Shown here: positions 1-64,000 of the stretch, one piece after another
Layout: each line of letters opens with the position of its first letter
Numbering within the stretch: position 1 is the first letter of the stretch
DNA from: an uncultured virus (IMG/VR IMGVR_UViG_2541047494_000006)
Taxonomy: Duplodnaviria > Heunggongvirae > Uroviricota > Caudoviricetes
Direction: 5' to 3' (one strand)
Length of the DNA stretch: 64,000 nucleotides
Virus record (IMG/VR): IMGVR_UViG_2541047494_000006
Notes under the pieces: generated by a model
Told to the model about the DNA's origin: nothing
What the model saw: only the letters and a program-made list of their open reading frames with translations
The model's database searches: none
Translations under genes and position numbers: made by a program

Positions 1-51
1 CATTTAAAATCCTCTCTGCTAATATTCTTACCACAATATTATTTATATTCA

Positions 52-345
52 TTATAAAATTCCTCCTACTTTTTCATTTTCATTTAATAAAATTTGATTT
101 TCTAACTCTTGTATTCTCTTTTCTTCTTCTGTTATAAAGACTGGTATTTCTTCCAAGATAGGTTGTTTAGTTTCTATGTTTATACCAATAATTCTATTTT
201 TAGTATAGTCTATACTTCCATACTCAACATCAATACAATGTAATTCAGTTATTGTATCATGTTGCAATATATCTCCTGTTGCTTCTCCTGTTTGCAAGAG
301 TATTTTGCCTGTTTGGTCACATATAATTCTATTTGCTCTGTTCAC
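52..345 (-). CDS. Small tail-fibre-associated protein (chaperone-like)
   Basis: 97-aa ORF with SD GAGGTG directly after the glycine-rich fibre gene; C-terminal coiled coil. Confidence 0.55.
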   Translation of the reverse strand: MNRANRIICDQTGKILLQTGEATGDILQHDTITELHCIDVEYGSIDYTKNRIIGINIETKQPILEEIPVFITEEEKRIQELENQILLNENEKVGGIL

Positions 346-361
346 TTTATCACCTCATTTA

Positions 362-2044
362 TTAAATAAATTTTATAGCTTGCCACTTAAAAGAAGAACC
401 TTGTCTTTGGCAAGGAAGTTGTATGCCTCTATTATCCATATAAACATCACGTTCATTTAATTTAAGAACTTCGCCTTCAACTTTAAAATCTTTTAAATAT
501 GTTTCTAAGCGGTGATAATGTGCAGTAATTACAAAATCCTGAGTGAAAATACCACGACAAGCAAAAACAAAAAATTTACGAAAATAACCGCTATCAATTA
601 ATTCAAAAGTAGTAAAAAATATATTAGGAACAAAATTAAGTCCGTTAATTTGAATGGCTCCAGGAAATAGGAATAGATAATCGCTTCCATGATAAAACCC
701 ATATTTATTAACACAACTATTAACAACACTACTACCACTAGCTACTTTATATTTAGAATTTAACTGACCTATAGTGTTATTAGCCTGTGTTAATTTGTTT
801 GTTAAATCCTCGATACTAGCATCTCCACTATCAAAACTTGCTTTAATTTTTTCTGATAATTCAACTAATGTATTATTTAAACTTGCTTCTATATTCTTTA
901 ATGCTAAAGTATTTATAATACTTGTTTTCCCAACTTTAAATCCTGCATTAACCTCAACTAATTTTGTTGATATATCATTTAAATTTACATTTTCGGGCAG
1001 TGGCATTATATTCTTACTTATACTTAAAACTTTTTCAGCAGTTGCATTATTGCTGTCTGTAACAACTATTTTAAGCGTGTGCAGTGCATTATCTTCTAAT
1101 GTATAGTTAATTGTTTTCTCTGTTGTTAAATCTGTTGTTATAGTTTCTTTTAGTACATCATCTATAAATACTTCTATCTTAGTTAATAGTGTAGGGTCTG
1201 TGTGGTCAGCTTTAAATGTTGCTTGTGTGGAGTTATAAGAGGATACGGTTAAAAAAGGTAATGCTTGTAGTAATGTTATTAGGGCATAACCATAAGCACC
1301 AGCAGTATTTCCACCAGATTCCATAACAACATTATCAAAATAATATTCAGATGTTGGTGTGTAGCCAGTAGGCTTATAACTATCTTTAGTTAATACGTAG
1401 CCACTTCCACCTCCACCTGCTCCCACACCATTCATTCCTGCACCACCAAACCAGCCACCTCCACCGCCTTCGCCAGTTGAATCTTTAGCAGAACACCCTT
1501 TTCCAAAACTTCCGTTTTCTGTGCTTACACGACCAATACCACCTTGATATTGAGTACCGCCGGGACGATGTCTGTCGTTAGCACTATACCCAGTACCTCC
1601 TGCTAATCCTCCTCCTGCACCACCAGTATAAGGAGAATATGAACCACCGCCACCACCTGCGACAATTATACGAGATAGCAAACCTTGCTCATTATCCCAA
1701 GCACCACCAACGAGCCTTATATCAGTAGCACCACCACCGTACATAGAATAATAAGTACCCATAACCTGTTGATTTAAATAACCTTTACCACCGCCATTAA
1801 AACCACTTTTAGTGTTATTACTCGTAGATGAAGAAGCAAAACCACTTTCGCCGACGTAAACATATAATGTAGTTTGTTTTTTTAATGTAATTTCACCTTT
1901 AGAATATCCGCCTTTAGCATCAGTATGCCAAGAAGAATTGTTGATACCTCCAGAAGAACCCCAGCATTCAAATTTATATTTGCCAGGTTTCAATATAACA
2001 CTTTGTGGCGAACCATTATAACCAAAATTCCATTCAGTCTGCAT
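362..2044 (-). CDS. Glycine-rich tail fibre / receptor-binding protein
   Basis: N-terminal PGKYKFECWG motif, GGGATDIRL and IIVAGGGGG glycine-rich domain, Ig-like middle, coiled coil, distinct C-terminal domain. Confidence 0.75.
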   Translation of the reverse strand: MQTEWNFGYNGSPQSVILKPGKYKFECWGSSGGINNSSWHTDAKGGYSKGEITLKKQTTLYVYVGESGFASSSTSNNTKSGFNGGGKGYLNQQVMGTYYSMYGGGATDIRLVGGAWDNEQGLLSRIIVAGGGGGSYSPYTGGAGGGLAGGTGYSANDRHRPGGTQYQGGIGRVSTENGSFGKGCSAKDSTGEGGGGGWFGGAGMNGVGAGGGGSGYVLTKDSYKPTGYTPTSEYYFDNVVMESGGNTAGAYGYALITLLQALPFLTVSSYNSTQATFKADHTDPTLLTKIEVFIDDVLKETITTDLTTEKTINYTLEDNALHTLKIVVTDSNNATAEKVLSISKNIMPLPENVNLNDISTKLVEVNAGFKVGKTSIINTLALKNIEASLNNTLVELSEKIKASFDSGDASIEDLTNKLTQANNTIGQLNSKYKVASGSSVVNSCVNKYGFYHGSDYLFLFPGAIQINGLNFVPNIFFTTFELIDSGYFRKFFVFACRGIFTQDFVITAHYHRLETYLKDFKVEGEVLKLNERDVYMDNRGIQLPCQRQGSSFKWQAIKFI

Positions 2045-2060
2045 TTTCTCACTCTCCTCT

Positions 2061-2600
2061 CTAACAATAAGTTATTAACTCATTTACACTAGTTGCAATA
2101 TTAGATAAACCACCATTTACCTTTTCTTCTAGATTAACAAATCTATCTTCGATTTTCTTAGACGAATAAGTAGTCATTTCAGATACTCTGTTATCATCTA
2201 CAGTTGCATTAATAAAATGAGTTTCTGCATTTCCATTTATCACATAAACGTTTAATTCTGACCTTGTTTCACTTCTAATTTCTATAGAATTATCATCTAT
2301 AATTTTAAAATTTGTAACTACATTTTCTTTTGTAGTAGCATCTATAATATTTACAACTATTCTCTGTGTTAACAAACCATGTGTTACAGTTGCTTTAAAT
2401 CCATTTTCTGTATCATCCACCCAATCATCAATTGTTATTGTTTGAGTAGATGCCACATTTGAACCACCTGCGATAAGTTGGTCAATTTTAGTATTCAACT
2501 CTGTTTTAGCAGTTTCTATATTTGTATTAACTTTTTCTATTTCTGTATTAGTGTTATTAGGTACATTTTTTAATTTTTTTACTACATCTTCATTTAACAA
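2061..2600 (-). CDS. Tail fibre connector / baseplate attachment protein
   Basis: Shares VxHxLxTxxIxVxIxD and TYSSxKI motifs with the C-terminal half of the 8305..10383 protein; TTG start. Confidence 0.55.
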   Translation of the reverse strand: MLNEDVVKKLKNVPNNTNTEIEKVNTNIETAKTELNTKIDQLIAGGSNVASTQTITIDDWVDDTENGFKATVTHGLLTQRIVVNIIDATTKENVVTNFKIIDDNSIEIRSETRSELNVYVINGNAETHFINATVDDNRVSEMTTYSSKKIEDRFVNLEEKVNGGLSNIATSVNELITYC

Positions 2601-2679
2601 TTTATCACCTTCTTTTTTATTTAGAGAGCTACATTAGTAACTCTCTATTTTGAACATAAAAAAAAGAACTCTTACAGTT

Positions 2680-3003
2680 CTATGATAATGAAATCTCTAG
2701 TGCTTCACACATTTTTCTTACTTCTTCTCGATATTTAACAGGTACTTGGTCAATTGTTTTTAAACCTCTCTCTATCAATCCTACATAAATTGCTGCCATA
2801 CTACTTCCTCCTTCATTTAATTTTATATTTTTTAATGACATAGTAGATGTCTGTTGACTACTTAATACCATTTCGCATATTTCAGCAGTCGCTAACATTA
2901 AATCTGTTATGTCATTATCTTGCGTTTTTTGACTTGAATCTAAATCATCTAATTCTTTTCTTTGTCTTGACTTCTCAATTTTTTCTTTATCTATTTTTAT
3001 CAT
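2680..3003 (-). CDS. XkdX/CD1375-like small tail protein (RBP chaperone)
   Basis: C-terminal MAAIYVGLIERGLKTIDQVPVKYREEV motif; lies right after the large RBP. Confidence 0.65.
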   Translation of the reverse strand: MIKIDKEKIEKSRQRKELDDLDSSQKTQDNDITDLMLATAEICEMVLSSQQTSTMSLKNIKLNEGGSSMAAIYVGLIERGLKTIDQVPVKYREEVRKMCEALEISLS

Positions 3004-3014
3004 TTAATCACCTC

Positions 3015-6000
3015 TTAAAGTGTTTCAACATCTAAATTGAATAACATAGATGGTTTTTTTATAGTTGTATTAGTGTTTCCTTCTTCTACTATTACTTTAG
3101 GTTGTGCAGATTGTATATTCATATCTTTTAACTCATATATCTCCTTATATCCATTCTCAGTTTTTCTTGTCTCTACTTTAACCATATCTTTAAATGTATC
3201 TGATTCATTTATCTTTAATTGTACTTTTAATTTATTTACTAAATGATAAATTGGATTGTTAGAATTTAAATCTTCTAACAGACCTTTATTGAGTGTAAGT
3301 ACTACATCTTGTGAATTATCAACTATACTAGATACATTATAAGTATTCCCATCGATTAATACAGTTGAATCTTTTACTATAGTTGCTCCTGTTTCTTTTT
3401 TATAAATATAAACATTTATATATAAATTATTTCCAATGTCAGAATGTGCTTTAAATACAATCTTATTTTCTCCAAGAACTAAATTCTCTGGATTAATCTC
3501 AAACGTGACTGTTCCTGTAGATAAGTCTTCTATTATACTTGAACTAATATTATTTATAAACATCTCTATTTTTGTCAATTCATTATTTGGATTTTGCAAA
3601 TCTATTTCAATAGATGAGTATGACTTATTCTTTATTTCCAAACAAGTTTTCTCTGAATCTACTTTTGAGATTATATATAATGTTTCATCTTTTATTAAAG
3701 CATCCACTATATCATTAACATCTCTTGGAATATATATTTGTGAGAAAGTATATAACATAGAACCAATCTCTACATCTTTAATTTTATATGTTTCCTTATT
3801 TATCCCTGTAACATACAAAGTCTTATCATTTTTTATAACAAATATATGTTTATCATCATAAGATTTTATATATTTTACATTTTCTAATACTTTAGTAAAT
3901 AATTTAATAATTGTATTTTTTGTATTCTCATTCAGTCCTAAAATCCCATTTATATTATATCCTTGTACGTATAATTGACCTTCTGTAGTTATAGCCAATA
4001 TATAATTACTATAAGCATATATCTCCCTTATATTAGAAATAGTTAATACTTCTTGTAACTCATTAACCTCATCATTATGCCCTATTCCAAGTTGATATTC
4101 TGAGTTTTTACCAATAGAAAACAATGAGCCATCATTTTTTAAGAAGTAAGTAAAATTATCACCACAAGCAATATCTATTATATTTGTTAAGTTAATTTTT
4201 ATAAATTCAGAAGTTGTTGTTAGCTCAGATTTATTTATAGCAAGTTCCCCAAATTGATTTGAACCACAACCATAGACATCCCCATTTTCTAATATCAAAA
4301 TTGAATGAGTTGATGATAAAGACATCTTTTTTATATTATCAAAAGGCAATGAAGTTGAGTAATTTCCAGCATTTGTGCCAAATGGTATTCTATAATTAAT
4401 ACTATCATCATTATGTAAAAATATCTTCTTATTTACTAATAGTCCATAATTATTTCTTATAATAGACATTTCATTAGAAAAACTTAAATCACTAGGATTA
4501 TCACCAGAAGTGTTTGCAATCTGATTTTCTTCATGTCCATTAAAAATACCTACTTGACCAACTACAGCATTACCTTTTCCTTCTAATTTATTATTAGTAT
4601 ATTGAACTATAAGACCATTATGCTGTGTATATACCTGTTTTACATTAAGGCAATTTCTAACAGGTGTTTTTTGTACAACATCAGAATAATTATTGATTTG
4701 ACCCAATTGTCTACTACCAAACACATATAAGGCATTATCATTATCTATATAATAAGCATTTTTACCATTTGCATATATGTGCTTTATATTACTTGTTAAT
4801 TTTTTTAATACTACAGTACCAGATTCATTAAAACCTATACCATCATCAGCATTTCCTCCAGAATATAAATCTCCATTTTCAAGTAAAACAAAAATAGTGT
4901 ATTCTCCTAGAGCAACCTCTTTTATATTACTATTAAACGCTAAATCCTTATATCCTTCAATATATCCTGATGAATTATTATATGAAGTACCAACACCTAA
5001 ACCTCCTAATGAGTTATATCCTGTGACAAATATTCTATTTTTCATTGTAATTATAGTTTTGCCTTCTTCCAACATTAAATTTGATATAGTTGATGGGTCT
5101 GTTAATCCTTCAATATTTATTTTAGTTAAACTGTTTGAATTTGTATTTGAACTTATGTAATTTCTATTTCCACAACCCATTAAAGAAATTATATTATCAT
5201 TCTCCAATAATATAATAAAAACATACCTTCCACAAAATATATCCTTTATTGTTCCAGAAATATTTACTTTAGTAAAAGTATTTCTATTAATATTATCCCC
5301 TAATCCTAATTGACCATAGCCATTTGAACCAGTTGAAAATAATTCATTGTCATAGGTTAGAATGTAAGAAGATTTGTAACATGTTATTACTTTTTTTACA
5401 TTATCAATAGGCACCTTAGTAAAAGTACCCCTATCAATATTATCTCCTAAACCTAATTGCCCTAAGTCATTTGTTCCAATTGAATAGACTTGATTATTAT
5501 TTGTAAGAATAAATAAACAATCATTCGATGGAATAAATTCTTTTATATTATCTATAGGAACTTTTATAAATTCAGACCGAGCTTTAATTGTCCCTAACTT
5601 GTTACCAGCATTATTACCACAGACATATCCTTCGCTATTATTTAATAATATATATAAAGCTTGTCTATCACTTTTAATTTCTTTTATATTTGATATGATA
5701 TATTTTTTAGAAAATTGTTTTGATATATTTACAAAACCATCATGTCTAACATCATAAGGTTTTTTTATGCCAAAACAGCCATGAGAATTTACTCCAGAAC
5801 AATATATGTTCCCAAAATAATCTTTAATTACTATCCTTAATCCACTAGCATATATTACTTGTGAATTATATGCAAAAAAAGCATTTGATAATGTGTATTT
5901 TTGACTATTAGAATAATAACTACTGTCTCCTCTTTGCCCACCTGCATTTCTACCTCTTATTTCAAATTTAGACTCCATCCTTGTTTTACTTGTTGTATAT

Positions 6001-8294
6001 AAAAGATTGTCTGTTCCAAGATAATGATTATAATAAGGCATAGAAGACGATATAAGACTTCTTAAACCTAAATTCTTGTCTTGGGATGAAGCTCCAAAAG
6101 TCGAAGGTCTTCCTGTGAATTTTATTTCTTTATATCCTCCATCACTAGCATCTAATAATAAACATAAATTATAGTTAGAAACCAGAACTTTTGATAATTT
6201 AGGTTCATCTATTAAAACTGCGACTTCATTTGCATTTGAGTTTTTACTTCCTACAAACTCTCCAAACCTTGAATAATAATCATCAGTTACAGAATTTTTA
6301 ATACTTGTGCTATAATAATTATGTCTCCCAGAAACATAGTAGTTATTAGACGTAGTTCTAATTAAACATCCATTATTAAAAGGAATAATTTCAGCAATGT
6401 TAGATACATCTGATACTGTTGTATCTGTTTTATATCTTGAATATCTCATCTTAACAAAAACGCTCCTACTTGAGGTATCATTAAGACTTAATTCGCCAAA
6501 AACATTATATCCTGCTGCATAAGATATTCTGCTATTGTCTATGCAATATGAAGAATTTGAATATGCAATAATTTCATTTACATAAGTTACAGTACTTACT
6601 TTAGTAAAAATATTTCTATTAGTAGTGTCATTAAGTCCTAACTGCCCATAATTGTTTAAACCAGTTGAAAATAATTCATTAGTAGTTGTTTTTAATAACG
6701 CATGGTTATCTCCTACAGAAATTTTGTCAACAGAAGAAATATTTACTTTAGTAAAAGTATTTCTATTAATATTATCCCCTAATCCTAACACTCCAAATAC
6801 ATTATATCCTGTTGAATATAATGTATTATCACTTAGTAATATAAACGTGAAATATGAGTCTAGATTTAAATATATATCTTTTATAGTAACTCCTTCTTCT
6901 AATTCCAATGGCACTCTAGTAAACTCATAACAATGACGATTATGACCTAAACCTAAACCTCCATAAGCGTTGTATCCTGCTGCGTATAGTTCATTACCAT
7001 TCACAACAATAAATGTAGAGGTGTCATTTGCTTTCACTAAAGAGATATTCACAAAATTATTTTCAAGCCCTATATCTAAAACTCTTTCATCATTTTTATT
7101 TATTAATAATCTATTATCAATAGACTCAATATGATTACATTCTTCAATATCAAAGTCCTCAAATTTTTCAAATCCATATATAAATTTATCATATCTTTTT
7201 AAATAAGAAAAACTATAACTGTTATCTCCTGTCATATACAATTCATTGTTGCTAGTTAATATAAAGCTTATAGCATGAGCACATTTAATTTTACTTATAT
7301 TTTTAATACTAATAGAAGATTTTCTAGGAGTATATGTTGATCTATCACAATTTATTTTATCTCCTAAACGCCCATCTGGGTTGGCTCCAGTTACATATAT
7401 ATCATTATTATTAGCTATATAAAATTTATGATATCTACCACTTTCTATATTTTTTACATTAGATATAGATAGTTTTGTTAAGACTGTTACTGTAGCTCCT
7501 CCACCAACACCAACTTGCCCATTTGAATTATCTCCACAACCATAGACATCCCCATTTTCTAAAAGAAAATTTACAGCACCTTGAGCAGTAGAAATCTTTA
7601 TTACATTATCTAAATTTACTTTAGTAAAAATATTTCTATTAGTAGTGTCATTAAGTCCTAACTGCCCATAGGAATTTGTACCTGTTGAATAGACTTCATT
7701 ATTTAAAGTTAATATATATGAACAACTGACTCCTGCAAATATTTCTTTAACACTCAAATTATCAATTTTAGTAAATGTATTTACAGTAGATGTATTTCCT
7801 AAGCCTATCCCTCCAAATTTATTATTACCACATACATAAAGCTCGTTGTCATTTGTAACTAACATAGAATAGCCATTCCCACAAGCAATTTGTTTTACAT
7901 TACTTATATTTATCTTAGTAAAAGTATTTCTATCAATATTATCTCCCAAACCTAACTCCCCATCTGTGTTTAAGCCAGTAGAATACACATCTCCGTTATT
8001 TTTAAGTAAAAGAGAATGAGTTCCAGAAGATGAAACATACTTAACATTGTCAATATCTATTTTTGAAAAATATCTTATAGGTGATACTTTATTTCCAAGT
8101 CCTAAATTGCCAAAAACATTATATCCTGCTGCATATAACTTTAAATCATCCTTAATTATAAACACAGAACCAGAATCCATATCTGTAAATATATCTTTAA
8201 CATTAAAAGTATCAAAATTTTTATTAAACTCTTCTATTTTAAATTCTTTGTTTCCAAATAAAGAACCTCTTTGTAATAGTTTATTCTTTTTCAT
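3015..8294 (-). CDS. RCC1-repeat (beta-propeller) receptor-binding protein, 1759 aa
   Basis: Many GxNxxGQLGLG...FTK RCC1 blades; located in the baseplate module. Confidence 0.85.
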   Translation of the reverse strand: MKKNKLLQRGSLFGNKEFKIEEFNKNFDTFNVKDIFTDMDSGSVFIIKDDLKLYAAGYNVFGNLGLGNKVSPIRYFSKIDIDNVKYVSSSGTHSLLLKNNGDVYSTGLNTDGELGLGDNIDRNTFTKINISNVKQIACGNGYSMLVTNDNELYVCGNNKFGGIGLGNTSTVNTFTKIDNLSVKEIFAGVSCSYILTLNNEVYSTGTNSYGQLGLNDTTNRNIFTKVNLDNVIKISTAQGAVNFLLENGDVYGCGDNSNGQVGVGGGATVTVLTKLSISNVKNIESGRYHKFYIANNNDIYVTGANPDGRLGDKINCDRSTYTPRKSSISIKNISKIKCAHAISFILTSNNELYMTGDNSYSFSYLKRYDKFIYGFEKFEDFDIEECNHIESIDNRLLINKNDERVLDIGLENNFVNISLVKANDTSTFIVVNGNELYAAGYNAYGGLGLGHNRHCYEFTRVPLELEEGVTIKDIYLNLDSYFTFILLSDNTLYSTGYNVFGVLGLGDNINRNTFTKVNISSVDKISVGDNHALLKTTTNELFSTGLNNYGQLGLNDTTNRNIFTKVSTVTYVNEIIAYSNSSYCIDNSRISYAAGYNVFGELSLNDTSSRSVFVKMRYSRYKTDTTVSDVSNIAEIIPFNNGCLIRTTSNNYYVSGRHNYYSTSIKNSVTDDYYSRFGEFVGSKNSNANEVAVLIDEPKLSKVLVSNYNLCLLLDASDGGYKEIKFTGRPSTFGASSQDKNLGLRSLISSSMPYYNHYLGTDNLLYTTSKTRMESKFEIRGRNAGGQRGDSSYYSNSQKYTLSNAFFAYNSQVIYASGLRIVIKDYFGNIYCSGVNSHGCFGIKKPYDVRHDGFVNISKQFSKKYIISNIKEIKSDRQALYILLNNSEGYVCGNNAGNKLGTIKARSEFIKVPIDNIKEFIPSNDCLFILTNNNQVYSIGTNDLGQLGLGDNIDRGTFTKVPIDNVKKVITCYKSSYILTYDNELFSTGSNGYGQLGLGDNINRNTFTKVNISGTIKDIFCGRYVFIILLENDNIISLMGCGNRNYISSNTNSNSLTKINIEGLTDPSTISNLMLEEGKTIITMKNRIFVTGYNSLGGLGVGTSYNNSSGYIEGYKDLAFNSNIKEVALGEYTIFVLLENGDLYSGGNADDGIGFNESGTVVLKKLTSNIKHIYANGKNAYYIDNDNALYVFGSRQLGQINNYSDVVQKTPVRNCLNVKQVYTQHNGLIVQYTNNKLEGKGNAVVGQVGIFNGHEENQIANTSGDNPSDLSFSNEMSIIRNNYGLLVNKKIFLHNDDSINYRIPFGTNAGNYSTSLPFDNIKKMSLSSTHSILILENGDVYGCGSNQFGELAINKSELTTTSEFIKINLTNIIDIACGDNFTYFLKNDGSLFSIGKNSEYQLGIGHNDEVNELQEVLTISNIREIYAYSNYILAITTEGQLYVQGYNINGILGLNENTKNTIIKLFTKVLENVKYIKSYDDKHIFVIKNDKTLYVTGINKETYKIKDVEIGSMLYTFSQIYIPRDVNDIVDALIKDETLYIISKVDSEKTCLEIKNKSYSSIEIDLQNPNNELTKIEMFINNISSSIIEDLSTGTVTFEINPENLVLGENKIVFKAHSDIGNNLYINVYIYKKETGATIVKDSTVLIDGNTYNVSSIVDNSQDVVLTLNKGLLEDLNSNNPIYHLVNKLKVQLKINESDTFKDMVKVETRKTENGYKEIYELKDMNIQSAQPKVIVEEGNTNTTIKKPSMLFNLDVETL

Positions 8295-8304
8295 ATAATT
8301 CCCC

Positions 8305-10383
8305 CTATCTCACTTCGTAGGAATACTTGTTTATTTTTATTTCAGTATCACCTTTTTGATAAGATTCTTCTGTTTTAGTTTCACTATAGTTGCTTCCTAA
8401 ATCATGAATATATCTTATTTTGTTGCATAAAAAAGGAACTGTTACATTTTTAAATAATACAGTTCCACTATTTGAAAGTAACTCTAATTGTTGCTTAAAT
8501 TTATTAAGCTTTAAACCATCTAAATTACTTATGTTTTTAGAATCATATAGGGTATCATACCAATACCCAGCTTCATCTGCTGTAGCTTCCTTATCTAATT
8601 CTAATTCAAATAGAATTTTAAGTATTTCCACAGACATTTTATTATAATTTTCTTTTAATATTTTCAATTGCTCGTTTGTATTTCCACCAGATTCAAGAAC
8701 TTTAACACTAGCATCTAATTCATTTACCGCATCTGATATATTTTTAGATACTGTACTTAATTCACTCGAACCAACTTTACTTTGTATTAGATTTATTTTC
8801 TCTAAGTTAGTAGCTATATTACTTTTATTTTCATTTATCTTAGTTAGACTCTCATCAAATTTTGCATCAATTTTAATACTAGAGTAAGTACTATCTAGTG
8901 TTGTTATATTATCATTTATTGTAGCTTGTATAACTTCTTTATTTGTATTACCATTTACAACAGTTACTTTTACATCTATGTTACTTTCATTAAATATTTC
9001 TATCGTATTAGAATCTACTGTAGTATAAGAATTAGTCATACTTTTCTTAGTTGCTTCATCTAATATTGCTACAAATATATTTTCTGTAACTAAATTATGA
9101 TTAACTATAAGTTTAAAATATTCTCCATCAGCAACCCAATCCGATTCAACATAAGATTTACTAAAAGCTACATTAGTTGCAGCAGAAGTCATTTCTGCTA
9201 TTTTCTCGTTAACTTTCTCAAAGTCATATGTTAATCTATCCTTTAAAGTATCCTTTACAGTTCCATCAACACTTTCTCTAGCTTGTATTAATTCGCCTCT
9301 AGCATCAAGACTTTCTAATTCTTCAAACCTATTTTCAAATTCAGTTATTTTATTACTAACAGTTGTTGTCATATCAGTTTTAGCAGTATTTACTTCAACT
9401 ATTTTGTCATCTACTTCTTTTATCTTTGTATCTAATTTTGTAGTACTTTCATCAATACAATCTTCTACATTAGATATAGCTTGATTTACTTCATCAAGTT
9501 TGTAATCAATTTGCTCTTGGTTATCTGTAAGTTTATCTTCAAATGTCTTATCATACAAATCAAAAGTATTATTAGCTCTAGTGTCTAAGTCTTGAAACTT
9601 ATTGTCTGTCTGAACTTGAACATCAAGCATTTTATCATCGACTATATTATCTATTTCTTTAGACTTAGCATCTATCATTTCATCTAATTGGAGTTGGCAA
9701 TCTGTAAGTTTATCATCAACTTGAATTTGCATATTCTGAATGGATTCTTCACGATTTGCCTCTTGATTTTGACGTGTTAACTCATTAAACTCTCTTTCTT
9801 CTTCTTGTATGTTTCTTATATCTTCATTATAAATCCTAATCTGCTCTGCTTTATCCCTAACTTCTTCATTTCCAAGTATAGTTATTTCAAGCTGTTCAAC
9901 TCTTTTAGTCAACTCTTTATTATTTTTTATAATCTCTTCTGCTTGGGCTATTATTACCAATAATACTCCATATTCATCAGTTGAGGTGATATCATCATCA
10001 TTAATCATACCCTCTTCAACTCTATAATAAAGATTTGTAGTATTGAGTAAAGTTCCATCTTTCACAAGGGATAGTTGAAATGTATTTATACCAACAGAAG
10101 CAAGTGCTTGTCGGCTAAGTTCTATCTCTACAATACCATTTTCTGCATCTACAACTTCACATTCACCATTAACCTTTTGTCCATCACTTTTTGTAATGCT
10201 AACTAAAACTCTATCATATTCAGATAAATCTATTATTTCATCTTTATTTTTCAATATAGCTTCAATATAAGCTGTTTTAACATCATTTTCATTATAAATA
10301 AAATAATCTAGCAATCTTTTGTTTATTCTATAATTACTAAAGTCGACCTCTATGGTATGATTCTTTATTTCATAATTTTTCAA
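8305..10383 (-). CDS. BppU-family baseplate upper protein with long coiled coil
   Basis: N-terminal BppU-like domain (ITKSDG...DAENGIVEIEL), coiled-coil centre, fibre-attachment motifs. Confidence 0.75.
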   Translation of the reverse strand: MKNYEIKNHTIEVDFSNYRINKRLLDYFIYNENDVKTAYIEAILKNKDEIIDLSEYDRVLVSITKSDGQKVNGECEVVDAENGIVEIELSRQALASVGINTFQLSLVKDGTLLNTTNLYYRVEEGMINDDDITSTDEYGVLLVIIAQAEEIIKNNKELTKRVEQLEITILGNEEVRDKAEQIRIYNEDIRNIQEEEREFNELTRQNQEANREESIQNMQIQVDDKLTDCQLQLDEMIDAKSKEIDNIVDDKMLDVQVQTDNKFQDLDTRANNTFDLYDKTFEDKLTDNQEQIDYKLDEVNQAISNVEDCIDESTTKLDTKIKEVDDKIVEVNTAKTDMTTTVSNKITEFENRFEELESLDARGELIQARESVDGTVKDTLKDRLTYDFEKVNEKIAEMTSAATNVAFSKSYVESDWVADGEYFKLIVNHNLVTENIFVAILDEATKKSMTNSYTTVDSNTIEIFNESNIDVKVTVVNGNTNKEVIQATINDNITTLDSTYSSIKIDAKFDESLTKINENKSNIATNLEKINLIQSKVGSSELSTVSKNISDAVNELDASVKVLESGGNTNEQLKILKENYNKMSVEILKILFELELDKEATADEAGYWYDTLYDSKNISNLDGLKLNKFKQQLELLSNSGTVLFKNVTVPFLCNKIRYIHDLGSNYSETKTEESYQKGDTEIKINKYSYEVR

Positions 10384-10394
10384 AGTATCACATC

Positions 10395-10550
10395 CTATTG
10401 TTCTTTATTTTGTTCTTCTAGTTCTTTTTTCAAGTTCTCAATTTCTTCTTGTTGTTGCATGTTGAGTGCTTTATAAAGTATTAGTTCATTATATAAACTT
10501 TTTATCTCTTCAAATGCTACTGTATATGCTTTTTGTAAATTTACTTCCAT
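10395..10550 (-). CDS. Small coiled-coil protein, 51 aa (not in ORF track)
   Basis: MEVNLQKAYTVAFEEIKSLYNELILYKALNMQQQEEIENLKKELEEQNKEQ*; SD AGGAGG; fills the gap between tail genes. Confidence 0.75.
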   Translation of the reverse strand: MEVNLQKAYTVAFEEIKSLYNELILYKALNMQQQEEIENLKKELEEQNKEQ

Positions 10551-10551
10551 A

Positions 10552-12474
10552 TTAATATCCTCCTAAATTATTAATTTTCTCGTTTAATTCATTAATTATC
10601 ATCTCTAATTCTTCTCTTTTTTGTATTTCTTCTTGAAGTGCAGTTGCTACAACAGTTGTATAACCAGATGGGCTAAACATTAATCCATTTTCTTCTCCAT
10701 AGTCATATAGAAATGTTTTTCCAACATAACTATCTTTAAAATCATTAGCTATAAACCCTATTTGACTATCTGCAATTGTCCTATCTTTTTCTGCTATATA
10801 ATCAAATGTTGCTGGTTTAAAATCATCTCTTATAAAATCTAAAAATGGTGTTGGAGTGATACTTGAACGAGTTCTATTCTTAATATCTTTTATGTATACT
10901 ATATTCTCTTTAAACTTTTTATCAGATTCACTCAGAGTAGAACGAGCATATAAATATCTCCATTTATAACGCTCACAACCTAAATCAGTTACAGAACGCT
11001 CTGGATAAAATGAATATCCTACACCTAAACTATCTCCATTTGTAAATGTAAAAGTAGCTCCACCACATCTTACAAAAGTATCATCTCTTTCAACAATAAA
11101 GTGTTCTTCTCCATCAACATAAATCTCAGCAGTATCATATCCTACCCAAAAATAATTATTGCTATCATATTTTAATCTTATTGCTGAGGCTTGACTAGAA
11201 CCATCTGATTGTCTTGCATCTATTGCAAATCCAGACCTGCTACTTCCAAATAATCTGATTATTGGTTCATGTCCAGATGGAGTAGTTAATATATCACATG
11301 CTATAGCTCCTTGATTTACTGTTAGACCACTCCTGCTTATCTCTACATAATTTGATATATCATTAAATCCAAATTCAATTTTATCAGGTTTAATTCCTAC
11401 AATTGAGCCAGAGTTATTCCTTGTAACCATCATGGTTATATCATCTTTAGTTAATTTAATTTCAGCAGCATTTGTTTTAGTTGCACCATCAACTTTTGCT
11501 ACTTCTAATTTTATTTCTTTAGCTGTAGCATTTATCTGTGAAAATTCCTCTGATATACTTCCACCCATACCTGTTATGTAAATTTTATCGACTGTATTTT
11601 TAAGTTCATTTATCTTTAAGTTATATTGAGCATTTGCATTTATAGCTAAAATTCTGTCTGAAGGTGTAATTATACCATCTGAAATAACTGAATTGATTAT
11701 AGAGTTTAGATTGGTACTTGCTGCATTCAATGCTGTTTTTGAAGTATTTATTGCTACTAAGTCTACTCCAGTAGTTCTATCAATAAGTTTTTGTAGCTCT
11801 ATATATAAACTTGTTTTGTCTGTATCTAATAAATTAAGTTCAATATCAATCTTTTCTTTTTCTTCATCTGTAATCTCATTATCGTTAAAATAATTAGACA
11901 TATTAGAGCTAAATGTTCCTAAGTCTGTATTTAACTTAATTATAGCTTTATTTATGTTTTCTCTTAATATTATATTTTCTTGTGAACCACCAAAATTTTT
12001 AGTTACTTCTTTTACTAATATATTTACATTTTCAGCTCTCTGGTCTATAAGAGACATATTTTCTTTTATATGAGATGCATCTTCTTGTACTTCTAAAACT
12101 GTTTGATGTATTCCATCTATGTCTTTTTCAATAACTACAAACTTTTCATTGTGTTCTTCATCAGTTTCATACAATCCCCAGATTTGTTCTTCAGTGTTTT
12201 TTCTTGAATTACCATCAAAAGATATATTGAATATTGATGAGTTTATAGGAACTTCTGTATGCTTTCCATTATCATTTACAACTACTAAAAATTGTGTATT
12301 TCCTTCTGGTAATCTTACATTAGAAACTTTCAATGTCCCTGGATTATCAGCATCCCAGTATATATATTTTTTATTTGTTTCTTTATCTACTACCTGATAA
12401 AGTGTGTTATTATAAGTAACAATTACTCCAGTAATTCTAATCCATGAATCTGCTGGTGAATTATCCAATATCAA
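10552..12474 (-). CDS. Tail spike/fibre with C-terminal intramolecular chaperone (peptidase S74-like)
   Basis: SDKKFKENI...IGFIA motif followed by a terminal coiled coil. Confidence 0.75.
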   Translation of the reverse strand: MILDNSPADSWIRITGVIVTYNNTLYQVVDKETNKKYIYWDADNPGTLKVSNVRLPEGNTQFLVVVNDNGKHTEVPINSSIFNISFDGNSRKNTEEQIWGLYETDEEHNEKFVVIEKDIDGIHQTVLEVQEDASHIKENMSLIDQRAENVNILVKEVTKNFGGSQENIILRENINKAIIKLNTDLGTFSSNMSNYFNDNEITDEEKEKIDIELNLLDTDKTSLYIELQKLIDRTTGVDLVAINTSKTALNAASTNLNSIINSVISDGIITPSDRILAINANAQYNLKINELKNTVDKIYITGMGGSISEEFSQINATAKEIKLEVAKVDGATKTNAAEIKLTKDDITMMVTRNNSGSIVGIKPDKIEFGFNDISNYVEISRSGLTVNQGAIACDILTTPSGHEPIIRLFGSSRSGFAIDARQSDGSSQASAIRLKYDSNNYFWVGYDTAEIYVDGEEHFIVERDDTFVRCGGATFTFTNGDSLGVGYSFYPERSVTDLGCERYKWRYLYARSTLSESDKKFKENIVYIKDIKNRTRSSITPTPFLDFIRDDFKPATFDYIAEKDRTIADSQIGFIANDFKDSYVGKTFLYDYGEENGLMFSPSGYTTVVATALQEEIQKREELEMIINELNEKINNLGGY

Positions 12475-12475
12475 T

Positions 12476-14191
12476 TTACATCAGCTCCTTTTGTATATTT
12501 TTCTTAGGAATATATTCATCTGGTAGGTTAATTCTTTTCTTCTGTTGCTGAATAAATAAATGTCTTTTAGAGTTCAATGTTCTTGTTGCATGTTCAGCTT
12601 TAGTCAAATAATCAGCTATAGTTCTTTTGTCATCTTCTTTTATTTTTTTATTACTTAAAGTTAATTCTAAAGTATCCAATTTCCCATTTTTTAAATTCTG
12701 GGTAAAAGATGTAAAATATACTAATTCTTCTTCTTTAGATTCTTTGCTATGTAACACTATAATATCTCCCAGACTTAAATCACCCTTCCAATGCTGTCTA
12801 AAATTAATATCTATAATTCTATCTAAGAAGTTTATAACATCCAGAGTCCATTCTCGTGTTGGAATACATTTCAAACTTAATTGCCTTTTACCTTCTGCTA
12901 TTAAATCTTCAACTTTTAAAAAAGCATCATTTGTATAAGTGTCATAGTAGAGGAACTCATTTAATTCATCTAATAGAACCTCATTAAATATTAGATATCC
13001 ATCCTCATCAGTTGAAGTCTCCCTCTTACAAAGAATATTTATATCTTTTATACTTTCATTTAACTTAGCTATTTCTTCTTCTAAATGTTTTATTTGAACA
13101 TCCAATATGACTTTTTTATCTTCTAGTTCACTTATCTCTACTGCTATTTTAGCTGAATTTACTTCATCTTTATGTTGTGGATTATCATATGTCTTTTTTA
13201 TATCTTTTTTCTTACTTATCATTTCTATTACCATTTGCCATTCGTTGCTTTTACTATCACGTTCTCTTTGTTTCTTAAGCTTTGTATCTATTAATTCTCT
13301 CCAAATTGGCTCTCTTATTTCATTCATTTCTTGATATTTCTTTATAGCTCTACTAAGTTCTTCACTCATTTCTTTATTGTCTAAGAAATAAGAATAATTC
13401 TCAATGTAATCATATCCTGTAACTGTAGCTCCTATTACATTCATATCTTCACTACCTTCAAGCTTCAGTCTAGTTACTATATCATCACTATTTGTAGTTC
13501 TTTCAAGTGATTTTATGTAGTTATCATGAGATAAATATAACTGAATGTTATCTCCAAAACTGTCTATATGATACAAATTAACTAAATTATTATAAGTGTC
13601 AAAATCAGCTATACACTCAAATTGTTCTTTTAGTTCATTATTGAAATAATCTAACCAATTAGAATTAATACTCTCTTGCCATCTTACTTTTTCTCTCTTA
13701 TTACCTTCACTATCAGTTTCATAAGCAATTGAATCATCCACATAACCAAGTTTCCAGCCTGTCTCTTGTTTTAAATAATCATTAAGAGATATAATAGATG
13801 CTTCTTCATCTTTGGTAAACATCTGTAATCCATAGTCCTCAATATTCACATCAATTTTTCCTAGTTTAACTTCTTTAGATTTAGCTGTTACTACTTTTAA
13901 TTTATCGTCTGTAGTCACAACATTCTTAACTACAAAATATTCTTTATTATTAAGACAAATAAGACGTTCTTCTTTTACTTCTTCAAAAATGGGATTTATT
14001 ATTTTATTAAATAAAAATCTATCTGTAATATATTTTGGAATGGTCAGTTGTATTTCATCTACTCCACCAAGCTCACGCTTTATAGAATTTAAAAAGTTGA
14101 TTGGGATTTGACCTAAAAATGATTTGTTCATCTTGTGAATGGTTAATGTGTAATCAGATTTTATCTGTTTAAGATTCACATTAAAATGCAT
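12476..14191 (-). CDS. Phage tail protein (Tal / prophage tail endopeptidase family)
   Basis: IKSLERTTNSDDIVTRL and LSLGDIIVL motifs; position between TMP and baseplate genes. Confidence 0.7.
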   Translation of the reverse strand: MHFNVNLKQIKSDYTLTIHKMNKSFLGQIPINFLNSIKRELGGVDEIQLTIPKYITDRFLFNKIINPIFEEVKEERLICLNNKEYFVVKNVVTTDDKLKVVTAKSKEVKLGKIDVNIEDYGLQMFTKDEEASIISLNDYLKQETGWKLGYVDDSIAYETDSEGNKREKVRWQESINSNWLDYFNNELKEQFECIADFDTYNNLVNLYHIDSFGDNIQLYLSHDNYIKSLERTTNSDDIVTRLKLEGSEDMNVIGATVTGYDYIENYSYFLDNKEMSEELSRAIKKYQEMNEIREPIWRELIDTKLKKQRERDSKSNEWQMVIEMISKKKDIKKTYDNPQHKDEVNSAKIAVEISELEDKKVILDVQIKHLEEEIAKLNESIKDINILCKRETSTDEDGYLIFNEVLLDELNEFLYYDTYTNDAFLKVEDLIAEGKRQLSLKCIPTREWTLDVINFLDRIIDINFRQHWKGDLSLGDIIVLHSKESKEEELVYFTSFTQNLKNGKLDTLELTLSNKKIKEDDKRTIADYLTKAEHATRTLNSKRHLFIQQQKKRINLPDEYIPKKNIQKELM

Positions 14192-14393
14192 ATTTTATCA
14201 CCTTCTTTGTATTAGAAAAGCCCATCAATTAAGATGAGCTAAAATATTTTATTAATTGTAAAATTATGGTATAATCTAGTATAGTAAGGAATTTTAAATC
14301 GAAAGTGCTAAGAGTGGTTGTTTCTGTATTTAGCCTACTTCTTCAAAGGAAGGAGGTGAGCCTCGCTTTATTTTTTTATAAGGAGGTGAATTT

Positions 14394-14510
14394 ATGGAAA
14401 CAGTAGTGTTTAATATTTGCCTAAATATTGCAACAAGTTTAATAGCTTGTTACATATATGATAAAGCAAAAAACCACTCAGACGCCAATAAGAGTGGTTT
14501 CAAAAGATAA
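14394..14510 (+). CDS. Type I toxin peptide, 38 aa
   Basis: METVVFNICLNIATSLIACYIYDKAKNHSDANKSGFKR*; SD AGGAGGTG; hydrophobic N-terminus plus basic tail as in C. difficile type I toxins; extended -10 TGGTATAAT at ~14266-14274. Confidence 0.8.
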   Translation: METVVFNICLNIATSLIACYIYDKAKNHSDANKSGFKR

Positions 14511-14572
14511 ATTAATTTTTAATTAACTTTAAGGAAACAATCACTCTTTGTATTAAGTAGATTAAATTCCTT
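14467..14572 (-). ncRNA. Antisense antitoxin RNA of type I TA locus 1
   Basis: Minus-strand TG-G-TATAAT promoter at ~14579-14587; hairpin AACCACTC..GAGTGGTT (14472-14499) followed by a U-run on the minus strand. Confidence 0.6.
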
Positions 14573-14707
14573 ACTTTTATTATACCACAGATACGTTTTT
14601 TGTAAAACAGATTCGTTTACAGTTAATAAATAAAAAATCACTAGATAAAGACGATTACTGATATCAACTAATACATATTTAAAATAGGTATATTATAAAT
14701 CATTTCA

Positions 14708-14863
14708 TTATTCAAAATTCACTTCAATATCTTCAAGGTCTTTTTCATTAATATTTAGGTCTTTCAGAATCTCCCTTTGAGATATTAGTTCTTTTTCATC
14801 TATATCTTTCATTCTTATTTCTGCCTCAATAAGAAGCTTACAATCTTCTATATTATTTATCAT
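14708..14863 (-). CDS. Small hypothetical protein, 51 aa
   Basis: SD AAGGAGGTG precedes the ATG at 14863, so the start is shorter than in the ORF track. Confidence 0.5.
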   Translation of the reverse strand: MINNIEDCKLLIEAEIRMKDIDEKELISQREILKDLNINEKDLEDIEVNFE

Positions 14864-15121
14864 TTGTAACACCTCCTTAAATATATACCAGAATAGAAAA
14901 ATAGCCACTTTTTAAGGTGGCATAGATAAGTAGTAATTCTTATGTAAAATTTTTAAATTTTCTGTTATCTGTATTATATCTTTATTCTACTCCTGTCGTC
15001 AATATAATATTAAATTTAACATATTGGAAAATTATGGTATAATATTTTTAGAGACTACAGTTTAGACTATTAGGGTGATGGCTCTTTAGTTAAAATCCCC
15101 AGTAAGAAAGGGGGTGAGACT

Positions 15122-15283
15122 ATGGAGTACTTAGTTTTGTTTTTAATAATGATAATTATGATTACAAGAATAATCAATCATTTGACAAAGCTAATAGATG
15201 CAATCTTAAACTTGAAAGCATCTATTAGAAAACTAAAGAATCACCAGACTGGCGGGTCTAGTGATTCTGAAAGTAATACATAA
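15122..15283 (+). CDS. Type I toxin-like membrane peptide, 53 aa
   Basis: MEYLVLFLIMIIMITRIINHLTKLIDAILNLKASIRKLKNHQTGGSSDSESNT*; SD GGGGGTG; mRNA 5' AGAGACTACA complementary to 3' TGTAGTCTCT. Confidence 0.75.
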   Translation: MEYLVLFLIMIIMITRIINHLTKLIDAILNLKASIRKLKNHQTGGSSDSESNT

Positions 15284-15382
15284 ATCTATTCTTTTTATTG
15301 TTAACTTTAAGAACTACACCCTACAGCAAATAGTTTGTAGTCTCTTTTTTATGTCCCTATGATATAAATTTATATCATTTAT
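15230..15382 (-). ncRNA. Antisense antitoxin RNA of type I TA locus 2
   Basis: Minus-strand TTGACT-N18-TATAAT at 15418..15389; hairpin at 15237-15268. Confidence 0.55.
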
Positions 15383-15643
15383 ATTACTATTATACTCCAA
15401 TATTATCAAAATAGTCAATGTTGTCATTATCTTCATTGAAAAATAAAAAAGCTATACTATTAATAGAATAACTTCTTAGAACACAATATTCTTTTACAAT
15501 TGTAGACAATATAATATTAAATTTAACATATTGGTAATTTATGGTATAATATTTTTAGAGACTACATAAAAAAACTATTAGGGTGAATCTTCATATACAT
15601 AAGCCTTCCCATGTCAAATCAAGAGGGGAGGTGATATGATATT

Positions 15644-15823
15644 ATGAAATATCTAATTTGTTTGTTAACGATAATAACATTTCTTACAACTATAATTATT
15701 AGTTTGATTAAGTTGGTTCAGAATTTAAATAGACTCTTTAAAGAAATAGATGAGTTTAAGAAAACGTTGCAAAAAATTAAGAATCACCCGAACGGCAATT
15801 CAGGTGATTCTTCCTCTAATTAA
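15644..15823 (+). CDS. Type I toxin-like membrane peptide, 59 aa (paralog of 15122..15283)
   Basis: MKYLICLLTIITFLTTIIISLIKLVQNLNRLFKEIDEFKKTLQKIKNHPNGNSGDSSSN*; same flanking elements as locus 2. Confidence 0.75.
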   Translation: MKYLICLLTIITFLTTIIISLIKLVQNLNRLFKEIDEFKKTLQKIKNHPNGNSGDSSSN

Positions 15824-15915
15824 TACTTAGCTTATTTATGAAGAGACACCCTACCGCAAATAGTTTGTAGTCTCTTTTTTTTATGTCTTTAATGATATAA
15901 ATTTATATCATTTAT
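15770..15915 (-). ncRNA. Antisense antitoxin RNA of type I TA locus 3
   Basis: Minus-strand TTGACT..TATAAT promoter (~15951..15922); hairpin at 15779-15812. Confidence 0.55.
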
Positions 15916-16036
15916 ATTACTATTATACTCTAATATTGTCATAATAGTCAATGTTGTTATAATTGACAATGCAGAGAAATAAAAATCATTCTAACTATAG
16001 AATGTTTTCTCATTGATATTTATATTATGTCTAACA

Positions 16037-17032
16037 TTAACTTTGAATCTTTTTAAATAAATCAGAGCTATAATCATTTATATCAGATATATTTATTATA
16101 TTATATTTAGATTTTATATTATTAAAGTATTCATCAATGACCTCTTTTTCTATAACATTACTAGAAGATTCATATTTGCCTAAACCTTGTCTATTAACAA
16201 CCCAAGGTTTTTCCTCATGTGTCATTCTTTCTAATATTTTTCCACTATAGCATCCAAAGTATTTAATCACAGCATCAACAATCTTTTCTTCCATATCATT
16301 ATCTAATGAAATTATATTGTTCTCATACTCTATTTGATTTCTTCCAAAATCTCTATATTTCTCATATACATTTCTGTATACAGGGCCATGAACCCATGCT
16401 TCACAATCATCATCAAATAAATTATTCTTAGTAAATAATCTAGTAAATGCTTGTGAATAGTATAATAGTTTTTGTAAAGCTAGAGGTGTTATCTCTTCAC
16501 ATTTTGATATTATATATTCAGCCACAGCTCCTATTTTATCATTCTTTAAAAATAATTCTCTTTCTTCTATTTCCAAGATGGACTCTCTACATTTTCTATA
16601 TGCTACTTTAGTTATATTTTCTTTATTTGACTCTAATATATCTTTCATTTCAGTCGAATTGTTGAGTATTGACTTTAACTTGTCAGAATATGATTTTGTA
16701 GGAATATCTCCTTCTAAGTATCTAGTTATTGTAACCTCACCCCATCCTAACAACAATGAAAGTGGTTTTTTACCAATATTATATTTTTCTAATATGTCTC
16801 CAATTTCTTCTTTGCTGATTATGTTATCCATTTCAGCAATCTTAGAATATAAAGATTTTAAATTTTCATCATTAATTTCACTTACATAAACCATTTCTCC
16901 ACATTCTTCACAGAACGCTTCTTTCTTTTGGTATTTAACTTCTTTTCCTCTAACTTTTTTTATTTCCTCTTTTGACTTAACAGTGTAAGTAACATCATAT
17001 AAGCAAAATTCACAGAATGTTTTTTCTCTCAT
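16037..17032 (-). CDS. Antitoxin: MqsA-like Zn ribbon + HTH + Panacea (DUF4065/SocA) domain
   Basis: CxxC...CxxC N-terminus, HTH LSLLLGWGEVTITRY, Panacea motifs LQKLLYYSQ, AWVHGPV, THEEKPW. Confidence 0.85.
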   Translation of the reverse strand: MREKTFCEFCLYDVTYTVKSKEEIKKVRGKEVKYQKKEAFCEECGEMVYVSEINDENLKSLYSKIAEMDNIISKEEIGDILEKYNIGKKPLSLLLGWGEVTITRYLEGDIPTKSYSDKLKSILNNSTEMKDILESNKENITKVAYRKCRESILEIEERELFLKNDKIGAVAEYIISKCEEITPLALQKLLYYSQAFTRLFTKNNLFDDDCEAWVHGPVYRNVYEKYRDFGRNQIEYENNIISLDNDMEEKIVDAVIKYFGCYSGKILERMTHEEKPWVVNRQGLGKYESSSNVIEKEVIDEYFNNIKSKYNIINISDINDYSSDLFKKIQS

Positions 17033-17123
17033 AGTGTGCTTGCCTCCTATTTAACTTAGAAATATAAATCTATATACCTCTAAATTCCCCTTATTATAAG
17101 TATTGACCTCTTTTATGGTTTTC

Positions 17124-17540
17124 TCATTCTTTTTTATACATATAATTAATTTTATCATTAGCCTTATGAAAAGATATTACGATAACAAATTTACCTTCGC
17201 TCTTCATATTTTCTTCTATACAAAATTTTATATACGTTTCAACATCTTCTACTTCATTATTTAAACAAGTCAATCTATATGTTTTACCAAAAAAATAGAC
17301 AAGTTTATTTCTATCTTTTACATGGAAATCTTTTTTTGAGAAGTCTTCAATAGTTAAACTCTTTAACATTTCTAGTTGAGTGTTTTCATTCAAATTGTAA
17401 TTTTCTATAAAATCATCATTCTCTTTTCTTTTGAGACCTCTAGATATTATAAAACATCTTTTTTCTAGACATGTTTTAAATTCATTTAAAATTTTTTCAA
17501 CATGTTCTTTTTCAAAATTTAATTGTATGTTTTTTTCCAA
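17124..17540 (-). CDS. MqsR/RelE-like toxin, putative partner of the downstream antitoxin
   Basis: Upstream of the MqsA/Panacea gene; YIKF...VIVISFH C-terminal motif. Confidence 0.65.
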   Translation of the reverse strand: MEKNIQLNFEKEHVEKILNEFKTCLEKRCFIISRGLKRKENDDFIENYNLNENTQLEMLKSLTIEDFSKKDFHVKDRNKLVYFFGKTYRLTCLNNEVEDVETYIKFCIEENMKSEGKFVIVISFHKANDKINYMYKKE

Positions 17541-17745
17541 TACGCTTTTCTCCTTAAGTTTATTTACACTTAATTCATACAGTCAACTGTTCCCCTTAAT
17601 TTATTCAATCTACATATAGCAATAAAGATTAAAATCTCATACAATTATATTATAATACTTTTTTTAAATAAAATCAAGTTATATAGTATAAATAGTATCA
17701 TTTATTATAATTTTATTTTGATATTACATAAAATAGTATCATTTA

Positions 17746-20700
17746 TTATGATTTAATATTTTCTACTATTTTTCTATATACTCTATTCTCTAAATCTCTA
17801 CCAAACTTCTCTAAGTCTTTCATTGAATCTTTAGTTACATTTCCTTGCACAACAAAGAACGGTGAGTTAAAATTAACTTCTGATATTGGAGATGCACTTC
17901 TTGAACGAGAATTTGAAGGCGGTGTATAATTAGGCATAGCAAATTTACTTAAATCTAATTCATCCAATATGTCATTAATATCTTCTAATGTCTCTTTACC
18001 TTCTTTTAATCTATCGAGCCATTCCTGCTTAGTGACAGAACCCATTGCCAACATACCATCTTCATATTTATTTATGTATTCAATAATAGCATCTTGAAGT
18101 TTCTTAACCTCTCCATCAAGACCTACAAATTTACCGCTTGAAATTGCTTCATTAATTAAATCAACTAAATTTTCATCTGAGTATTTTTTCTCTAACTCTT
18201 CTTTTAACTTATCTGCTTCTTCTTGTAGTCTGTCAGACTCCTTATCATACATATCATTGACTTGGTCGTCCACATGGTCTTGTACTAAATCCTGTAATTT
18301 CTTCTGTTCTTCTTTTAATTGTTTTTGTAAATCTTTAAGTTTCTTCTGACCACTTAAAGAACTATCTCTTTCAGCTATTGCTATTTGTTTTTCTAAATCA
18401 CTTATTACATCTTGTTGTTCTTCATAATCATCTTTATATTTAGCTTCTTTTCTTGAATCATTGTAAGCATCTTGTTGCTTTTTAAGAGAATCAATTTTAG
18501 CTTTAGTTTCTTTATCTATTTCTTTAAGTCTCTCTTCAAGCTCTTTTTTATACATGTCTCTAATTTTTTCTTGTAGGCTTTGAGCTTCTTTAAGCTGGTC
18601 TTTATAAGCATCTTGAATCTCTTTATTTAAATCTTCTATTTCTTCTTTATTTTGTTGAATTTGTTTATTAGCATCAGGTAAATCTTTAAGAAGTAAATCT
18701 AAATATTTCTTAGCATTTTCTGCTATTTCTTTGTATTTATCTGCATCTTTATTATTTTTTAGAAACTCTAATTGTTGCTCATAATTTGTTATGCTTTTAC
18801 CATCAGCAGAAAATTTAAACCCTTCTTTTGATAACCCTTCTCTTAACTCTTTTGCAGTATCTTCATAGACTTTAATAACATCTTTAATTTCCTTAGCTTG
18901 TTTGGCCAATAACTCTTTCTTCTTTTCAATTAAGTCTAACTTTTCATCACCTTCAGCATTTTTCATAAGAATGTCTATTAAGTCTATTTCGTTTTGTATT
19001 TCAGTAACATGTTTTTGAGCTGAAGTTAAAGCAGCTTCCCTAGCAATCTCTTTTAATTCTTTTTTAAATTCCTCTGCTGCTCTAGTTGATTCTATAAGAG
19101 AATTTGTTACTTCTTGTTGAGCATCTGCAACTTTCGGTATCTCAGTAAAAGCAATCTTTAAATATTCTTCAACAACCTTTTTCTCTTCTTCTATTTTCTT
19201 CTTACGTTCTTCACTCTTTTTACTACCTTTGTCGCTCTCTGATTGCTTATCTAACTTCTCTAATTCTTTTTCTAATGATATTAATTTTTCTTCATAACTA
19301 GTTAAGTTATCATCATCTGAAAAAGTGTACTTATAATCTTTTTTAAGTCTATCTTTTAGTCTATTCTTTTGAGTATTAAGTGCCTTATCTTTTTGGTCTA
19401 ACAATGTTAGTTCTTCTTTATATAAAGCGTTTTGTTCTTCAAGATATTTAAGTTTATCTTTTCCACTTGCATATTTCATTTTCTTATCTAAAAGAGATAT
19501 TCTATCTGTAACTTTAGATATCGCATTTTCTAATTCTTTTAGTAACTCAATGCTATATTTTACTGCTGCATCAATAGATTTTGTATCTAATGCTATTTTA
19601 GGAGTTTTAGTTATACGAGAGAATTTCTCCGTAAGAGTTTTGACTGGAGATGTGGCTCTTGATACTGCTCTTGAGAATAGAGATGGTTTTGTTACAGGAG
19701 TTTCGTCACTTATTGGTACTGGTTCTGACGTTCTAGGTTGGGCTGATAGATTAGCTGGAATTGCTTGTGTAGTTTCTATAGAATTTATGGATTGCACACT
19801 TTTTCTATTACTCTTTAATCCACCTAATATATTATTTGCAAATTGAGAAGCAATTCCTCCTAGAGTCCCTACTGTACGAAGATGTGCTGTTATTGTAAAA
19901 CTCTTATCACTTAGTTTTTTATTTTCAGTTTGACGAATTGTTTCTAAAGCAGCAGAATTATTCGCTTTAAGTTTAGCCCACTTGTCTTTTATTGTTTTTT
20001 TATCAACACTATCTATGCCCTCAATAGCTCCTTCAATAGCTGCAATTACCTCAACTTGTTTTTCAGGAGGTAATTTTTCTATTTCAGCAATTAATGAATT
20101 AATATCTCCATTAGTTAGTGATTTTATTATATTTATTTTTACGTCTTTGTCTAGGTCTAAAGCATTTAAATTCTCAACTTCATCTAATGCATCTGGATTA
20201 TTTACTATAAGATTAGCTATAATGTCTTTGCTTTCAGGGAAATCATTATAAAGTTGTTCTATTAAATATAACTTATCTTCATTATTTAACATAAAATTAA
20301 GAACTTGATTTTTTTGTTCATCTGGTGTTGATTCATATAGTTTTGTAGCTCTCTCAAGCTCATCTGCATTTTCTACAGCAAAGCTAACAACCTTACTTTT
20401 TGTTTCTTCTGGAACATTATCATATAGTTTTTGAAATGCTTCAGCCTTTTCTGGATTTTTAATTATAACTTCGGCAAATACTTTTTTATCTTTTTTGTCT
20501 TCTAATCCATCATATATAGATTTCATTTTATCAAAATCATCTAAACCATTTAAATTTATGCTATAATCCATAGCTATAGTTGGATTATCCATAAGCCATT
20601 TTTGTACGGCTTCATAGTCCTTTAGATTTTTTAAACTATCAACATTATCAGTTATAAATTTATTAGTAAAAGTTGAATTTGTTGGAAGATTTTTTACTAT

Positions 20701-23700
20701 ATCAGCAAAAATTTTAACTTGTTCAGTCTCAATACCTGATGATTCTAATTTTAATTTTACATCATTTCTTCCTTCAAGTTGTTTAAATGAATTTAAAGTA
20801 TTTCTAAGCTCTTCATTTTTCTTTAACTTAAGTTCAATTTGTTTTGTTGGAGGTGTATTTAATATATCATCTACAAGCTTTTCTGCTTCTTTATCCCTTG
20901 AAAATGCAACACTTTTAGGATTCGGTTTGTCTTTTAAAACCTTTTTAGTAGATTCTTTAGCTTCTTTAACAGGGTCTTTCTTATCTTTATCACCATTTAT
21001 TTCTTTTAATTTTTTTTGAATCCATTCAATAGCACCTGATGCTAAGTCTTTAACCTCTATAGTAAAAATTTTATTTGCTATTTCAGAAGAACTAATAGTC
21101 TCAATATCATCTTTAGCTTTTTCTATTTCGGCAATTATTTCTACTCGTTTATCTGGTGGTAAACTTTCAATAGCTTTGCCTAAAGCATCTATATCTCCAT
21201 CAGATAAGGCTTTGTATATATTTATTCTTACATCCTTATCTAAAGGAATTTTATCCAATGATGTTATTAAATCCTGAACCCCTAATTTACCATCATTTTG
21301 CTTCAAATATATTTCTGTAATTTTCTCATCAGGTATATGTTCTAAAGCATCTTTTAAATTAACAGAATTATACAAAGCCTCTCCCGCTTCTGCTATAAAA
21401 TATGTTTTAAGTTCCGCAGGTACTTTCTTATATATCTCTGATACTTCAACAGCTTTTTCTAGTCCAACTCCATCAGCTTCTAATTTAGTTTTGAGTTCAG
21501 AAGGTACTTCGGCATACTTAGATGTTAAATCTAATATTTTTCTACCACCTTCGTCTGCTCCTTCTTCTTTTATGATAGTTTTTACTTCTTTTGGAAATTT
21601 ATCATAAATTCTTTTTACTGAATCAGCTTCTTCTAATGTTGCAGTTGGATTAGCTTTTATGACTGTGATTACTTCTTCTGGAAGCTCCTCATATCTTTGC
21701 TTTAAACTACTTATTATTTGTTCTGCATTAGCTTGACCTGAATCATTACTTAAAAGTATTTCTGGAGTTATAGTAAACTTACCTTTTCCAAATTTATTAT
21801 CTAAATCATTTTGAAGTTTAGTTATATCTGGGTCACCAGTCTGTAATTCCATTAATACATCCATAGTGAATTTTAATACATCAGTAGAACTTGCCCCTGT
21901 TCCTAATAAAGCATCTATCATGCCTTTAACTTGACTAGGAACTTCTTTAGTATTCTTAATGTCAGTTAATATATTTGCATCAACTTTTACATCTCCAGTT
22001 ATTGTTGTTGTATCTAATATATTCTGAATACTATCAAATTGATTTTGGAGTTGCATTGCAAGTTTATCACCATTTGCTAAATCTAGTTTTGTTTTACCAA
22101 ACTTAGCTAATAATGTATTTATAGATGTCATATCTTTAATTCCATTTGGATTTACTTGCCCAAATAAATTTTCCCATATATTAGCATCTGTGTTAGTTGC
22201 TTTAGCTATACTCTTAGCTGTTTTATCTATTGTTTGATTATATTTTTCTATATCTTGTGTTCTAGCAAATTCTTCATTTGCATCCTTAAGAGTTTTAGAT
22301 AAATCTCCTACATCAACTTTCCCACTTCTAACAGCAGTAAGCAATTTGTTGACTGCCTGTTCTGTGTCTACTAGAGTATCTGGTGTAACTTCACTAAAAT
22401 CAAATAAACTTTCAAGTCCAGCAAAACTAGACTTATCATTGCCTTCTAATCCACTATAAAGAGTTTTATTCTTAATGTTAGAAAATATTCCATCTCCTAT
22501 TTCTTTTGAATACCCTTGAATTTTATCTACTTGATTTCTATACATTTCATCATATTTGAAATATATTTTTTCTTCTTCTGCTTTAGCTGACATTAATTCA
22601 TTTCTGGCTTTATCTCTTGCTCTACCAGTTGAATTATTATATTTCTCGATTGCTTTTTCTTGTCTTTTTTTATTCTTTTCAACTTCTGCTGTATAATCTT
22701 CTTCTATTTTTACAAGCTTACCAGTTTCACTTTCTCTCATTCTTTCTTCTAAAGTTTTATTTACATCTTTACTTGGAGAATTTAATTTTTTAGCAGCAGT
22801 TTTCGCATTATCATGTTTATCATAGGACATCAATCTTTCTTTTGCATTAATAGCTCTATCTATTTCAGCAATTAAATCAGTAACCTGACCTTTTAAAATA
22901 GGTATACCATTTTCATCTGTTCCTATAACTGCATCTGGTTTTATTTTTGCAATCTGTTGTTTTAGTTCATTTAATCTATTATTATCTTCTTTAGACTTAT
23001 TTTCTTTTTTAGATAAATTATCATATTCTTCTGCAAGTGCTTGTAATTGAACTTTTTGGCTTTCATATGAATTAATTTGTTGTTTTGAAGCTTGAATATT
23101 TTTCTTTCTAGCTTGATAAGCATTTTCTTCTCTATTTGCATAATTCTCCATAGCTTGTGCTAATAGACTTACACCTGCAAATGCAGCAGTTAAAACTAAA
23201 GAATTTCCAACTGTAGTTGCTATACCTTTACCAAAATTTACAATGCTACTCCCTGCAAATGCCTTACCAATATTACCAAGCCCATCACTTATTGTATCTT
23301 TTCTACTTTTAGAAACAACTTTTAATTTTTGATTATATTTTTCATATGACTTTGTTCTGTCTTCATTTATTTTTATTTCTTTAGCTGTTGCCTTTTTTAA
23401 ACTGTTGGTTGTTGATGTATATTTTCCTACAATGCCATTTTGACTATTTATAGTTCTATTAACAACTTGATTTGATTTAGCATTGTTTTTTGAAGCATTA
23501 GTATTTTTATTTATAGCACTTGTATATTGATTAGTAAATTTTGTAGCTCTTTCAAAGTCTTTAAATTTAACAGATTTTCTATTGTTTTGAAAGGCACTAA
23601 ATATACTTCCTCCTAAATTCGTGATTGGTTTACCAGTACCTAATGCTTTAATTGTCATAAATAAAGACGATAAACCTGCTAGGGCTACAGGAAGCGAAAC

Positions 23701-26142
23701 ATGCATTTTGTCAGCCGCTTTAGTTATACCATTTAAAATTCCTGTAATACCAGATAATCCATCTAAACTAGTCTTAAACATATCTGTAGATATAGTATCT
23801 GTAACTAATTGTTTAAGACTTTCTTTTAATTTTATAATCTTACCTTCTGCTGAATTTATGAATCTCTCATTCTCTTTACTGGCACTACCTAGCACTTCTC
23901 CACCCAGCCATGCACTTTGGAATTTTTTTACCTGGTTCCAATTATCCATGACAGCCATGAAAGTATTTATGTGGTTTTTACCTGAACAAAATCTTCAATT
24001 AAGTTCGCTATACTTAACTCGTTCTCTTATGAACTGCTATATGTTTCCATATAGATGAGACTATATCTTCATCCTATAAGGATGCTCCCCATTTCCACTA
24101 TCAATAGCTTATAGTGTACGGTTTATAACCTAGTCGTTGAACCTTACTCTCATTGAGTTTTGGCTGCTGATTGTCCCTATCTTTTAGTTTTTCACACTTT
24201 GGTACTAAAAGCCTAACGGGAGTTTCCAGCAATTAAAGGAGTTTATCATTATATATTACTATATAAGGCGACTAAAATTAATCGCTTCGGCAATACCACT
24301 TTTTTGATTTTTAGTTAAGGCATCTTCGCCAACACTATGCCACTTTTCTGCCAACTCATCTAAAATTGACATCATATCTCTTACTTGGCCAGTTTGCTTA
24401 TCTAACACATTTATTTTTGCTGTTTCTTGTAAAGTTTTTGCTGTTTTATTGAGGCTGATTTTTCCTGAATCTGCTGAAGCTTTGATACCACTCATGTTTA
24501 TACCAATTGTTTTGAGTGCTGTACCTACTTTTTCAGCATTTTGTACAGATTCATTTCCTCCAACTATCAAAGCAACAGAGTCTTCCATTGAAACGCCTGC
24601 TGATGATAACATACTTGCACTTCTTTGTAATGCAGCTCCTACATCGCCAGTTGTTATTGCAAAATTATTACCTGCATAGTTCGATAAATCAAGAAATTTT
24701 GTAAGATTATCATAATCTTTACTCATTCCTTTGATTTGAACTCTAGTATCTTTAATTGGTTTTAATGCTTTTGTCATTCCACCATAAGCGGACATAACAC
24801 TAGTTAAGTACTTATCAGCAGTTTCTTGGTCTAAATCACCAACATTTGCAAAAACTGCTGATTGTTTAGCTATCTTCAAACTGTCTGATACCGATTTTAC
24901 ACCAGTTTGTAGAGCTTTAGATGCCCCCTGAATTATATCCTCTGATGCTCTAGCTGTATCTTTCCCTATTGATATTGCTTCATTTTTTACATTCTTTAAT
25001 TGCTCACTTGTACCTTCAAAATTATCAGGTGCTACTTTCATCATATCTCTTAAAGCACTATCTAATTCAACGATAGTTGTTTTAATATTTCTTACACCAT
25101 TTGTAATAGACATACCTATCATATTACCTAAAGTATAAGTTCTCATCGAATTATATAGGTCACTAAAAAATCCATTTGTTGCTTTTACACTAGTTCCTAA
25201 TCCTGTGAAATTAGATTTCATATTGCTTAATCTGCTTTTTATTGAATCTAATTCCTTTACTTTTTGACCTAGAGGCATACCATTTAATTGCATTAATTCT
25301 TTTTCTAGTTTATCAATTCCAGCAGTTGATTGACCCAATTCTAAACATTTTTGTCTAAGCCTATTTAAATCTGAAATTACTTTGGAAAGATTCATATTGA
25401 ACTTAGCATCTAATTTAGTATTTTTAGTAGCATTTTCTACTTCTTTAACTTTATTTTTTAATTGTTCTAGTTTTTGTATTTCTGATTGTATTTGATTAGA
25501 AGTTAGATTTTTAAGATTCAAATTTTGAATTGACTTTAATGAATTTGATAAAGCTTGTAGTTTAGATGTATCTGCATATCCAGACTTACCCAATGTTTCT
25601 ATTTTATTAGCTAATTTTCCAGCTTCATTTTGAAGAGTTTTAAATTGAGAAGCCATTTTTGTATTCATATCTGGTATTTTCATATTAGCCAACTTAGACT
25701 GAACATTTGATAAATCTGATAGAGCCTTTGAATTTAGACCACCTAATTTAATATTAGATAATCTTTTCAATTCTCCTGATAATTTGTTAATTTCTCCTAT
25801 TTGCTTATTGTCTAAAATATTTGTCTGAGTAAATTTCTTTAATTGTCTTTGAGTAGACTCTATTTTTTTCCTAAAGTTATCGTATTGAGAAGTTAATTTA
25901 TTTATATTCCCATTTGAATTACCTTTTCCACCAAATAATCCATTTTGGGTTTCTCTACTAAGTTTATTAATTTGTTTTAATGTGTTCTCTAATTGCTTTA
26001 AATTATTTAATGAGGATGCATTCATCTCCACATTTAACTTTATATTATTTTCTTTTGCAGATGTCTTCAGTGATGCTAATTGTTTCCTAGCTTTTTTATC
26101 ATCAAGCTCTATACTGGTCTTAATCTTAAATTCTTCTGCCAT
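17746..26142 (-). CDS. Tape measure protein, two exons (26142..24281 and 23986..17746), 2700 aa after splicing
   Basis: TP901-like TMP core in the upstream ORF; both ORFs are in frame and splicing gives ...GIAEAI-SGKNHINTFMAVMDNW. Confidence 0.9.
23987..24280 (-). ncRNA. Group I self-splicing intron without ORF, 294 nt
   Basis: P AAUUGCUGGAAA (24234..24223), Q AAUCAGCAG (24172..24164), R GUUCAACGACUA (24142..24131), S AAGAUAUAGUC (24069..24059); P1 GCGAU^U/AGUCGC with U-G at the 5' splice site; terminal omega-G at 23987. Confidence 0.93.
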
Positions 26143-26200
26143 TTAACCAACTCCTTTTTAAAGCATAAAAAAAGACAGTTAATATACTGTCTTAATATTT

Positions 26201-26911
26201 TTATTTAATTTTCTCTAATAATACTTTTTTCTTTTCATTAAATTCTTCTTCTGTTAATATCTCTTGGTCTTTCAAACTCTGTAATTCTTTTAATGAATTT
26301 GAAATTTTTGATATATCATCATCATCTTTTTTTATATCATTATTGCTTTCTATTTTAGCATTTTTAAATTTGGCTGCTTCATTCTCTACAACTAATTTAA
26401 ATCTTTCCATTTCTTTTATTTTTTCTTGAATATCTGCATTATTTATATTTTTATATTGTGGAATATAAAATACTTCATAAGTATTAAGTTCAAATATCAA
26501 AGTTAAATATATTTTTTCTACAAAAGTATATTTATCATATGTAGGAACTATAGATATTATCCTCATCTGATTTTTTTCACTAACTTGCATGCTAAACTTA
26601 ATGCTTACTAAATCTTCTATATTTTTTTTAACTGCTGTCTTAAATCCAGCATGAATGATAGATATTTTACCATTATTGCTTAATATCACACTGTCACTGT
26701 TTGAATTACCAAAAGCTTGACATTTAGCCATTGAAATATTTTTTTGTATAGCCTTTTCCACCTTTGTTTTTTCTCTATTTCTTTCTGCTATTCTTTCTAA
26801 TCTAGCTTCTTTTTCTTTAGCATTATCCATTACGTTTCTTATAAAGCAATAAACAATAATATATCCTACACCTAGCCCTATTAAAATAAAATGACCTAAA
26901 TATTCTTCCAT
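26201..26911 (-). CDS. Membrane-anchored protein with C-terminal SHOCT domain
   Basis: N-terminal TM helix; LKELQSLKDQEILTEEEFNEKKKVLL. Confidence 0.75.
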   Translation of the reverse strand: MEEYLGHFILIGLGVGYIIVYCFIRNVMDNAKEKEARLERIAERNREKTKVEKAIQKNISMAKCQAFGNSNSDSVILSNNGKISIIHAGFKTAVKKNIEDLVSIKFSMQVSEKNQMRIISIVPTYDKYTFVEKIYLTLIFELNTYEVFYIPQYKNINNADIQEKIKEMERFKLVVENEAAKFKNAKIESNNDIKKDDDDISKISNSLKELQSLKDQEILTEEEFNEKKKVLLEKIK

Positions 26912-26970
26912 AACATCTCCCCCTATCCTGATACTTCAATTATATCAAGAATATACTATTAGGAAAATTA

Positions 26971-28227
26971 TTACAATTCGACATTATTTTCTTTTAATTT
27001 TTTCTTTAATACTATAGTAGTTATTGGTTCATCATAATTCCAATAAATTAATTTAACATTATTTTCATCACATAGCCTTTTCTTTTTTTTATCTCTTAAT
27101 TTATTTTTTTCAAGAGTTTCTTCCCCTCCAAAAAAATCTACACTCTTAAAATGTTGTTGTCCTTGATACTCAAAAGCCAAATTAATAGAGGGAACAAATA
27201 CATCTAAAGTTTGACCATTTAACCACTCAGGTCTATATTGATGTGTTGCATCTTTAAACTTTTTACAAATTACTTTAAACATATTAATCTCACTTTTCCA
27301 TTTATAAGCCATTTCATCATTTAAAATCATTTTTTTCTGGATAAGCGCTTTTTCTTCTAAATAATTTATTTTTTCTAATGATGATGTATCAATTTTCTCA
27401 TACTTATTTTGCATTGGAGTCATTATTTTCCCTCTTAAAAAATACACTAGTTCAAATTCATTATCAAAATACCCTTTTTCCATTATTTTGTTTATTACAT
27501 TTCTAGCATGAAGTATTTCTATTGGGTCATTATCAGACCTAGAAATATCTCCTAAAAAATGTGTTAAATTATTTGGTTTTGGATAACAAACCTTTTTACC
27601 CTCAAACAAACATAGATTTTCTATAAATTTTATATCTGTATCATAAATTTTATAACCTGAAAACCCATGTTGCATATAGCTAGAAATAAGTTTCAACATT
27701 AATGCTATTTCTTTTTTTTGTTCTTTTTTAAACACAACTTTGTGATTTACACTTTTGTCATCTTCAAATATATTAGGAAGTATTATATGTTTATAAGCAC
27801 TATTGGCTAACTCACAAGCTATATAATATTTTTCTTTAGAGCAACTGCTAAAAAACATTGTATATGTATCTTTTTCTTTATATTCATCTCTTATTTCTTC
27901 TGATATGCTATCAAATAAATTGTTTATTTCCTTAAATCCATCCCTATATTTTAACTTATCCAAATCTCTTCCAGTTTTCATCATACATGAGATTTCTTCG
28001 TCCCAAGTTGTTAACAACAAATATTCTAAATCTCTATTAATAAATTCTTGTTTTATTTCTTCAAGCTTTTTGAAATATAATTTACTTTTTTTCCCACATC
28101 TATTATCTTTAATATATTCACTTATTAACATAACATTATCTCCTTTATTCTGATACATTAATTGTATCAATTCTAAAGGAAAATTTATACTACAAAAGGA
28201 AATAGAAGCCAAAACTCCTATTTCCAC
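26971..28227 (-). CDS. Protein with C-terminal DUF559/Vsr-like (PD-(D/E)xK fold) endonuclease domain
   Basis: SE...LDVFVPSINLAFEYQGQQHF...RDKKKKRLC...LIYW motif; true start probably near 28131 (MLISEY). Confidence 0.7.
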   Translation of the reverse strand: MEIGVLASISFCSINFPLELIQLMYQNKGDNVMLISEYIKDNRCGKKSKLYFKKLEEIKQEFINRDLEYLLLTTWDEEISCMMKTGRDLDKLKYRDGFKEINNLFDSISEEIRDEYKEKDTYTMFFSSCSKEKYYIACELANSAYKHIILPNIFEDDKSVNHKVVFKKEQKKEIALMLKLISSYMQHGFSGYKIYDTDIKFIENLCLFEGKKVCYPKPNNLTHFLGDISRSDNDPIEILHARNVINKIMEKGYFDNEFELVYFLRGKIMTPMQNKYEKIDTSSLEKINYLEEKALIQKKMILNDEMAYKWKSEINMFKVICKKFKDATHQYRPEWLNGQTLDVFVPSINLAFEYQGQQHFKSVDFFGGEETLEKNKLRDKKKKRLCDENNVKLIYWNYDEPITTIVLKKKLKENNVEL

Positions 28228-28231
28228 AAAA

Positions 28232-29308
28232 TCATTTACTCAAATATTTATTAATATCTTCTTTACTAGCTTCTTCTATGTAATCTATCATACAGATTGG
28301 AATATCCCTACTGCTAGAAACATCTCCTATTTTTTCTACTCTTATTTTCTCATTTCTTACACTCTTTAATATACCAATAAATCCATAGTACTCATGGTCA
28401 TATATAGCATATGTTTTACCTATCTCAACCATAACTCCTCTTATGTAATCATTATTTATCATGAATCTCTTAAGTACTTTGTTATTCTCTTTCAATATCT
28501 TATTTACAAAATATATTTGTCCTTTTCCAGTTACAACAGGAGTTTGTCTTATTACAGTATTTCCATCTTTATCTATCCCAGTACTCTCAGAAACCTCTAA
28601 TACTTTCAAATCCATTGACTTTTGAGTTGGAGTATTATGGTCAGCTCTTTTCTTCCTAATTAGATATTCATTATTTCTCATCCACTCAAACAATCTATTC
28701 TGCCCTATATCTACTCCATTCTGATTTAATATCTTAGATAGTTGAGCAATTAGTATTGAGCTTGATGAACTTTCTATAGCATTAGCTAGTTCAAGTTTAG
28801 GTTTATTTTTCTCTTGCTCTACTCTTAATTTTTCTTTAGTAGCTCTCTCTTTCTTTAGCTCTGTGAGTAGTTGTATTGTCCAATCTGGGTCATTGATTGC
28901 CTTCTCTAGTGCTTCATTAGTCATATAAGCTCCATGTTTCCTTATTGTGGGTAATACTTCATTTGTCACCCATTTTTTGAATGGTCTACATTTTGCTGTT
29001 TTAGCTTCTAGCATAAAATCGTATAGTTGAGGCTCAGTTAAATATTTTGTACCACTGCGGTCCAATGGCTTAATTTCAGCCTTTTCAATAACATTATCAA
29101 TTCTATCTCTTCTTATTTGAAGATATCTCTTACCACCACTTGGATTATTTCTAGTATAACCAAGTGCAGCTCCAGTAGAATATAATTCAAACAATAACTC
29201 TCCATTTAATTCAATTATTTCTACATCCATACCTTCAAACTTCTTACTTAATTCAGATTCCTCAAAACTCATTATTTCGTTTACATTTTCTCTATTAATT
29301 ATTCCCAT
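28232..29308 (-). CDS. Phage antirepressor (BRO-N + ANT/KilAC domains)
   Basis: FKKWVTNEVLPTIRKHGAY and IGQNRLFEWMR...VTGKGQIYFVNK motifs. Confidence 0.9.
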   Translation of the reverse strand: MGIINRENVNEIMSFEESELSKKFEGMDVEIIELNGELLFELYSTGAALGYTRNNPSGGKRYLQIRRDRIDNVIEKAEIKPLDRSGTKYLTEPQLYDFMLEAKTAKCRPFKKWVTNEVLPTIRKHGAYMTNEALEKAINDPDWTIQLLTELKKERATKEKLRVEQEKNKPKLELANAIESSSSSILIAQLSKILNQNGVDIGQNRLFEWMRNNEYLIRKKRADHNTPTQKSMDLKVLEVSESTGIDKDGNTVIRQTPVVTGKGQIYFVNKILKENNKVLKRFMINNDYIRGVMVEIGKTYAIYDHEYYGFIGILKSVRNEKIRVEKIGDVSSSRDIPICMIDYIEEASKEDINKYLSK

Positions 29309-29364
29309 AATTAATACCTCCTTATAAGTTGTATTTTTTATAAGGAATGGTATATAATATCATT

Positions 29365-29425
29365 AGGGTGAATTATATACCATAAGGGGTTATTCAAACT
29401 TGGTCGGGCGAATAACCCCTTTTCT
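29365..29425 (+). ncRNA. Putative small RNA antisense to the antirepressor leader
   Basis: TTGTAT-N18-TATAAT (29329-29358) followed by hairpin AGGGGTTATTC..GAATAACCCCT and a T-run. Confidence 0.45.
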
Positions 29426-29430
29426 TATCC

Positions 29431-29607
29431 TTATTTTTCTAGCTCATCATAAACTTTTTTGATACCCAATCTAACTACATCTGCCTTAGTAAGTTTTAAC
29501 TCTTTACAGCAATGATTAAGTATCTCAAGTTCATCATCTGACATCCTAATTCTATATTCATTTTTTTTAGGATTATCAGATGGAGGTCTCCCTGTTCTTG
29601 GTGTCAT
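29431..29607 (-). CDS. Ribbon-helix-helix (Arc/CopG-like) regulator, 58 aa (not in ORF track)
   Basis: MTPRTGRPPSDNPKKNEYRIRMSDDELEILNHCCKELKLTKADVVRLGIKKVYDELEK*; SD AGGAGG. Confidence 0.85.
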   Translation of the reverse strand: MTPRTGRPPSDNPKKNEYRIRMSDDELEILNHCCKELKLTKADVVRLGIKKVYDELEK

Positions 29608-29909
29608 TCCAAACCTCCTGACTTATTGGTGATACATTTATTATATTATTGGTGACACAAAAAGTCAATATGCTATTTAATTTTTTGTAATATGCTCAAT
29701 ATCACCTTAATTTAATTATATATCATAAGGGGCTATTCAAACTTGATAGGGGAGAATAGCCCCTTTTCCTATCCTTATTTATTTTTATAACGTTTAGTAT
29801 TTTATAATACTTATTGTTATATTTATATTATATTGCCAACATTTTGTTATGTCAAGTATATATTTTATAACTTTTTGTGTTATAATATATGTATAGGAGG
29901 TCTTAGAAC

Positions 29910-30359
29910 ATGATTGGAGAAAAATTAAAACACCTTAGAATTAAAAATAACTTAAAGCAATCCGATTTGGCAAGAATATTAGATGTAACACAAGGAGCTG
30001 TAGGTATGTATGAAAATGATAAAAGAACTCCATCTCCAGAATTGATAGTTAAACTAGCTGAATACTTTAATGTCACTACAGATTATCTTTTAGGTCATAC
30101 AAAAACCAACTATTCAGTCAGTGCAAATATACCTGGTATGCCATCAATCATATGCGAAGATACTTCCATCTATGATATAGTTGATGAAAAAAAAGACATT
30201 AAGTCTTTAGAAGATATAAATAAATTCTTAGAAAATAATAATTATAATGACGAAGTCAAAGAAGTTCTTAAAAAATATATACAACTAGATGAAATGGATA
30301 GAAAAGCTATAGATAGAATGATAGATAATGCATATGAGAGACTAAAAGAGGATAATTAA
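29910..30359 (+). CDS. XRE-family HTH repressor (CI-like)
   Basis: LKQSDLARILDVTQGAVGMYENDKRTP HTH; divergent from the RHH-antirepressor operon. Confidence 0.85.
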   Translation: MIGEKLKHLRIKNNLKQSDLARILDVTQGAVGMYENDKRTPSPELIVKLAEYFNVTTDYLLGHTKTNYSVSANIPGMPSIICEDTSIYDIVDEKKDIKSLEDINKFLENNNYNDEVKEVLKKYIQLDEMDRKAIDRMIDNAYERLKEDN

Positions 30360-30494
30360 TATATACCTCTTTTTTAAAATTATGATTGTCATATACCTGT
30401 CACTATTGAAATCGCTAATATACAAATCACTCAATTAAAAAAGACAATCAACTGACTGCCTTTTATTTATATATAATAATTTTTACTTATCTGA

Positions 30495-31581
30495 TTAATT
30501 CTCTTCATCTGAATATTCTACTTGAAGACCATATATAGCTACATATGCTCTAAAGTCAAATATTTCATTTTTAAATTTTTCCAAATCATCTTGAGAATTA
30601 GATTTTTTATATGCCTTAGCATATTTAACCATATTGTCATAGGAAGTCTTAGCTGCTGAAAAATGGTCTAATGCTTTACTAACTCTTTCATCATTTTTAA
30701 ACTTTCCTTTATTATTTTCTATATAACTTACATCAATATTTTTATCTGAATAGAAGTCAGGAACAATCTTTTTAACTTTTTCATAAAGATTTTCATCTAA
30801 AGGGTCTATATCTTTAGGAATAGAATCTGAAATAATCTCATACTCTTTCATTGCTTTTTCAATGTTCATCATCATGGTTTCTGAAGTAGACTTAGCCTTG
30901 TTTAATTCACTATTTGATTTTATTGAATTCTCTAAAGCTCTATAATTTGATAGAAATTCATCTGTTTTAGTGTTATTACTAGCAGAATAATCTACATAAC
31001 TCCCACTTGGCTCAGTTGCAAAACTATGAAAATCTGTATATGAATTATAGAATTTTTCTATTGTACTTAAAATATCATTTAAATCCTCACTACCTTCAGG
31101 AACAGATTTCAATTTACTATATATTTTTAGAAGTTCATCATCATATTTTTTTGACTTCTCTATTTCATCACTTTTATCCAACATTGCAGCGAAAATAGCA
31201 GCATCAATATTAGAACCATGTTTCTTTTCATAAATATTTTCTTTCCAATAAGTTTGAATAGTGTCAGCAATATCTTCTAAATTAGCACCTGCTACATAAC
31301 TTTTTTCTTGAAAATCTTTAATAGTCATTATGTATTTCGCCCTAGCTTCTTGTTGTTTTTTTTCCTTGATATTGATACTGGTGAAAATCCCCACTATGAC
31401 CATCAATATTATACCAGCAATTTTTATTTATTGATGCTTTTTTACTTATTACAGTCTTTTCATCTACCTTCTTACCACACTTAGAACAAAAAAGTTGTCC
31501 TTCTAATAACTTTTCTCCACATGATATACAAAATTTAGTACTATCATTTTCCTGTGATACTTTGTTTTCATCTTCACTCAT
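30495..31581 (-). pseudogene. Frameshifted zinc-ribbon membrane protein
   Basis: The zinc ribbon (CxxC..CxxC, 31581..~31430) and the TM plus extracellular domain are in different frames; one extra A in AATAAAAATT (~31421-31425) separates them. Confidence 0.7.
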
Positions 31582-31865
31582 ATAAATTACCCCCTATAAT
31601 ATCTGTCATAAGCTTACAGTAGCTTTACTGTCCCTCAAAGCTTATTCTACTAACACTATAATTATAGCAGGAAACATGTAGAATTACCTCCACTAATTGT
31701 ATATATTTGTAAAATAAAGAATTATATGTAAAAATCTTTTAAATGTATACTTATCATGCCTCTGTCATCATTTAATTATAACAAAAAAAAGCCTACTTTA
31801 AATAGACTTTATCTTTTATATCAAAATATAATTTATCTAGTTTTTAAATATTTATAAATTTTAAA

Positions 31866-31980
31866 CTTAAGGCTAGTTAGGAGCTATGGAATATCATATT
31901 AATCCTTAATAATAATCAATTCACATGAAAAACCATTCCAGCAAATCATTAACTCGCAAGTAATAGCTCCTCAATCCTTA
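31866..31980 (-). ncRNA. Putative DUF3800-associated structured RNA
   Basis: TTGACT-N17-TATAAT promoter (32014..31986); nested stems TAAGG/CCTTA, AGGAGCTAT/ATAGCTCCT, TGGAAT/ATTCCA; terminator at ~31811..31782. Confidence 0.65.
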
Positions 31981-32025
31981 CTATAATTATAATATATATA
32001 TTATAATTAGTCAATATTCCTACAA

Positions 32026-32826
32026 CTATAATTTTATAATTTTTATCCCAAATTTATCTTTATTTTTTACATTACCATCATAACTAAACCTTTTGATAGT
32101 ATTATAAATATTATATTTATTTAATTTTTTATTAGAAACTTTTCTAGCTATTATATTTGGAATAAAATCTGCTATTTGCAATCCTGCTATATTTTCATCC
32201 TTGCTTGGAAATTCAATGTCTAACAATCTCTCCTGTATAGCATATGGATTTATAAAAAGTGTCCCCATTGTTTTAATCATATTAAATTTCATTTTCATTA
32301 TTTTAGAATTAGAATCTCCATTATGCTCATAAATTATACGACCTTTAGAATCATTATTTTTCAAAAAATGAACATAGTTTTCTATTAATATCTGTAAAGC
32401 CATTAATGTTCTATCGTTTTGAATTTCTTTATTGTACAACTTATCAAGTTCATCATGCTTTATACATACTGCTAATGTCGTTATTTTTTTATTCCTTATT
32501 ATTTTTTCTAAACCTCTATACAATATTTTCACGTTTTGATTTTTTCTAAAAATCCTATTGTGAGGTTTTACTAAATTTTGATTTTTTTTATCATAACCAT
32601 TATTAGCTTGTTTTATTTCTACTTCATGCAATATTAAAGCCTCATAATTTATATTATCTTTCCATATTTGATATTTTATTTTATTTAAATCTTTTGTTAG
32701 CTCATTACAATCATATTTATCTTCCACTATTATTCCAGCTATACAAAATACTTTATTTATCCAATTACCATCTTTTTCATCATGAGTTTCACTCTCATCT
32801 AAATATAGATTATATATTTTCCCCAC
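32026..32826 (-). CDS. DUF3800-family protein
   Basis: N-terminal LYLDES and C-terminal GLQIADFI motifs. Confidence 0.85.
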   Translation of the reverse strand: MGKIYNLYLDESETHDEKDGNWINKVFCIAGIIVEDKYDCNELTKDLNKIKYQIWKDNINYEALILHEVEIKQANNGYDKKNQNLVKPHNRIFRKNQNVKILYRGLEKIIRNKKITTLAVCIKHDELDKLYNKEIQNDRTLMALQILIENYVHFLKNNDSKGRIIYEHNGDSNSKIMKMKFNMIKTMGTLFINPYAIQERLLDIEFPSKDENIAGLQIADFIPNIIARKVSNKKLNKYNIYNTIKRFSYDGNVKNKDKFGIKIIKL

Positions 32827-34011
32827 TATAAAATCCCCTTATTTTAAATATGAATATACAAGCTATATTATAACATATTTTTACATTAATTTTAAGTGGA
32901 TAAGTAGGTAGATAAACTAATAAAAGATAAAAACAACCTAAAATAAGTATCTCAACAATCAGAGATGCTTATTTTTATTTATAATATATAAACATAATTA
33001 TCTTTGTCATACCTATGTCATCATTAAAACAACTAAACACCAAACAAAATGTTCCTCTCAGGAACACTTGTTGAAATTCCAATACTTTCAACCATAAAAA
33101 TCAACCTCTTATGTTCGATTCTAAGCAATTAAGGTATTATATATCTTTCAATATTTCCAAGTGTATTATACTTGTCACACACATGTCATCATTGAAATAA
33201 CTACAACATAAATGATTCAATTTAAAAAACAATCTAAATTGATTATCTTTAATATTTATTAATACATCTTGATATTTATATTACAATAGAATAAACCTTC
33301 TATTATCTTATAATAATAAAAGGTTTATTCTATCTCCACACCTTAAAGGTGTACTATGGTCACTCGCTTTATCTATATTAATATAATAATAAACGTCTTA
33401 TAAATTTTACAATTTAATCTATAAGACCTATTTTATAACTTCTATATTCGTCATCTACAAAATAAATTATATTGTTAAACAATAAAGAAGCTATAATCAT
33501 TTTTCTTTGCCTGATTAGCCATTTTTATTATGTCTCCAGTCCAAATATCATCATCATAATTATATATTAAATATTTTGGAATATTGACTTTATTATTTGT
33601 AAAACTATCTTTTTTTAATTCTTACTTTTCTATTATCTTACCACAAGATTCCCTAAAATGTATATTAGGATAATCTAATTTTCTTGTAACCTCTAATACT
33701 TCCTCGATGTATTCAAATTTAAATGTTAATTAAAACAATTATACCTCTCTCCTTATATCAATATGTTATATACAAGTATATTTCACAATATACTTGTATA
33801 TGTTTTTGCATCAATCAATGTATTAGAACATTGAGAAACAATTCTAAACCGCTTATCTAAGCAAATCAACTAAACTACCTATCTAGGTTAAATTGCTCAC
33901 TATATGTTAGAGCATCACCGCTTTTTAATTTTCCACTTATGATATACATCTACTAGTGGATAACATACAACCCTTAGAAAACTCTATAACTTAATAGACA
34001 CTCGATATTAT

Positions 34012-34452
34012 CTATTTTACTGGTACGCCTAATTCATTCATTTTAGACTTAAAACACTTAGGTACTCTCTCTTGTGCTTTAGAATTACTCTCTTCCATTA
34101 TATTTGTTTGAGGTCTATATCCGCCAACACCCCAGACTTTCCCCTTTTCTAATCTTTCCATTGGAAATGCTGAATTACGTGTAAATGCATCCACCCAATT
34201 TCCATTATTTTGTATCTCTGAAGTGACAGAATTAGAAGAGAGTTCTGTAACATCTATAGCATCTAATAATTGTCCTGTTCTACCTCCCCAAACATTAGGA
34301 TTCCATTCTCCAACTGGAGTATAACCAGAATAAACCTGTTTATTTACTTCTTCCTTCATAATTTCTTTCATTTCTTTTCCAACTTCTGGCATAGATGCAG
34401 CAATCTTATTTTTTGTATAAGCAACTAGCTCATCCAATGATTTAAATACCAT
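34012..34452 (-). CDS. HK97-gp10-like tail completion protein (putative)
   Basis: RTGQLLDAI motif; within the tail module. Confidence 0.5.
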   Translation of the reverse strand: MVFKSLDELVAYTKNKIAASMPEVGKEMKEIMKEEVNKQVYSGYTPVGEWNPNVWGGRTGQLLDAIDVTELSSNSVTSEIQNNGNWVDAFTRNSAFPMERLEKGKVWGVGGYRPQTNIMEESNSKAQERVPKCFKSKMNELGVPVK

Positions 34453-34911
34453 CTAATTCACCACCTTGTCTTTAATATTATTCATTTTTTCAATTTCTTC
34501 AGTTTCTTCAATTTCTTTTAAAACCCTGTCTTGTAATATCTCATTCTTCATCTGACCTAATTTAACATCAGTGTTCATTAATAAAGATGCAGTTAATTCA
34601 TTTCCTATTTGACATATGTGATACATCACAGTTTCTAATTCGCTAGATATATTGCTATCTACTAAATCTTCTATTTCAATATTTAACTCTATATTAGTCA
34701 ATTTATCAATCAACATTTTAAGAATATCTTCTTGAGACAATGCTAAATCAGGATTCTCCATACCAACCCATATTTTATTTAATATCTCTTCTTTAGTCTC
34801 CTTATCAGGATTTCTAACTTCTATATATTCCTCTTTACCATTCTCATCTATAATTGGTATTATAGCCCTAACTTCATCTTGTATTAATTTATCTACTTGT
34901 ATTTTATTCAT
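34453..34911 (-). CDS. Hypothetical tail-module protein (possible assembly chaperone)
   Basis: Acidic 152-aa ORF coupled to its neighbours. Confidence 0.4.
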   Translation of the reverse strand: MNKIQVDKLIQDEVRAIIPIIDENGKEEYIEVRNPDKETKEEILNKIWVGMENPDLALSQEDILKMLIDKLTNIELNIEIEDLVDSNISSELETVMYHICQIGNELTASLLMNTDVKLGQMKNEILQDRVLKEIEETEEIEKMNNIKDKVVN

Positions 34912-34924
34912 GTTTACCTCTCCC

Positions 34925-35758
34925 TTATTTTATTATTGGATATTTACACTTAATAGAAACTTTACAGTTTCCAGTAAACTTCAATATATTTACACCTCTT
35001 CTTAATCTAATCCACTTTCTATTAATAATATTAAACCTATTCTCTCCATTACTATTTAAAACAGTATAGTATAAATTATCTATTGTTATTTTTTCATTTA
35101 ATTCTAATCCACTTATAACTAAATTGTCTTCTTCATTATCGCTGATAGTAGAATTTCTAATAGTTATATCTCCTTCTTTTAGACATTCAATATCAATTAC
35201 TGGAGCATATTCTTCATCTACATTAGACACATTATTTAGTTTAATTTCCCTTGTATCCTTGACAGTTATAACTTTTTGAAAGCTTCTATAAGCATAATTT
35301 GTATATGGTTGAAACTCTATTTCTAATACGCCTTTTTTATCTTTTGTATATCTTTTTATTATTTTTCTCGCTTTGAAATAGTATATTTCTTCTATATTGT
35401 CATAACTGATAAAAGGTTTAAATTCTCTCTGCCAAAACCAATTGCATATGTTTTCTAGCGTATAATCATCCCATTCATAAGCCTCCCCATGTTCGCTACA
35501 TAAACAGAATTGTAATGTTATAGGTTCTATAGTAGTTTCATCTTCACTGTAACAAGGATTTTTATTAAAACTGCTATCAGATTTAATTGCTTCTTCATAA
35601 GGCAATCCATATTCATTCAGTATTTCATCATCACCTAATGTAACTAATTTGATGTTCATAGATTCACTTGAAACATTATCAAATAAAAACTTATCATCTA
35701 AAAATACCAATTTATCACCTTCTTTCATTTTTTTAAGTTCAAATCCGATTAAAACCAC
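34925..35758 (-). CDS. Distal tail protein (Dit)-like
   Basis: FxFDNVSSE, EFQPYTNYAY and WIRLRRGVNILKF motifs; true start probably TTG near 35713. Confidence 0.7.
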   Translation of the reverse strand: MVLIGFELKKMKEGDKLVFLDDKFLFDNVSSESMNIKLVTLGDDEILNEYGLPYEEAIKSDSSFNKNPCYSEDETTIEPITLQFCLCSEHGEAYEWDDYTLENICNWFWQREFKPFISYDNIEEIYYFKARKIIKRYTKDKKGVLEIEFQPYTNYAYRSFQKVITVKDTREIKLNNVSNVDEEYAPVIDIECLKEGDITIRNSTISDNEEDNLVISGLELNEKITIDNLYYTVLNSNGENRFNIINRKWIRLRRGVNILKFTGNCKVSIKCKYPIIK

Positions 35759-35808
35759 ATTTAAACGTAAAAAAATAATCCCTACTCAATTAAGAGTAGG
35801 GCATTTTA

Positions 35809-36627
35809 CTATTTCTTAGGTTTAGTATCTTTTTCATCTTCTAATTCAACACCTAGCATTGAAGCCATTCTAGCAGGATTAAGATTTTCATCTCCTATAA
35901 ATGTGAATGTAGCATACTCTTTATTTTCATCTGGTAAAACATCTAATGTCATATTAAATCCAGATGGATTCTCAGCAGTAAGATTTAACTCTATACTTCT
36001 TTGTGCTTTTGCATTTGGAACACTCATGTATAAAACCATATATTCACCATCCACAGTTTTAACCATTACCTCAGCTTCTACAACGTAATTTGGTGCAGTA
36101 GATTCTTCTTTTATTTTTACAACTTTTGCTTTTGGTATTTCTTCTAAATAGAATACTGCTACTTTATCTCCCGCATTAAAATCGGCTGTAGATATTGTTA
36201 TTTCTGTATTAGCTCCTGTAACTGATGAAGTGAATTGTAATTTTTTAATTATAGATATTCCATCACTTTCTATACTATATACAGATATGCTATTTGCAAC
36301 TGGCTTTATATTTTCTAAAGTAACTTTCTTAGTACTATCAGATGTTAATACTTTTCTTTTCCCAACCTTTGCAGTTTTTTCATCTATATCAGAAGATAAT
36401 AACATCGCTAATTGAGCCATTTGTATTACTTCTTGTTCCATTGTTAAACTTGCTGTTATTGCTCCATCAAAAGCTATTGTATTTGCACCTTTAGCTTTTG
36501 CATAAACTGATTCTGAATCCATCTTAAAATTAAAAGCATTTAAATCCTGTGAATAAAACAATACTTCTCCTGTTACTTTATTTTTTACTATTACATTACC
36601 TGCATCTTTCACTGCAAATCTTTTCAT
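35809..36627 (-). CDS. Major tail tube protein
   Basis: Size and position; IELNLTAENPSGFNMTLDVL C-terminal motif; flanked by terminators. Confidence 0.7.
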   Translation of the reverse strand: MKRFAVKDAGNVIVKNKVTGEVLFYSQDLNAFNFKMDSESVYAKAKGANTIAFDGAITASLTMEQEVIQMAQLAMLLSSDIDEKTAKVGKRKVLTSDSTKKVTLENIKPVANSISVYSIESDGISIIKKLQFTSSVTGANTEITISTADFNAGDKVAVFYLEEIPKAKVVKIKEESTAPNYVVEAEVMVKTVDGEYMVLYMSVPNAKAQRSIELNLTAENPSGFNMTLDVLPDENKEYATFTFIGDENLNPARMASMLGVELEDEKDTKPKK

Positions 36628-36671
36628 ATTATAAAATCATCCTCTCATTTTTTGCATAAAAAATAGCACTG

Positions 36672-37448
36672 CTATTTAACAGTGCTAAGTGGTATTTTTA
36701 TCTCTTTAGACCAATGCTTCATTTTATCCATATCTGTTTGATATTTAAATGACCATGCATAGCCTAAACTTTCATTATAGTTTTTAAATTGTATCTTAGT
36801 CTTATAAACATTAATTAATTGCCAATAAGTCATTTTTAAAATAACATCTATTGGTACATATCCATCTATGTTTTGAACTACATTTATATAATCACATAAG
36901 TGATATGCTTCTTTTTCTCTTTTCTTTCTTTCCTTCTCTTTAAAGTGTGCAATCAACTGTTTTTCTCTTTCAGAGCCAGTATTTTCAATCCACTTATCTT
37001 CATCATCTTTAAATAAATTCTTTTTATCAATACAAAACATCTCTAAAATCAAATCTGATACTAGTCCAAAATCCTCTCTACTTATAAAAGCATTTTTCTT
37101 TTTATCATCAAATTTAATTAAAATACCAATTTTAATATTATTCATATACTCAATATTTTTAATATCAGTTTTATATAATATAGATAAAGATTTTTTTATC
37201 TTATCACTAAGTAACTCAATTTCTTCAGAAGAATCCAAGATAGGTATAGCATCATATTTACATTTCAATTCAAATATTTTCTCGTTACATAGCTGAGAAT
37301 AGCTCTTTTCAAGTACTAAAAATGGATTAACTATCTCTAAATTAGCCATATCAAATTTAATAAGTTCTTCAATAGTAGGTTGATATACAGTTCCTAATGT
37401 TTCACCTAGTTTAATTGGTAATCCTGTGATATAATAATTTTCCAACAT
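36672..37448 (-). CDS. Hypothetical virion-assembly protein
   Basis: In the head-tail joining cluster; overlaps the upstream stop. Confidence 0.45.
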   Translation of the reverse strand: MLENYYITGLPIKLGETLGTVYQPTIEELIKFDMANLEIVNPFLVLEKSYSQLCNEKIFELKCKYDAIPILDSSEEIELLSDKIKKSLSILYKTDIKNIEYMNNIKIGILIKFDDKKKNAFISREDFGLVSDLILEMFCIDKKNLFKDDEDKWIENTGSEREKQLIAHFKEKERKKREKEAYHLCDYINVVQNIDGYVPIDVILKMTYWQLINVYKTKIQFKNYNESLGYAWSFKYQTDMDKMKHWSKEIKIPLSTVK

Positions 37449-37942
37449 TACATATCACCAAAACTTTCAGCTGATACAGTTATAACAAATCCGTTATAAT
37501 CAGTATTTAAATTATACATTTGATATACATTTTCTAACTTAATCTTACCTATACCAGCTATTTCCTCATTTTGAGTTACAATATCAACTATACAACATAC
37601 TAATGCAACATCTCTTAAGCCATTTGCTGTACTTTGGCATTCATCATGACAAACAACACCAATTTCTATCTTTGTTTTTTTAATTGTCCTACTTCCTTCA
37701 AAGCATGGCCTATATTCTGACATTATTATAAAAACTGAAATATCTGCTTCTTTTAATACTTTTTCTACTCTTCTATTTAGAAATACTTTTTTGTTTCTAA
37801 GTTCTTTAACAGGATTTTTTATATCAGGCATGGATAAAATATCTTTTTGGGATTCATCATTATAAATCATAAATTTAGCGAAGTCTTGATTTGACATTAG
37901 AGTTGCTCCTATATTACTTATCATCTTGTTAGGGAAAGCCAT
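37448..37942 (-). CDS. Putative tail terminator / head-tail joining protein
   Basis: Size and position before the tail tube gene. Confidence 0.45.
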   Translation of the reverse strand: MAFPNKMISNIGATLMSNQDFAKFMIYNDESQKDILSMPDIKNPVKELRNKKVFLNRRVEKVLKEADISVFIIMSEYRPCFEGSRTIKKTKIEIGVVCHDECQSTANGLRDVALVCCIVDIVTQNEEIAGIGKIKLENVYQMYNLNTDYNGFVITVSAESFGDM

Positions 37943-37956
37943 ATAAACCCATATAT

Positions 37957-38964
37957 CTACCCCCTTAGTGTTATTTTTTTAGTATCTATTGTTTTATTTG
38001 TATCTTTATCTTTAGCCAATAGCAAGGCTTCAAAGCCAGAATATTTAGCCAATGTATTAGCCTGTATGACACATTTTTTCTCATCTTGATTAATTATATT
38101 ACAATATCCGTATTGCTTGTCTAAGAGCCATTCAACTCCTTGAGAATGGTCTATTTTGTATTCATTTTCTTCGCCTAGATTAATAAATCCATCACCCATA
38201 ATTTTACTAAAAGGAATAATCACACTCTCATTTTCAGATAAATCATTCCAAGCAATATTATTTATTGTATCATCTTTTGAAATCAATGCATCTTGTAAAC
38301 AAATAGCTTTAATAAGACCATCTGCCCCTGTTTCTCTGCCATTATACTCAAAGTCATTAATACTAGTAACTCTAAATACAGTTTTACCAGTTAACATTAT
38401 TCTAGTGTCAATATCTATAGTTTTAGTGACAGGATTACTTCCAAAATAAAGCTGTCTTTTTGTATCTGAGATAGAAGTATATTTATTATCTGCCATACCA
38501 TCAGAATATAAGGTTAAATTTTCAACAGCTATAGGGATTTTATACATCTGACCTTTATATTTATAATTAAAGAATTGATTGCATCTTTTTATTATGAAAT
38601 GTTTATATGTATCCATTTCTTTATGTTCTTTAAATATAGTTAACCAATAACAATTATCATAGAAAAGATAACAACCCACATCTACATCTAAATCAGATTC
38701 AACTAATAGATTTTTTTCATCTAAAGCTCTTTTATCATTATTAGTTATATCATTAATTGCAACTATAGCTCTTTTAGTATCTTCTGTTATACAAATTTCA
38801 TCTATATCAGTTATTGGTACTTCAATACAGGTTGGTGTTTCTTTTAGATATTTCTTAAAACTTAATCTAAGTTGTAATATTCTTTTTTCTTTAGGAGTTG
38901 AACAACCAAGTCCAATTCTTTTTTTTGTATCACTTAAGTAACTCATGCTAGTTCCATCCTTCAA
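37957..38964 (-). CDS. Putative head closure protein
   Basis: Position downstream of capsid and adaptor genes. Confidence 0.45.
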   Translation of the reverse strand: MKDGTSMSYLSDTKKRIGLGCSTPKEKRILQLRLSFKKYLKETPTCIEVPITDIDEICITEDTKRAIVAINDITNNDKRALDEKNLLVESDLDVDVGCYLFYDNCYWLTIFKEHKEMDTYKHFIIKRCNQFFNYKYKGQMYKIPIAVENLTLYSDGMADNKYTSISDTKRQLYFGSNPVTKTIDIDTRIMLTGKTVFRVTSINDFEYNGRETGADGLIKAICLQDALISKDDTINNIAWNDLSENESVIIPFSKIMGDGFINLGEENEYKIDHSQGVEWLLDKQYGYCNIINQDEKKCVIQANTLAKYSGFEALLLAKDKDTNKTIDTKKITLRG

Positions 38965-39589
38965 AATTTTTTAGCATGTATCTTTGTTGATATTTATTAA
39001 ATCTAGTTCTCAATTGCTCTTCTCTTGCTTGAAGTTTAGCCAACATATTAGCACCTGATTTAGCATTATAATCAGAATCAGTTAGCATCTGTTTTAAATT
39101 TTCTTCTCTATTTATCTTAGGTTGTAACCAATGTATTTGCATACCATATGATAATATTTTAATTTCATCTAAATCTAAATCAGATACTATTTCTCCTAAA
39201 TATTTGTATTTGAAAATTATCTCTTCTGTAGTTTCTACAACAAAACTTATTATAAATTTTTCATCTTCAAAGCTTATTGTATAATCTTTATCTAATTCGT
39301 ATTCTTCTTTTGTATCTTTTCCCATCAAAGTTATCTCTGCATTTTTATTACTATAATTAGATGTATAACTTAATTGAGCAGCAGGAATAATTTCTCCACC
39401 TTTTTCATCAACATATTTTATAGTCAAATCTTTTTTACATTGATTAAAATCAACTATAGCATCTTCTAAATAACTGTACATCATTTTTTCTATTATTTCA
39501 TTTGATAGTAATAACATCTCTTCATCATTAATACCATCCAAAAACTTTTTATATATTTTTACAAGTGGTGTACCCAAATATTCCACCAC
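38948..39589 (-). CDS. Putative head-tail adaptor
   Basis: Position; helical C-terminus (DYNAKSGANMLAKL). Confidence 0.45.
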   Translation of the reverse strand: MVEYLGTPLVKIYKKFLDGINDEEMLLLSNEIIEKMMYSYLEDAIVDFNQCKKDLTIKYVDEKGGEIIPAAQLSYTSNYSNKNAEITLMGKDTKEEYELDKDYTISFEDEKFIISFVVETTEEIIFKYKYLGEIVSDLDLDEIKILSYGMQIHWLQPKINREENLKQMLTDSDYNAKSGANMLAKLQAREEQLRTRFNKYQQRYMLKNFEGWN

Positions 39590-39591
39590 CT

Positions 39592-40224
39592 TTAACTAAA
39601 CAAGTACAAATCTTCCATTCCAATTCTTTTAGCTAATAGTTTAGCCTTTAGCCCAGAATCAAACTTTTTCTTTTTATGTAAATCTATTGCCCTCTCAGCT
39701 AATCTTCTTGTTAACTCAACATTATTTTTATTTAATATTTTTTCAAAAGAATTTATATCAACTTTATCAGATAAGAAATATTCTAAATAGTCTTCATTAG
39801 GATTTCTTATATATTCATATAAACTATTCAATCCTAGAAAATCTATTATGTCCATTGGAGTACATTCAACATCTAAAGAATCTACATCCGAAATTATTAA
39901 TCTATGTTCTTCAAAAAAACCTGGACTTCTTCTTACTATTCTATAAAGAGTATCTAAATCTATAAATTCAGTTGAATCTTTTGAACCTACTTTAGATAAA
40001 GAAAAAATCTGTTGTTTTTCTCTTGGGTCAATATAATCAACATCCCATGTGGATATATTTTTTATTTCTATATCTATTTCCTGTTTTTTTTGTTTTAGTT
40101 TTCTTTGTAGTTCTAATCTATTTAATCTAGCTTCTTTTTTATTTAAAGTAGACTTTATATCTTTTTCTAAAGTATTAACTTTGACTTCTGTTTTAGAAAT
40201 ATTTTCTTTTTTAGCTCTTGCCAT
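39592..40224 (-). CDS. Hypothetical protein after the capsid gene
   Basis: 210-aa ORF with strong SD. Confidence 0.5.
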   Translation of the reverse strand: MARAKKENISKTEVKVNTLEKDIKSTLNKKEARLNRLELQRKLKQKKQEIDIEIKNISTWDVDYIDPREKQQIFSLSKVGSKDSTEFIDLDTLYRIVRRSPGFFEEHRLIISDVDSLDVECTPMDIIDFLGLNSLYEYIRNPNEDYLEYFLSDKVDINSFEKILNKNNVELTRRLAERAIDLHKKKKFDSGLKAKLLAKRIGMEDLYLFS

Positions 40225-40277
40225 AATAATCTCCCTCCCATAAAAAAAAGAAGGTGGATAACCACCTTCTAATTCAA

Positions 40278-41300
40278 TTATTGTATTTTATAAACTCCAA
40301 ATTTAGCAGCAGTTACAACTCCTAAATGTATTTTTTGAGCCATAAAATATTCTATTTGTTGGTCATCTCTTTCTTTTTCATCAGTATTTTCTATGACCAA
40401 TACATCTCCTTCAGTACCAAGTTTGATTATCTTCTCTCCATCAGGTATTACATAGATAGCCTTATTATCTAAAGCCCACTCTTTACCTTCTGCTGCATTT
40501 TCATCATAAGCATTTGGTAAACTAAGTACTTTATATCCACCTCTAAATGTTTGTATAAAACCATATTTTCTTTTTTCTTCTTTTTCTAAATCAGTTTGAA
40601 CACCTTCTAAATTACTTAATGCAAGTGGAGTACCATATATAATAGGCTTTTTACCAGTAGCCCCTTCTACCTTAGCTATCAATTCCAATAATACTTTGTC
40701 TGAATTACCTGTAGCTTGAAACTTAGCATTTATTGTTGAATATGCACCTTCAAATGTCTTCGCTATTCTTCTAGCAATATCATAATGATATGAATCTGAT
40801 ACCCTATTCACAAATACAACCCAATTTATTCTTCCTGTTATAAATCTCTCTGCTTCTTCATATATAGCAACAGATAATTTAAATGCTGTTGTAGGAACTT
40901 TTTTATTAAGTAATCTTTGTCTTCTTGTACTATTAACACCATCTGCTATATTTGCAACTTTAAATAAATTAGTATTTTCAACAGTAAATTCTTTTTTATC
41001 TCCTAAATCAAAGTTCTCAAAATCACAAAACGGACTAAATACTTCCTCATTTAATCTATTAATATCATCAGATATTAATTCTGATATTAAATTATAAAAT
41101 CCCCATTTATTTTCTTGGAATTTATAATAATTATATTTTTCTCCTCCCATCATTTCTTTTAATTTATTCTTTATTGCACTTTCAGCATCTCTATATGTTA
41201 TTGTGTTTCCATCTCTATCTGTATATTCTCTAAATGTATCTGTATATAGCTCATGAGCTATTCTCTTTAAAGTTTTTGCTGTTGCCATTAATTTACACAC
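40278..41300 (-). CDS. Major capsid protein
   Basis: ~340 aa after protease and decoration genes; flanked by terminators; true start probably MATAK at 41288. Confidence 0.75.
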   Translation of the reverse strand: MCKLMATAKTLKRIAHELYTDTFREYTDRDGNTITYRDAESAIKNKLKEMMGGEKYNYYKFQENKWGFYNLISELISDDINRLNEEVFSPFCDFENFDLGDKKEFTVENTNLFKVANIADGVNSTRRQRLLNKKVPTTAFKLSVAIYEEAERFITGRINWVVFVNRVSDSYHYDIARRIAKTFEGAYSTINAKFQATGNSDKVLLELIAKVEGATGKKPIIYGTPLALSNLEGVQTDLEKEEKRKYGFIQTFRGGYKVLSLPNAYDENAAEGKEWALDNKAIYVIPDGEKIIKLGTEGDVLVIENTDEKERDDQQIEYFMAQKIHLGVVTAAKFGVYKIQ

Positions 41301-41375
41301 TTCCTTTTCTATTTTTTTGCATAAAAAAATAACAGTTATAGACTGTTATCTCCTGTTTGTTAATTTTATTTGATT

Positions 41376-41873
41376 TTATAAAACTTTTATTGTAACCGAA
41401 TCTTGACCTTCATAGTTCCATAATTCTAATACTTCTGCTACTGGAGTTTTAGCATCTGCTGTAGGCAATTTTTCAAACTGAAACGAATCAGATTTTAATT
41501 GTAACTTGTCTTTTACTGCAATACTTTTATCTGCTATATGTAATAGAGATATAGTTACCTCATCTCCTTTTTTTAGTCGTCTACATCTACATATCTGACC
41601 AGGAGAAACTTCGTAATCTCTTTCATCTAATCTTTCATCATACATAGTTGCTGGGTCATCAACTATACCCCAATCTAATGTGTCATTTGTAACTTTATAT
41701 ATTTTATGGGTATCCCTACCATACTCCGTGTCTTCAAGTTCTCCAATATTTATTACAGCACCATTTTCTAAATTTATTGGATTGGTATCCTCTGATGGAA
41801 CAACATATTTACCTGTTAAAACATCAGGATTTTTTACTTTATCTGTTTGTATTATTGCTTTATCTTTCTTCAT
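41376..41873 (-). CDS. Capsid decoration / minor head protein
   Basis: Between protease-scaffold and capsid genes; LENGAVI and LKKGDEV motifs. Confidence 0.55.
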   Translation of the reverse strand: MKKDKAIIQTDKVKNPDVLTGKYVVPSEDTNPINLENGAVINIGELEDTEYGRDTHKIYKVTNDTLDWGIVDDPATMYDERLDERDYEVSPGQICRCRRLKKGDEVTISLLHIADKSIAVKDKLQLKSDSFQFEKLPTADAKTPVAEVLELWNYEGQDSVTIKVL

Positions 41874-41887
41874 GTAAATTCCTCCTA

Positions 41888-43321
41888 TTATTCTTTATCT
41901 GAATATTTTTTTATAAAAGATATTTCTTCTGGTTCACTAAAACTATCATTATTATTACTTATAGGTATTTTTATCGTATTATTTTTATCATCATTTATAC
42001 TAAAATTTTCCTTTTCGCTTTGTTTATTGCTAAGAGTTTTTAATGCAAATATGTAACCCAATTCTTTCTTGTATTCATCTAATGTAATTTCCTTATTATA
42101 AGCTTTTATTTTTATATCTTTAATTTCATCTTCTGCTAATTCAAATTTTTGAGCTACATCATCAACTTTAGATTTAAATAACTCAAATTCTTTTTCTTCT
42201 TTGAATGCCTGTAATGGCTCTAAACTGGCTTTTAAATTAGATATTTCTTTTTGCTTTTCAGTAAATTTCTCTATTATTTCTTTTTTTAATTTTTCTTGTC
42301 TACTAAAAACCTGTACTATTTCTCCTTCTTGTTTTTCCCTCCAAGTTTGTATATATGATTTTTTATTTTCATAATCCAAAATGACAGCATCTTCATTAAC
42401 TATATATGGAATACCATAATAATACCCCCAGTTAATTTCATCTTCAACTATAGCAATATTCTCTTCTGGTATTAAATCATTATAATAAAAAGCTTGTACT
42501 TCAACTTTTTCACCATACCAATTCTCAGTTTCGACTTTGTATTCTTTTAACTTATTTCTTATTTCAGTACTAAGATTACTCACTGCTAAAGCATATCCTT
42601 CAGAATTTTTATTAAGTTTTTGATTCTTATTTGGCAAATTCTTTTCCCCCTCTCCATGTTCTAATGCATAAATTTCTGAGCATATTTTTGATATTTCTTC
42701 TTTATAATTAATTTTTCTTGAAAATTTAGTTAAACAACAATTTGAACCCATAGCTCCCTTTACATCAGAACCAAGACATGTAATTCCATGATATACATAG
42801 TCTTTTATATTATAAAATCCATCTGAATCATCTAATTGATAATCATTTATATCTATTTCCATTGAAATTTCTATTTCATCAGAATCCATAATTATATCGT
42901 AAGCATGATTGCTATATGATTTATATATATATCCTTTACATTTAACATACTTCTGCCCATCAATTTCAACTTTTTCATATTTATTTGTTTCTGGTATAAC
43001 GCCAATTATTCGTTCTTCATAATATTCTTCTAATATAAACCCTTCATCTGTTTGAACTACTTGTGTTAAAACATTATGACCATCAAAGTCATATTTTCCA
43101 TCTTCATTTATTTTTACATATCCTAGAATTGGAACATTTTTTAATGTTGGTTCAGCTTTATCAATAGCTTCTTCATAAAATTTAGTTCCATTTGGATTTG
43201 TACCTTCATGCATAACATAGATATACACTGGCAAAAGATTACTATTTAGTTCTTCCAATTTTTTTTTATCTGAATAATGTTTTAAATTACAAGGTAATTT
43301 TAATATTTTTATTTTTTTCAC
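41888..43321 (-). CDS. Prohead protease with C-terminal scaffold region
   Basis: HEGTNPNGTKF, ISMEI and GITCLG motifs; coiled-coil C-terminus. Confidence 0.7.
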   Translation of the reverse strand: MKKIKILKLPCNLKHYSDKKKLEELNSNLLPVYIYVMHEGTNPNGTKFYEEAIDKAEPTLKNVPILGYVKINEDGKYDFDGHNVLTQVVQTDEGFILEEYYEERIIGVIPETNKYEKVEIDGQKYVKCKGYIYKSYSNHAYDIIMDSDEIEISMEIDINDYQLDDSDGFYNIKDYVYHGITCLGSDVKGAMGSNCCLTKFSRKINYKEEISKICSEIYALEHGEGEKNLPNKNQKLNKNSEGYALAVSNLSTEIRNKLKEYKVETENWYGEKVEVQAFYYNDLIPEENIAIVEDEINWGYYYGIPYIVNEDAVILDYENKKSYIQTWREKQEGEIVQVFSRQEKLKKEIIEKFTEKQKEISNLKASLEPLQAFKEEKEFELFKSKVDDVAQKFELAEDEIKDIKIKAYNKEITLDEYKKELGYIFALKTLSNKQSEKENFSINDDKNNTIKIPISNNNDSFSEPEEISFIKKYSDKE

Positions 43322-43327
43322 CTCCTT

Positions 43328-43519
43328 TTAAAAACGTATTTTGCTAGTAAATATAAATCTTTTCATTTCTTCATTACTGAAATTATTTATTAATTTTGAT
43401 TTATTTTCAAAAACATATAAAGTCTTATTATTCAACTTGTTTTCACATATAAAACGATATCCTTTTTCCATTAATAATTTCTTATCATCTTCAGAAAAAG
43501 CATATATAAACTTACTCAT
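43328..43519 (-). CDS. Small hypothetical protein
   Basis: 63 aa between portal and protease genes. Confidence 0.6.
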   Translation of the reverse strand: MSKFIYAFSEDDKKLLMEKGYRFICENKLNNKTLYVFENKSKLINNFSNEEMKRFIFTSKIRF

Positions 43520-43521
43520 AA

Positions 43522-45000
43522 TTAATCATTCTCCCCATTTCCTTTTGCTTGAGTAGAATTACCATTATCTGTCCCTATATCAGATTTATCTGGTCTACCA
43601 CTGCTTTGAGTATGAGATGTTTGTTGAGGTATTAAAAACTCATCAAATCCCATTAATTTTTCTGCTTGTAAAGTGTTTATAGCTTGAAGTGGAGTAAACC
43701 CAGTACTTGCAATAAACAAGCTTTTACTCCCTCCGTATCCCATATCTTCTCGATACTGTTTGGATAAATTCATTTTATTAAAGTGAGTAGTTCCAATAAA
43801 CTTCATATTAAATAAATTTGCCTTCTTGTCTTTATTTAGTTCAAAGTTAACCCAATTTTCTATCATTTGTTGAATCCTCATAGGAATTAAGCTATCTGCA
43901 ATAATACCATTTAAGATAGATTCATTATTTATCTTGTCAGAGTTAAGTAAGGCTGTATTTATTCCAGCGTTATCAAATATGAACTCTTTTGCTTCTTTTA
44001 CATAATCATTTATTTTAGATTTTCCATCTGAAAGAGTATGTGTTTCCAACTCTAAAGGATTTGTAGTTATTGCTGTTCCTTTTGGTAAATTTGCTTTTGT
44101 TGAATTGTGGTATATGGGAATTAAATTAAGGTCTACTAGTGGTTCATCATTTTTGCCAAATGGTATCTTTTGATGTATTAATTTAATACTTTCTATTACT
44201 GCATTTGTGCTTTTTAAATCTTTCATATCTTCAAGCTCCATTAAATCGTCAAATATAAAGCAAAAAAATGGAACTCCTTTCACTGAATCTAAATCATAAT
44301 TAAATGCTACTGCTTTATCACTTAATTGAAAATATGTATTATCAATTAATTCTTCTCGTGTAAGTAAATTAGATTTATATTTTTTATATATGTTTTTAAT
44401 TTCTTCTGGAAAGGATATTATGTTTTTGTCAGTAAGTTTTTTTATATTTATAGCGTATCTCATTACATTATTTTCTATCATTGTTATCATACAAAATTTT
44501 GCTGGTATCTGTTGTAAAACCATCCCTGAATTATCTTCTATCTTATATAAATAAACCTCTCCTAATTCCAATACTTTTTCGGTTATCCAAGCTGATGTAA
44601 ATTTTATATTATATTTTTCTAATTGACTCGCCGAATTCATATATGCTTTTGTTATTTTTTCTTTTGTTTTTAATCTACTTATGTCTTTTGGGTATAAAAT
44701 ATGGTCAAAAGTATTCATATTAGATATTAAATTTAAAACTCTTCTATATGTACCAGATGTAGCTTTTAATATCATACTTGCATCCTGAAGTATATCTGTA
44801 TTTGAAATTTGATATGGATTGGAGAGAGCTTTTCTTAATTTGTCTCTGCTTATACTTCTTAACTTATACATTTCTGTTGCTAATGTTGTGGATTCTTTTA
44901 CTGAGGCATATTTTCCAATTTGAGCATTTAGCATATTGATTTGATTTTGTGTAGAATTGTTGTCTTTAGACTTGCTTTTATTATTATTTTTTTTGCCCAC
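43522..45000 (-). CDS. Portal protein
   Basis: 492 aa directly after terminase; C-terminal TSHTQS-GRP tail. Confidence 0.75.
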   Translation of the reverse strand: MGKKNNNKSKSKDNNSTQNQINMLNAQIGKYASVKESTTLATEMYKLRSISRDKLRKALSNPYQISNTDILQDASMILKATSGTYRRVLNLISNMNTFDHILYPKDISRLKTKEKITKAYMNSASQLEKYNIKFTSAWITEKVLELGEVYLYKIEDNSGMVLQQIPAKFCMITMIENNVMRYAINIKKLTDKNIISFPEEIKNIYKKYKSNLLTREELIDNTYFQLSDKAVAFNYDLDSVKGVPFFCFIFDDLMELEDMKDLKSTNAVIESIKLIHQKIPFGKNDEPLVDLNLIPIYHNSTKANLPKGTAITTNPLELETHTLSDGKSKINDYVKEAKEFIFDNAGINTALLNSDKINNESILNGIIADSLIPMRIQQMIENWVNFELNKDKKANLFNMKFIGTTHFNKMNLSKQYREDMGYGGSKSLFIASTGFTPLQAINTLQAEKLMGFDEFLIPQQTSHTQSSGRPDKSDIGTDNGNSTQAKGNGEND

Positions 45001-45016
45001 TTATTCACCTCATCTC

Positions 45017-46765
45017 TTACCAATAAATCATAACAGTTTTTTGATTATTTCTATTTTTTCTTTTCTCTTTTTCTTCCAGATAATCTGCTAAGAAATTCGT
45101 ATAAGCCAAACTAGAATATCTATCTTTTCTTGCTCCACTTTTTTCCTTTATTTTAATTTTTCCTCCATCAGCACTATATTCTAAATTTATTAACTCATTC
45201 ACTAAAGCCGTTGTTTGAAGATAAGGGGCAATATATTTTGCTTCTAATTCTGCCTTTTTATCTATTTCATCTGCCTTTATCATTTCTTTTTCTAATATCA
45301 TTTCTTTTGCTTCAATATCACTTATAGGAAGTTCTAAGGTTCTATTTGTAAGGACATCTCTTAAAGACATAGCCATTTTATGATTTTCATCAGCGTAAGC
45401 TTTCATGGAATATACAACAGGAAGTGATTTTTTTGCTAGTGACTTGTCAACAGTATTATCTTCATTAAAACATGTGTAAGCATCATACCATTCATCTCTA
45501 TCTGAATCATAATTTGCTTTCTGTATATAGCTCCATACAGTTGTTCCTATACCTTGTGTATCTAATATCATATAATCTGCCTGAAAATCTGAAAATAATT
45601 GTTTTAATCTTATTGCTTGTTTTTCAGCTTCCATACCATTATAAGCTTCTATATGGACAACACATCTTTTATATGTGCCTTCATTTGGAAGCATCCTCAT
45701 CAAAGTATAAATAGAATTATCATTCTTAACTCCTCTGGCCAAAGCTATATCTGCACCAATAATCCGTATTTCTCCTTTTATCTTATTAAGATGATATTTC
45801 TTATCTCTTTTTTTCTTATTTTCAAGATACTCTATATCACTAGGAGGATAAAACATACTTTCTAATACCCTACATGGATTCACCCAAGATGACTTGAAGA
45901 AAGCATCATCTGATTCATTATAAAACACTCCACAATACTCCATCATGAAAGAAGCATCACTCATACTCTCTTTTTTCATTTCTTTAAGTATTCTTTTTTT
46001 AGTTAATAGTCCATGTTCTAAAGAGCAAGTGAATGGAATACTACATGCAAACATATCTTCACCACTAAGCATACCTTTTACTGTTTCCATAAACTTTTTA
46101 TAACTCCAATGCTGAGAATACCAGCCTGAACTAAGATAAATTTCTTTATTCTCTTCTTGCATATATCTATATTTAGGATTCTGTAAATACCCTGGTTGTC
46201 TTGGGTTTGTTAAAAATGGAACTAAAACATCATTCACAGTTCCTTCATCCACCATTCTATATTCATCAACAATAAGAACATTAGCTCTGTAACCTCTTGC
46301 ATCATCATTAGATACAACAGCTTCTATTCTACTTCCATTCCAAAAATCTATAGATACTTCTTGTGCATTTACTTGGAAACTTTTAATTTCTCTTTTCAGA
46401 GTATCTGATTTTAAATATAAATCACCTAAAATTTTACTTGTAATAAGTAATTTTGCTTGTTTCTTTCTTTTTGCTGCTATTAAAACACAAGTACCTGGTT
46501 TTAATACAGCTATAACACAACAAAACACTCCTAGAAGCCATGATTTTCCCAGTCCACGAGAAGCAATAAATACAAATTGGTCAGACTTCATCATCATATA
46601 AATTAATATCTGTTGAAATAAATGTAGATTAAATCCAAAGTAATCCATACAGAATCTATGTGGATTTGCGAGATAAAAAGCACCCCAATACTCTCCTATA
46701 CTCTCTAGTAGATTTCGGGATGAATCATTAGATGACAGCTCTCTTTTTTCATATTTAGTCCTCAT
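45017..46765 (-). CDS. terL: Terminase large subunit
   Basis: Walker A ASRGLGKS, Walker B LIVDE, nuclease motifs GADIA and KDRYSS. Confidence 0.9.
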   Translation of the reverse strand: MRTKYEKRELSSNDSSRNLLESIGEYWGAFYLANPHRFCMDYFGFNLHLFQQILIYMMMKSDQFVFIASRGLGKSWLLGVFCCVIAVLKPGTCVLIAAKRKKQAKLLITSKILGDLYLKSDTLKREIKSFQVNAQEVSIDFWNGSRIEAVVSNDDARGYRANVLIVDEYRMVDEGTVNDVLVPFLTNPRQPGYLQNPKYRYMQEENKEIYLSSGWYSQHWSYKKFMETVKGMLSGEDMFACSIPFTCSLEHGLLTKKRILKEMKKESMSDASFMMEYCGVFYNESDDAFFKSSWVNPCRVLESMFYPPSDIEYLENKKKRDKKYHLNKIKGEIRIIGADIALARGVKNDNSIYTLMRMLPNEGTYKRCVVHIEAYNGMEAEKQAIRLKQLFSDFQADYMILDTQGIGTTVWSYIQKANYDSDRDEWYDAYTCFNEDNTVDKSLAKKSLPVVYSMKAYADENHKMAMSLRDVLTNRTLELPISDIEAKEMILEKEMIKADEIDKKAELEAKYIAPYLQTTALVNELINLEYSADGGKIKIKEKSGARKDRYSSLAYTNFLADYLEEKEKRKNRNNQKTVMIYW

Positions 46766-47654
46766 TTTTATTACCTTCTAAAATGTCTCTTACATCATCT
46801 TTAAATTTAATATCTTTATCGCCATCATTTATCGAATACTTACCTGTAGCTAAACCTAATGCAACAGCAAGTGGTTTTTTCATATGTTTATTTACATAAG
46901 CTTCAAATCCATCTACATCTTCATATTCCTTTAACCTATCCTTTACAGGTTGATTTTTTTCATATATCATCATTTTCATTCCAAATGTATCATCTTGCGA
47001 ATCTCCAGCTTTCTTTTTCTGACTAGGCTTTATTTCAGCATCTTGCATTTTACTTGATACTAATTTAGATAAATCATTAAAAGCTTTCATATCTCCCTTT
47101 TCTCTTGATTTATCTTTTTCTAATTCAATAATACAAATCTCTTCAAACAATTTTCTTTCAGTTAATGACTCTGGTTCATAATATTCTTTATATTCCTTAT
47201 ATTTTCTTTCTAAGATTTTATACTCATAATCATCAAAACCTCTTCCCCATTTTAATTTAATTTCATCATTTATGACTATATTTTTATCATTATTATTTCC
47301 TGTATATATTTCTTTCAATAAATTATCTAAAGATGTCTTTCCCTTATATTTTGAATTTCTATTAATAATTTTCATATATTCATCTATTAATTCATCTTTA
47401 TTTTTTTTATCTGCAAGTTCTTTAGCTAATTTTTCATCAAAATAAACATCAAAGTTGAAACATATATGTTTTAGTGCCTTTACAAGTTCTCCATTGTAAC
47501 ACCCATTTAATAGTAAAAACCTAGCTCTAAAACATTCTTTGCATACTGGAAGTCTTTTATTTAAAGTAAATATTTCACTATGACTTTTCCAAAAATATCT
47601 ATCTGTATATTTTTCTTCACCACAATTCAAACACTTTGTTTTACTAATTGCCAT
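46755..47654 (-). CDS. Putative terminase small subunit with N-terminal Zn finger
   Basis: CxxC..CxxC; overlaps the terL start. Confidence 0.55.
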   Translation of the reverse strand: MAISKTKCLNCGEEKYTDRYFWKSHSEIFTLNKRLPVCKECFRARFLLLNGCYNGELVKALKHICFNFDVYFDEKLAKELADKKNKDELIDEYMKIINRNSKYKGKTSLDNLLKEIYTGNNNDKNIVINDEIKLKWGRGFDDYEYKILERKYKEYKEYYEPESLTERKLFEEICIIELEKDKSREKGDMKAFNDLSKLVSSKMQDAEIKPSQKKKAGDSQDDTFGMKMMIYEKNQPVKDRLKEYEDVDGFEAYVNKHMKKPLAVALGLATGKYSINDGDKDIKFKDDVRDILEGNKNED

Positions 47655-47784
47655 TCATAACATCACCACCATTAAAAAAGACCACTAGAGAATTAAATCT
47701 CTAGTGGTTAATAGGGAGATTCAACTCAATTAAGAGCTGAATTAAATTTACAATATAAACTTAACTCAGCTCTTAATAAATAAC

Positions 47785-49008
47785 TTATAGCTTACTTAAA
47801 TTTATATTGTAAGTACATATTCTCCCACTTTCATTAAATATCATTAATTTTTGCATTGCGTGTGAACTTAATCTTAGATTCTTAGCATAAGAATCCGTTC
47901 CGGAGAAACTTCCATTTACACATATTTCACTTTCTCCATAATTATCTTCCTTACAATTGTGTAGATGAGCCATAAAGATATAATCAGGAATTAATTTTAT
48001 AAGAGAGGTCAGTTTAGGAATTGCTGTAGACATTTTATCTTTGTCTCCATGCACTCCAAAACAAGTATTTCCACATATTTTAGCCACTATTATGTCATTA
48101 TCATATATATTTTCTTGAAATATAACATTGTTTATATTTTTAATTCTTAGCTTTATATATTCATCTATTAATAATGTAAAATTATCTTTATCTAAATTTT
48201 CATCTTTTTTAGGAAGAACTCTATCATGGTTTCCACCTACTGAATAAATAATAATTTTATCAATTTCTTTAGATAACTCATATATAAATTCACTAAGTAT
48301 TTCAGACACCTCTATAATTTGTTCAACTATATTTTCTCTATTTTCTAATCTTATAGAATTATGTATGTATCCAGAAATTAAATCTCCAAGTAACATTACA
48401 TGCAGTCTCTTAACTTTATGTAACTTACTATATTCAATAATTTTATCTTTTAAATATTGTATTCTTATCTTGAATATTTTTGAATTATATCTATTAAATG
48501 CATTAATAGTCTCTAATCCATAATGTATGTCTGAAATTAGCATAATAGCCTCTTGATTTGAAGATTCATAGCATTTGTAACTAGAATCACTTAGAAATGG
48601 CTTATGAAGTGATATATCATCTATTTTATTATTAAATAAATCAATTATATTATCTATTCTTGAATATTCTCTTATTTTCTTATTTACTAATGACCTTTCA
48701 TCAGATAGTTGTACTTTTATCTTTTTTAATTCTAATATTTTCTCATTTATTTTATCAATCTCTTCTTGAGTAGAATTATTCTGTATCTTAGAATTAAGAT
48801 AATCAAAAGCCTCTTTCAACCCATAGGAAACCTTCCTACAATGGTCTGGAGAACATTCTAACCCCAATAGTTCAACTATCTCTCCCCAATCCAAATCTAT
48901 CTCTTTATTAACCTTTGCTAGTCGTATTCTAATCCTATAGTCAACTAGTGACTCATCTTCTTTTTTCTTCAATATGTCTTCCATATTTAATATCTCCCTA
49001 TTTATCAC
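47785..49008 (-). CDS. Calcineurin-like metallophosphoesterase
   Basis: SDIHYG, LGDLI, GNHDR, VHGD and AHLH motifs. Confidence 0.85.
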   Translation of the reverse strand: MINREILNMEDILKKKEDESLVDYRIRIRLAKVNKEIDLDWGEIVELLGLECSPDHCRKVSYGLKEAFDYLNSKIQNNSTQEEIDKINEKILELKKIKVQLSDERSLVNKKIREYSRIDNIIDLFNNKIDDISLHKPFLSDSSYKCYESSNQEAIMLISDIHYGLETINAFNRYNSKIFKIRIQYLKDKIIEYSKLHKVKRLHVMLLGDLISGYIHNSIRLENRENIVEQIIEVSEILSEFIYELSKEIDKIIIYSVGGNHDRVLPKKDENLDKDNFTLLIDEYIKLRIKNINNVIFQENIYDNDIIVAKICGNTCFGVHGDKDKMSTAIPKLTSLIKLIPDYIFMAHLHNCKEDNYGESEICVNGSFSGTDSYAKNLRLSSHAMQKLMIFNESGRICTYNINLSKL

Positions 49009-49060
49009 ATAAATATCATTATCAATGTATTAAGTAAAAAATAAATAGTCCAATATTGAT

Positions 49061-49249
49061 TTATTGGACTATTGTTTCACTTAATCTTATCGTTATGTTT
49101 AAATCTGTATCACCAGTATACTTATCCAAAACATCACTAAGTAATACTTCATGGTCTCCATCTTTCAAATGTTCTATAATTTTATATGTATTATTTTCTT
49201 GTTTTATTATTTCACATTTTTCTAATACTGTTCCTTTATTATTTTTCAT
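49061..49249 (-). CDS. YonK-like small protein
   Basis: 62 aa resembling SPbeta YonK; same synteny with the phosphoesterase and terminase genes. Confidence 0.5.
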   Translation of the reverse strand: MKNNKGTVLEKCEIIKQENNTYKIIEHLKDGDHEVLLSDVLDKYTGDTDLNITIRLSETIVQ

Positions 49250-49298
49250 GCACTTTCACCTTTTTTATAATTTTATTAACTCTACTGGGAATATATTT

Positions 49299-49596
49299 AT
49301 TTGCAAATTAGGCAGCCTTGTAGCTAACAATAGCTAATATAAGTTAACGCATTTAGCATTTATCAAGGATTTTCTATAACTTTTTTATTTTATTTTTACT
49401 ATTTTAATAATTTAATCTTTTATCCTTGAGATTTTATATTTGAATTTTTAACTTTAAGCTTTATATCTATTGTTCTCTTTTATACAGTACAATCGTTTCG
49501 TTTGTATGTACCCATCACTTTTATATAAGCAGTTTGATTTTTAACCCAAAACCAAATGGGAACTTATAATTTATGTTATTCGCCTAACCTGCAAAT
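49299..49596 (-). ncRNA. Putative ~300-nt structured RNA with heptad-periodic A-rich core
   Basis: 15-bp terminal stem ATTTGCAGGTTAGGC / GCCTAATTTGCAAAT; eight in-phase 7-nt AA(A/G)NNNN units at 49462..49407. Confidence 0.65.
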
Positions 49597-49618
49597 TAAA
49601 AAATAGTCCAATTAAGGA

Positions 49619-50236
49619 CTATCTTAAATCTACATCTATAATTGTAAGTGCATTTGATGTACTCAATGCAAAATCAACTTCTTTTTCAAATTCTTCTATT
49701 TCATCCCTTAATTTTTCTATTTTCTCTCTTACTTTTAAAGGGTCTACTAAAGACCATTCTTGTTGTTTTTTATAAAATGAAATAAGTTCTGCTCCATCTT
49801 TACTTTTTTCTTTTTCCTCAAACATTCTGTCTGTATTTTTTTGCACTTCTTCATTTCTACGATTTACTTCAGACATCATACAATCATAGTTACTAACCAT
49901 TTGTCTCAACAAGGATTTATCTAATTCTATACTATTTTTTCTTTTTATTGCTTCTAAAACTGTATAATTTTTATTACTAATTTGAACATTTGTTATAGCA
50001 TTAGAGATATTAATTGCTTTATCTAATGCGTTATAATTATATATTAAATCTTCTATTTGTTGGTATTTACTTGAAACTTCTACATTAAAATCTTCTACAC
50101 TTGTTTTTGTTTCATATACATTTTTATCAGAGCCTTTTTTAGTACCTACAATTTTAAAATTACTAATGCATCTATCTATCTTATCTTCTAATAACTTCTT
50201 TTCTGCTAAAGCTTTATGAACATTATATTTAACCAT
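49619..50236 (-). CDS. Helical coiled-coil protein (DIP1984-like family, tentative)
   Basis: ALAEKKLLEDKI N-terminus and EVDFALSTSNALT C-terminus. Confidence 0.6.
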   Translation of the reverse strand: MVKYNVHKALAEKKLLEDKIDRCISNFKIVGTKKGSDKNVYETKTSVEDFNVEVSSKYQQIEDLIYNYNALDKAINISNAITNVQISNKNYTVLEAIKRKNSIELDKSLLRQMVSNYDCMMSEVNRRNEEVQKNTDRMFEEKEKSKDGAELISFYKKQQEWSLVDPLKVREKIEKLRDEIEEFEKEVDFALSTSNALTIIDVDLR

Positions 50237-50291
50237 AAAAACATCTCCCTTTTAATTAAGATATTATTTAAAAATAACAAACTTTTTTTAT

Positions 50292-50382
50292 TGGAAGAGA
50301 GGAAGGGATTTGAACCCTCGTATCAAATTAATTGACCTAATAGTTTAGCAAACTATCCTCTTTACCACTTGAGTACCTCTCC
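50292..50382 (-). tRNA. tRNA-Ser(GCT)
   Basis: Acceptor GGAGAGG/CCTCTCT, anticodon arm ATAGT-TTGCTAA-ACTAT, long variable arm, T-loop TTCAAAT, encoded CCA. Confidence 0.9.
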
Positions 50383-50397
50383 ATATTTCTATAAATT

Positions 50398-50995
50398 ACA
50401 AACAGCAAGTCGAGTATCCCTACCCTCGACCATGGTCAAGTGCTGTATTTTAAAACTCCGACAGCTCGGATAGCGTGGCTGTTTTTTCACACTAAAGAAT
50501 CTTTTTTAATTGTCCACTATTTGGTAGAACATCACCACTTTTTTATAAATAAATCTACATAAAAATTACTTAGTTCAAAAGACTATTTGATTTATTCACA
50601 ATTTCTTCAGTTTTTTATTAGCCAGGTTCTTCTGACAAACACCTCGACTTGTTTTTGGTTTTTTATTAGCCAGGCACACCAACAAACTCCTCTAATTTTA
50701 AAAAGCAGAAGTAGAATCTGTTACCTCAAATTCTACTTCTTTATTCTTACACCTTTAAGGCATACTAGGGCATTCACCGTATCTATTTCAAGTTATATGT
50801 TGCTCGTCAACCTCGTGTATATTTGCCACGCTATATTCATTTTAGCAGCATCATCATCTTATATTTGTAAAATACCTATTACCAGCCACTAGAGCTTCTC
50901 AAAATGAGCTATCTCTGCTAATTGTATTAATTTTTAGCATATTCTAGGTTTGCTACCATATGTCACCATATGAAAGGGCTTTTAACCCATACGCT
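50398..50995 (-). ncRNA. Putative large structured RNA region between the HU gene and tRNA
   Basis: GC-elevated, no credible ORF; 10-bp long-range pair 50470-50479/50825-50834, several hairpins, tandem pseudoknot units. Confidence 0.5.
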
Positions 50996-50997
50996 CT

Positions 50998-51276
50998 CTA
51001 TATAATTGCATCTTTTAAAGATTTAGCTATTTTTAATTTTGGAACTCTTTTTTCCTCAGTTTTCCAAGGTTTTTTAGTTCCATCTTTAAGAGTTATTTCT
51101 CCTTCTTTACCTTTTTGTATTTTAGTTAGGTATTTAACTCCCATCAACGTCAATTCTTCACCATCTTGTAGTACTTCGTTTCTTTTTTTTTCTATCACAT
51201 CAAGTATCTCTCTTACTCTTATCTGTGATACACCTAATTCTTCTGCTACTTCTTTTAAAAAATCTACTTTTTTCAT
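50998..51276 (-). CDS. hup: HU-family DNA-binding protein
   Basis: MKKVDFLKEVAEELG...VPKLKIAKSLKDAI. Confidence 0.85.
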   Translation of the reverse strand: MKKVDFLKEVAEELGVSQIRVREILDVIEKKRNEVLQDGEELTLMGVKYLTKIQKGKEGEITLKDGTKKPWKTEEKRVPKLKIAKSLKDAII

Positions 51277-51409
51277 ATCTTCTTAATCTCCCTTTTCTTA
51301 TATAATTTTCATTTGATAATAGTAAGGAATAATTTTATTATTTTTATTAACCCCTTACATAAGTAATATGTTTTAAGCGACCCTTTTTTAAACCACTTTT
51401 CCCCACCAG

Positions 51410-52852
51410 CTAATTACAGTTTTTACAATTTGAGCGATATCCCTTTTTACCATTTTTATCAAACCTAGATAGCAACTTAATTTTTCCACATCTGCTACAT
51501 TTTTTATATTTTCCTTTACAAACAGATATATAATAATAATTTTCTTCATAGTTTTTCTCATATGCATCTATTATTTTGTTCACTATTTTATTTATTTGAT
51601 TATTTATTGCTTGAGGAGTTATATTCATTAAATTTGAAATAAACTCTAATGATTTATCTTTTCTATATAAATTTAAAATATCTTTTTGTACTGTGGTAAA
51701 TTCAATTTTAGATATAATATTATTTAAATCCATAACTATACATGTTAAATCATCTTGCAAATCATTACCCTTTTGAATCCTTAAAAGCTCTTTAACATGT
51801 GATTTATCAAACATATCTAAATAGTCCCATTCTGGGCTTCCTGCATCTGCTAATGGTGCTTTCCATATAATTGGTCTCTCTATAGAATTTTTAACATCAG
51901 TCATATCATTTTTTAATGCATTTAAATTTTTCCTAACCATTCTCTTAAGTTTTAACTCTTCTTTACTTAATTGTTTATGTCCTAATTCTTTATATTTAGC
52001 TTTATACCATTCATAAGTATCTGAGTATGTTTTTATAATTGGATATTTTTTAATATCTTTAGGTTTAACTTTTATATCTTTTATTTTTTTATAGTTTTTA
52101 GGTAATTGAAAAAATGCAAAGGAATTGTCTTCTAGGAATCCATCTTTATTAGAAGTGTTTGAATTTATATTTCCACCATTTGCAGGTGCTATTTTATTTA
52201 GAAGTGCTTCTTCCTGACATGCTCTATTAAATAACTCTTTTGAATTGTATATTCTTATTTTAGTTTCCTTAGGTTTATCATCTACTGAGAGTATATAGCT
52301 CCCCATTATTTCTAATGTTTTTGCTATATTAGAAGTAGAATATATACTGTCATCTTTATTTAATATCAACTTAATTTTCGATGTATTATGATGTGTGTAC
52401 TCCCATGTACCATTACTATTACTAAAAGGATTTTTAACATTTATATATTCGATTGGATTAATTTGATTATAGCCACACCAAGTAATGAATCTATTATAAT
52501 CCATAACTACTTCTTCTCCATCAATAGTAACATAATATACACCATCTTTATCTAAAGGACTATCTGATGTTTGCTCAAATATATTTTCCCAAAATTTATC
52601 ATTGAATTGTTTTTTTTCTTGATATTTCACTCTAGTAATAATATTCTCATTTCTCTTTGTAAGAGTATTATAAAATGTATCTATATAATTTCTATTTGAC
52701 TCTTCAAACCACGTGTGTTTTACCCCTAATCGTTCCTCTATGTATTTAATTCTATCTTTGCTATTGTCTATGCTATAATCTAAATTCTTTATGTAATCTT
52801 GTGCAGATTTGCCATCTATTTCTTCATAAAAATTGTTATTATTATATATCAA
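51410..52852 (-). CDS. Putative transcription factor with sigma region-4-like HTH and C-terminal Zn finger
   Basis: SLEFISNLMNITPQAINNQI HTH; CSRC...CKNC. Confidence 0.55.
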   Translation of the reverse strand: MIYNNNNFYEEIDGKSAQDYIKNLDYSIDNSKDRIKYIEERLGVKHTWFEESNRNYIDTFYNTLTKRNENIITRVKYQEKKQFNDKFWENIFEQTSDSPLDKDGVYYVTIDGEEVVMDYNRFITWCGYNQINPIEYINVKNPFSNSNGTWEYTHHNTSKIKLILNKDDSIYSTSNIAKTLEIMGSYILSVDDKPKETKIRIYNSKELFNRACQEEALLNKIAPANGGNINSNTSNKDGFLEDNSFAFFQLPKNYKKIKDIKVKPKDIKKYPIIKTYSDTYEWYKAKYKELGHKQLSKEELKLKRMVRKNLNALKNDMTDVKNSIERPIIWKAPLADAGSPEWDYLDMFDKSHVKELLRIQKGNDLQDDLTCIVMDLNNIISKIEFTTVQKDILNLYRKDKSLEFISNLMNITPQAINNQINKIVNKIIDAYEKNYEENYYYISVCKGKYKKCSRCGKIKLLSRFDKNGKKGYRSNCKNCN

Positions 52853-52854
52853 TA

Positions 52855-53103
52855 TTATACCTCCTTTCCTTGCAATCCATCATCATAATCTGTATCATCA
52901 TAATCCCATAGTTCATCCTTAAAATCCTCCTTATGCCTTTCATTTACAATATCATATGAAGACCTTTTACTCATCTCTGTGTATGTATCTATCATTTGTT
53001 CATATTCCTCATTTAATATTTGATACCTATTTTTATGTACGCCTGTTTTCTCTGATTCATCTAAATCTTCTAAATATATTAATTCTATTTTTTTCTCTTT
53101 CAT
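52855..53103 (-). CDS. Acidic hypothetical protein
   Basis: 82 aa with SD AAGGAG. Confidence 0.55.
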   Translation of the reverse strand: MKEKKIELIYLEDLDESEKTGVHKNRYQILNEEYEQMIDTYTEMSKRSSYDIVNERHKEDFKDELWDYDDTDYDDGLQGKEV

Positions 53104-53145
53104 ACTTCTCCTTTTCTATATTATAAGATTTTAAATTAATTTTCT

Positions 53146-53194
53146 TGGTCACATTTCTGTGCCGTTTTTTTGCCTTTTGGTCACATTTCTGTGC
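53146..53194. repeat. Direct repeat TTGGTCACATTTCTGTGCC x2 (candidate iterons)
   Basis: Two exact 19-nt copies ~32 nt apart, just downstream of the Rep-like gene. Confidence 0.6.
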
Positions 53195-53280
53195 CACCCC
53201 TAAATTTAATTTTTTAACTGTTTTTCCTATATTTTTGTTAATTTTTACAGTTCATTACCTCTTATTCTTAGACAGACTTT

Positions 53281-54159
53281 CTAAATACAATTAAAAAAGC
53301 ATAAATCAATTGTTTTCTTTGCTAAATTTAAATTATTTCCCTTCCATATTACACAAGGATTTATAATGAAATAGTCTGTATTTTTGTTATTCCCTTCAAC
53401 GATTACATATTTAAAAAAATAATATTTATCATCTTCTACCTTTATATAAAATCTAAGTAATTCCTTTTTAAATTTGTTCATATCTTGTTTTATTGTACTA
53501 ATATTTAATAATTGACAAATTTTATATAAACTAATTTTTTTTATTTTTGAAATATCTGTTTCATGAGGGTTTAAACATAAGATATTACTCTCGAAATGTA
53601 TATATGGTATGAGTTGATATATATAACTTAATTGTTTATGTTGTCTTGGTGTGCAATGTTCAAAAAGAAATCTACTAGTATTTATATATATTCTTGTATA
53701 TTCTTTATTTTCAAAATTAGGAATTCCTTTAGTAAAATACTTTGGATTTATATAAAATTTATTATTAGATTCATATAATAATTCACATTTTTTTACGTCT
53801 GCTAAAAAATTTCTAAATGCCCTATCTTTAAGATTTAATATTTCTCTCATGTTTTTTCTATCTATAGGAATCATTTCTTTAAACTGAGAATATCTAACCA
53901 ATAAATTTTCTTCTCCTGTATTATAGTTTAGATATGTTGCGAGATATATTAATCTACTTATATTAGCTTTACTTATATTTACTTCATTAAATAATAATTC
54001 ATTTTTAACATAAGTACAAAATACAAAACCTCCTAATTTAAAATTATGGTATGGTAATTCTTTTTTATTATTGATAATAGCCCTTTGCTCTGGAGAAAAA
54101 CTCTTTTTTCTCTTTCCAATTTCAAGTACCTCACCTCTTTTCATCCCTTTATGCTCCAA
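53281..54159 (-). CDS. Putative plasmid-type replication initiator (winged HTH)
   Basis: RLIYLATYLNY, FYINPKYFTKG and YFIINP motifs; next to the partition pair and flanked by repeats. Confidence 0.55.
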   Translation of the reverse strand: MEHKGMKRGEVLEIGKRKKSFSPEQRAIINNKKELPYHNFKLGGFVFCTYVKNELLFNEVNISKANISRLIYLATYLNYNTGEENLLVRYSQFKEMIPIDRKNMREILNLKDRAFRNFLADVKKCELLYESNNKFYINPKYFTKGIPNFENKEYTRIYINTSRFLFEHCTPRQHKQLSYIYQLIPYIHFESNILCLNPHETDISKIKKISLYKICQLLNISTIKQDMNKFKKELLRFYIKVEDDKYYFFKYVIVEGNNKNTDYFIINPCVIWKGNNLNLAKKTIDLCFFNCI

Positions 54160-54415
54160 TATTTCTCCTGTTCTTTTGTCTGTTACAATAACATCTTTTA
54201 TAAATTCATTACCTCTAACTATAAATATCTACCTCTTTTCTTATAAATTTTATTTCAATTACAAGATAAAAATCATCTTGCAATTGTTCTTCGCAACATG
54301 TTGCTTCAGAAATTTCATTACCCTCTATGTTCTATTTCTATTATATCATATACCCTCTATGTTCTCAATATTTTTTTTAATATCTACCCAAAATTTCTTG
54401 AGTAGATATTTTCTT

Positions 54416-54688
54416 TTAATCTGGCATATTATTAAATATATTCTTAATAATAGGATTTTCTCTTTTTATATCTTTTTTTTCTTCAGTAACATTTGTCTTT
54501 TTATTTGTCCTATATACACCATTGCCTAAACATTGTTTTAATAATTTATTTTCTTCTTGAAGATTTTTCCACTCTAATATTATTCTTTCCAAAGCTGTAT
54601 TTCTACTGCTTATATTTTTATCATTTTGATACTTTTCTATTTCACCAAATATATCTTCTTCTAAATAAAAGCTAGATGATTTTTTCAT
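54416..54688 (-). CDS. ParR-like RHH centromere-binding adaptor
   Basis: SSSFYLEEDI...SRNTALERII RHH pattern; directly downstream of the ParM-like gene. Confidence 0.65.
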   Translation of the reverse strand: MKKSSSFYLEEDIFGEIEKYQNDKNISSRNTALERIILEWKNLQEENKLLKQCLGNGVYRTNKKTNVTEEKKDIKRENPIIKNIFNNMPD

Positions 54689-54700
54689 ATAATATCACTC

Positions 54701-55615
54701 CTAGAATTGTTCCATACCTACTTCAAATAATCCTTTAGCTGTAGCCATTTGTGCATCTTTAGAAACTTTAAATCTATTATCGAATGTCATATGTAATGCT
54801 GTACCTCCACTTACATATACATCCATTTCATCTATGTTCTTCCATTTAGAAGATATTCTTTGAGCTGTGCTTTCAGAAGCCATAATGTAAGCAACTTTCT
54901 TAAGTTCATCATAATCATTAGAACTATCTATCTCATTAAGTTCTCTTATTATTCCTCTATCTTTTAGTTGCTTCTGAACCATTGTTAAAGCATCTTGATT
55001 TCCAGCTTCTAATGTGTCTGATAGTTTATCATTAAATACAAAACCTTTTTCAAAGAAAGACATCTCAGTACTTCTAAAACCTATTGAAACCATGCCAACC
55101 GCTTTATCTTCATTTACTTTTCCTTCTAATGTATGAAATAATGCAGCATCTCCTTCTCTAAAAATTGATATATCAGATATTTTTATTTCTTTATGTCCAC
55201 CTTTTATTTTATCTTTTACTTTAAATGTTTTACCTTTATATGTGTCTACAACTTCTTTTAATGTTGTTTTCCTAAATGATTTATATGGAACGCCCATCAT
55301 CAATTTTACTTCATCAGCTACAGCTATTTCATTAAGAGCAGCAGCAACTAATATTCTCATTGTAAAAGATACTTTAGAATCATCAGAATTTCTTATAGGT
55401 GTTATACTTTCTTTTTCTGCTAATGAACCAACAAAGTAACTTACACTTTCAAAATCTATGTATATTGGATTTTCATATTTCTCAAAATCTATGTTTCTTC
55501 CATCACCAAATACTGATTTGAATAAACATTCTTTAACCATTCCATTGTACTTACTATATCCTTTTACGTATCCTCTTCCTATATCTAAGCCTATAACTTG
55601 GTAATTTTCTTCCAT
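54701..55615 (-). CDS. parM: ParM/StbA-family actin-like partition ATPase
   Basis: GLDIGRGYVK, REGDAA, SIGFRSTE and SGGTA actin-fold motifs; SD AGGAGG supports a start at 55615. Confidence 0.85.
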   Translation of the reverse strand: MEENYQVIGLDIGRGYVKGYSKYNGMVKECLFKSVFGDGRNIDFEKYENPIYIDFESVSYFVGSLAEKESITPIRNSDDSKVSFTMRILVAAALNEIAVADEVKLMMGVPYKSFRKTTLKEVVDTYKGKTFKVKDKIKGGHKEIKISDISIFREGDAALFHTLEGKVNEDKAVGMVSIGFRSTEMSFFEKGFVFNDKLSDTLEAGNQDALTMVQKQLKDRGIIRELNEIDSSNDYDELKKVAYIMASESTAQRISSKWKNIDEMDVYVSGGTALHMTFDNRFKVSKDAQMATAKGLFEVGMEQF

Positions 55616-56635
55616 TTTCATTCCTCCTAAGTAAATATTTGCTAAATATATTATACCATATAAAAACTTGATAATTACATTAAATTTGCACAAAAATTCA
55701 ACTATAAAATGACATTTTTTAGTTATTAGTTAAAATTAGCACTAAATTAGAACTATATATAATTTAAATTTAAACCAATAATTTATTATTAAAAATTTTT
55801 AGTTAATATTTAAATTATATATCAACTATTTCCAAACCAATAAATCAATTTCTTTAACTATACTATTTATGTTTTTTTAGATGTCAATTTTAATTTTAAG
55901 TAAAATATTGAAACTTATTTTCTTACAGACGACATTTTCATTCTAATTTAATAAATCTTCCTATATTTCAAGTTATTTTTTGTATTTAATATTTTTATAT
56001 ATATTAGTTGTTTTTATGTAATCAATACATACACTTTTATTTTATATTTTCCTTGTTAAGAATGTAATTTAAGAGTAAAAATCTAAGAAATATCTTTAGA
56101 TAAATATTTGTTTTATGAGGAAAATACAGAGCTATTTCGTCTGTAAATCCGTCTGCAATTTTTTTGAAATGTGGAAATGAAAGGACTACACACAAAATCC
56201 TACTGACAAACAAGCCACTTTCCATAAAATACCCCCTACTTCATTTTTATTTATTTTAATATGTAAAACACTCTATTTACTTTATTTAATTAATAAAAGT
56301 ATTACTTTTATCTTATTTTAAAAATCTATGTTTTTGTCAGCAAAAAATGGCATAAAATTAAGTATTTTATGCCATTTTTCTAAAACCTAGTATTTTAAAC
56401 ACTTACAACACCTACACCTTCTATTTTGTCAGTAAAATGTCAGTCATTATAATTCTTAGACTACAAACCTGTTGTAATCACTGCATTTCAATTTTTAGTT
56501 ATTGATATCTATATAAAATATTATTTGCTATAGAATAAATTTTTTTGTTATGGATTATAAAGTCTTATATACATCATTTTAGCATTAATCTGACATCGTC
56601 GAATATCAACTCACAACCTCATTGCCATATTTTTC

Positions 56636-56664
56636 TTGACAAATTTGTCATTATTGTATATAAT
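56636..56664 (+). promoter_or_regulatory. Consensus sigma-A promoter
   Basis: TTGACA-N17-TATAAT. Confidence 0.8.
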
Positions 56665-56720
56665 TTAATTAAGATAAGAATTAATCTTATCTATACAATT
56701 CAATATTAGGGGGTGACGTT

Positions 56721-56879
56721 ATGAGAATAACAAAAGGCAAAATAAAAGAGCTAATCGAGTTGTGCCACCAACTTGAAAAGCTCTTTGTACAAGTATTTAA
56801 ATCACTTGAACATATTTTGATTTCTTTATGTTCTTGTATCGGTTGGTTATTAATACTTATATACATAATTAAACATTAA
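56721..56879 (+). CDS. Small membrane peptide, 52 aa (not in ORF track)
   Basis: MRITKGKIKELIELCHQLEKLFVQVFKSLEHILISLCSCIGWLLILIYIIKH*; SD GGGGGTG. Confidence 0.7.
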   Translation: MRITKGKIKELIELCHQLEKLFVQVFKSLEHILISLCSCIGWLLILIYIIKH

Positions 56880-56963
56880 TAACCAATGCAATATACCTAT
56901 AAAAATATATCTCTATAGGTATATTGTAACACACCTAATATTGAAAGTAAACGAGGTGACGAC

Positions 56964-57065
56964 ATGAGTCAACATATTAAAAACACTTTAAAAATAATAA
57001 AGATACTAGGTTTATTATTCTTCTTATATTTTGCACTTAGAGCAATATATATTGTTTATCTTTAA
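56964..57065 (+). CDS. Small membrane peptide, 33 aa (not in ORF track)
   Basis: MSQHIKNTLKIIKILGLLFFLYFALRAIYIVYL*; SD GAGGTG. Confidence 0.65.
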   Translation: MSQHIKNTLKIIKILGLLFFLYFALRAIYIVYL

Positions 57066-57131
57066 TATCTTTATTGAGTTGCTTAATGTATAAGTAACTC
57101 TTTTTTGTTATAATATTAATGAGGTGATAGC

Positions 57132-57323
57132 ATGAAATTAGAAAAATTAATTGATATAAGAAAAGAAAAAAAATATTCTCAAGAGGATATTGCTAGAATG
57201 TTAGACATATCTTTAAGAAATTATCACAGAAAAGAAAAAGGAGAGAATCAATTTACAGTAAGTGAACTAGAAAAAATATGTAGCTATTTAGATATAGAAT
57301 CAAAAGAACTACTTGACATATAG
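57132..57323 (+). CDS. XRE/Cro-like HTH protein
   Basis: YSQEDIARMLDISLRNYHRKEKG. Confidence 0.85.
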   Translation: MKLEKLIDIRKEKKYSQEDIARMLDISLRNYHRKEKGENQFTVSELEKICSYLDIESKELLDI

Positions 57324-57536
57324 TAATATAATCTACTCAAGGTAGTACTTAACATTAAATAAAATAATTTAATAATATAAAATAGACTAGCTATAATCTA
57401 GTCTATTTTATTATAATAACATATTGTACAAGCCATTTAAATCCATTCTAAGCACATTTCAATGCATTCACCTTATGTTTATACCTTTAATCTTTAAAAT
57501 TAAATATAAAAATAAGCTAGACATATATACTCTAGC

Positions 57537-57848
57537 TTACAGTAATTTTTTTAATGTGTTGACTTGTTCTTGTACTATTGTTTTACTCTTAGTGTCTAAC
57601 TCTCTATAATTATTTAATAGTTGTTTTTCTTCTTCTTCTAGTTGTATATTTTCTCTATTGTCTGTAAGACATAATATATAATCTATACTTACATTATATA
57701 TATTAGATAATTTTATAAGCGTCTCATTGTCAATTTTTCTTCTGTTTGTTTCATAGTTTTGTATTGTTACATAATGTACGCCTAATAGTTCTCCCACTTG
57801 TTGAGTTGAATATCCTTTTTCTTTTCTTAGCTCTCTCAATCTATTCAT
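57537..57848 (-). CDS. XRE-family HTH repressor
   Basis: MNRLRELRKEKGYSTQQVGELLGV; SD GAGGTG supports a start at 57848. Confidence 0.85.
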   Translation of the reverse strand: MNRLRELRKEKGYSTQQVGELLGVHYVTIQNYETNRRKIDNETLIKLSNIYNVSIDYILCLTDNRENIQLEEEEKQLLNNYRELDTKSKTIVQEQVNTLKKLL

Positions 57849-57936
57849 TAAATCACCTCTTAATTCTAAATATAACATATTATAAATTTAATTACAATTG
57901 TATTCAAAACGGTATGTTTTATATATGACATTATTT

Positions 57937-57997
57937 AAAACATTTTGTTTTGTTTTTTATATTTTATATTGACAATCAAAACATTTTGTTTTATAAT
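57937..57997 (+). promoter_or_regulatory. Early promoter with two AAAACATTTTGTTTT operators
   Basis: TTGACA-N17-TATAAT at 57968-57996; quasi-palindromic operator at ~57937 and ~57978. Confidence 0.75.
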
Positions 57998-58570
57998 TAA
58001 ATCATAGCAAGGGAGAACAAGAAAACACAAAGCCACCTCTCAAATGAAGTAACAGGCAAAGAACCTTCTTAAAACTCTAGCTAATATCTTAAAGGGTTCT
58101 ATTAAAAAATATTAAACTACTATTAAAAAATTACTACCTTTAAGTTGACCTTTTAAATGGTGTGAATGGTGAAAGGCACACAACACAAATATTACACATA
58201 GTTTTTTCTTCATTTTTTAACTACAAAAATGAATTAGTCATACCAGTTGGTGAGGTGTTCCCAACATTAAGTAATTAAATAAATAAAATTAATAAAGGTT
58301 TCCAATTAAAGCCTACAAAAAATTGAGGTATCAACTTAGTTGCTTCTATAATGGCACTCAATACAATTTAATATGACATAGCAGTTGTGAGGTACTGCGT
58401 TATAAAAAGTACTAAAGATTGAGCATTAAAATTATAGTTTGTACTGCTTGACACCTACATGGTTATAAACTATCTAATATTTACTAGTATAATTTAAACT
58501 ATTTATTAGATTATTTTAGTAAGTGTTAGAATACAACACTTAAATTATGATATAATAATAAAATAGGAGT

Positions 58571-58903
58571 GTGAACGGCATGGATGAAAAAATATTAGAA
58601 TTATTACAAAAAATGGATACTAGTATTAATGATATACAAGGAGAAATAAAATGGATTAATACTAGACTAGATAGTATGGATGGTCGTTTTGATGGGATTG
58701 AAAACCAACTTAGTGATTTAAAAGAAGGACAAGAAGAAATTAAAAAGAAACTAGACTTAACTTATAATCAAGTTGCTAGAAATATGGAAGGCATAACAGA
58801 AGTTGGAGAAAAAATAGACACTTTAAAAAATGACATGAACTTTGTAGAAATGGCTACATCTAAAAATTGGAATGAAATAGCAAAGTTAAAATCAATTAAA
58901 TAG
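58571..58903 (+). CDS. Coiled-coil hypothetical protein
   Basis: Heptad pattern; paralog of the next gene. Confidence 0.7.
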   Translation: MNGMDEKILELLQKMDTSINDIQGEIKWINTRLDSMDGRFDGIENQLSDLKEGQEEIKKKLDLTYNQVARNMEGITEVGEKIDTLKNDMNFVEMATSKNWNEIAKLKSIK

Positions 58904-58914
58904 GAGTAGATAAA

Positions 58915-59148
58915 ATGGATGAGAAAACATTAGAATTGCTACGAGAAATACAGGAAAGTATTAAAATTTTAAATGACAAGCTTGACGAATTTGATTATAC
59001 ACAAGATAAAATAAAATCTAATGTTGAGGGACTTTTAGAATGTTTTAGTCGTATTGATTTTAGAATTGAAGACCTAGAAAATGGTCAAACCTCATTGTAT
59101 ACTAAGCTTGATATAGTGCAAAATGAAACAGCAAAATCAATTAAATAG
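58915..59148 (+). CDS. Coiled-coil hypothetical protein (paralog)
   Basis: Shares MDEKxLELL start and KSIK end with the previous ORF. Confidence 0.7.
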   Translation: MDEKTLELLREIQESIKILNDKLDEFDYTQDKIKSNVEGLLECFSRIDFRIEDLENGQTSLYTKLDIVQNETAKSIK

Positions 59149-59242
59149 CAGTACATAAAAAGACACTTGAATTATTGAGTGTCTTTTCTACAAGCTCTTA
59201 GTATGGTATTATTAAACAATAATATCATTGGAGGTATAACGA

Positions 59243-59431
59243 ATGTATGAGCAGAGAAAAGCAAAAGTAATATTCAATAAAGGAGCTGGTAATTCTAGGG
59301 GAGAATCATATACGAATAGGGTTACAATTCCAACTACATGGATAAAACATATGGACATAACTAAACTAGACAGGGAAGTTTTGTTGACTTTTGATGGTAA
59401 TAAAATAGTAATAGAAAAAATAGATGAGTAG
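59243..59431 (+). CDS. AbrB/MazE-like DNA-binding protein
   Basis: RVTIPTTWIKHMDI...VLLTFDGNKIVIEK. Confidence 0.8.
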   Translation: MYEQRKAKVIFNKGAGNSRGESYTNRVTIPTTWIKHMDITKLDREVLLTFDGNKIVIEKIDE

Positions 59432-59660
59432 ATAAAAAATCTACTCAAAAAAATACTTGACAACTCGTGACGAGTCGATTGTAATTAAATCATAAAATAA
59501 AATTTTTTACAAAATGACTAGTAACGAGTCGGTAAAAAGGGAGGATATAAAATGCTAAATATATACATAACTAATTTAGGGAAATATGATTGAGATGCCT
59601 TTTATATAGTTCTCTAATATGGTATTATTATTCTATAATAATAATGTTGGAGGGGACAAA

Positions 59661-59855
59661 ATGAATTTAGAGAGACTAAAAGAGTTAAGGTTAGAAAGAG
59701 GATACAGTCAACAACAATTTGCAACTTATATTGGATTGTCTACTTCTACATATACAGATAAAGAAGCAGGGAAAACAAAATTCAAGGTTGAAGAATTAGA
59801 GAAAATATTAAAATTTCTAAATCTTGACCCTTTGGAATTGCTTGACTTAGATTAA
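59661..59855 (+). CDS. XRE/Cro-like HTH protein
   Basis: MNLERLKELRLERGYSQQQFATYIGLS; SD GGAGGGG. Confidence 0.85.
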   Translation: MNLERLKELRLERGYSQQQFATYIGLSTSTYTDKEAGKTKFKVEELEKILKFLNLDPLELLDLD

Positions 59856-60006
59856 AAAGTCAACTTTTCTAAATAATAAAACCGAAAAATCGTTGACAAT
59901 ATCCGTTTTGAGATTTATAATTAAAATATCAAATAAAAAATTTAAAAAACAAAACCGAAAAATCGTTTTAAAAAATCGTTTTATAATAAAAAAGGAGGAT
60001 ATAAAA

Positions 60007-60720
60007 ATGCTAAATATATACATAACTAATTTAGGGAAATATAACGAAGGTGAACTAATAGGGGAATGGGCTGAACTTCCAGTAAACGAGGAAGAATTAC
60101 AAGAAATATTAGATAGAATAGGGATAAATGAAGAATATGAGGAGTATTTCATAACAGATTTTGAAACAGATATAGAAGGGTTAGAAATAAGTGAACATAG
60201 CAATATAGAGCAACTGAATGAATTAGCAATGAAACTTGAGAGGTTAGAAGAATATGAGATTGAAGAGTTAAAAGCTTTACTTGAACGTGGATACATTGAT
60301 TTTTATGACATGCTTGAAGGGGATATTTGCAGATTATCAGGTAATTATACTTTTATACAACTTGATGACAGGTCACCATTGGATGATGAAAATTTAGGAC
60401 GTAGTTACATAGAAGAAATATGTTGTGGTGATTTATCTTGTATAGAAAATATTGCTTACTACTTTGACATAGAAGCATTTTCAAGAGATTTACGTTTTGA
60501 TAGAGATATGATTATTGAAAATTTATACGAAGAAGATATAGAATATTATGAAAATATGACAGATATTGAATTTGCAGAGAATTATATTGAACGATTAGGA
60601 GATATTGAAGAGTTAGGTCAAGAAACACTTGAAAGATACTTTAATTATGAGCTATATGGAACTGACTTACGTTATGAGAATATTTGTATAGCATCAAATT
60701 ATTTAGCTATAGTTTCTTAA
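60007..60720 (+). CDS. ardA: Antirestriction protein ArdA
   Basis: IYITNLGKYNEGELIGEW, EEYFITDFE and YFDIEAFSRDL motifs; very acidic; SD AGGAGG before the ATG at 60007. Confidence 0.9.
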   Translation: MLNIYITNLGKYNEGELIGEWAELPVNEEELQEILDRIGINEEYEEYFITDFETDIEGLEISEHSNIEQLNELAMKLERLEEYEIEELKALLERGYIDFYDMLEGDICRLSGNYTFIQLDDRSPLDDENLGRSYIEEICCGDLSCIENIAYYFDIEAFSRDLRFDRDMIIENLYEEDIEYYENMTDIEFAENYIERLGDIEELGQETLERYFNYELYGTDLRYENICIASNYLAIVS

Positions 60721-60787
60721 ATAAAAAGTTTTAGGGCGTTCTTTAAAAACGCCACTTCCAATAAAAAAATTGAAAGGGGAATAAATC

Positions 60788-60928
60788 ATGAAAAAATTAA
60801 TAATTAAGATAAAATCATTGTTTAAAAAGGATTTAGATAGTAGCTATTGGAGTACTACAGAAAGTATTATTTTAAAATGTGGAAACAGCAATCAATTAAA
60901 ATTATTGAAACAATCTAATAAATTATAA
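60788..60928 (+). CDS. Small hypothetical protein, 46 aa
   Basis: SD AAGGGG; MKKLIIKIKSLFKKDLDSSYW... Confidence 0.55.
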   Translation: MKKLIIKIKSLFKKDLDSSYWSTTESIILKCGNSNQLKLLKQSNKL

Positions 60929-60944
60929 AGGGGGATTATTAAAA

Positions 60945-61166
60945 ATGAAAATAAATAGCAAAATATCAAATGTAGTATGGGACATAAAAACAAAAGAGTT
61001 AAATAAGCAGGATATACTTTTTATAGAAAATTTCAACCCAACAATATATCATAATGATGTTGATTGTTACCTGTGGTCACTTGATGAAAAACTACCAAGT
61101 GGTGTATGGTTGGAAAATATAAAATTTAATAATGAAATAACAGAAGCTAAAGCTATTGTTTTATAA
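60945..61166 (+). CDS. Hypothetical early protein
   Basis: ORF with SD. Confidence 0.6.
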   Translation: MKINSKISNVVWDIKTKELNKQDILFIENFNPTIYHNDVDCYLWSLDEKLPSGVWLENIKFNNEITEAKAIVL

Positions 61167-61210
61167 AATTCAATTCTTAAGATAGATGTAAAATATTAGG
61201 AGGGTTAAAA

Positions 61211-61447
61211 ATGATAAATTATTCTAAATATATGACTGCAACAGATTTAATAAATATATGTGACATTTTAGAAGGTGAAACAATAGGAGAAGCAGGAACT
61301 TATAATTCCTTAAGTACTAGACTAGGAAACTTAATCGGATTAGATTGGGCTTTAAAAGGAGAAGAATTGAGACAGCAATTAATACAAAATATTAATAATA
61401 TGATGTATTTAGATAATGAAAATAAAATTCAATATAAAGAATTTTAA
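61211..61447 (+). CDS. Hypothetical early protein
   Basis: ORF with SD AGGAGG. Confidence 0.65.
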   Translation: MINYSKYMTATDLINICDILEGETIGEAGTYNSLSTRLGNLIGLDWALKGEELRQQLIQNINNMMYLDNENKIQYKEF

Positions 61448-61481
61448 ATAAAAAATAATTAATTTATAGGAGGAAAATAAA

Positions 61482-61985
61482 ATGAATAAAATAATCGTAT
61501 TTTATGATATAGAAGGGTATCCAGTTTTCCAAATACTTGTAAGAAATGTAAAAAAATATACTAGACAAAATAGAATATTTAAATTGGTTGATAGTTTTAT
61601 TAAAAAAAATATAAATAATATTAATTTAAATGATGGGAAAATATATGATAGCTCTAGTTGGATAATTTTTACTATATCAAAAACAGGACATTATAAATTA
61701 AAACTTAATCTTGATATAGACTATGATATATTAATTAAAAAGTTAGATATCAAAAAAAGTAAAAGAGAAAGTAATTCTAAAACAGAGAGAGAATTATTTT
61801 ATATAGGAACAGGATGGTGTAAAAGAAAAGAAATATACAATTTACTAACTAGACAAAATCAAATTGGATACGAAGATTATGATACTTTAACAATAGATGG
61901 CGATGTTTATATAAGAACATATAATGAAAAATGTAGAACAATATTACTTCATAGTAATTATCAAAAAATATTAAAAGAGATATAA
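61482..61985 (+). CDS. Hypothetical early protein
   Basis: ORF with SD AGGAGG. Confidence 0.65.
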   Translation: MNKIIVFYDIEGYPVFQILVRNVKKYTRQNRIFKLVDSFIKKNINNINLNDGKIYDSSSWIIFTISKTGHYKLKLNLDIDYDILIKKLDIKKSKRESNSKTERELFYIGTGWCKRKEIYNLLTRQNQIGYEDYDTLTIDGDVYIRTYNEKCRTILLHSNYQKILKEI

Positions 61986-62022
61986 ATAAAATTCAACTTT
62001 TAATATAAATGGAGGGTTTAAA

Positions 62023-62385
62023 ATGAATAAGTATTTAATTGGTTGCATAGGTAATTGCTTAAGAAGTATGAAAGCAATAAAAACTAGATTTTTTTTAATA
62101 GATAATAATAACATTGAGGATGTCACACTAAAGTTGTGTAAAGGAGTAGAGCATATAGCACCATTTAGATATAAATATGGATTAGCAAATTATAGTTTTG
62201 GTTGTGGTTTATCTCATTATTTAGATACATATAATTTAAACACTGTAAATGGATTAGATTTGAATAATACACATTTAATAATGCTTACTTTAAATGATTT
62301 AAAAAATATAGTAGGGTGTAAAACTGTCTTTGATATAGATGTAGAAGAAAAACTATTAAACTATATAAAGAGTTATTACAGATGA
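62023..62385 (+). CDS. Hypothetical early protein
   Basis: ORF with SD GGAGG. Confidence 0.65.
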   Translation: MNKYLIGCIGNCLRSMKAIKTRFFLIDNNNIEDVTLKLCKGVEHIAPFRYKYGLANYSFGCGLSHYLDTYNLNTVNGLDLNNTHLIMLTLNDLKNIVGCKTVFDIDVEEKLLNYIKSYYR

Positions 62386-62435
62386 AAATACAAGTACTTA
62401 AAATATTAATTTTAATATAATTGGAGGGGATTGAA

Positions 62436-62699
62436 ATGTTAATAAATAAGGCTAAAGGTATTAAAACATCACTTGAAACAAGCAGCTTAAGAGAACTAAA
62501 AGGATACATAAAAGATTTAAGAAAAGCACTATCAGGATATAAATATAAGAATAAAATAGATGAAATTACAGAATATCAAATAGATAAATTGTGTTACAAA
62601 ATTGATAATACAGATATATTTGACTTGAAATATAAAGAAATAGAAAAGTATATAGATAACTTGATTTTGATAATTAATTTTATCTTTATGGAAATGTAA
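62436..62699 (+). CDS. Hypothetical early protein
   Basis: SD GGAGG supports a start at MLINKAKG. Confidence 0.6.
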   Translation: MLINKAKGIKTSLETSSLRELKGYIKDLRKALSGYKYKNKIDEITEYQIDKLCYKIDNTDIFDLKYKEIEKYIDNLILIINFIFMEM

Positions 62700-62736
62700 T
62701 TAAAAGAATGATTTTAATATAATTGGAGGTTTAAGC

Positions 62737-63321
62737 ATGAATGAGTATATTTTGATAAGTTATACAAAAGGTAAAGGAGCTTGTGACCACTGTGGAAGAA
62801 CTATAAAAAATATAGCTACAATAAAAAATAATGTTACAGGAGAAGTTTTTCATGTTGGATTAACATGTGTAGAAAAAATAATGAAATTGAATGTTACATT
62901 TTACAAAGCATTGTCGAGAGAGATAAAAAAACATTACAAATGTATGGAGTACTACAGTAAGGGTTTAGATATAGAGACAAATCTTAATAAAATAGTGAAG
63001 AATAATACTAAATACAAAGAAGGTTCTTATGCTTATAAATCTAATGAACAAATGTTAGAAGATGCAATTGCGGAAGTGGCTTGGTCTTTGGCTCGTATGA
63101 TAGATAGTTGTATGAGAATGAATAAACTTAGTAAGTCTGGATTGATAGATATAGATATATTAAACAGTTTGTTTATCAAGTATAAGGAATATATGAGTAA
63201 ATTTGATGAAAATTACAATAAAAACAAATATAAATATAAAAGTTGTTATACTATGAAACCTTTAAAAGTAATATTAGATGAAAATGAAGATTTAAAAGAA
63301 CTATATAAAAGTATGCAATAA
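62737..63321 (+). CDS. Hypothetical protein with N-terminal Zn-binding motif
   Basis: CDHCGRTIK...HVGLTC. Confidence 0.65.
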   Translation: MNEYILISYTKGKGACDHCGRTIKNIATIKNNVTGEVFHVGLTCVEKIMKLNVTFYKALSREIKKHYKCMEYYSKGLDIETNLNKIVKNNTKYKEGSYAYKSNEQMLEDAIAEVAWSLARMIDSCMRMNKLSKSGLIDIDILNSLFIKYKEYMSKFDENYNKNKYKYKSCYTMKPLKVILDENEDLKELYKSMQ

Positions 63322-63634
63322 ATGTATGTAGGCGATGAATTAATGACAATGAATTTTATATAGATGAGGATTATATTTTATATAAAAGAGTGTCATATCT
63401 TTAATATAGGACATGAAGTAATAAAAGAGTTTAAAATTATATTTTTAATAGGATATATGAGTTATCAAATCGCTATTATTATAGCTATATTATTATAATT
63501 CAAATGATAATGATAGTGATTTGATAAAAGGATTTTAAAGATTATAAAAATCAAAAGAAATACATTAAGATAATTTTCAAACAGCTTATAGAGGCTTGTA
63601 CGGGGTCATAATCATAAACTAGGAGGGTGTAAAA

Positions 63635-64000
63635 ATGAAATTCAAAAATATAGCTATGGGAATGTTATTAGGTTTAATTATTGTTGGAGTTGCAGGAGCA
63701 ACAAAAGTTAAGGCTGCCGAATTAGATAATTTTTATGTAGAAACTACCGACAGAGTTGTAGAAATATTAGAAGATGAAAGTGTAGTTTTATATGATACTA
63801 AAGAGCAAGTTTATAATTTCTATCCAGTTTGTCTAGGTGACTGGAACTATAGCTTTAAAAATAAAAAAGATTTAGATAGAGCAGTTGCAACTTACAAAGA
63901 GCTGTCAAACAATATAAGTCACTCAAAGGATGTATATGTGATTAATAAGTTAAATAACAATGGAAACATTAAAGTATTTTTAAGTGATGGAAGTTCAATT
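63635..64000 (+). CDS. Secreted protein, partial (runs off the window)
   Basis: SD AGGAGG; signal peptide MKFKNIAMGMLLGLIIVGVAGATKVKA-A. Confidence 0.7.
   Translation, partial: MKFKNIAMGMLLGLIIVGVAGATKVKAAELDNFYVETTDRVVEILEDESVVLYDTKEQVYNFYPVCLGDWNYSFKNKKDLDRAVATYKELSNNISHSKDVYVINKLNNNGNIKVFLSDGSSI

Follow-up and report, generated by a model that had tools for sequence, protein, structure and literature searches.

The window examined here is a 64,000-nt stretch of DNA from a phiCD211-type Clostridioides difficile phage. In it, the gene of a 205-aa protein is followed on the same strand by an intergenic segment with a long closing stem and a row of A-rich 7-nt units, which raises the question of whether protein and segment form one system, and of what kind. 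An initial annotation had proposed a candidate protein-RNA system at this place, and its statements on the reading frame, the hairpin at the stop codon, the closing stem, the eight heptads and the CCTTG/CAAGG stem near the 3′ end all proved correct. The gene, an open reading frame at 49619..50236 on the minus strand (like all features given here), encodes a helical protein of 205 aa that is a homolog of T5.085 and a member of phrog_1491. A tRNA-Ser(GCU) gene (50292..50382; ARAGORN, Rfam tRNA at 57 bits) lies 55 nt upstream of it. On its other side, a terminator-like hairpin with a U run, detected by pattern scan at 49600..49625, covers the TAG stop codon and stands between the reading frame and the RNA. 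End-to-end alignment with 47 RNAs from other phages delimits the whole structured RNA to 298 nt (49299..49596), from the 5′ arm to the 3′ arm of its closing stem P1. P1 pairs 49582..49596 with 49299..49313 over 15 bp, namely 13 Watson-Crick and two G·U pairs, and the junction motif GAAUAAC (49575..49581; CGAAAAC in the family consensus) stands directly 3′ of its 5′ arm. Further along the RNA come the heptads (49407–49462) and the conserved AAAAUCC (49367..49373, in invariant or near-invariant columns), which leads into the 5′ side of the 3′-domain stem. This stem is formed by CCUUG (49364–49368) and CAAGG (49316–49320, part of 49313..49320), and the conserved GGCUG (49313–49317) overlaps its CAAGG side. 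The minimum-free-energy fold of the window RNA mispairs the first CAAGG. Contigs from the RNA libraries of two studies contained 0.78 (X1–X4) and 0.64 (X5–X7) of the sampled words of 48900–50500, shares that are not position-specific and carry no weight here as evidence.

Within the window, a closing stem of this quality is not rare: 84 inverted repeats of 15 nt that match at 13 or more positions and stand 20–400 nt apart were counted in the 64 kb, 11 of them with at least 5 G/C. The Fourier power of the whole region at period 7.0 was not significant (P 0.52), the maximum over periods reached P 0.44 for the intergenic region and P 0.054 for the core, and TRF returned weak arrays only (periods 8 and 14, scores 39 and 42). 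These three results would be in keeping with AT-rich intergenic DNA that shows such a feature by chance, or with a 7- or 14-nt microsatellite in decay. Eight in-phase AA[AG] units, on the other hand, arose in none of 3000 dinucleotide shuffles, neither at period 7 nor at any other between 4 and 12, and no AA[AG] run elsewhere on the two strands of the window is as long (next longest: 6). The fold energy has a z of −2.93, and 0 of 100 shuffles fold as well. The decisive support for the element is comparative and goes beyond such window-only statistics, and conservation across phyla already refutes a chance origin, the probability of which is practically nil.

Comparison with other loci shows 49299–49596 (−) to be a member of a widespread and apparently undescribed family of structured RNAs, which range from 281 to 464 nt in length. 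A covariance model (R1; 155 positions comprising the heptad array and the 3′ domain), built from 47 other loci with the window left out, matched the window at 49312–49465 (−) over model positions 1–155 of 155 with 74.1 bits (E 2.8e−13). This was the sole significant match in the window; the next one reached 15.1 bits (E 0.21). The window RNA also has the hallmarks of the family: its closing stem is flanked by CGAAAAC-like and GGCUG motifs, and it follows a gene of the protein family on the 3′ side. The common layout consists of the long P1, the junction motif (CGAAAAC ... GGCUG), variable 5′ hairpins, the heptads as a single-stranded array with a U-rich spacer and then about four looser A-A units behind them, and a covarying 3′ domain. 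The original proposal had been staked on homologs keeping a downstream stem and the 7-nt periodicity, and homologs from phages of Proteobacteria and Firmicutes and from bacterial chromosomes do keep the covarying closing stem, the heptad array and a 3′ stem of the form CCNNG/CNNGG, so that this condition did not refute it. Searches of Rfam 15 (cmscan, E ≤ 1) returned for 47000–53000 of the window only the tRNA, an sbrA-like match of 22 bits over the terminator and a plastid artefact, and gave no match over the element in My1, 949, D-1873 and Av-05 (five representatives including the window). A search of the literature outside subscription journals found no description of the RNA or of the pair.

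Both the closing stem and the 3′ stem covary across the family, and RNAalifold reported compensatory changes in 17 of 18 pairs. In the 3′ stem (helix 1), 97.3% of the cells are paired and four of five pairs have compensatory changes; its covariation score of 0.495 compares with 0.171 for shuffles, of which 0 of 500 reach it, and with 0.117–0.194 for slid controls. Helices 2 and 3 of the 3′ domain show pairing in only 59.6% and 74.9% of the cells of the MAFFT alignment; these helices are probably real and the alignment poor. Across the family, P1 contains 115 G·U against 15 A·C combinations, which indicates that the gene-sense strand is the folding strand. For a candidate additional long-range helix between CGAAAAC and the segment before AAAAUCC, complementarity amounted to a mean run of 4.78 for own and 4.56 for mismatched partners, with runs of at least 6 in 28% and 19%, respectively, both motifs being conserved. 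Among five phiCD211-type phages, identity over the element is 96%, and they hence carry no covariation information. The terminator-like hairpin is not conserved in the family, many RNAs beginning 5–25 nt past the stop codon and one 25 nt before it.

The same data bear on a cis-acting or DNA-level role, in which the segment would act as a 3′ UTR control, as promoter or leader of the downstream 62-aa gene, or as iterons or an origin. In the window, the segment occupies the space between two genes, with 50 nt left to the following start codon, and periodic A-rich DNA can serve as a protein-binding array. However, strand-specific G·U pairs and compensatory changes indicate a folded transcript, not duplex DNA, and the minus strand of the segment yielded no sigma-70-like promoter. 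Moreover, each lineage has a different gene downstream (tRNAs, endolysin, topoisomerase, housekeeping genes), and in relatives without the element the 62-aa gene still has an upstream region of its own. A role of this kind is very unlikely.

The RNA was found just 3′ of a homolog of the 205-aa protein at 57 of 57 distant IMG/VR loci, of which 56 came from a constrained search (at least 9 of 10 pairs; 55 with 10 of 10) and one, L046, from an unconstrained search; the initial annotation was right in treating gene and structured RNA as a pair. A 10/10 stem occurred at the true place in 55 of the 57 loci, compared to 3, 2 and 7 of 57 in the controls, and extended stems of at least 12 bp were counted 28 times versus 0, 0 and 0. 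Among loci in bacterial genomes, 71 of 80 have the downstream RNA by a strict heuristic. R1 matches T5, My1, 949, D-1873, Av-05 and phiCD211 once each, beside the gene. The hosts of the phages that bear the pair include Enterobacteria, Pseudomonas, Vibrio, Bacillus, Lactococcus and Clostridia, bacterial chromosomes carry it as well, and adjacency, order and orientation are fixed over these very distant hosts. Two related C. difficile phages have neither RNA nor protein across their whole records. In 49 genomes of one genus, both parts were present in 15 and both absent in 33, one genome (G023) had lost the protein and retained a truncated remnant of the RNA, and none had the protein alone. By this comparison, the RNA is shown to be inherited as a unit with the gene of the helical protein of about 205 aa upstream of it. 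Since the pair occurs in phages of many hosts and in bacterial chromosomes, it is ancient or highly mobile, and presumably useful. As in the window, the pair is set among stable-RNA genes in many relatives: at 36 of 52 related loci there are tRNA genes no more than 2.5 kb away on either side, without exception on the same strand, and at six loci the next tRNA begins 2–10 nt past the 3′ end of the RNA. Two other candidate identities were discarded: a MITE or multi-copy repeat, given one place per phage record and one R1 match per genome, and, more provisionally, a packaging or terminal repeat, given a position about 6.9–7.2 kb into the phiCD211 record.

A small protein gene that adjoins a repetitive RNA and is inherited with it could also be a toxin-antitoxin- or abortive-infection-like pair, in which, by analogy with type III systems, a harmful protein would be sequestered by a repeat RNA that holds several protomers. 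Type III systems (ToxIN, CptIN, TenpIN) occur in phages, plasmids and chromosomes and carry RNA repeats upstream of the toxin gene with a terminator between; their units measure about 34–45 nt, and one protein protomer binds per RNA repeat. The present pair shares with them the patchy occurrence in phages and chromosomes, and in Bacillus chromosomes it forms a lone, patchily distributed two-part island of about 1 kb among housekeeping genes. The architecture is different, though: at all loci examined the gene precedes the RNA, the units measure 7 nt and sit within a 300–450-nt fold that a stem closes, and instead of a ToxN/AbiQ-type endoribonuclease the protein is a helical bundle. No toxin-like domain or hydrophobic segment is visible in the sequence of the window protein, and PADLOC 2.0 assigned no family to the window, T5 and 62-aa proteins; the Bacillus copy gave one weak ThsB-like match (E 0.0041). 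The genome with only the RNA remnant would suit a toxin, but losing the protein while keeping part of the RNA is the safe order and as such uninformative on this point. Altogether, we consider a toxin-antitoxin-like pair improbable.

The protein belongs to a large family (3410 clusters at 50% identity, E ≤ 1e−3), and the window member matches the profile of phrog_1491, labelled ‘tail fiber protein’, over residues 1–203 (E 6.2e−71). This label is doubtful, as it is unsupported by gene context; in T5, the neighbors are RNase H, peptidase/exonuclease and endolysin genes, with tRNA genes close by. No Pfam or NCBIfam family was found for the window protein or 28 family members at E up to 1 and 5, and none of the matches was to a DIP1984-like family. 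The AlphaFold2 model is elongated and helical (pLDDT 89.2), and the invariant residues cluster in two S-N-A-x-T motifs and an N-terminal H-K-A-L-x-E-L-K. The top Foldseek match and best PDB entry was 3kdq (E 6e−3; TM 0.39/0.49), an uncharacterized C. diphtheriae protein that we take to be DIP1984, a name that the title of the entry does not give. VIA-align likewise ranked it first, with Z 10.0 (next 8.3) over 151 of 152 residues, a value below the safe level of this tool for helical bundles. A profile alignment gave E 0.096 with the common motif (S/T)-N-(A/S)-v-T ... T-x-A-(E/D)-A, while 3kdq is about 50 residues shorter and shares 15% identity at an rmsd of 8.1 Å. The earlier description of the protein as DIP1984-like has weak support from structure and none from sequence models. 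Matches in the ESM Atlas and BFVD were unnamed viral proteins only. The protein is mildly acidic (pI 4.9–6.5), and an acidic pI is atypical of a general RNA binder.

Eight heptads of the RNA are in phase in the window, as noted before, but only seven of them (49414..49462) fall into ungapped family columns, and the eighth unit (49407–49413) continues their phase. Exactly seven ungapped heptads (49 columns) with the consensus A-A-R-G-Y-U-Y are present in 48 of 48 aligned RNAs. The heptads had also been said to be constant in phase and not in sequence; the phase is indeed kept, but so are the letters at positions 1, 2 and 6 (A 98%, A 86% and U 94%). No pairing covariation was found among the heptads of the 48 RNAs. 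Mutual pairing of heptads in a hairpin or dimer was tried as well and rejected, with a maximum z of 1.6 for complementarity between positions 4 and 5 over all 49 heptad pairs. Looser A-A units lie beyond the strict heptads, and seven may thus undercount the sites. An RNA that presents exactly seven sites of equal length is an unusual design, and one that can readily be tested.

Taken together, the presence of the pair in T5, hundreds of other large phages and some bacteria points to an undescribed protein-RNA machine. For its working, the reading we prefer, and to which we give an even chance, is that the RNA is cut from a shared transcript and becomes a partner of the protein in an RNP of fixed stoichiometry, with one protomer per heptad. 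The transcript would carry the protein gene and the neighboring tRNAs, and the RNA excised from it would present the heptads as a single-stranded array in which each unit is read by one protomer, so that a seven-protomer ring or a ruler-limited arc could form. Recognition may lie with the conserved tip of the helical bundle, where the two S-N-A-x-T motifs and the N-terminal H-K-A-L-x-E-L-K would meet the RNA. In the window, a terminator-like hairpin between gene and RNA means that co-transcription needs read-through there. An RNA that controls the gene, or a protein confined to processing or chaperoning the RNA, would be compatible with the genomic linkage too. Because the pair is located in the early or tRNA regions of large phages and forms the lone island in Bacillus, we favor a putative part in phage-host conflict or in RNA metabolism over one in virion structure.

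Alternatively, the RNA itself may be active and not stably bound by the protein, either as a seven-site sponge or decoy for a host factor or as an RNA-only assembly comparable to those of other ornate phage RNAs, with the protein as a co-expressed helper in processing, folding or turnover. The RNA, whose fold is rich and covarying, is conserved no less than the protein; the protein is acidic, and the location among tRNA genes resembles that of ROOL and GOLLD RNAs. Read from position 5, the heptad becomes Y-U-Y-A-A-R-G, which, as a sequence lead, fits the anticodon-loop rule (Y32, U33, R37) with the anticodon YAA; a further lead is its resemblance to the preferences of RNase E and RNase Y. However, co-occurrence and co-loss with the protein are strict, the arrangement of the two is constant over very distant hosts, and no candidate host factor is shared by all of them. 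We regard an RNA acting by itself as rather unlikely. Returning to the RNP with one protomer per heptad, its fullest version would be a new RNP class in which the RNA is a seven-step ruler for seven DIP1984-like helical proteins, carried by T5 and hundreds of other large phages and kept as a lone domesticated island in some Firmicutes, with heptads that may mimic anticodon loops or nuclease sites. We put this forward tentatively, as possible rather than probable. If the heptads are such mimics, the particle would be a decoy or regulator in the struggle of phage and host over tRNAs and RNA decay.

Several known systems offer partial parallels. TRAP reads 11 (G/U)AG repeats and HutP reads UAG every 7 nt, and in both the number of motifs equals the number of subunits. 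Like the heptad array, their targets are unpaired RNA in which brief conserved motifs recur at a fixed distance, but TRAP and HutP are β-rich rings on cis-acting mRNA leaders, whereas here a separate folded RNA with a closing stem is paired with an all-helical protein. ROOL and GOLLD are large ornate RNAs of phages and prophages near tRNA genes. The comparison with such ornate RNAs, drawn partly from 10.1101/2024.12.08.627333, suggests a likeness as large structured non-coding RNAs of phages and prophages that often lie beside tRNA genes. Unlike these, the present RNAs are smaller, strictly coupled to one protein gene, equipped with a heptad array and, in five representatives at E ≤ 1, free of Rfam matches. 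Ro60 (Rsr) and Y RNAs are found in bacteria and phages, the non-coding RNA being adjacent to the gene and its ends joined in a long stem. The pair described here shares all of these traits, but the protein has no TROVE/vWA domain and no tRNA-like module was found in the RNA by Rfam or ARAGORN.

Phage T5 has been under study for seventy years and nevertheless carries a covarying, unannotated RNA of about 350 nt, situated in the gap NC_005859 43142–43504, that is absent from Rfam. Among 60 listed of 440 T5-like records that contain it, the place behind T5.085 is either bare of annotation or labelled solely as hypothetical protein or promoter. T5 together with E. coli K-12 offers a way to study binding, stoichiometry and structure alike. 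The annotation of the protein gene itself calls for correction as well, both in the ‘tail fiber’ label and in one T5 record, where an opposite-strand ORF is annotated over the T5.085-type gene.

In the window, the minus strand carries all local genes. A sigma-like gene (51410-52852), the HU gene (50998-51276), tRNA-Ser(GCU) (50292-50382) and the 205-aa ORF of the helical protein (49619-50236) are followed by a terminator-like hairpin (49625-49600) and a 369-nt gap, after which come a 62-aa ORF with its own terminator (49061-49249), a phosphoesterase/exonuclease gene and the terminase genes. The structured RNA (49299-49596, 298 nt) lies just 3' of the 205-aa ORF, beyond the hairpin. The surrounding 1.6 kb were 100% identical to Clostridioides phage AR1086-1 and 96% identical to the 130-kb C. 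difficile phage-plasmids phiCD211 and phiCDIF1296T. The 62-aa ORF (phrog_21503, E 1.5e-43) is flanked by terminator-like hairpins at 49625-49600 and 49073-49044 with the common stem ATAGTCC/GGACTAT, and was regarded as a separate unit because it is retained in relatives without the protein-RNA module. Between the HU gene and tRNA-Ser, approximately 600 nt (50383-50997, minus strand) contain no listed minus-strand ORF of at least 40 aa.

The ORF, stem, heptads and 3' hairpin described in the initial annotation were all correct on recheck. Judged from the window alone, the 15-bp closing stem P1 was unremarkable, as 84 comparable inverted repeats occur there. The eight in-phase AA[AG] units form the longest run of their kind on both strands, and none of 3000 dinucleotide shuffles reached such a run, whichever period between 4 and 12 was tried. 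Over the whole region, period-7 power was not significant, and TRF returned weak arrays only. Fold stability exceeded that of shuffles (z = -2.93). The Rfam scan suggested in the initial annotation matched no family to the element, for which there is no Rfam 15 model. The five close relatives were too similar (96%) for covariation to be tested.

By tblastn, 738 of 50,697 phage records encode the protein, 588 of them with at least 80% coverage, and the hosts include Salmonella, Escherichia, Pseudomonas, Vibrio, Bacillus, Klebsiella, Erwinia and Lactococcus. Phage T5 is among them, with T5.085 as the homologous gene. In the first four annotated contexts inspected (My1, 949, D-1873 and Av-05), the 396 to 1233 nt behind the gene carry no annotation, and AAAGNUN heptads recur in phase within every one of these gaps. 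In the T5 record AY692264, an opposite-strand 265-aa ORF, T5p083 (L091 2477-3274), overlaps T5.085 (NC_005859; L175 1506-2144); lying over a gene conserved in 738 phage records, this ORF call is probably an error. In D-1873, the long non-coding stretch that holds the new RNA also shows, about 430 nt further downstream, a match to drum RNA (RF02958; L011 4353-4460, plus strand; 47.7 bits, gathering score 43).

Scanning IMG/VR with the protein alignment yielded 341 stretches encoding a relative, of which the best 80 gave 78 loci; 21 of these belong to C. difficile phages and are near-identical, and the other 57 are distant (31-41% identity). In 50 of the 57, the best eight-heptad score of the roughly 5.6-kb locus sits 133-277 nt past the end of the gene match. 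A stem search constrained by GAA[AT] at the 5' side and GC[TA] at the 3' side found 10/10 pairs in 55 distant loci and 9/10 in L083, and the stem of L046 was recovered by an unconstrained search. Control searches gave 10/10 stems in 3/57 cases upstream, 2/57 on the reverse strand and 7/57 at 900 nt downstream; 28 stems at the true site, and none in any of the three controls, extended to at least 12 bp. The initial annotation had tied its reading to a closing stem behind homologous genes, and such a stem is present. Chance as the origin of stem and array has a negligible probability.

The RNAs span 281-464 nt, and their starts fall between 25 nt ahead of the stop codon and 77 nt past it. Forty-eight distinct RNAs, headed by that of the window, were aligned with MAFFT and follow a common plan of P1, the junction motif CGAAAAC, variable hairpins, (C)UGU, seven heptads and a U-rich spacer, continued by more A-A units, AAAAUCC, a stem that encloses an inner hairpin domain, the junction motif GGCUG and P1. 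The covariation that the initial annotation proposed to look for in the closing stem was found: RNAalifold recovered P1 and the 3' stem with compensatory changes in 17 of 18 pairs, one column pair, for example, being AU 19, UA 18, GC 5, CG 5 and GU 1 times and never broken. When 47 3' halves were aligned separately, pairing reached 97.3% in the outer 3' stem, and its covariation score of 0.495 was reached by none of 500 shuffles (0.171 +/- 0.016) and fell to 0.117-0.194 with the partner slid. Among 120 distinct RNAs, the non-canonical P1 positions comprised 115 G.U, 15 A.C and 81 others, with P1 picked by Watson-Crick count only from starting coordinates of a G.U-tolerant search. Despite this origin of the coordinates, the gene-sense strand is, on these sequence counts, the folding strand, as expected of a transcript rather than of duplex DNA. 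An element acting in cis or at the DNA level is rated as highly improbable.

The 49 columns of the heptad array are gap-free in the 48-sequence alignment. Positions 1 to 4 are A (98%), A (86%), A (63%, purine 82%) and G (59%), followed by U (50%) or C (26%), U (94%), and C (49%) or U (39%), so the family retains seven A-A-R-G-Y-U-Y units. Of the eight heptads initially annotated, all are present in the window, but the eighth is not conserved. Beyond the U-rich spacer, approximately four looser A-A units follow at 6-8-nt spacing. No heptad pair was complementary above shuffles (maximum z 1.6), and the array is therefore most likely single-stranded.

An independent covariance model, R1 (155 positions), was derived from 47 loci that include neither the window nor the named phages. 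It gave one match in the window (49312-49465, minus strand; 74.1 bits, E 2.8e-13), and beside the gene it scored 71.8 bits in phiCD211, 77.9 in D-1873, 76.1 in My1, 56.8 in T5, 51.8 in Av-05 and 46.0 in 949. Bacterial genomes provided 179 stretches encoding a relative, and 71 of the 80 retained passed a strict RNA heuristic; two of the nine failures were contigs ending early (L146, L148), and the other seven fell under the heuristic thresholds. Among 49 genomes of one Bacillus's genus, RNA and protein occurred adjacent and on the same strand in 15, neither occurred in 33, and the protein was never found without the RNA. In the single genome with an RNA match alone (G023), what survives (L172 2574-2730) is a truncated piece comprising the last heptads, 3' domain and P1 3' arm, joined directly to the end of a gene for an amino-acid permease. 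Sister genomes carry the intact pair at this spot, and the copy is a deletion scar. One complete Bacillus chromosome has the pair flanked by this permease gene and a homocysteine S-methyltransferase gene on one side and by subtilase and PTS genes on the other. No phage genes were found there within 8 kb, so the pair can be a lone two-part island. Genome comparison shows that the gene for the structured RNA and that for the protein are inherited, lost and moved together.

Of 52 scanned loci, 36 have tRNA genes within 2.5 kb, all of them encoded on the same strand. The anticodon-loop rule requires Y32, U33 and R37; read from position 5, the heptad (Y-U-Y-A-A-R-G) satisfies it with the anticodon YAA. 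Among the 36 tRNA-bearing loci, 13 (a raw count) have a tRNA-Leu(UAA or CAA) gene behind the RNA, and the likeness is taken as a lead. In six loci (L048, L059, L062, L066, L080 and L012), the next tRNA starts only 2-10 nt past the RNA 3' end, which suggests that tRNA-processing enzymes mature the RNA from a multi-gene stable-RNA precursor. The hairpin separating ORF and RNA in the window is strong and terminator-like; in most relatives the space is too short for such a hairpin. According to figure legends in one paper (PMC13056530), total RNA from cells infected with T5 shows discrete phage-associated RNA bands, whose sizes the legends do not give, and which are at most a hint of the RNA.

Pfam, NCBIfam and PADLOC held no family fitting the protein or 27 relatives. 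It is a member of phrog_1491, labelled 'tail fiber', as is T5.085 in RefSeq. The label is unsupported, because T5.085 neighbours RNase H, peptidase/exonuclease and endolysin genes with tRNA genes close by, and the Bacillus copy is set among housekeeping genes. The family comprises 3410 clusters at 50% identity (E<=1e-3; 1599 at E<=1e-30), almost all of 204-228 aa. AlphaFold2 predicts (pLDDT 89.2) an elongated helical bundle whose ends bear short strands; the invariant residues lie in an N-terminal H-K-A-L-x-E-L-K and in two S-N-A-x-T motifs ahead of the strands. By two methods, the best solved match was 3kdq, an uncharacterised C. diphtheriae protein (Foldseek E 6e-3; VIA-align Z 10.0, 151/152 residues aligned), and profile alignment found a common motif (E 0.096). 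A distant relationship is probable and explains no function. Neighbours in BFVD and the ESM Atlas were all unnamed viral proteins, and weak BFVD matches extended to giant-virus proteins of approximately 560 aa (Mimiviridae sp. ChoanoV1, E 6.6e-3; Yasminevirus, E 4.4e-2). One double-length member, P0166 (474 aa), has profile matches in three stretches and is possibly a tandem fusion of two copies.

We give an even chance to the RNA being the partner of the neighbouring protein. Each of the seven equal, unpaired, sequence-conserved units would dock one protomer, so that a ring or a ruler-limited arc with a fixed size would form. Each heptad offers two nucleotide patches (A1-A2 and U6) and each protomer two S-N-A-x-T motifs, and a one-to-one reading is attractive as speculation. 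The protein family is mildly acidic (pI 4.9-6.5); that a host factor is the RNA's target and the protein merely a helper is about half as probable as direct partnership. A toxin-antitoxin-like pair is rather improbable: type III toxin-antitoxin pairs are alike in one respect, but their defining features failed where testable. The same holds for the way TRAP and HutP read RNA, for Ro60/Y-RNA modules, and for ROOL and GOLLD RNAs. The T5 version occurs at >=90% identity in 440 T5-like records; in most of the 60 from which annotation was taken, nothing is annotated beneath the match, the others carry hypothetical proteins or a promoter there, and none has an RNA feature. No description of the RNA-protein pair was found in the searchable literature, which misses most subscription journals.

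In ES-S-0173-01 and pCD1602_4, C. difficile phages that are more distantly related, the HU and 62-aa genes are retained, with neither tRNA, 205-aa gene nor element between them. As these are absent together, they act as an insertable module. R1 gave no match in these two loci, and the whole records contain neither RNA nor protein. The HU-to-62-aa slot (window 49300-50990; L003 3350-3506, L004 3265-4295) is a variable site in phiCD211-type phages, holding tRNA-Ser, protein and RNA in the window, nothing in ES-S-0173-01, a 260-aa gene in pCD1602_4 and an additional tRNA-Met in LIBA2945. Elsewhere in the window, the second-longest period-7 run (6 units) falls at 59870-59985 (plus strand), and R1 gave a noise match of 15 bits within the adjacent ORF (59774-59830). 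At 59870-59985, three ACCGAAAAATCGTT-like motif copies lie between a helix-turn-helix-like small ORF (59619-59855) and the next gene, and these are probably operator sites.
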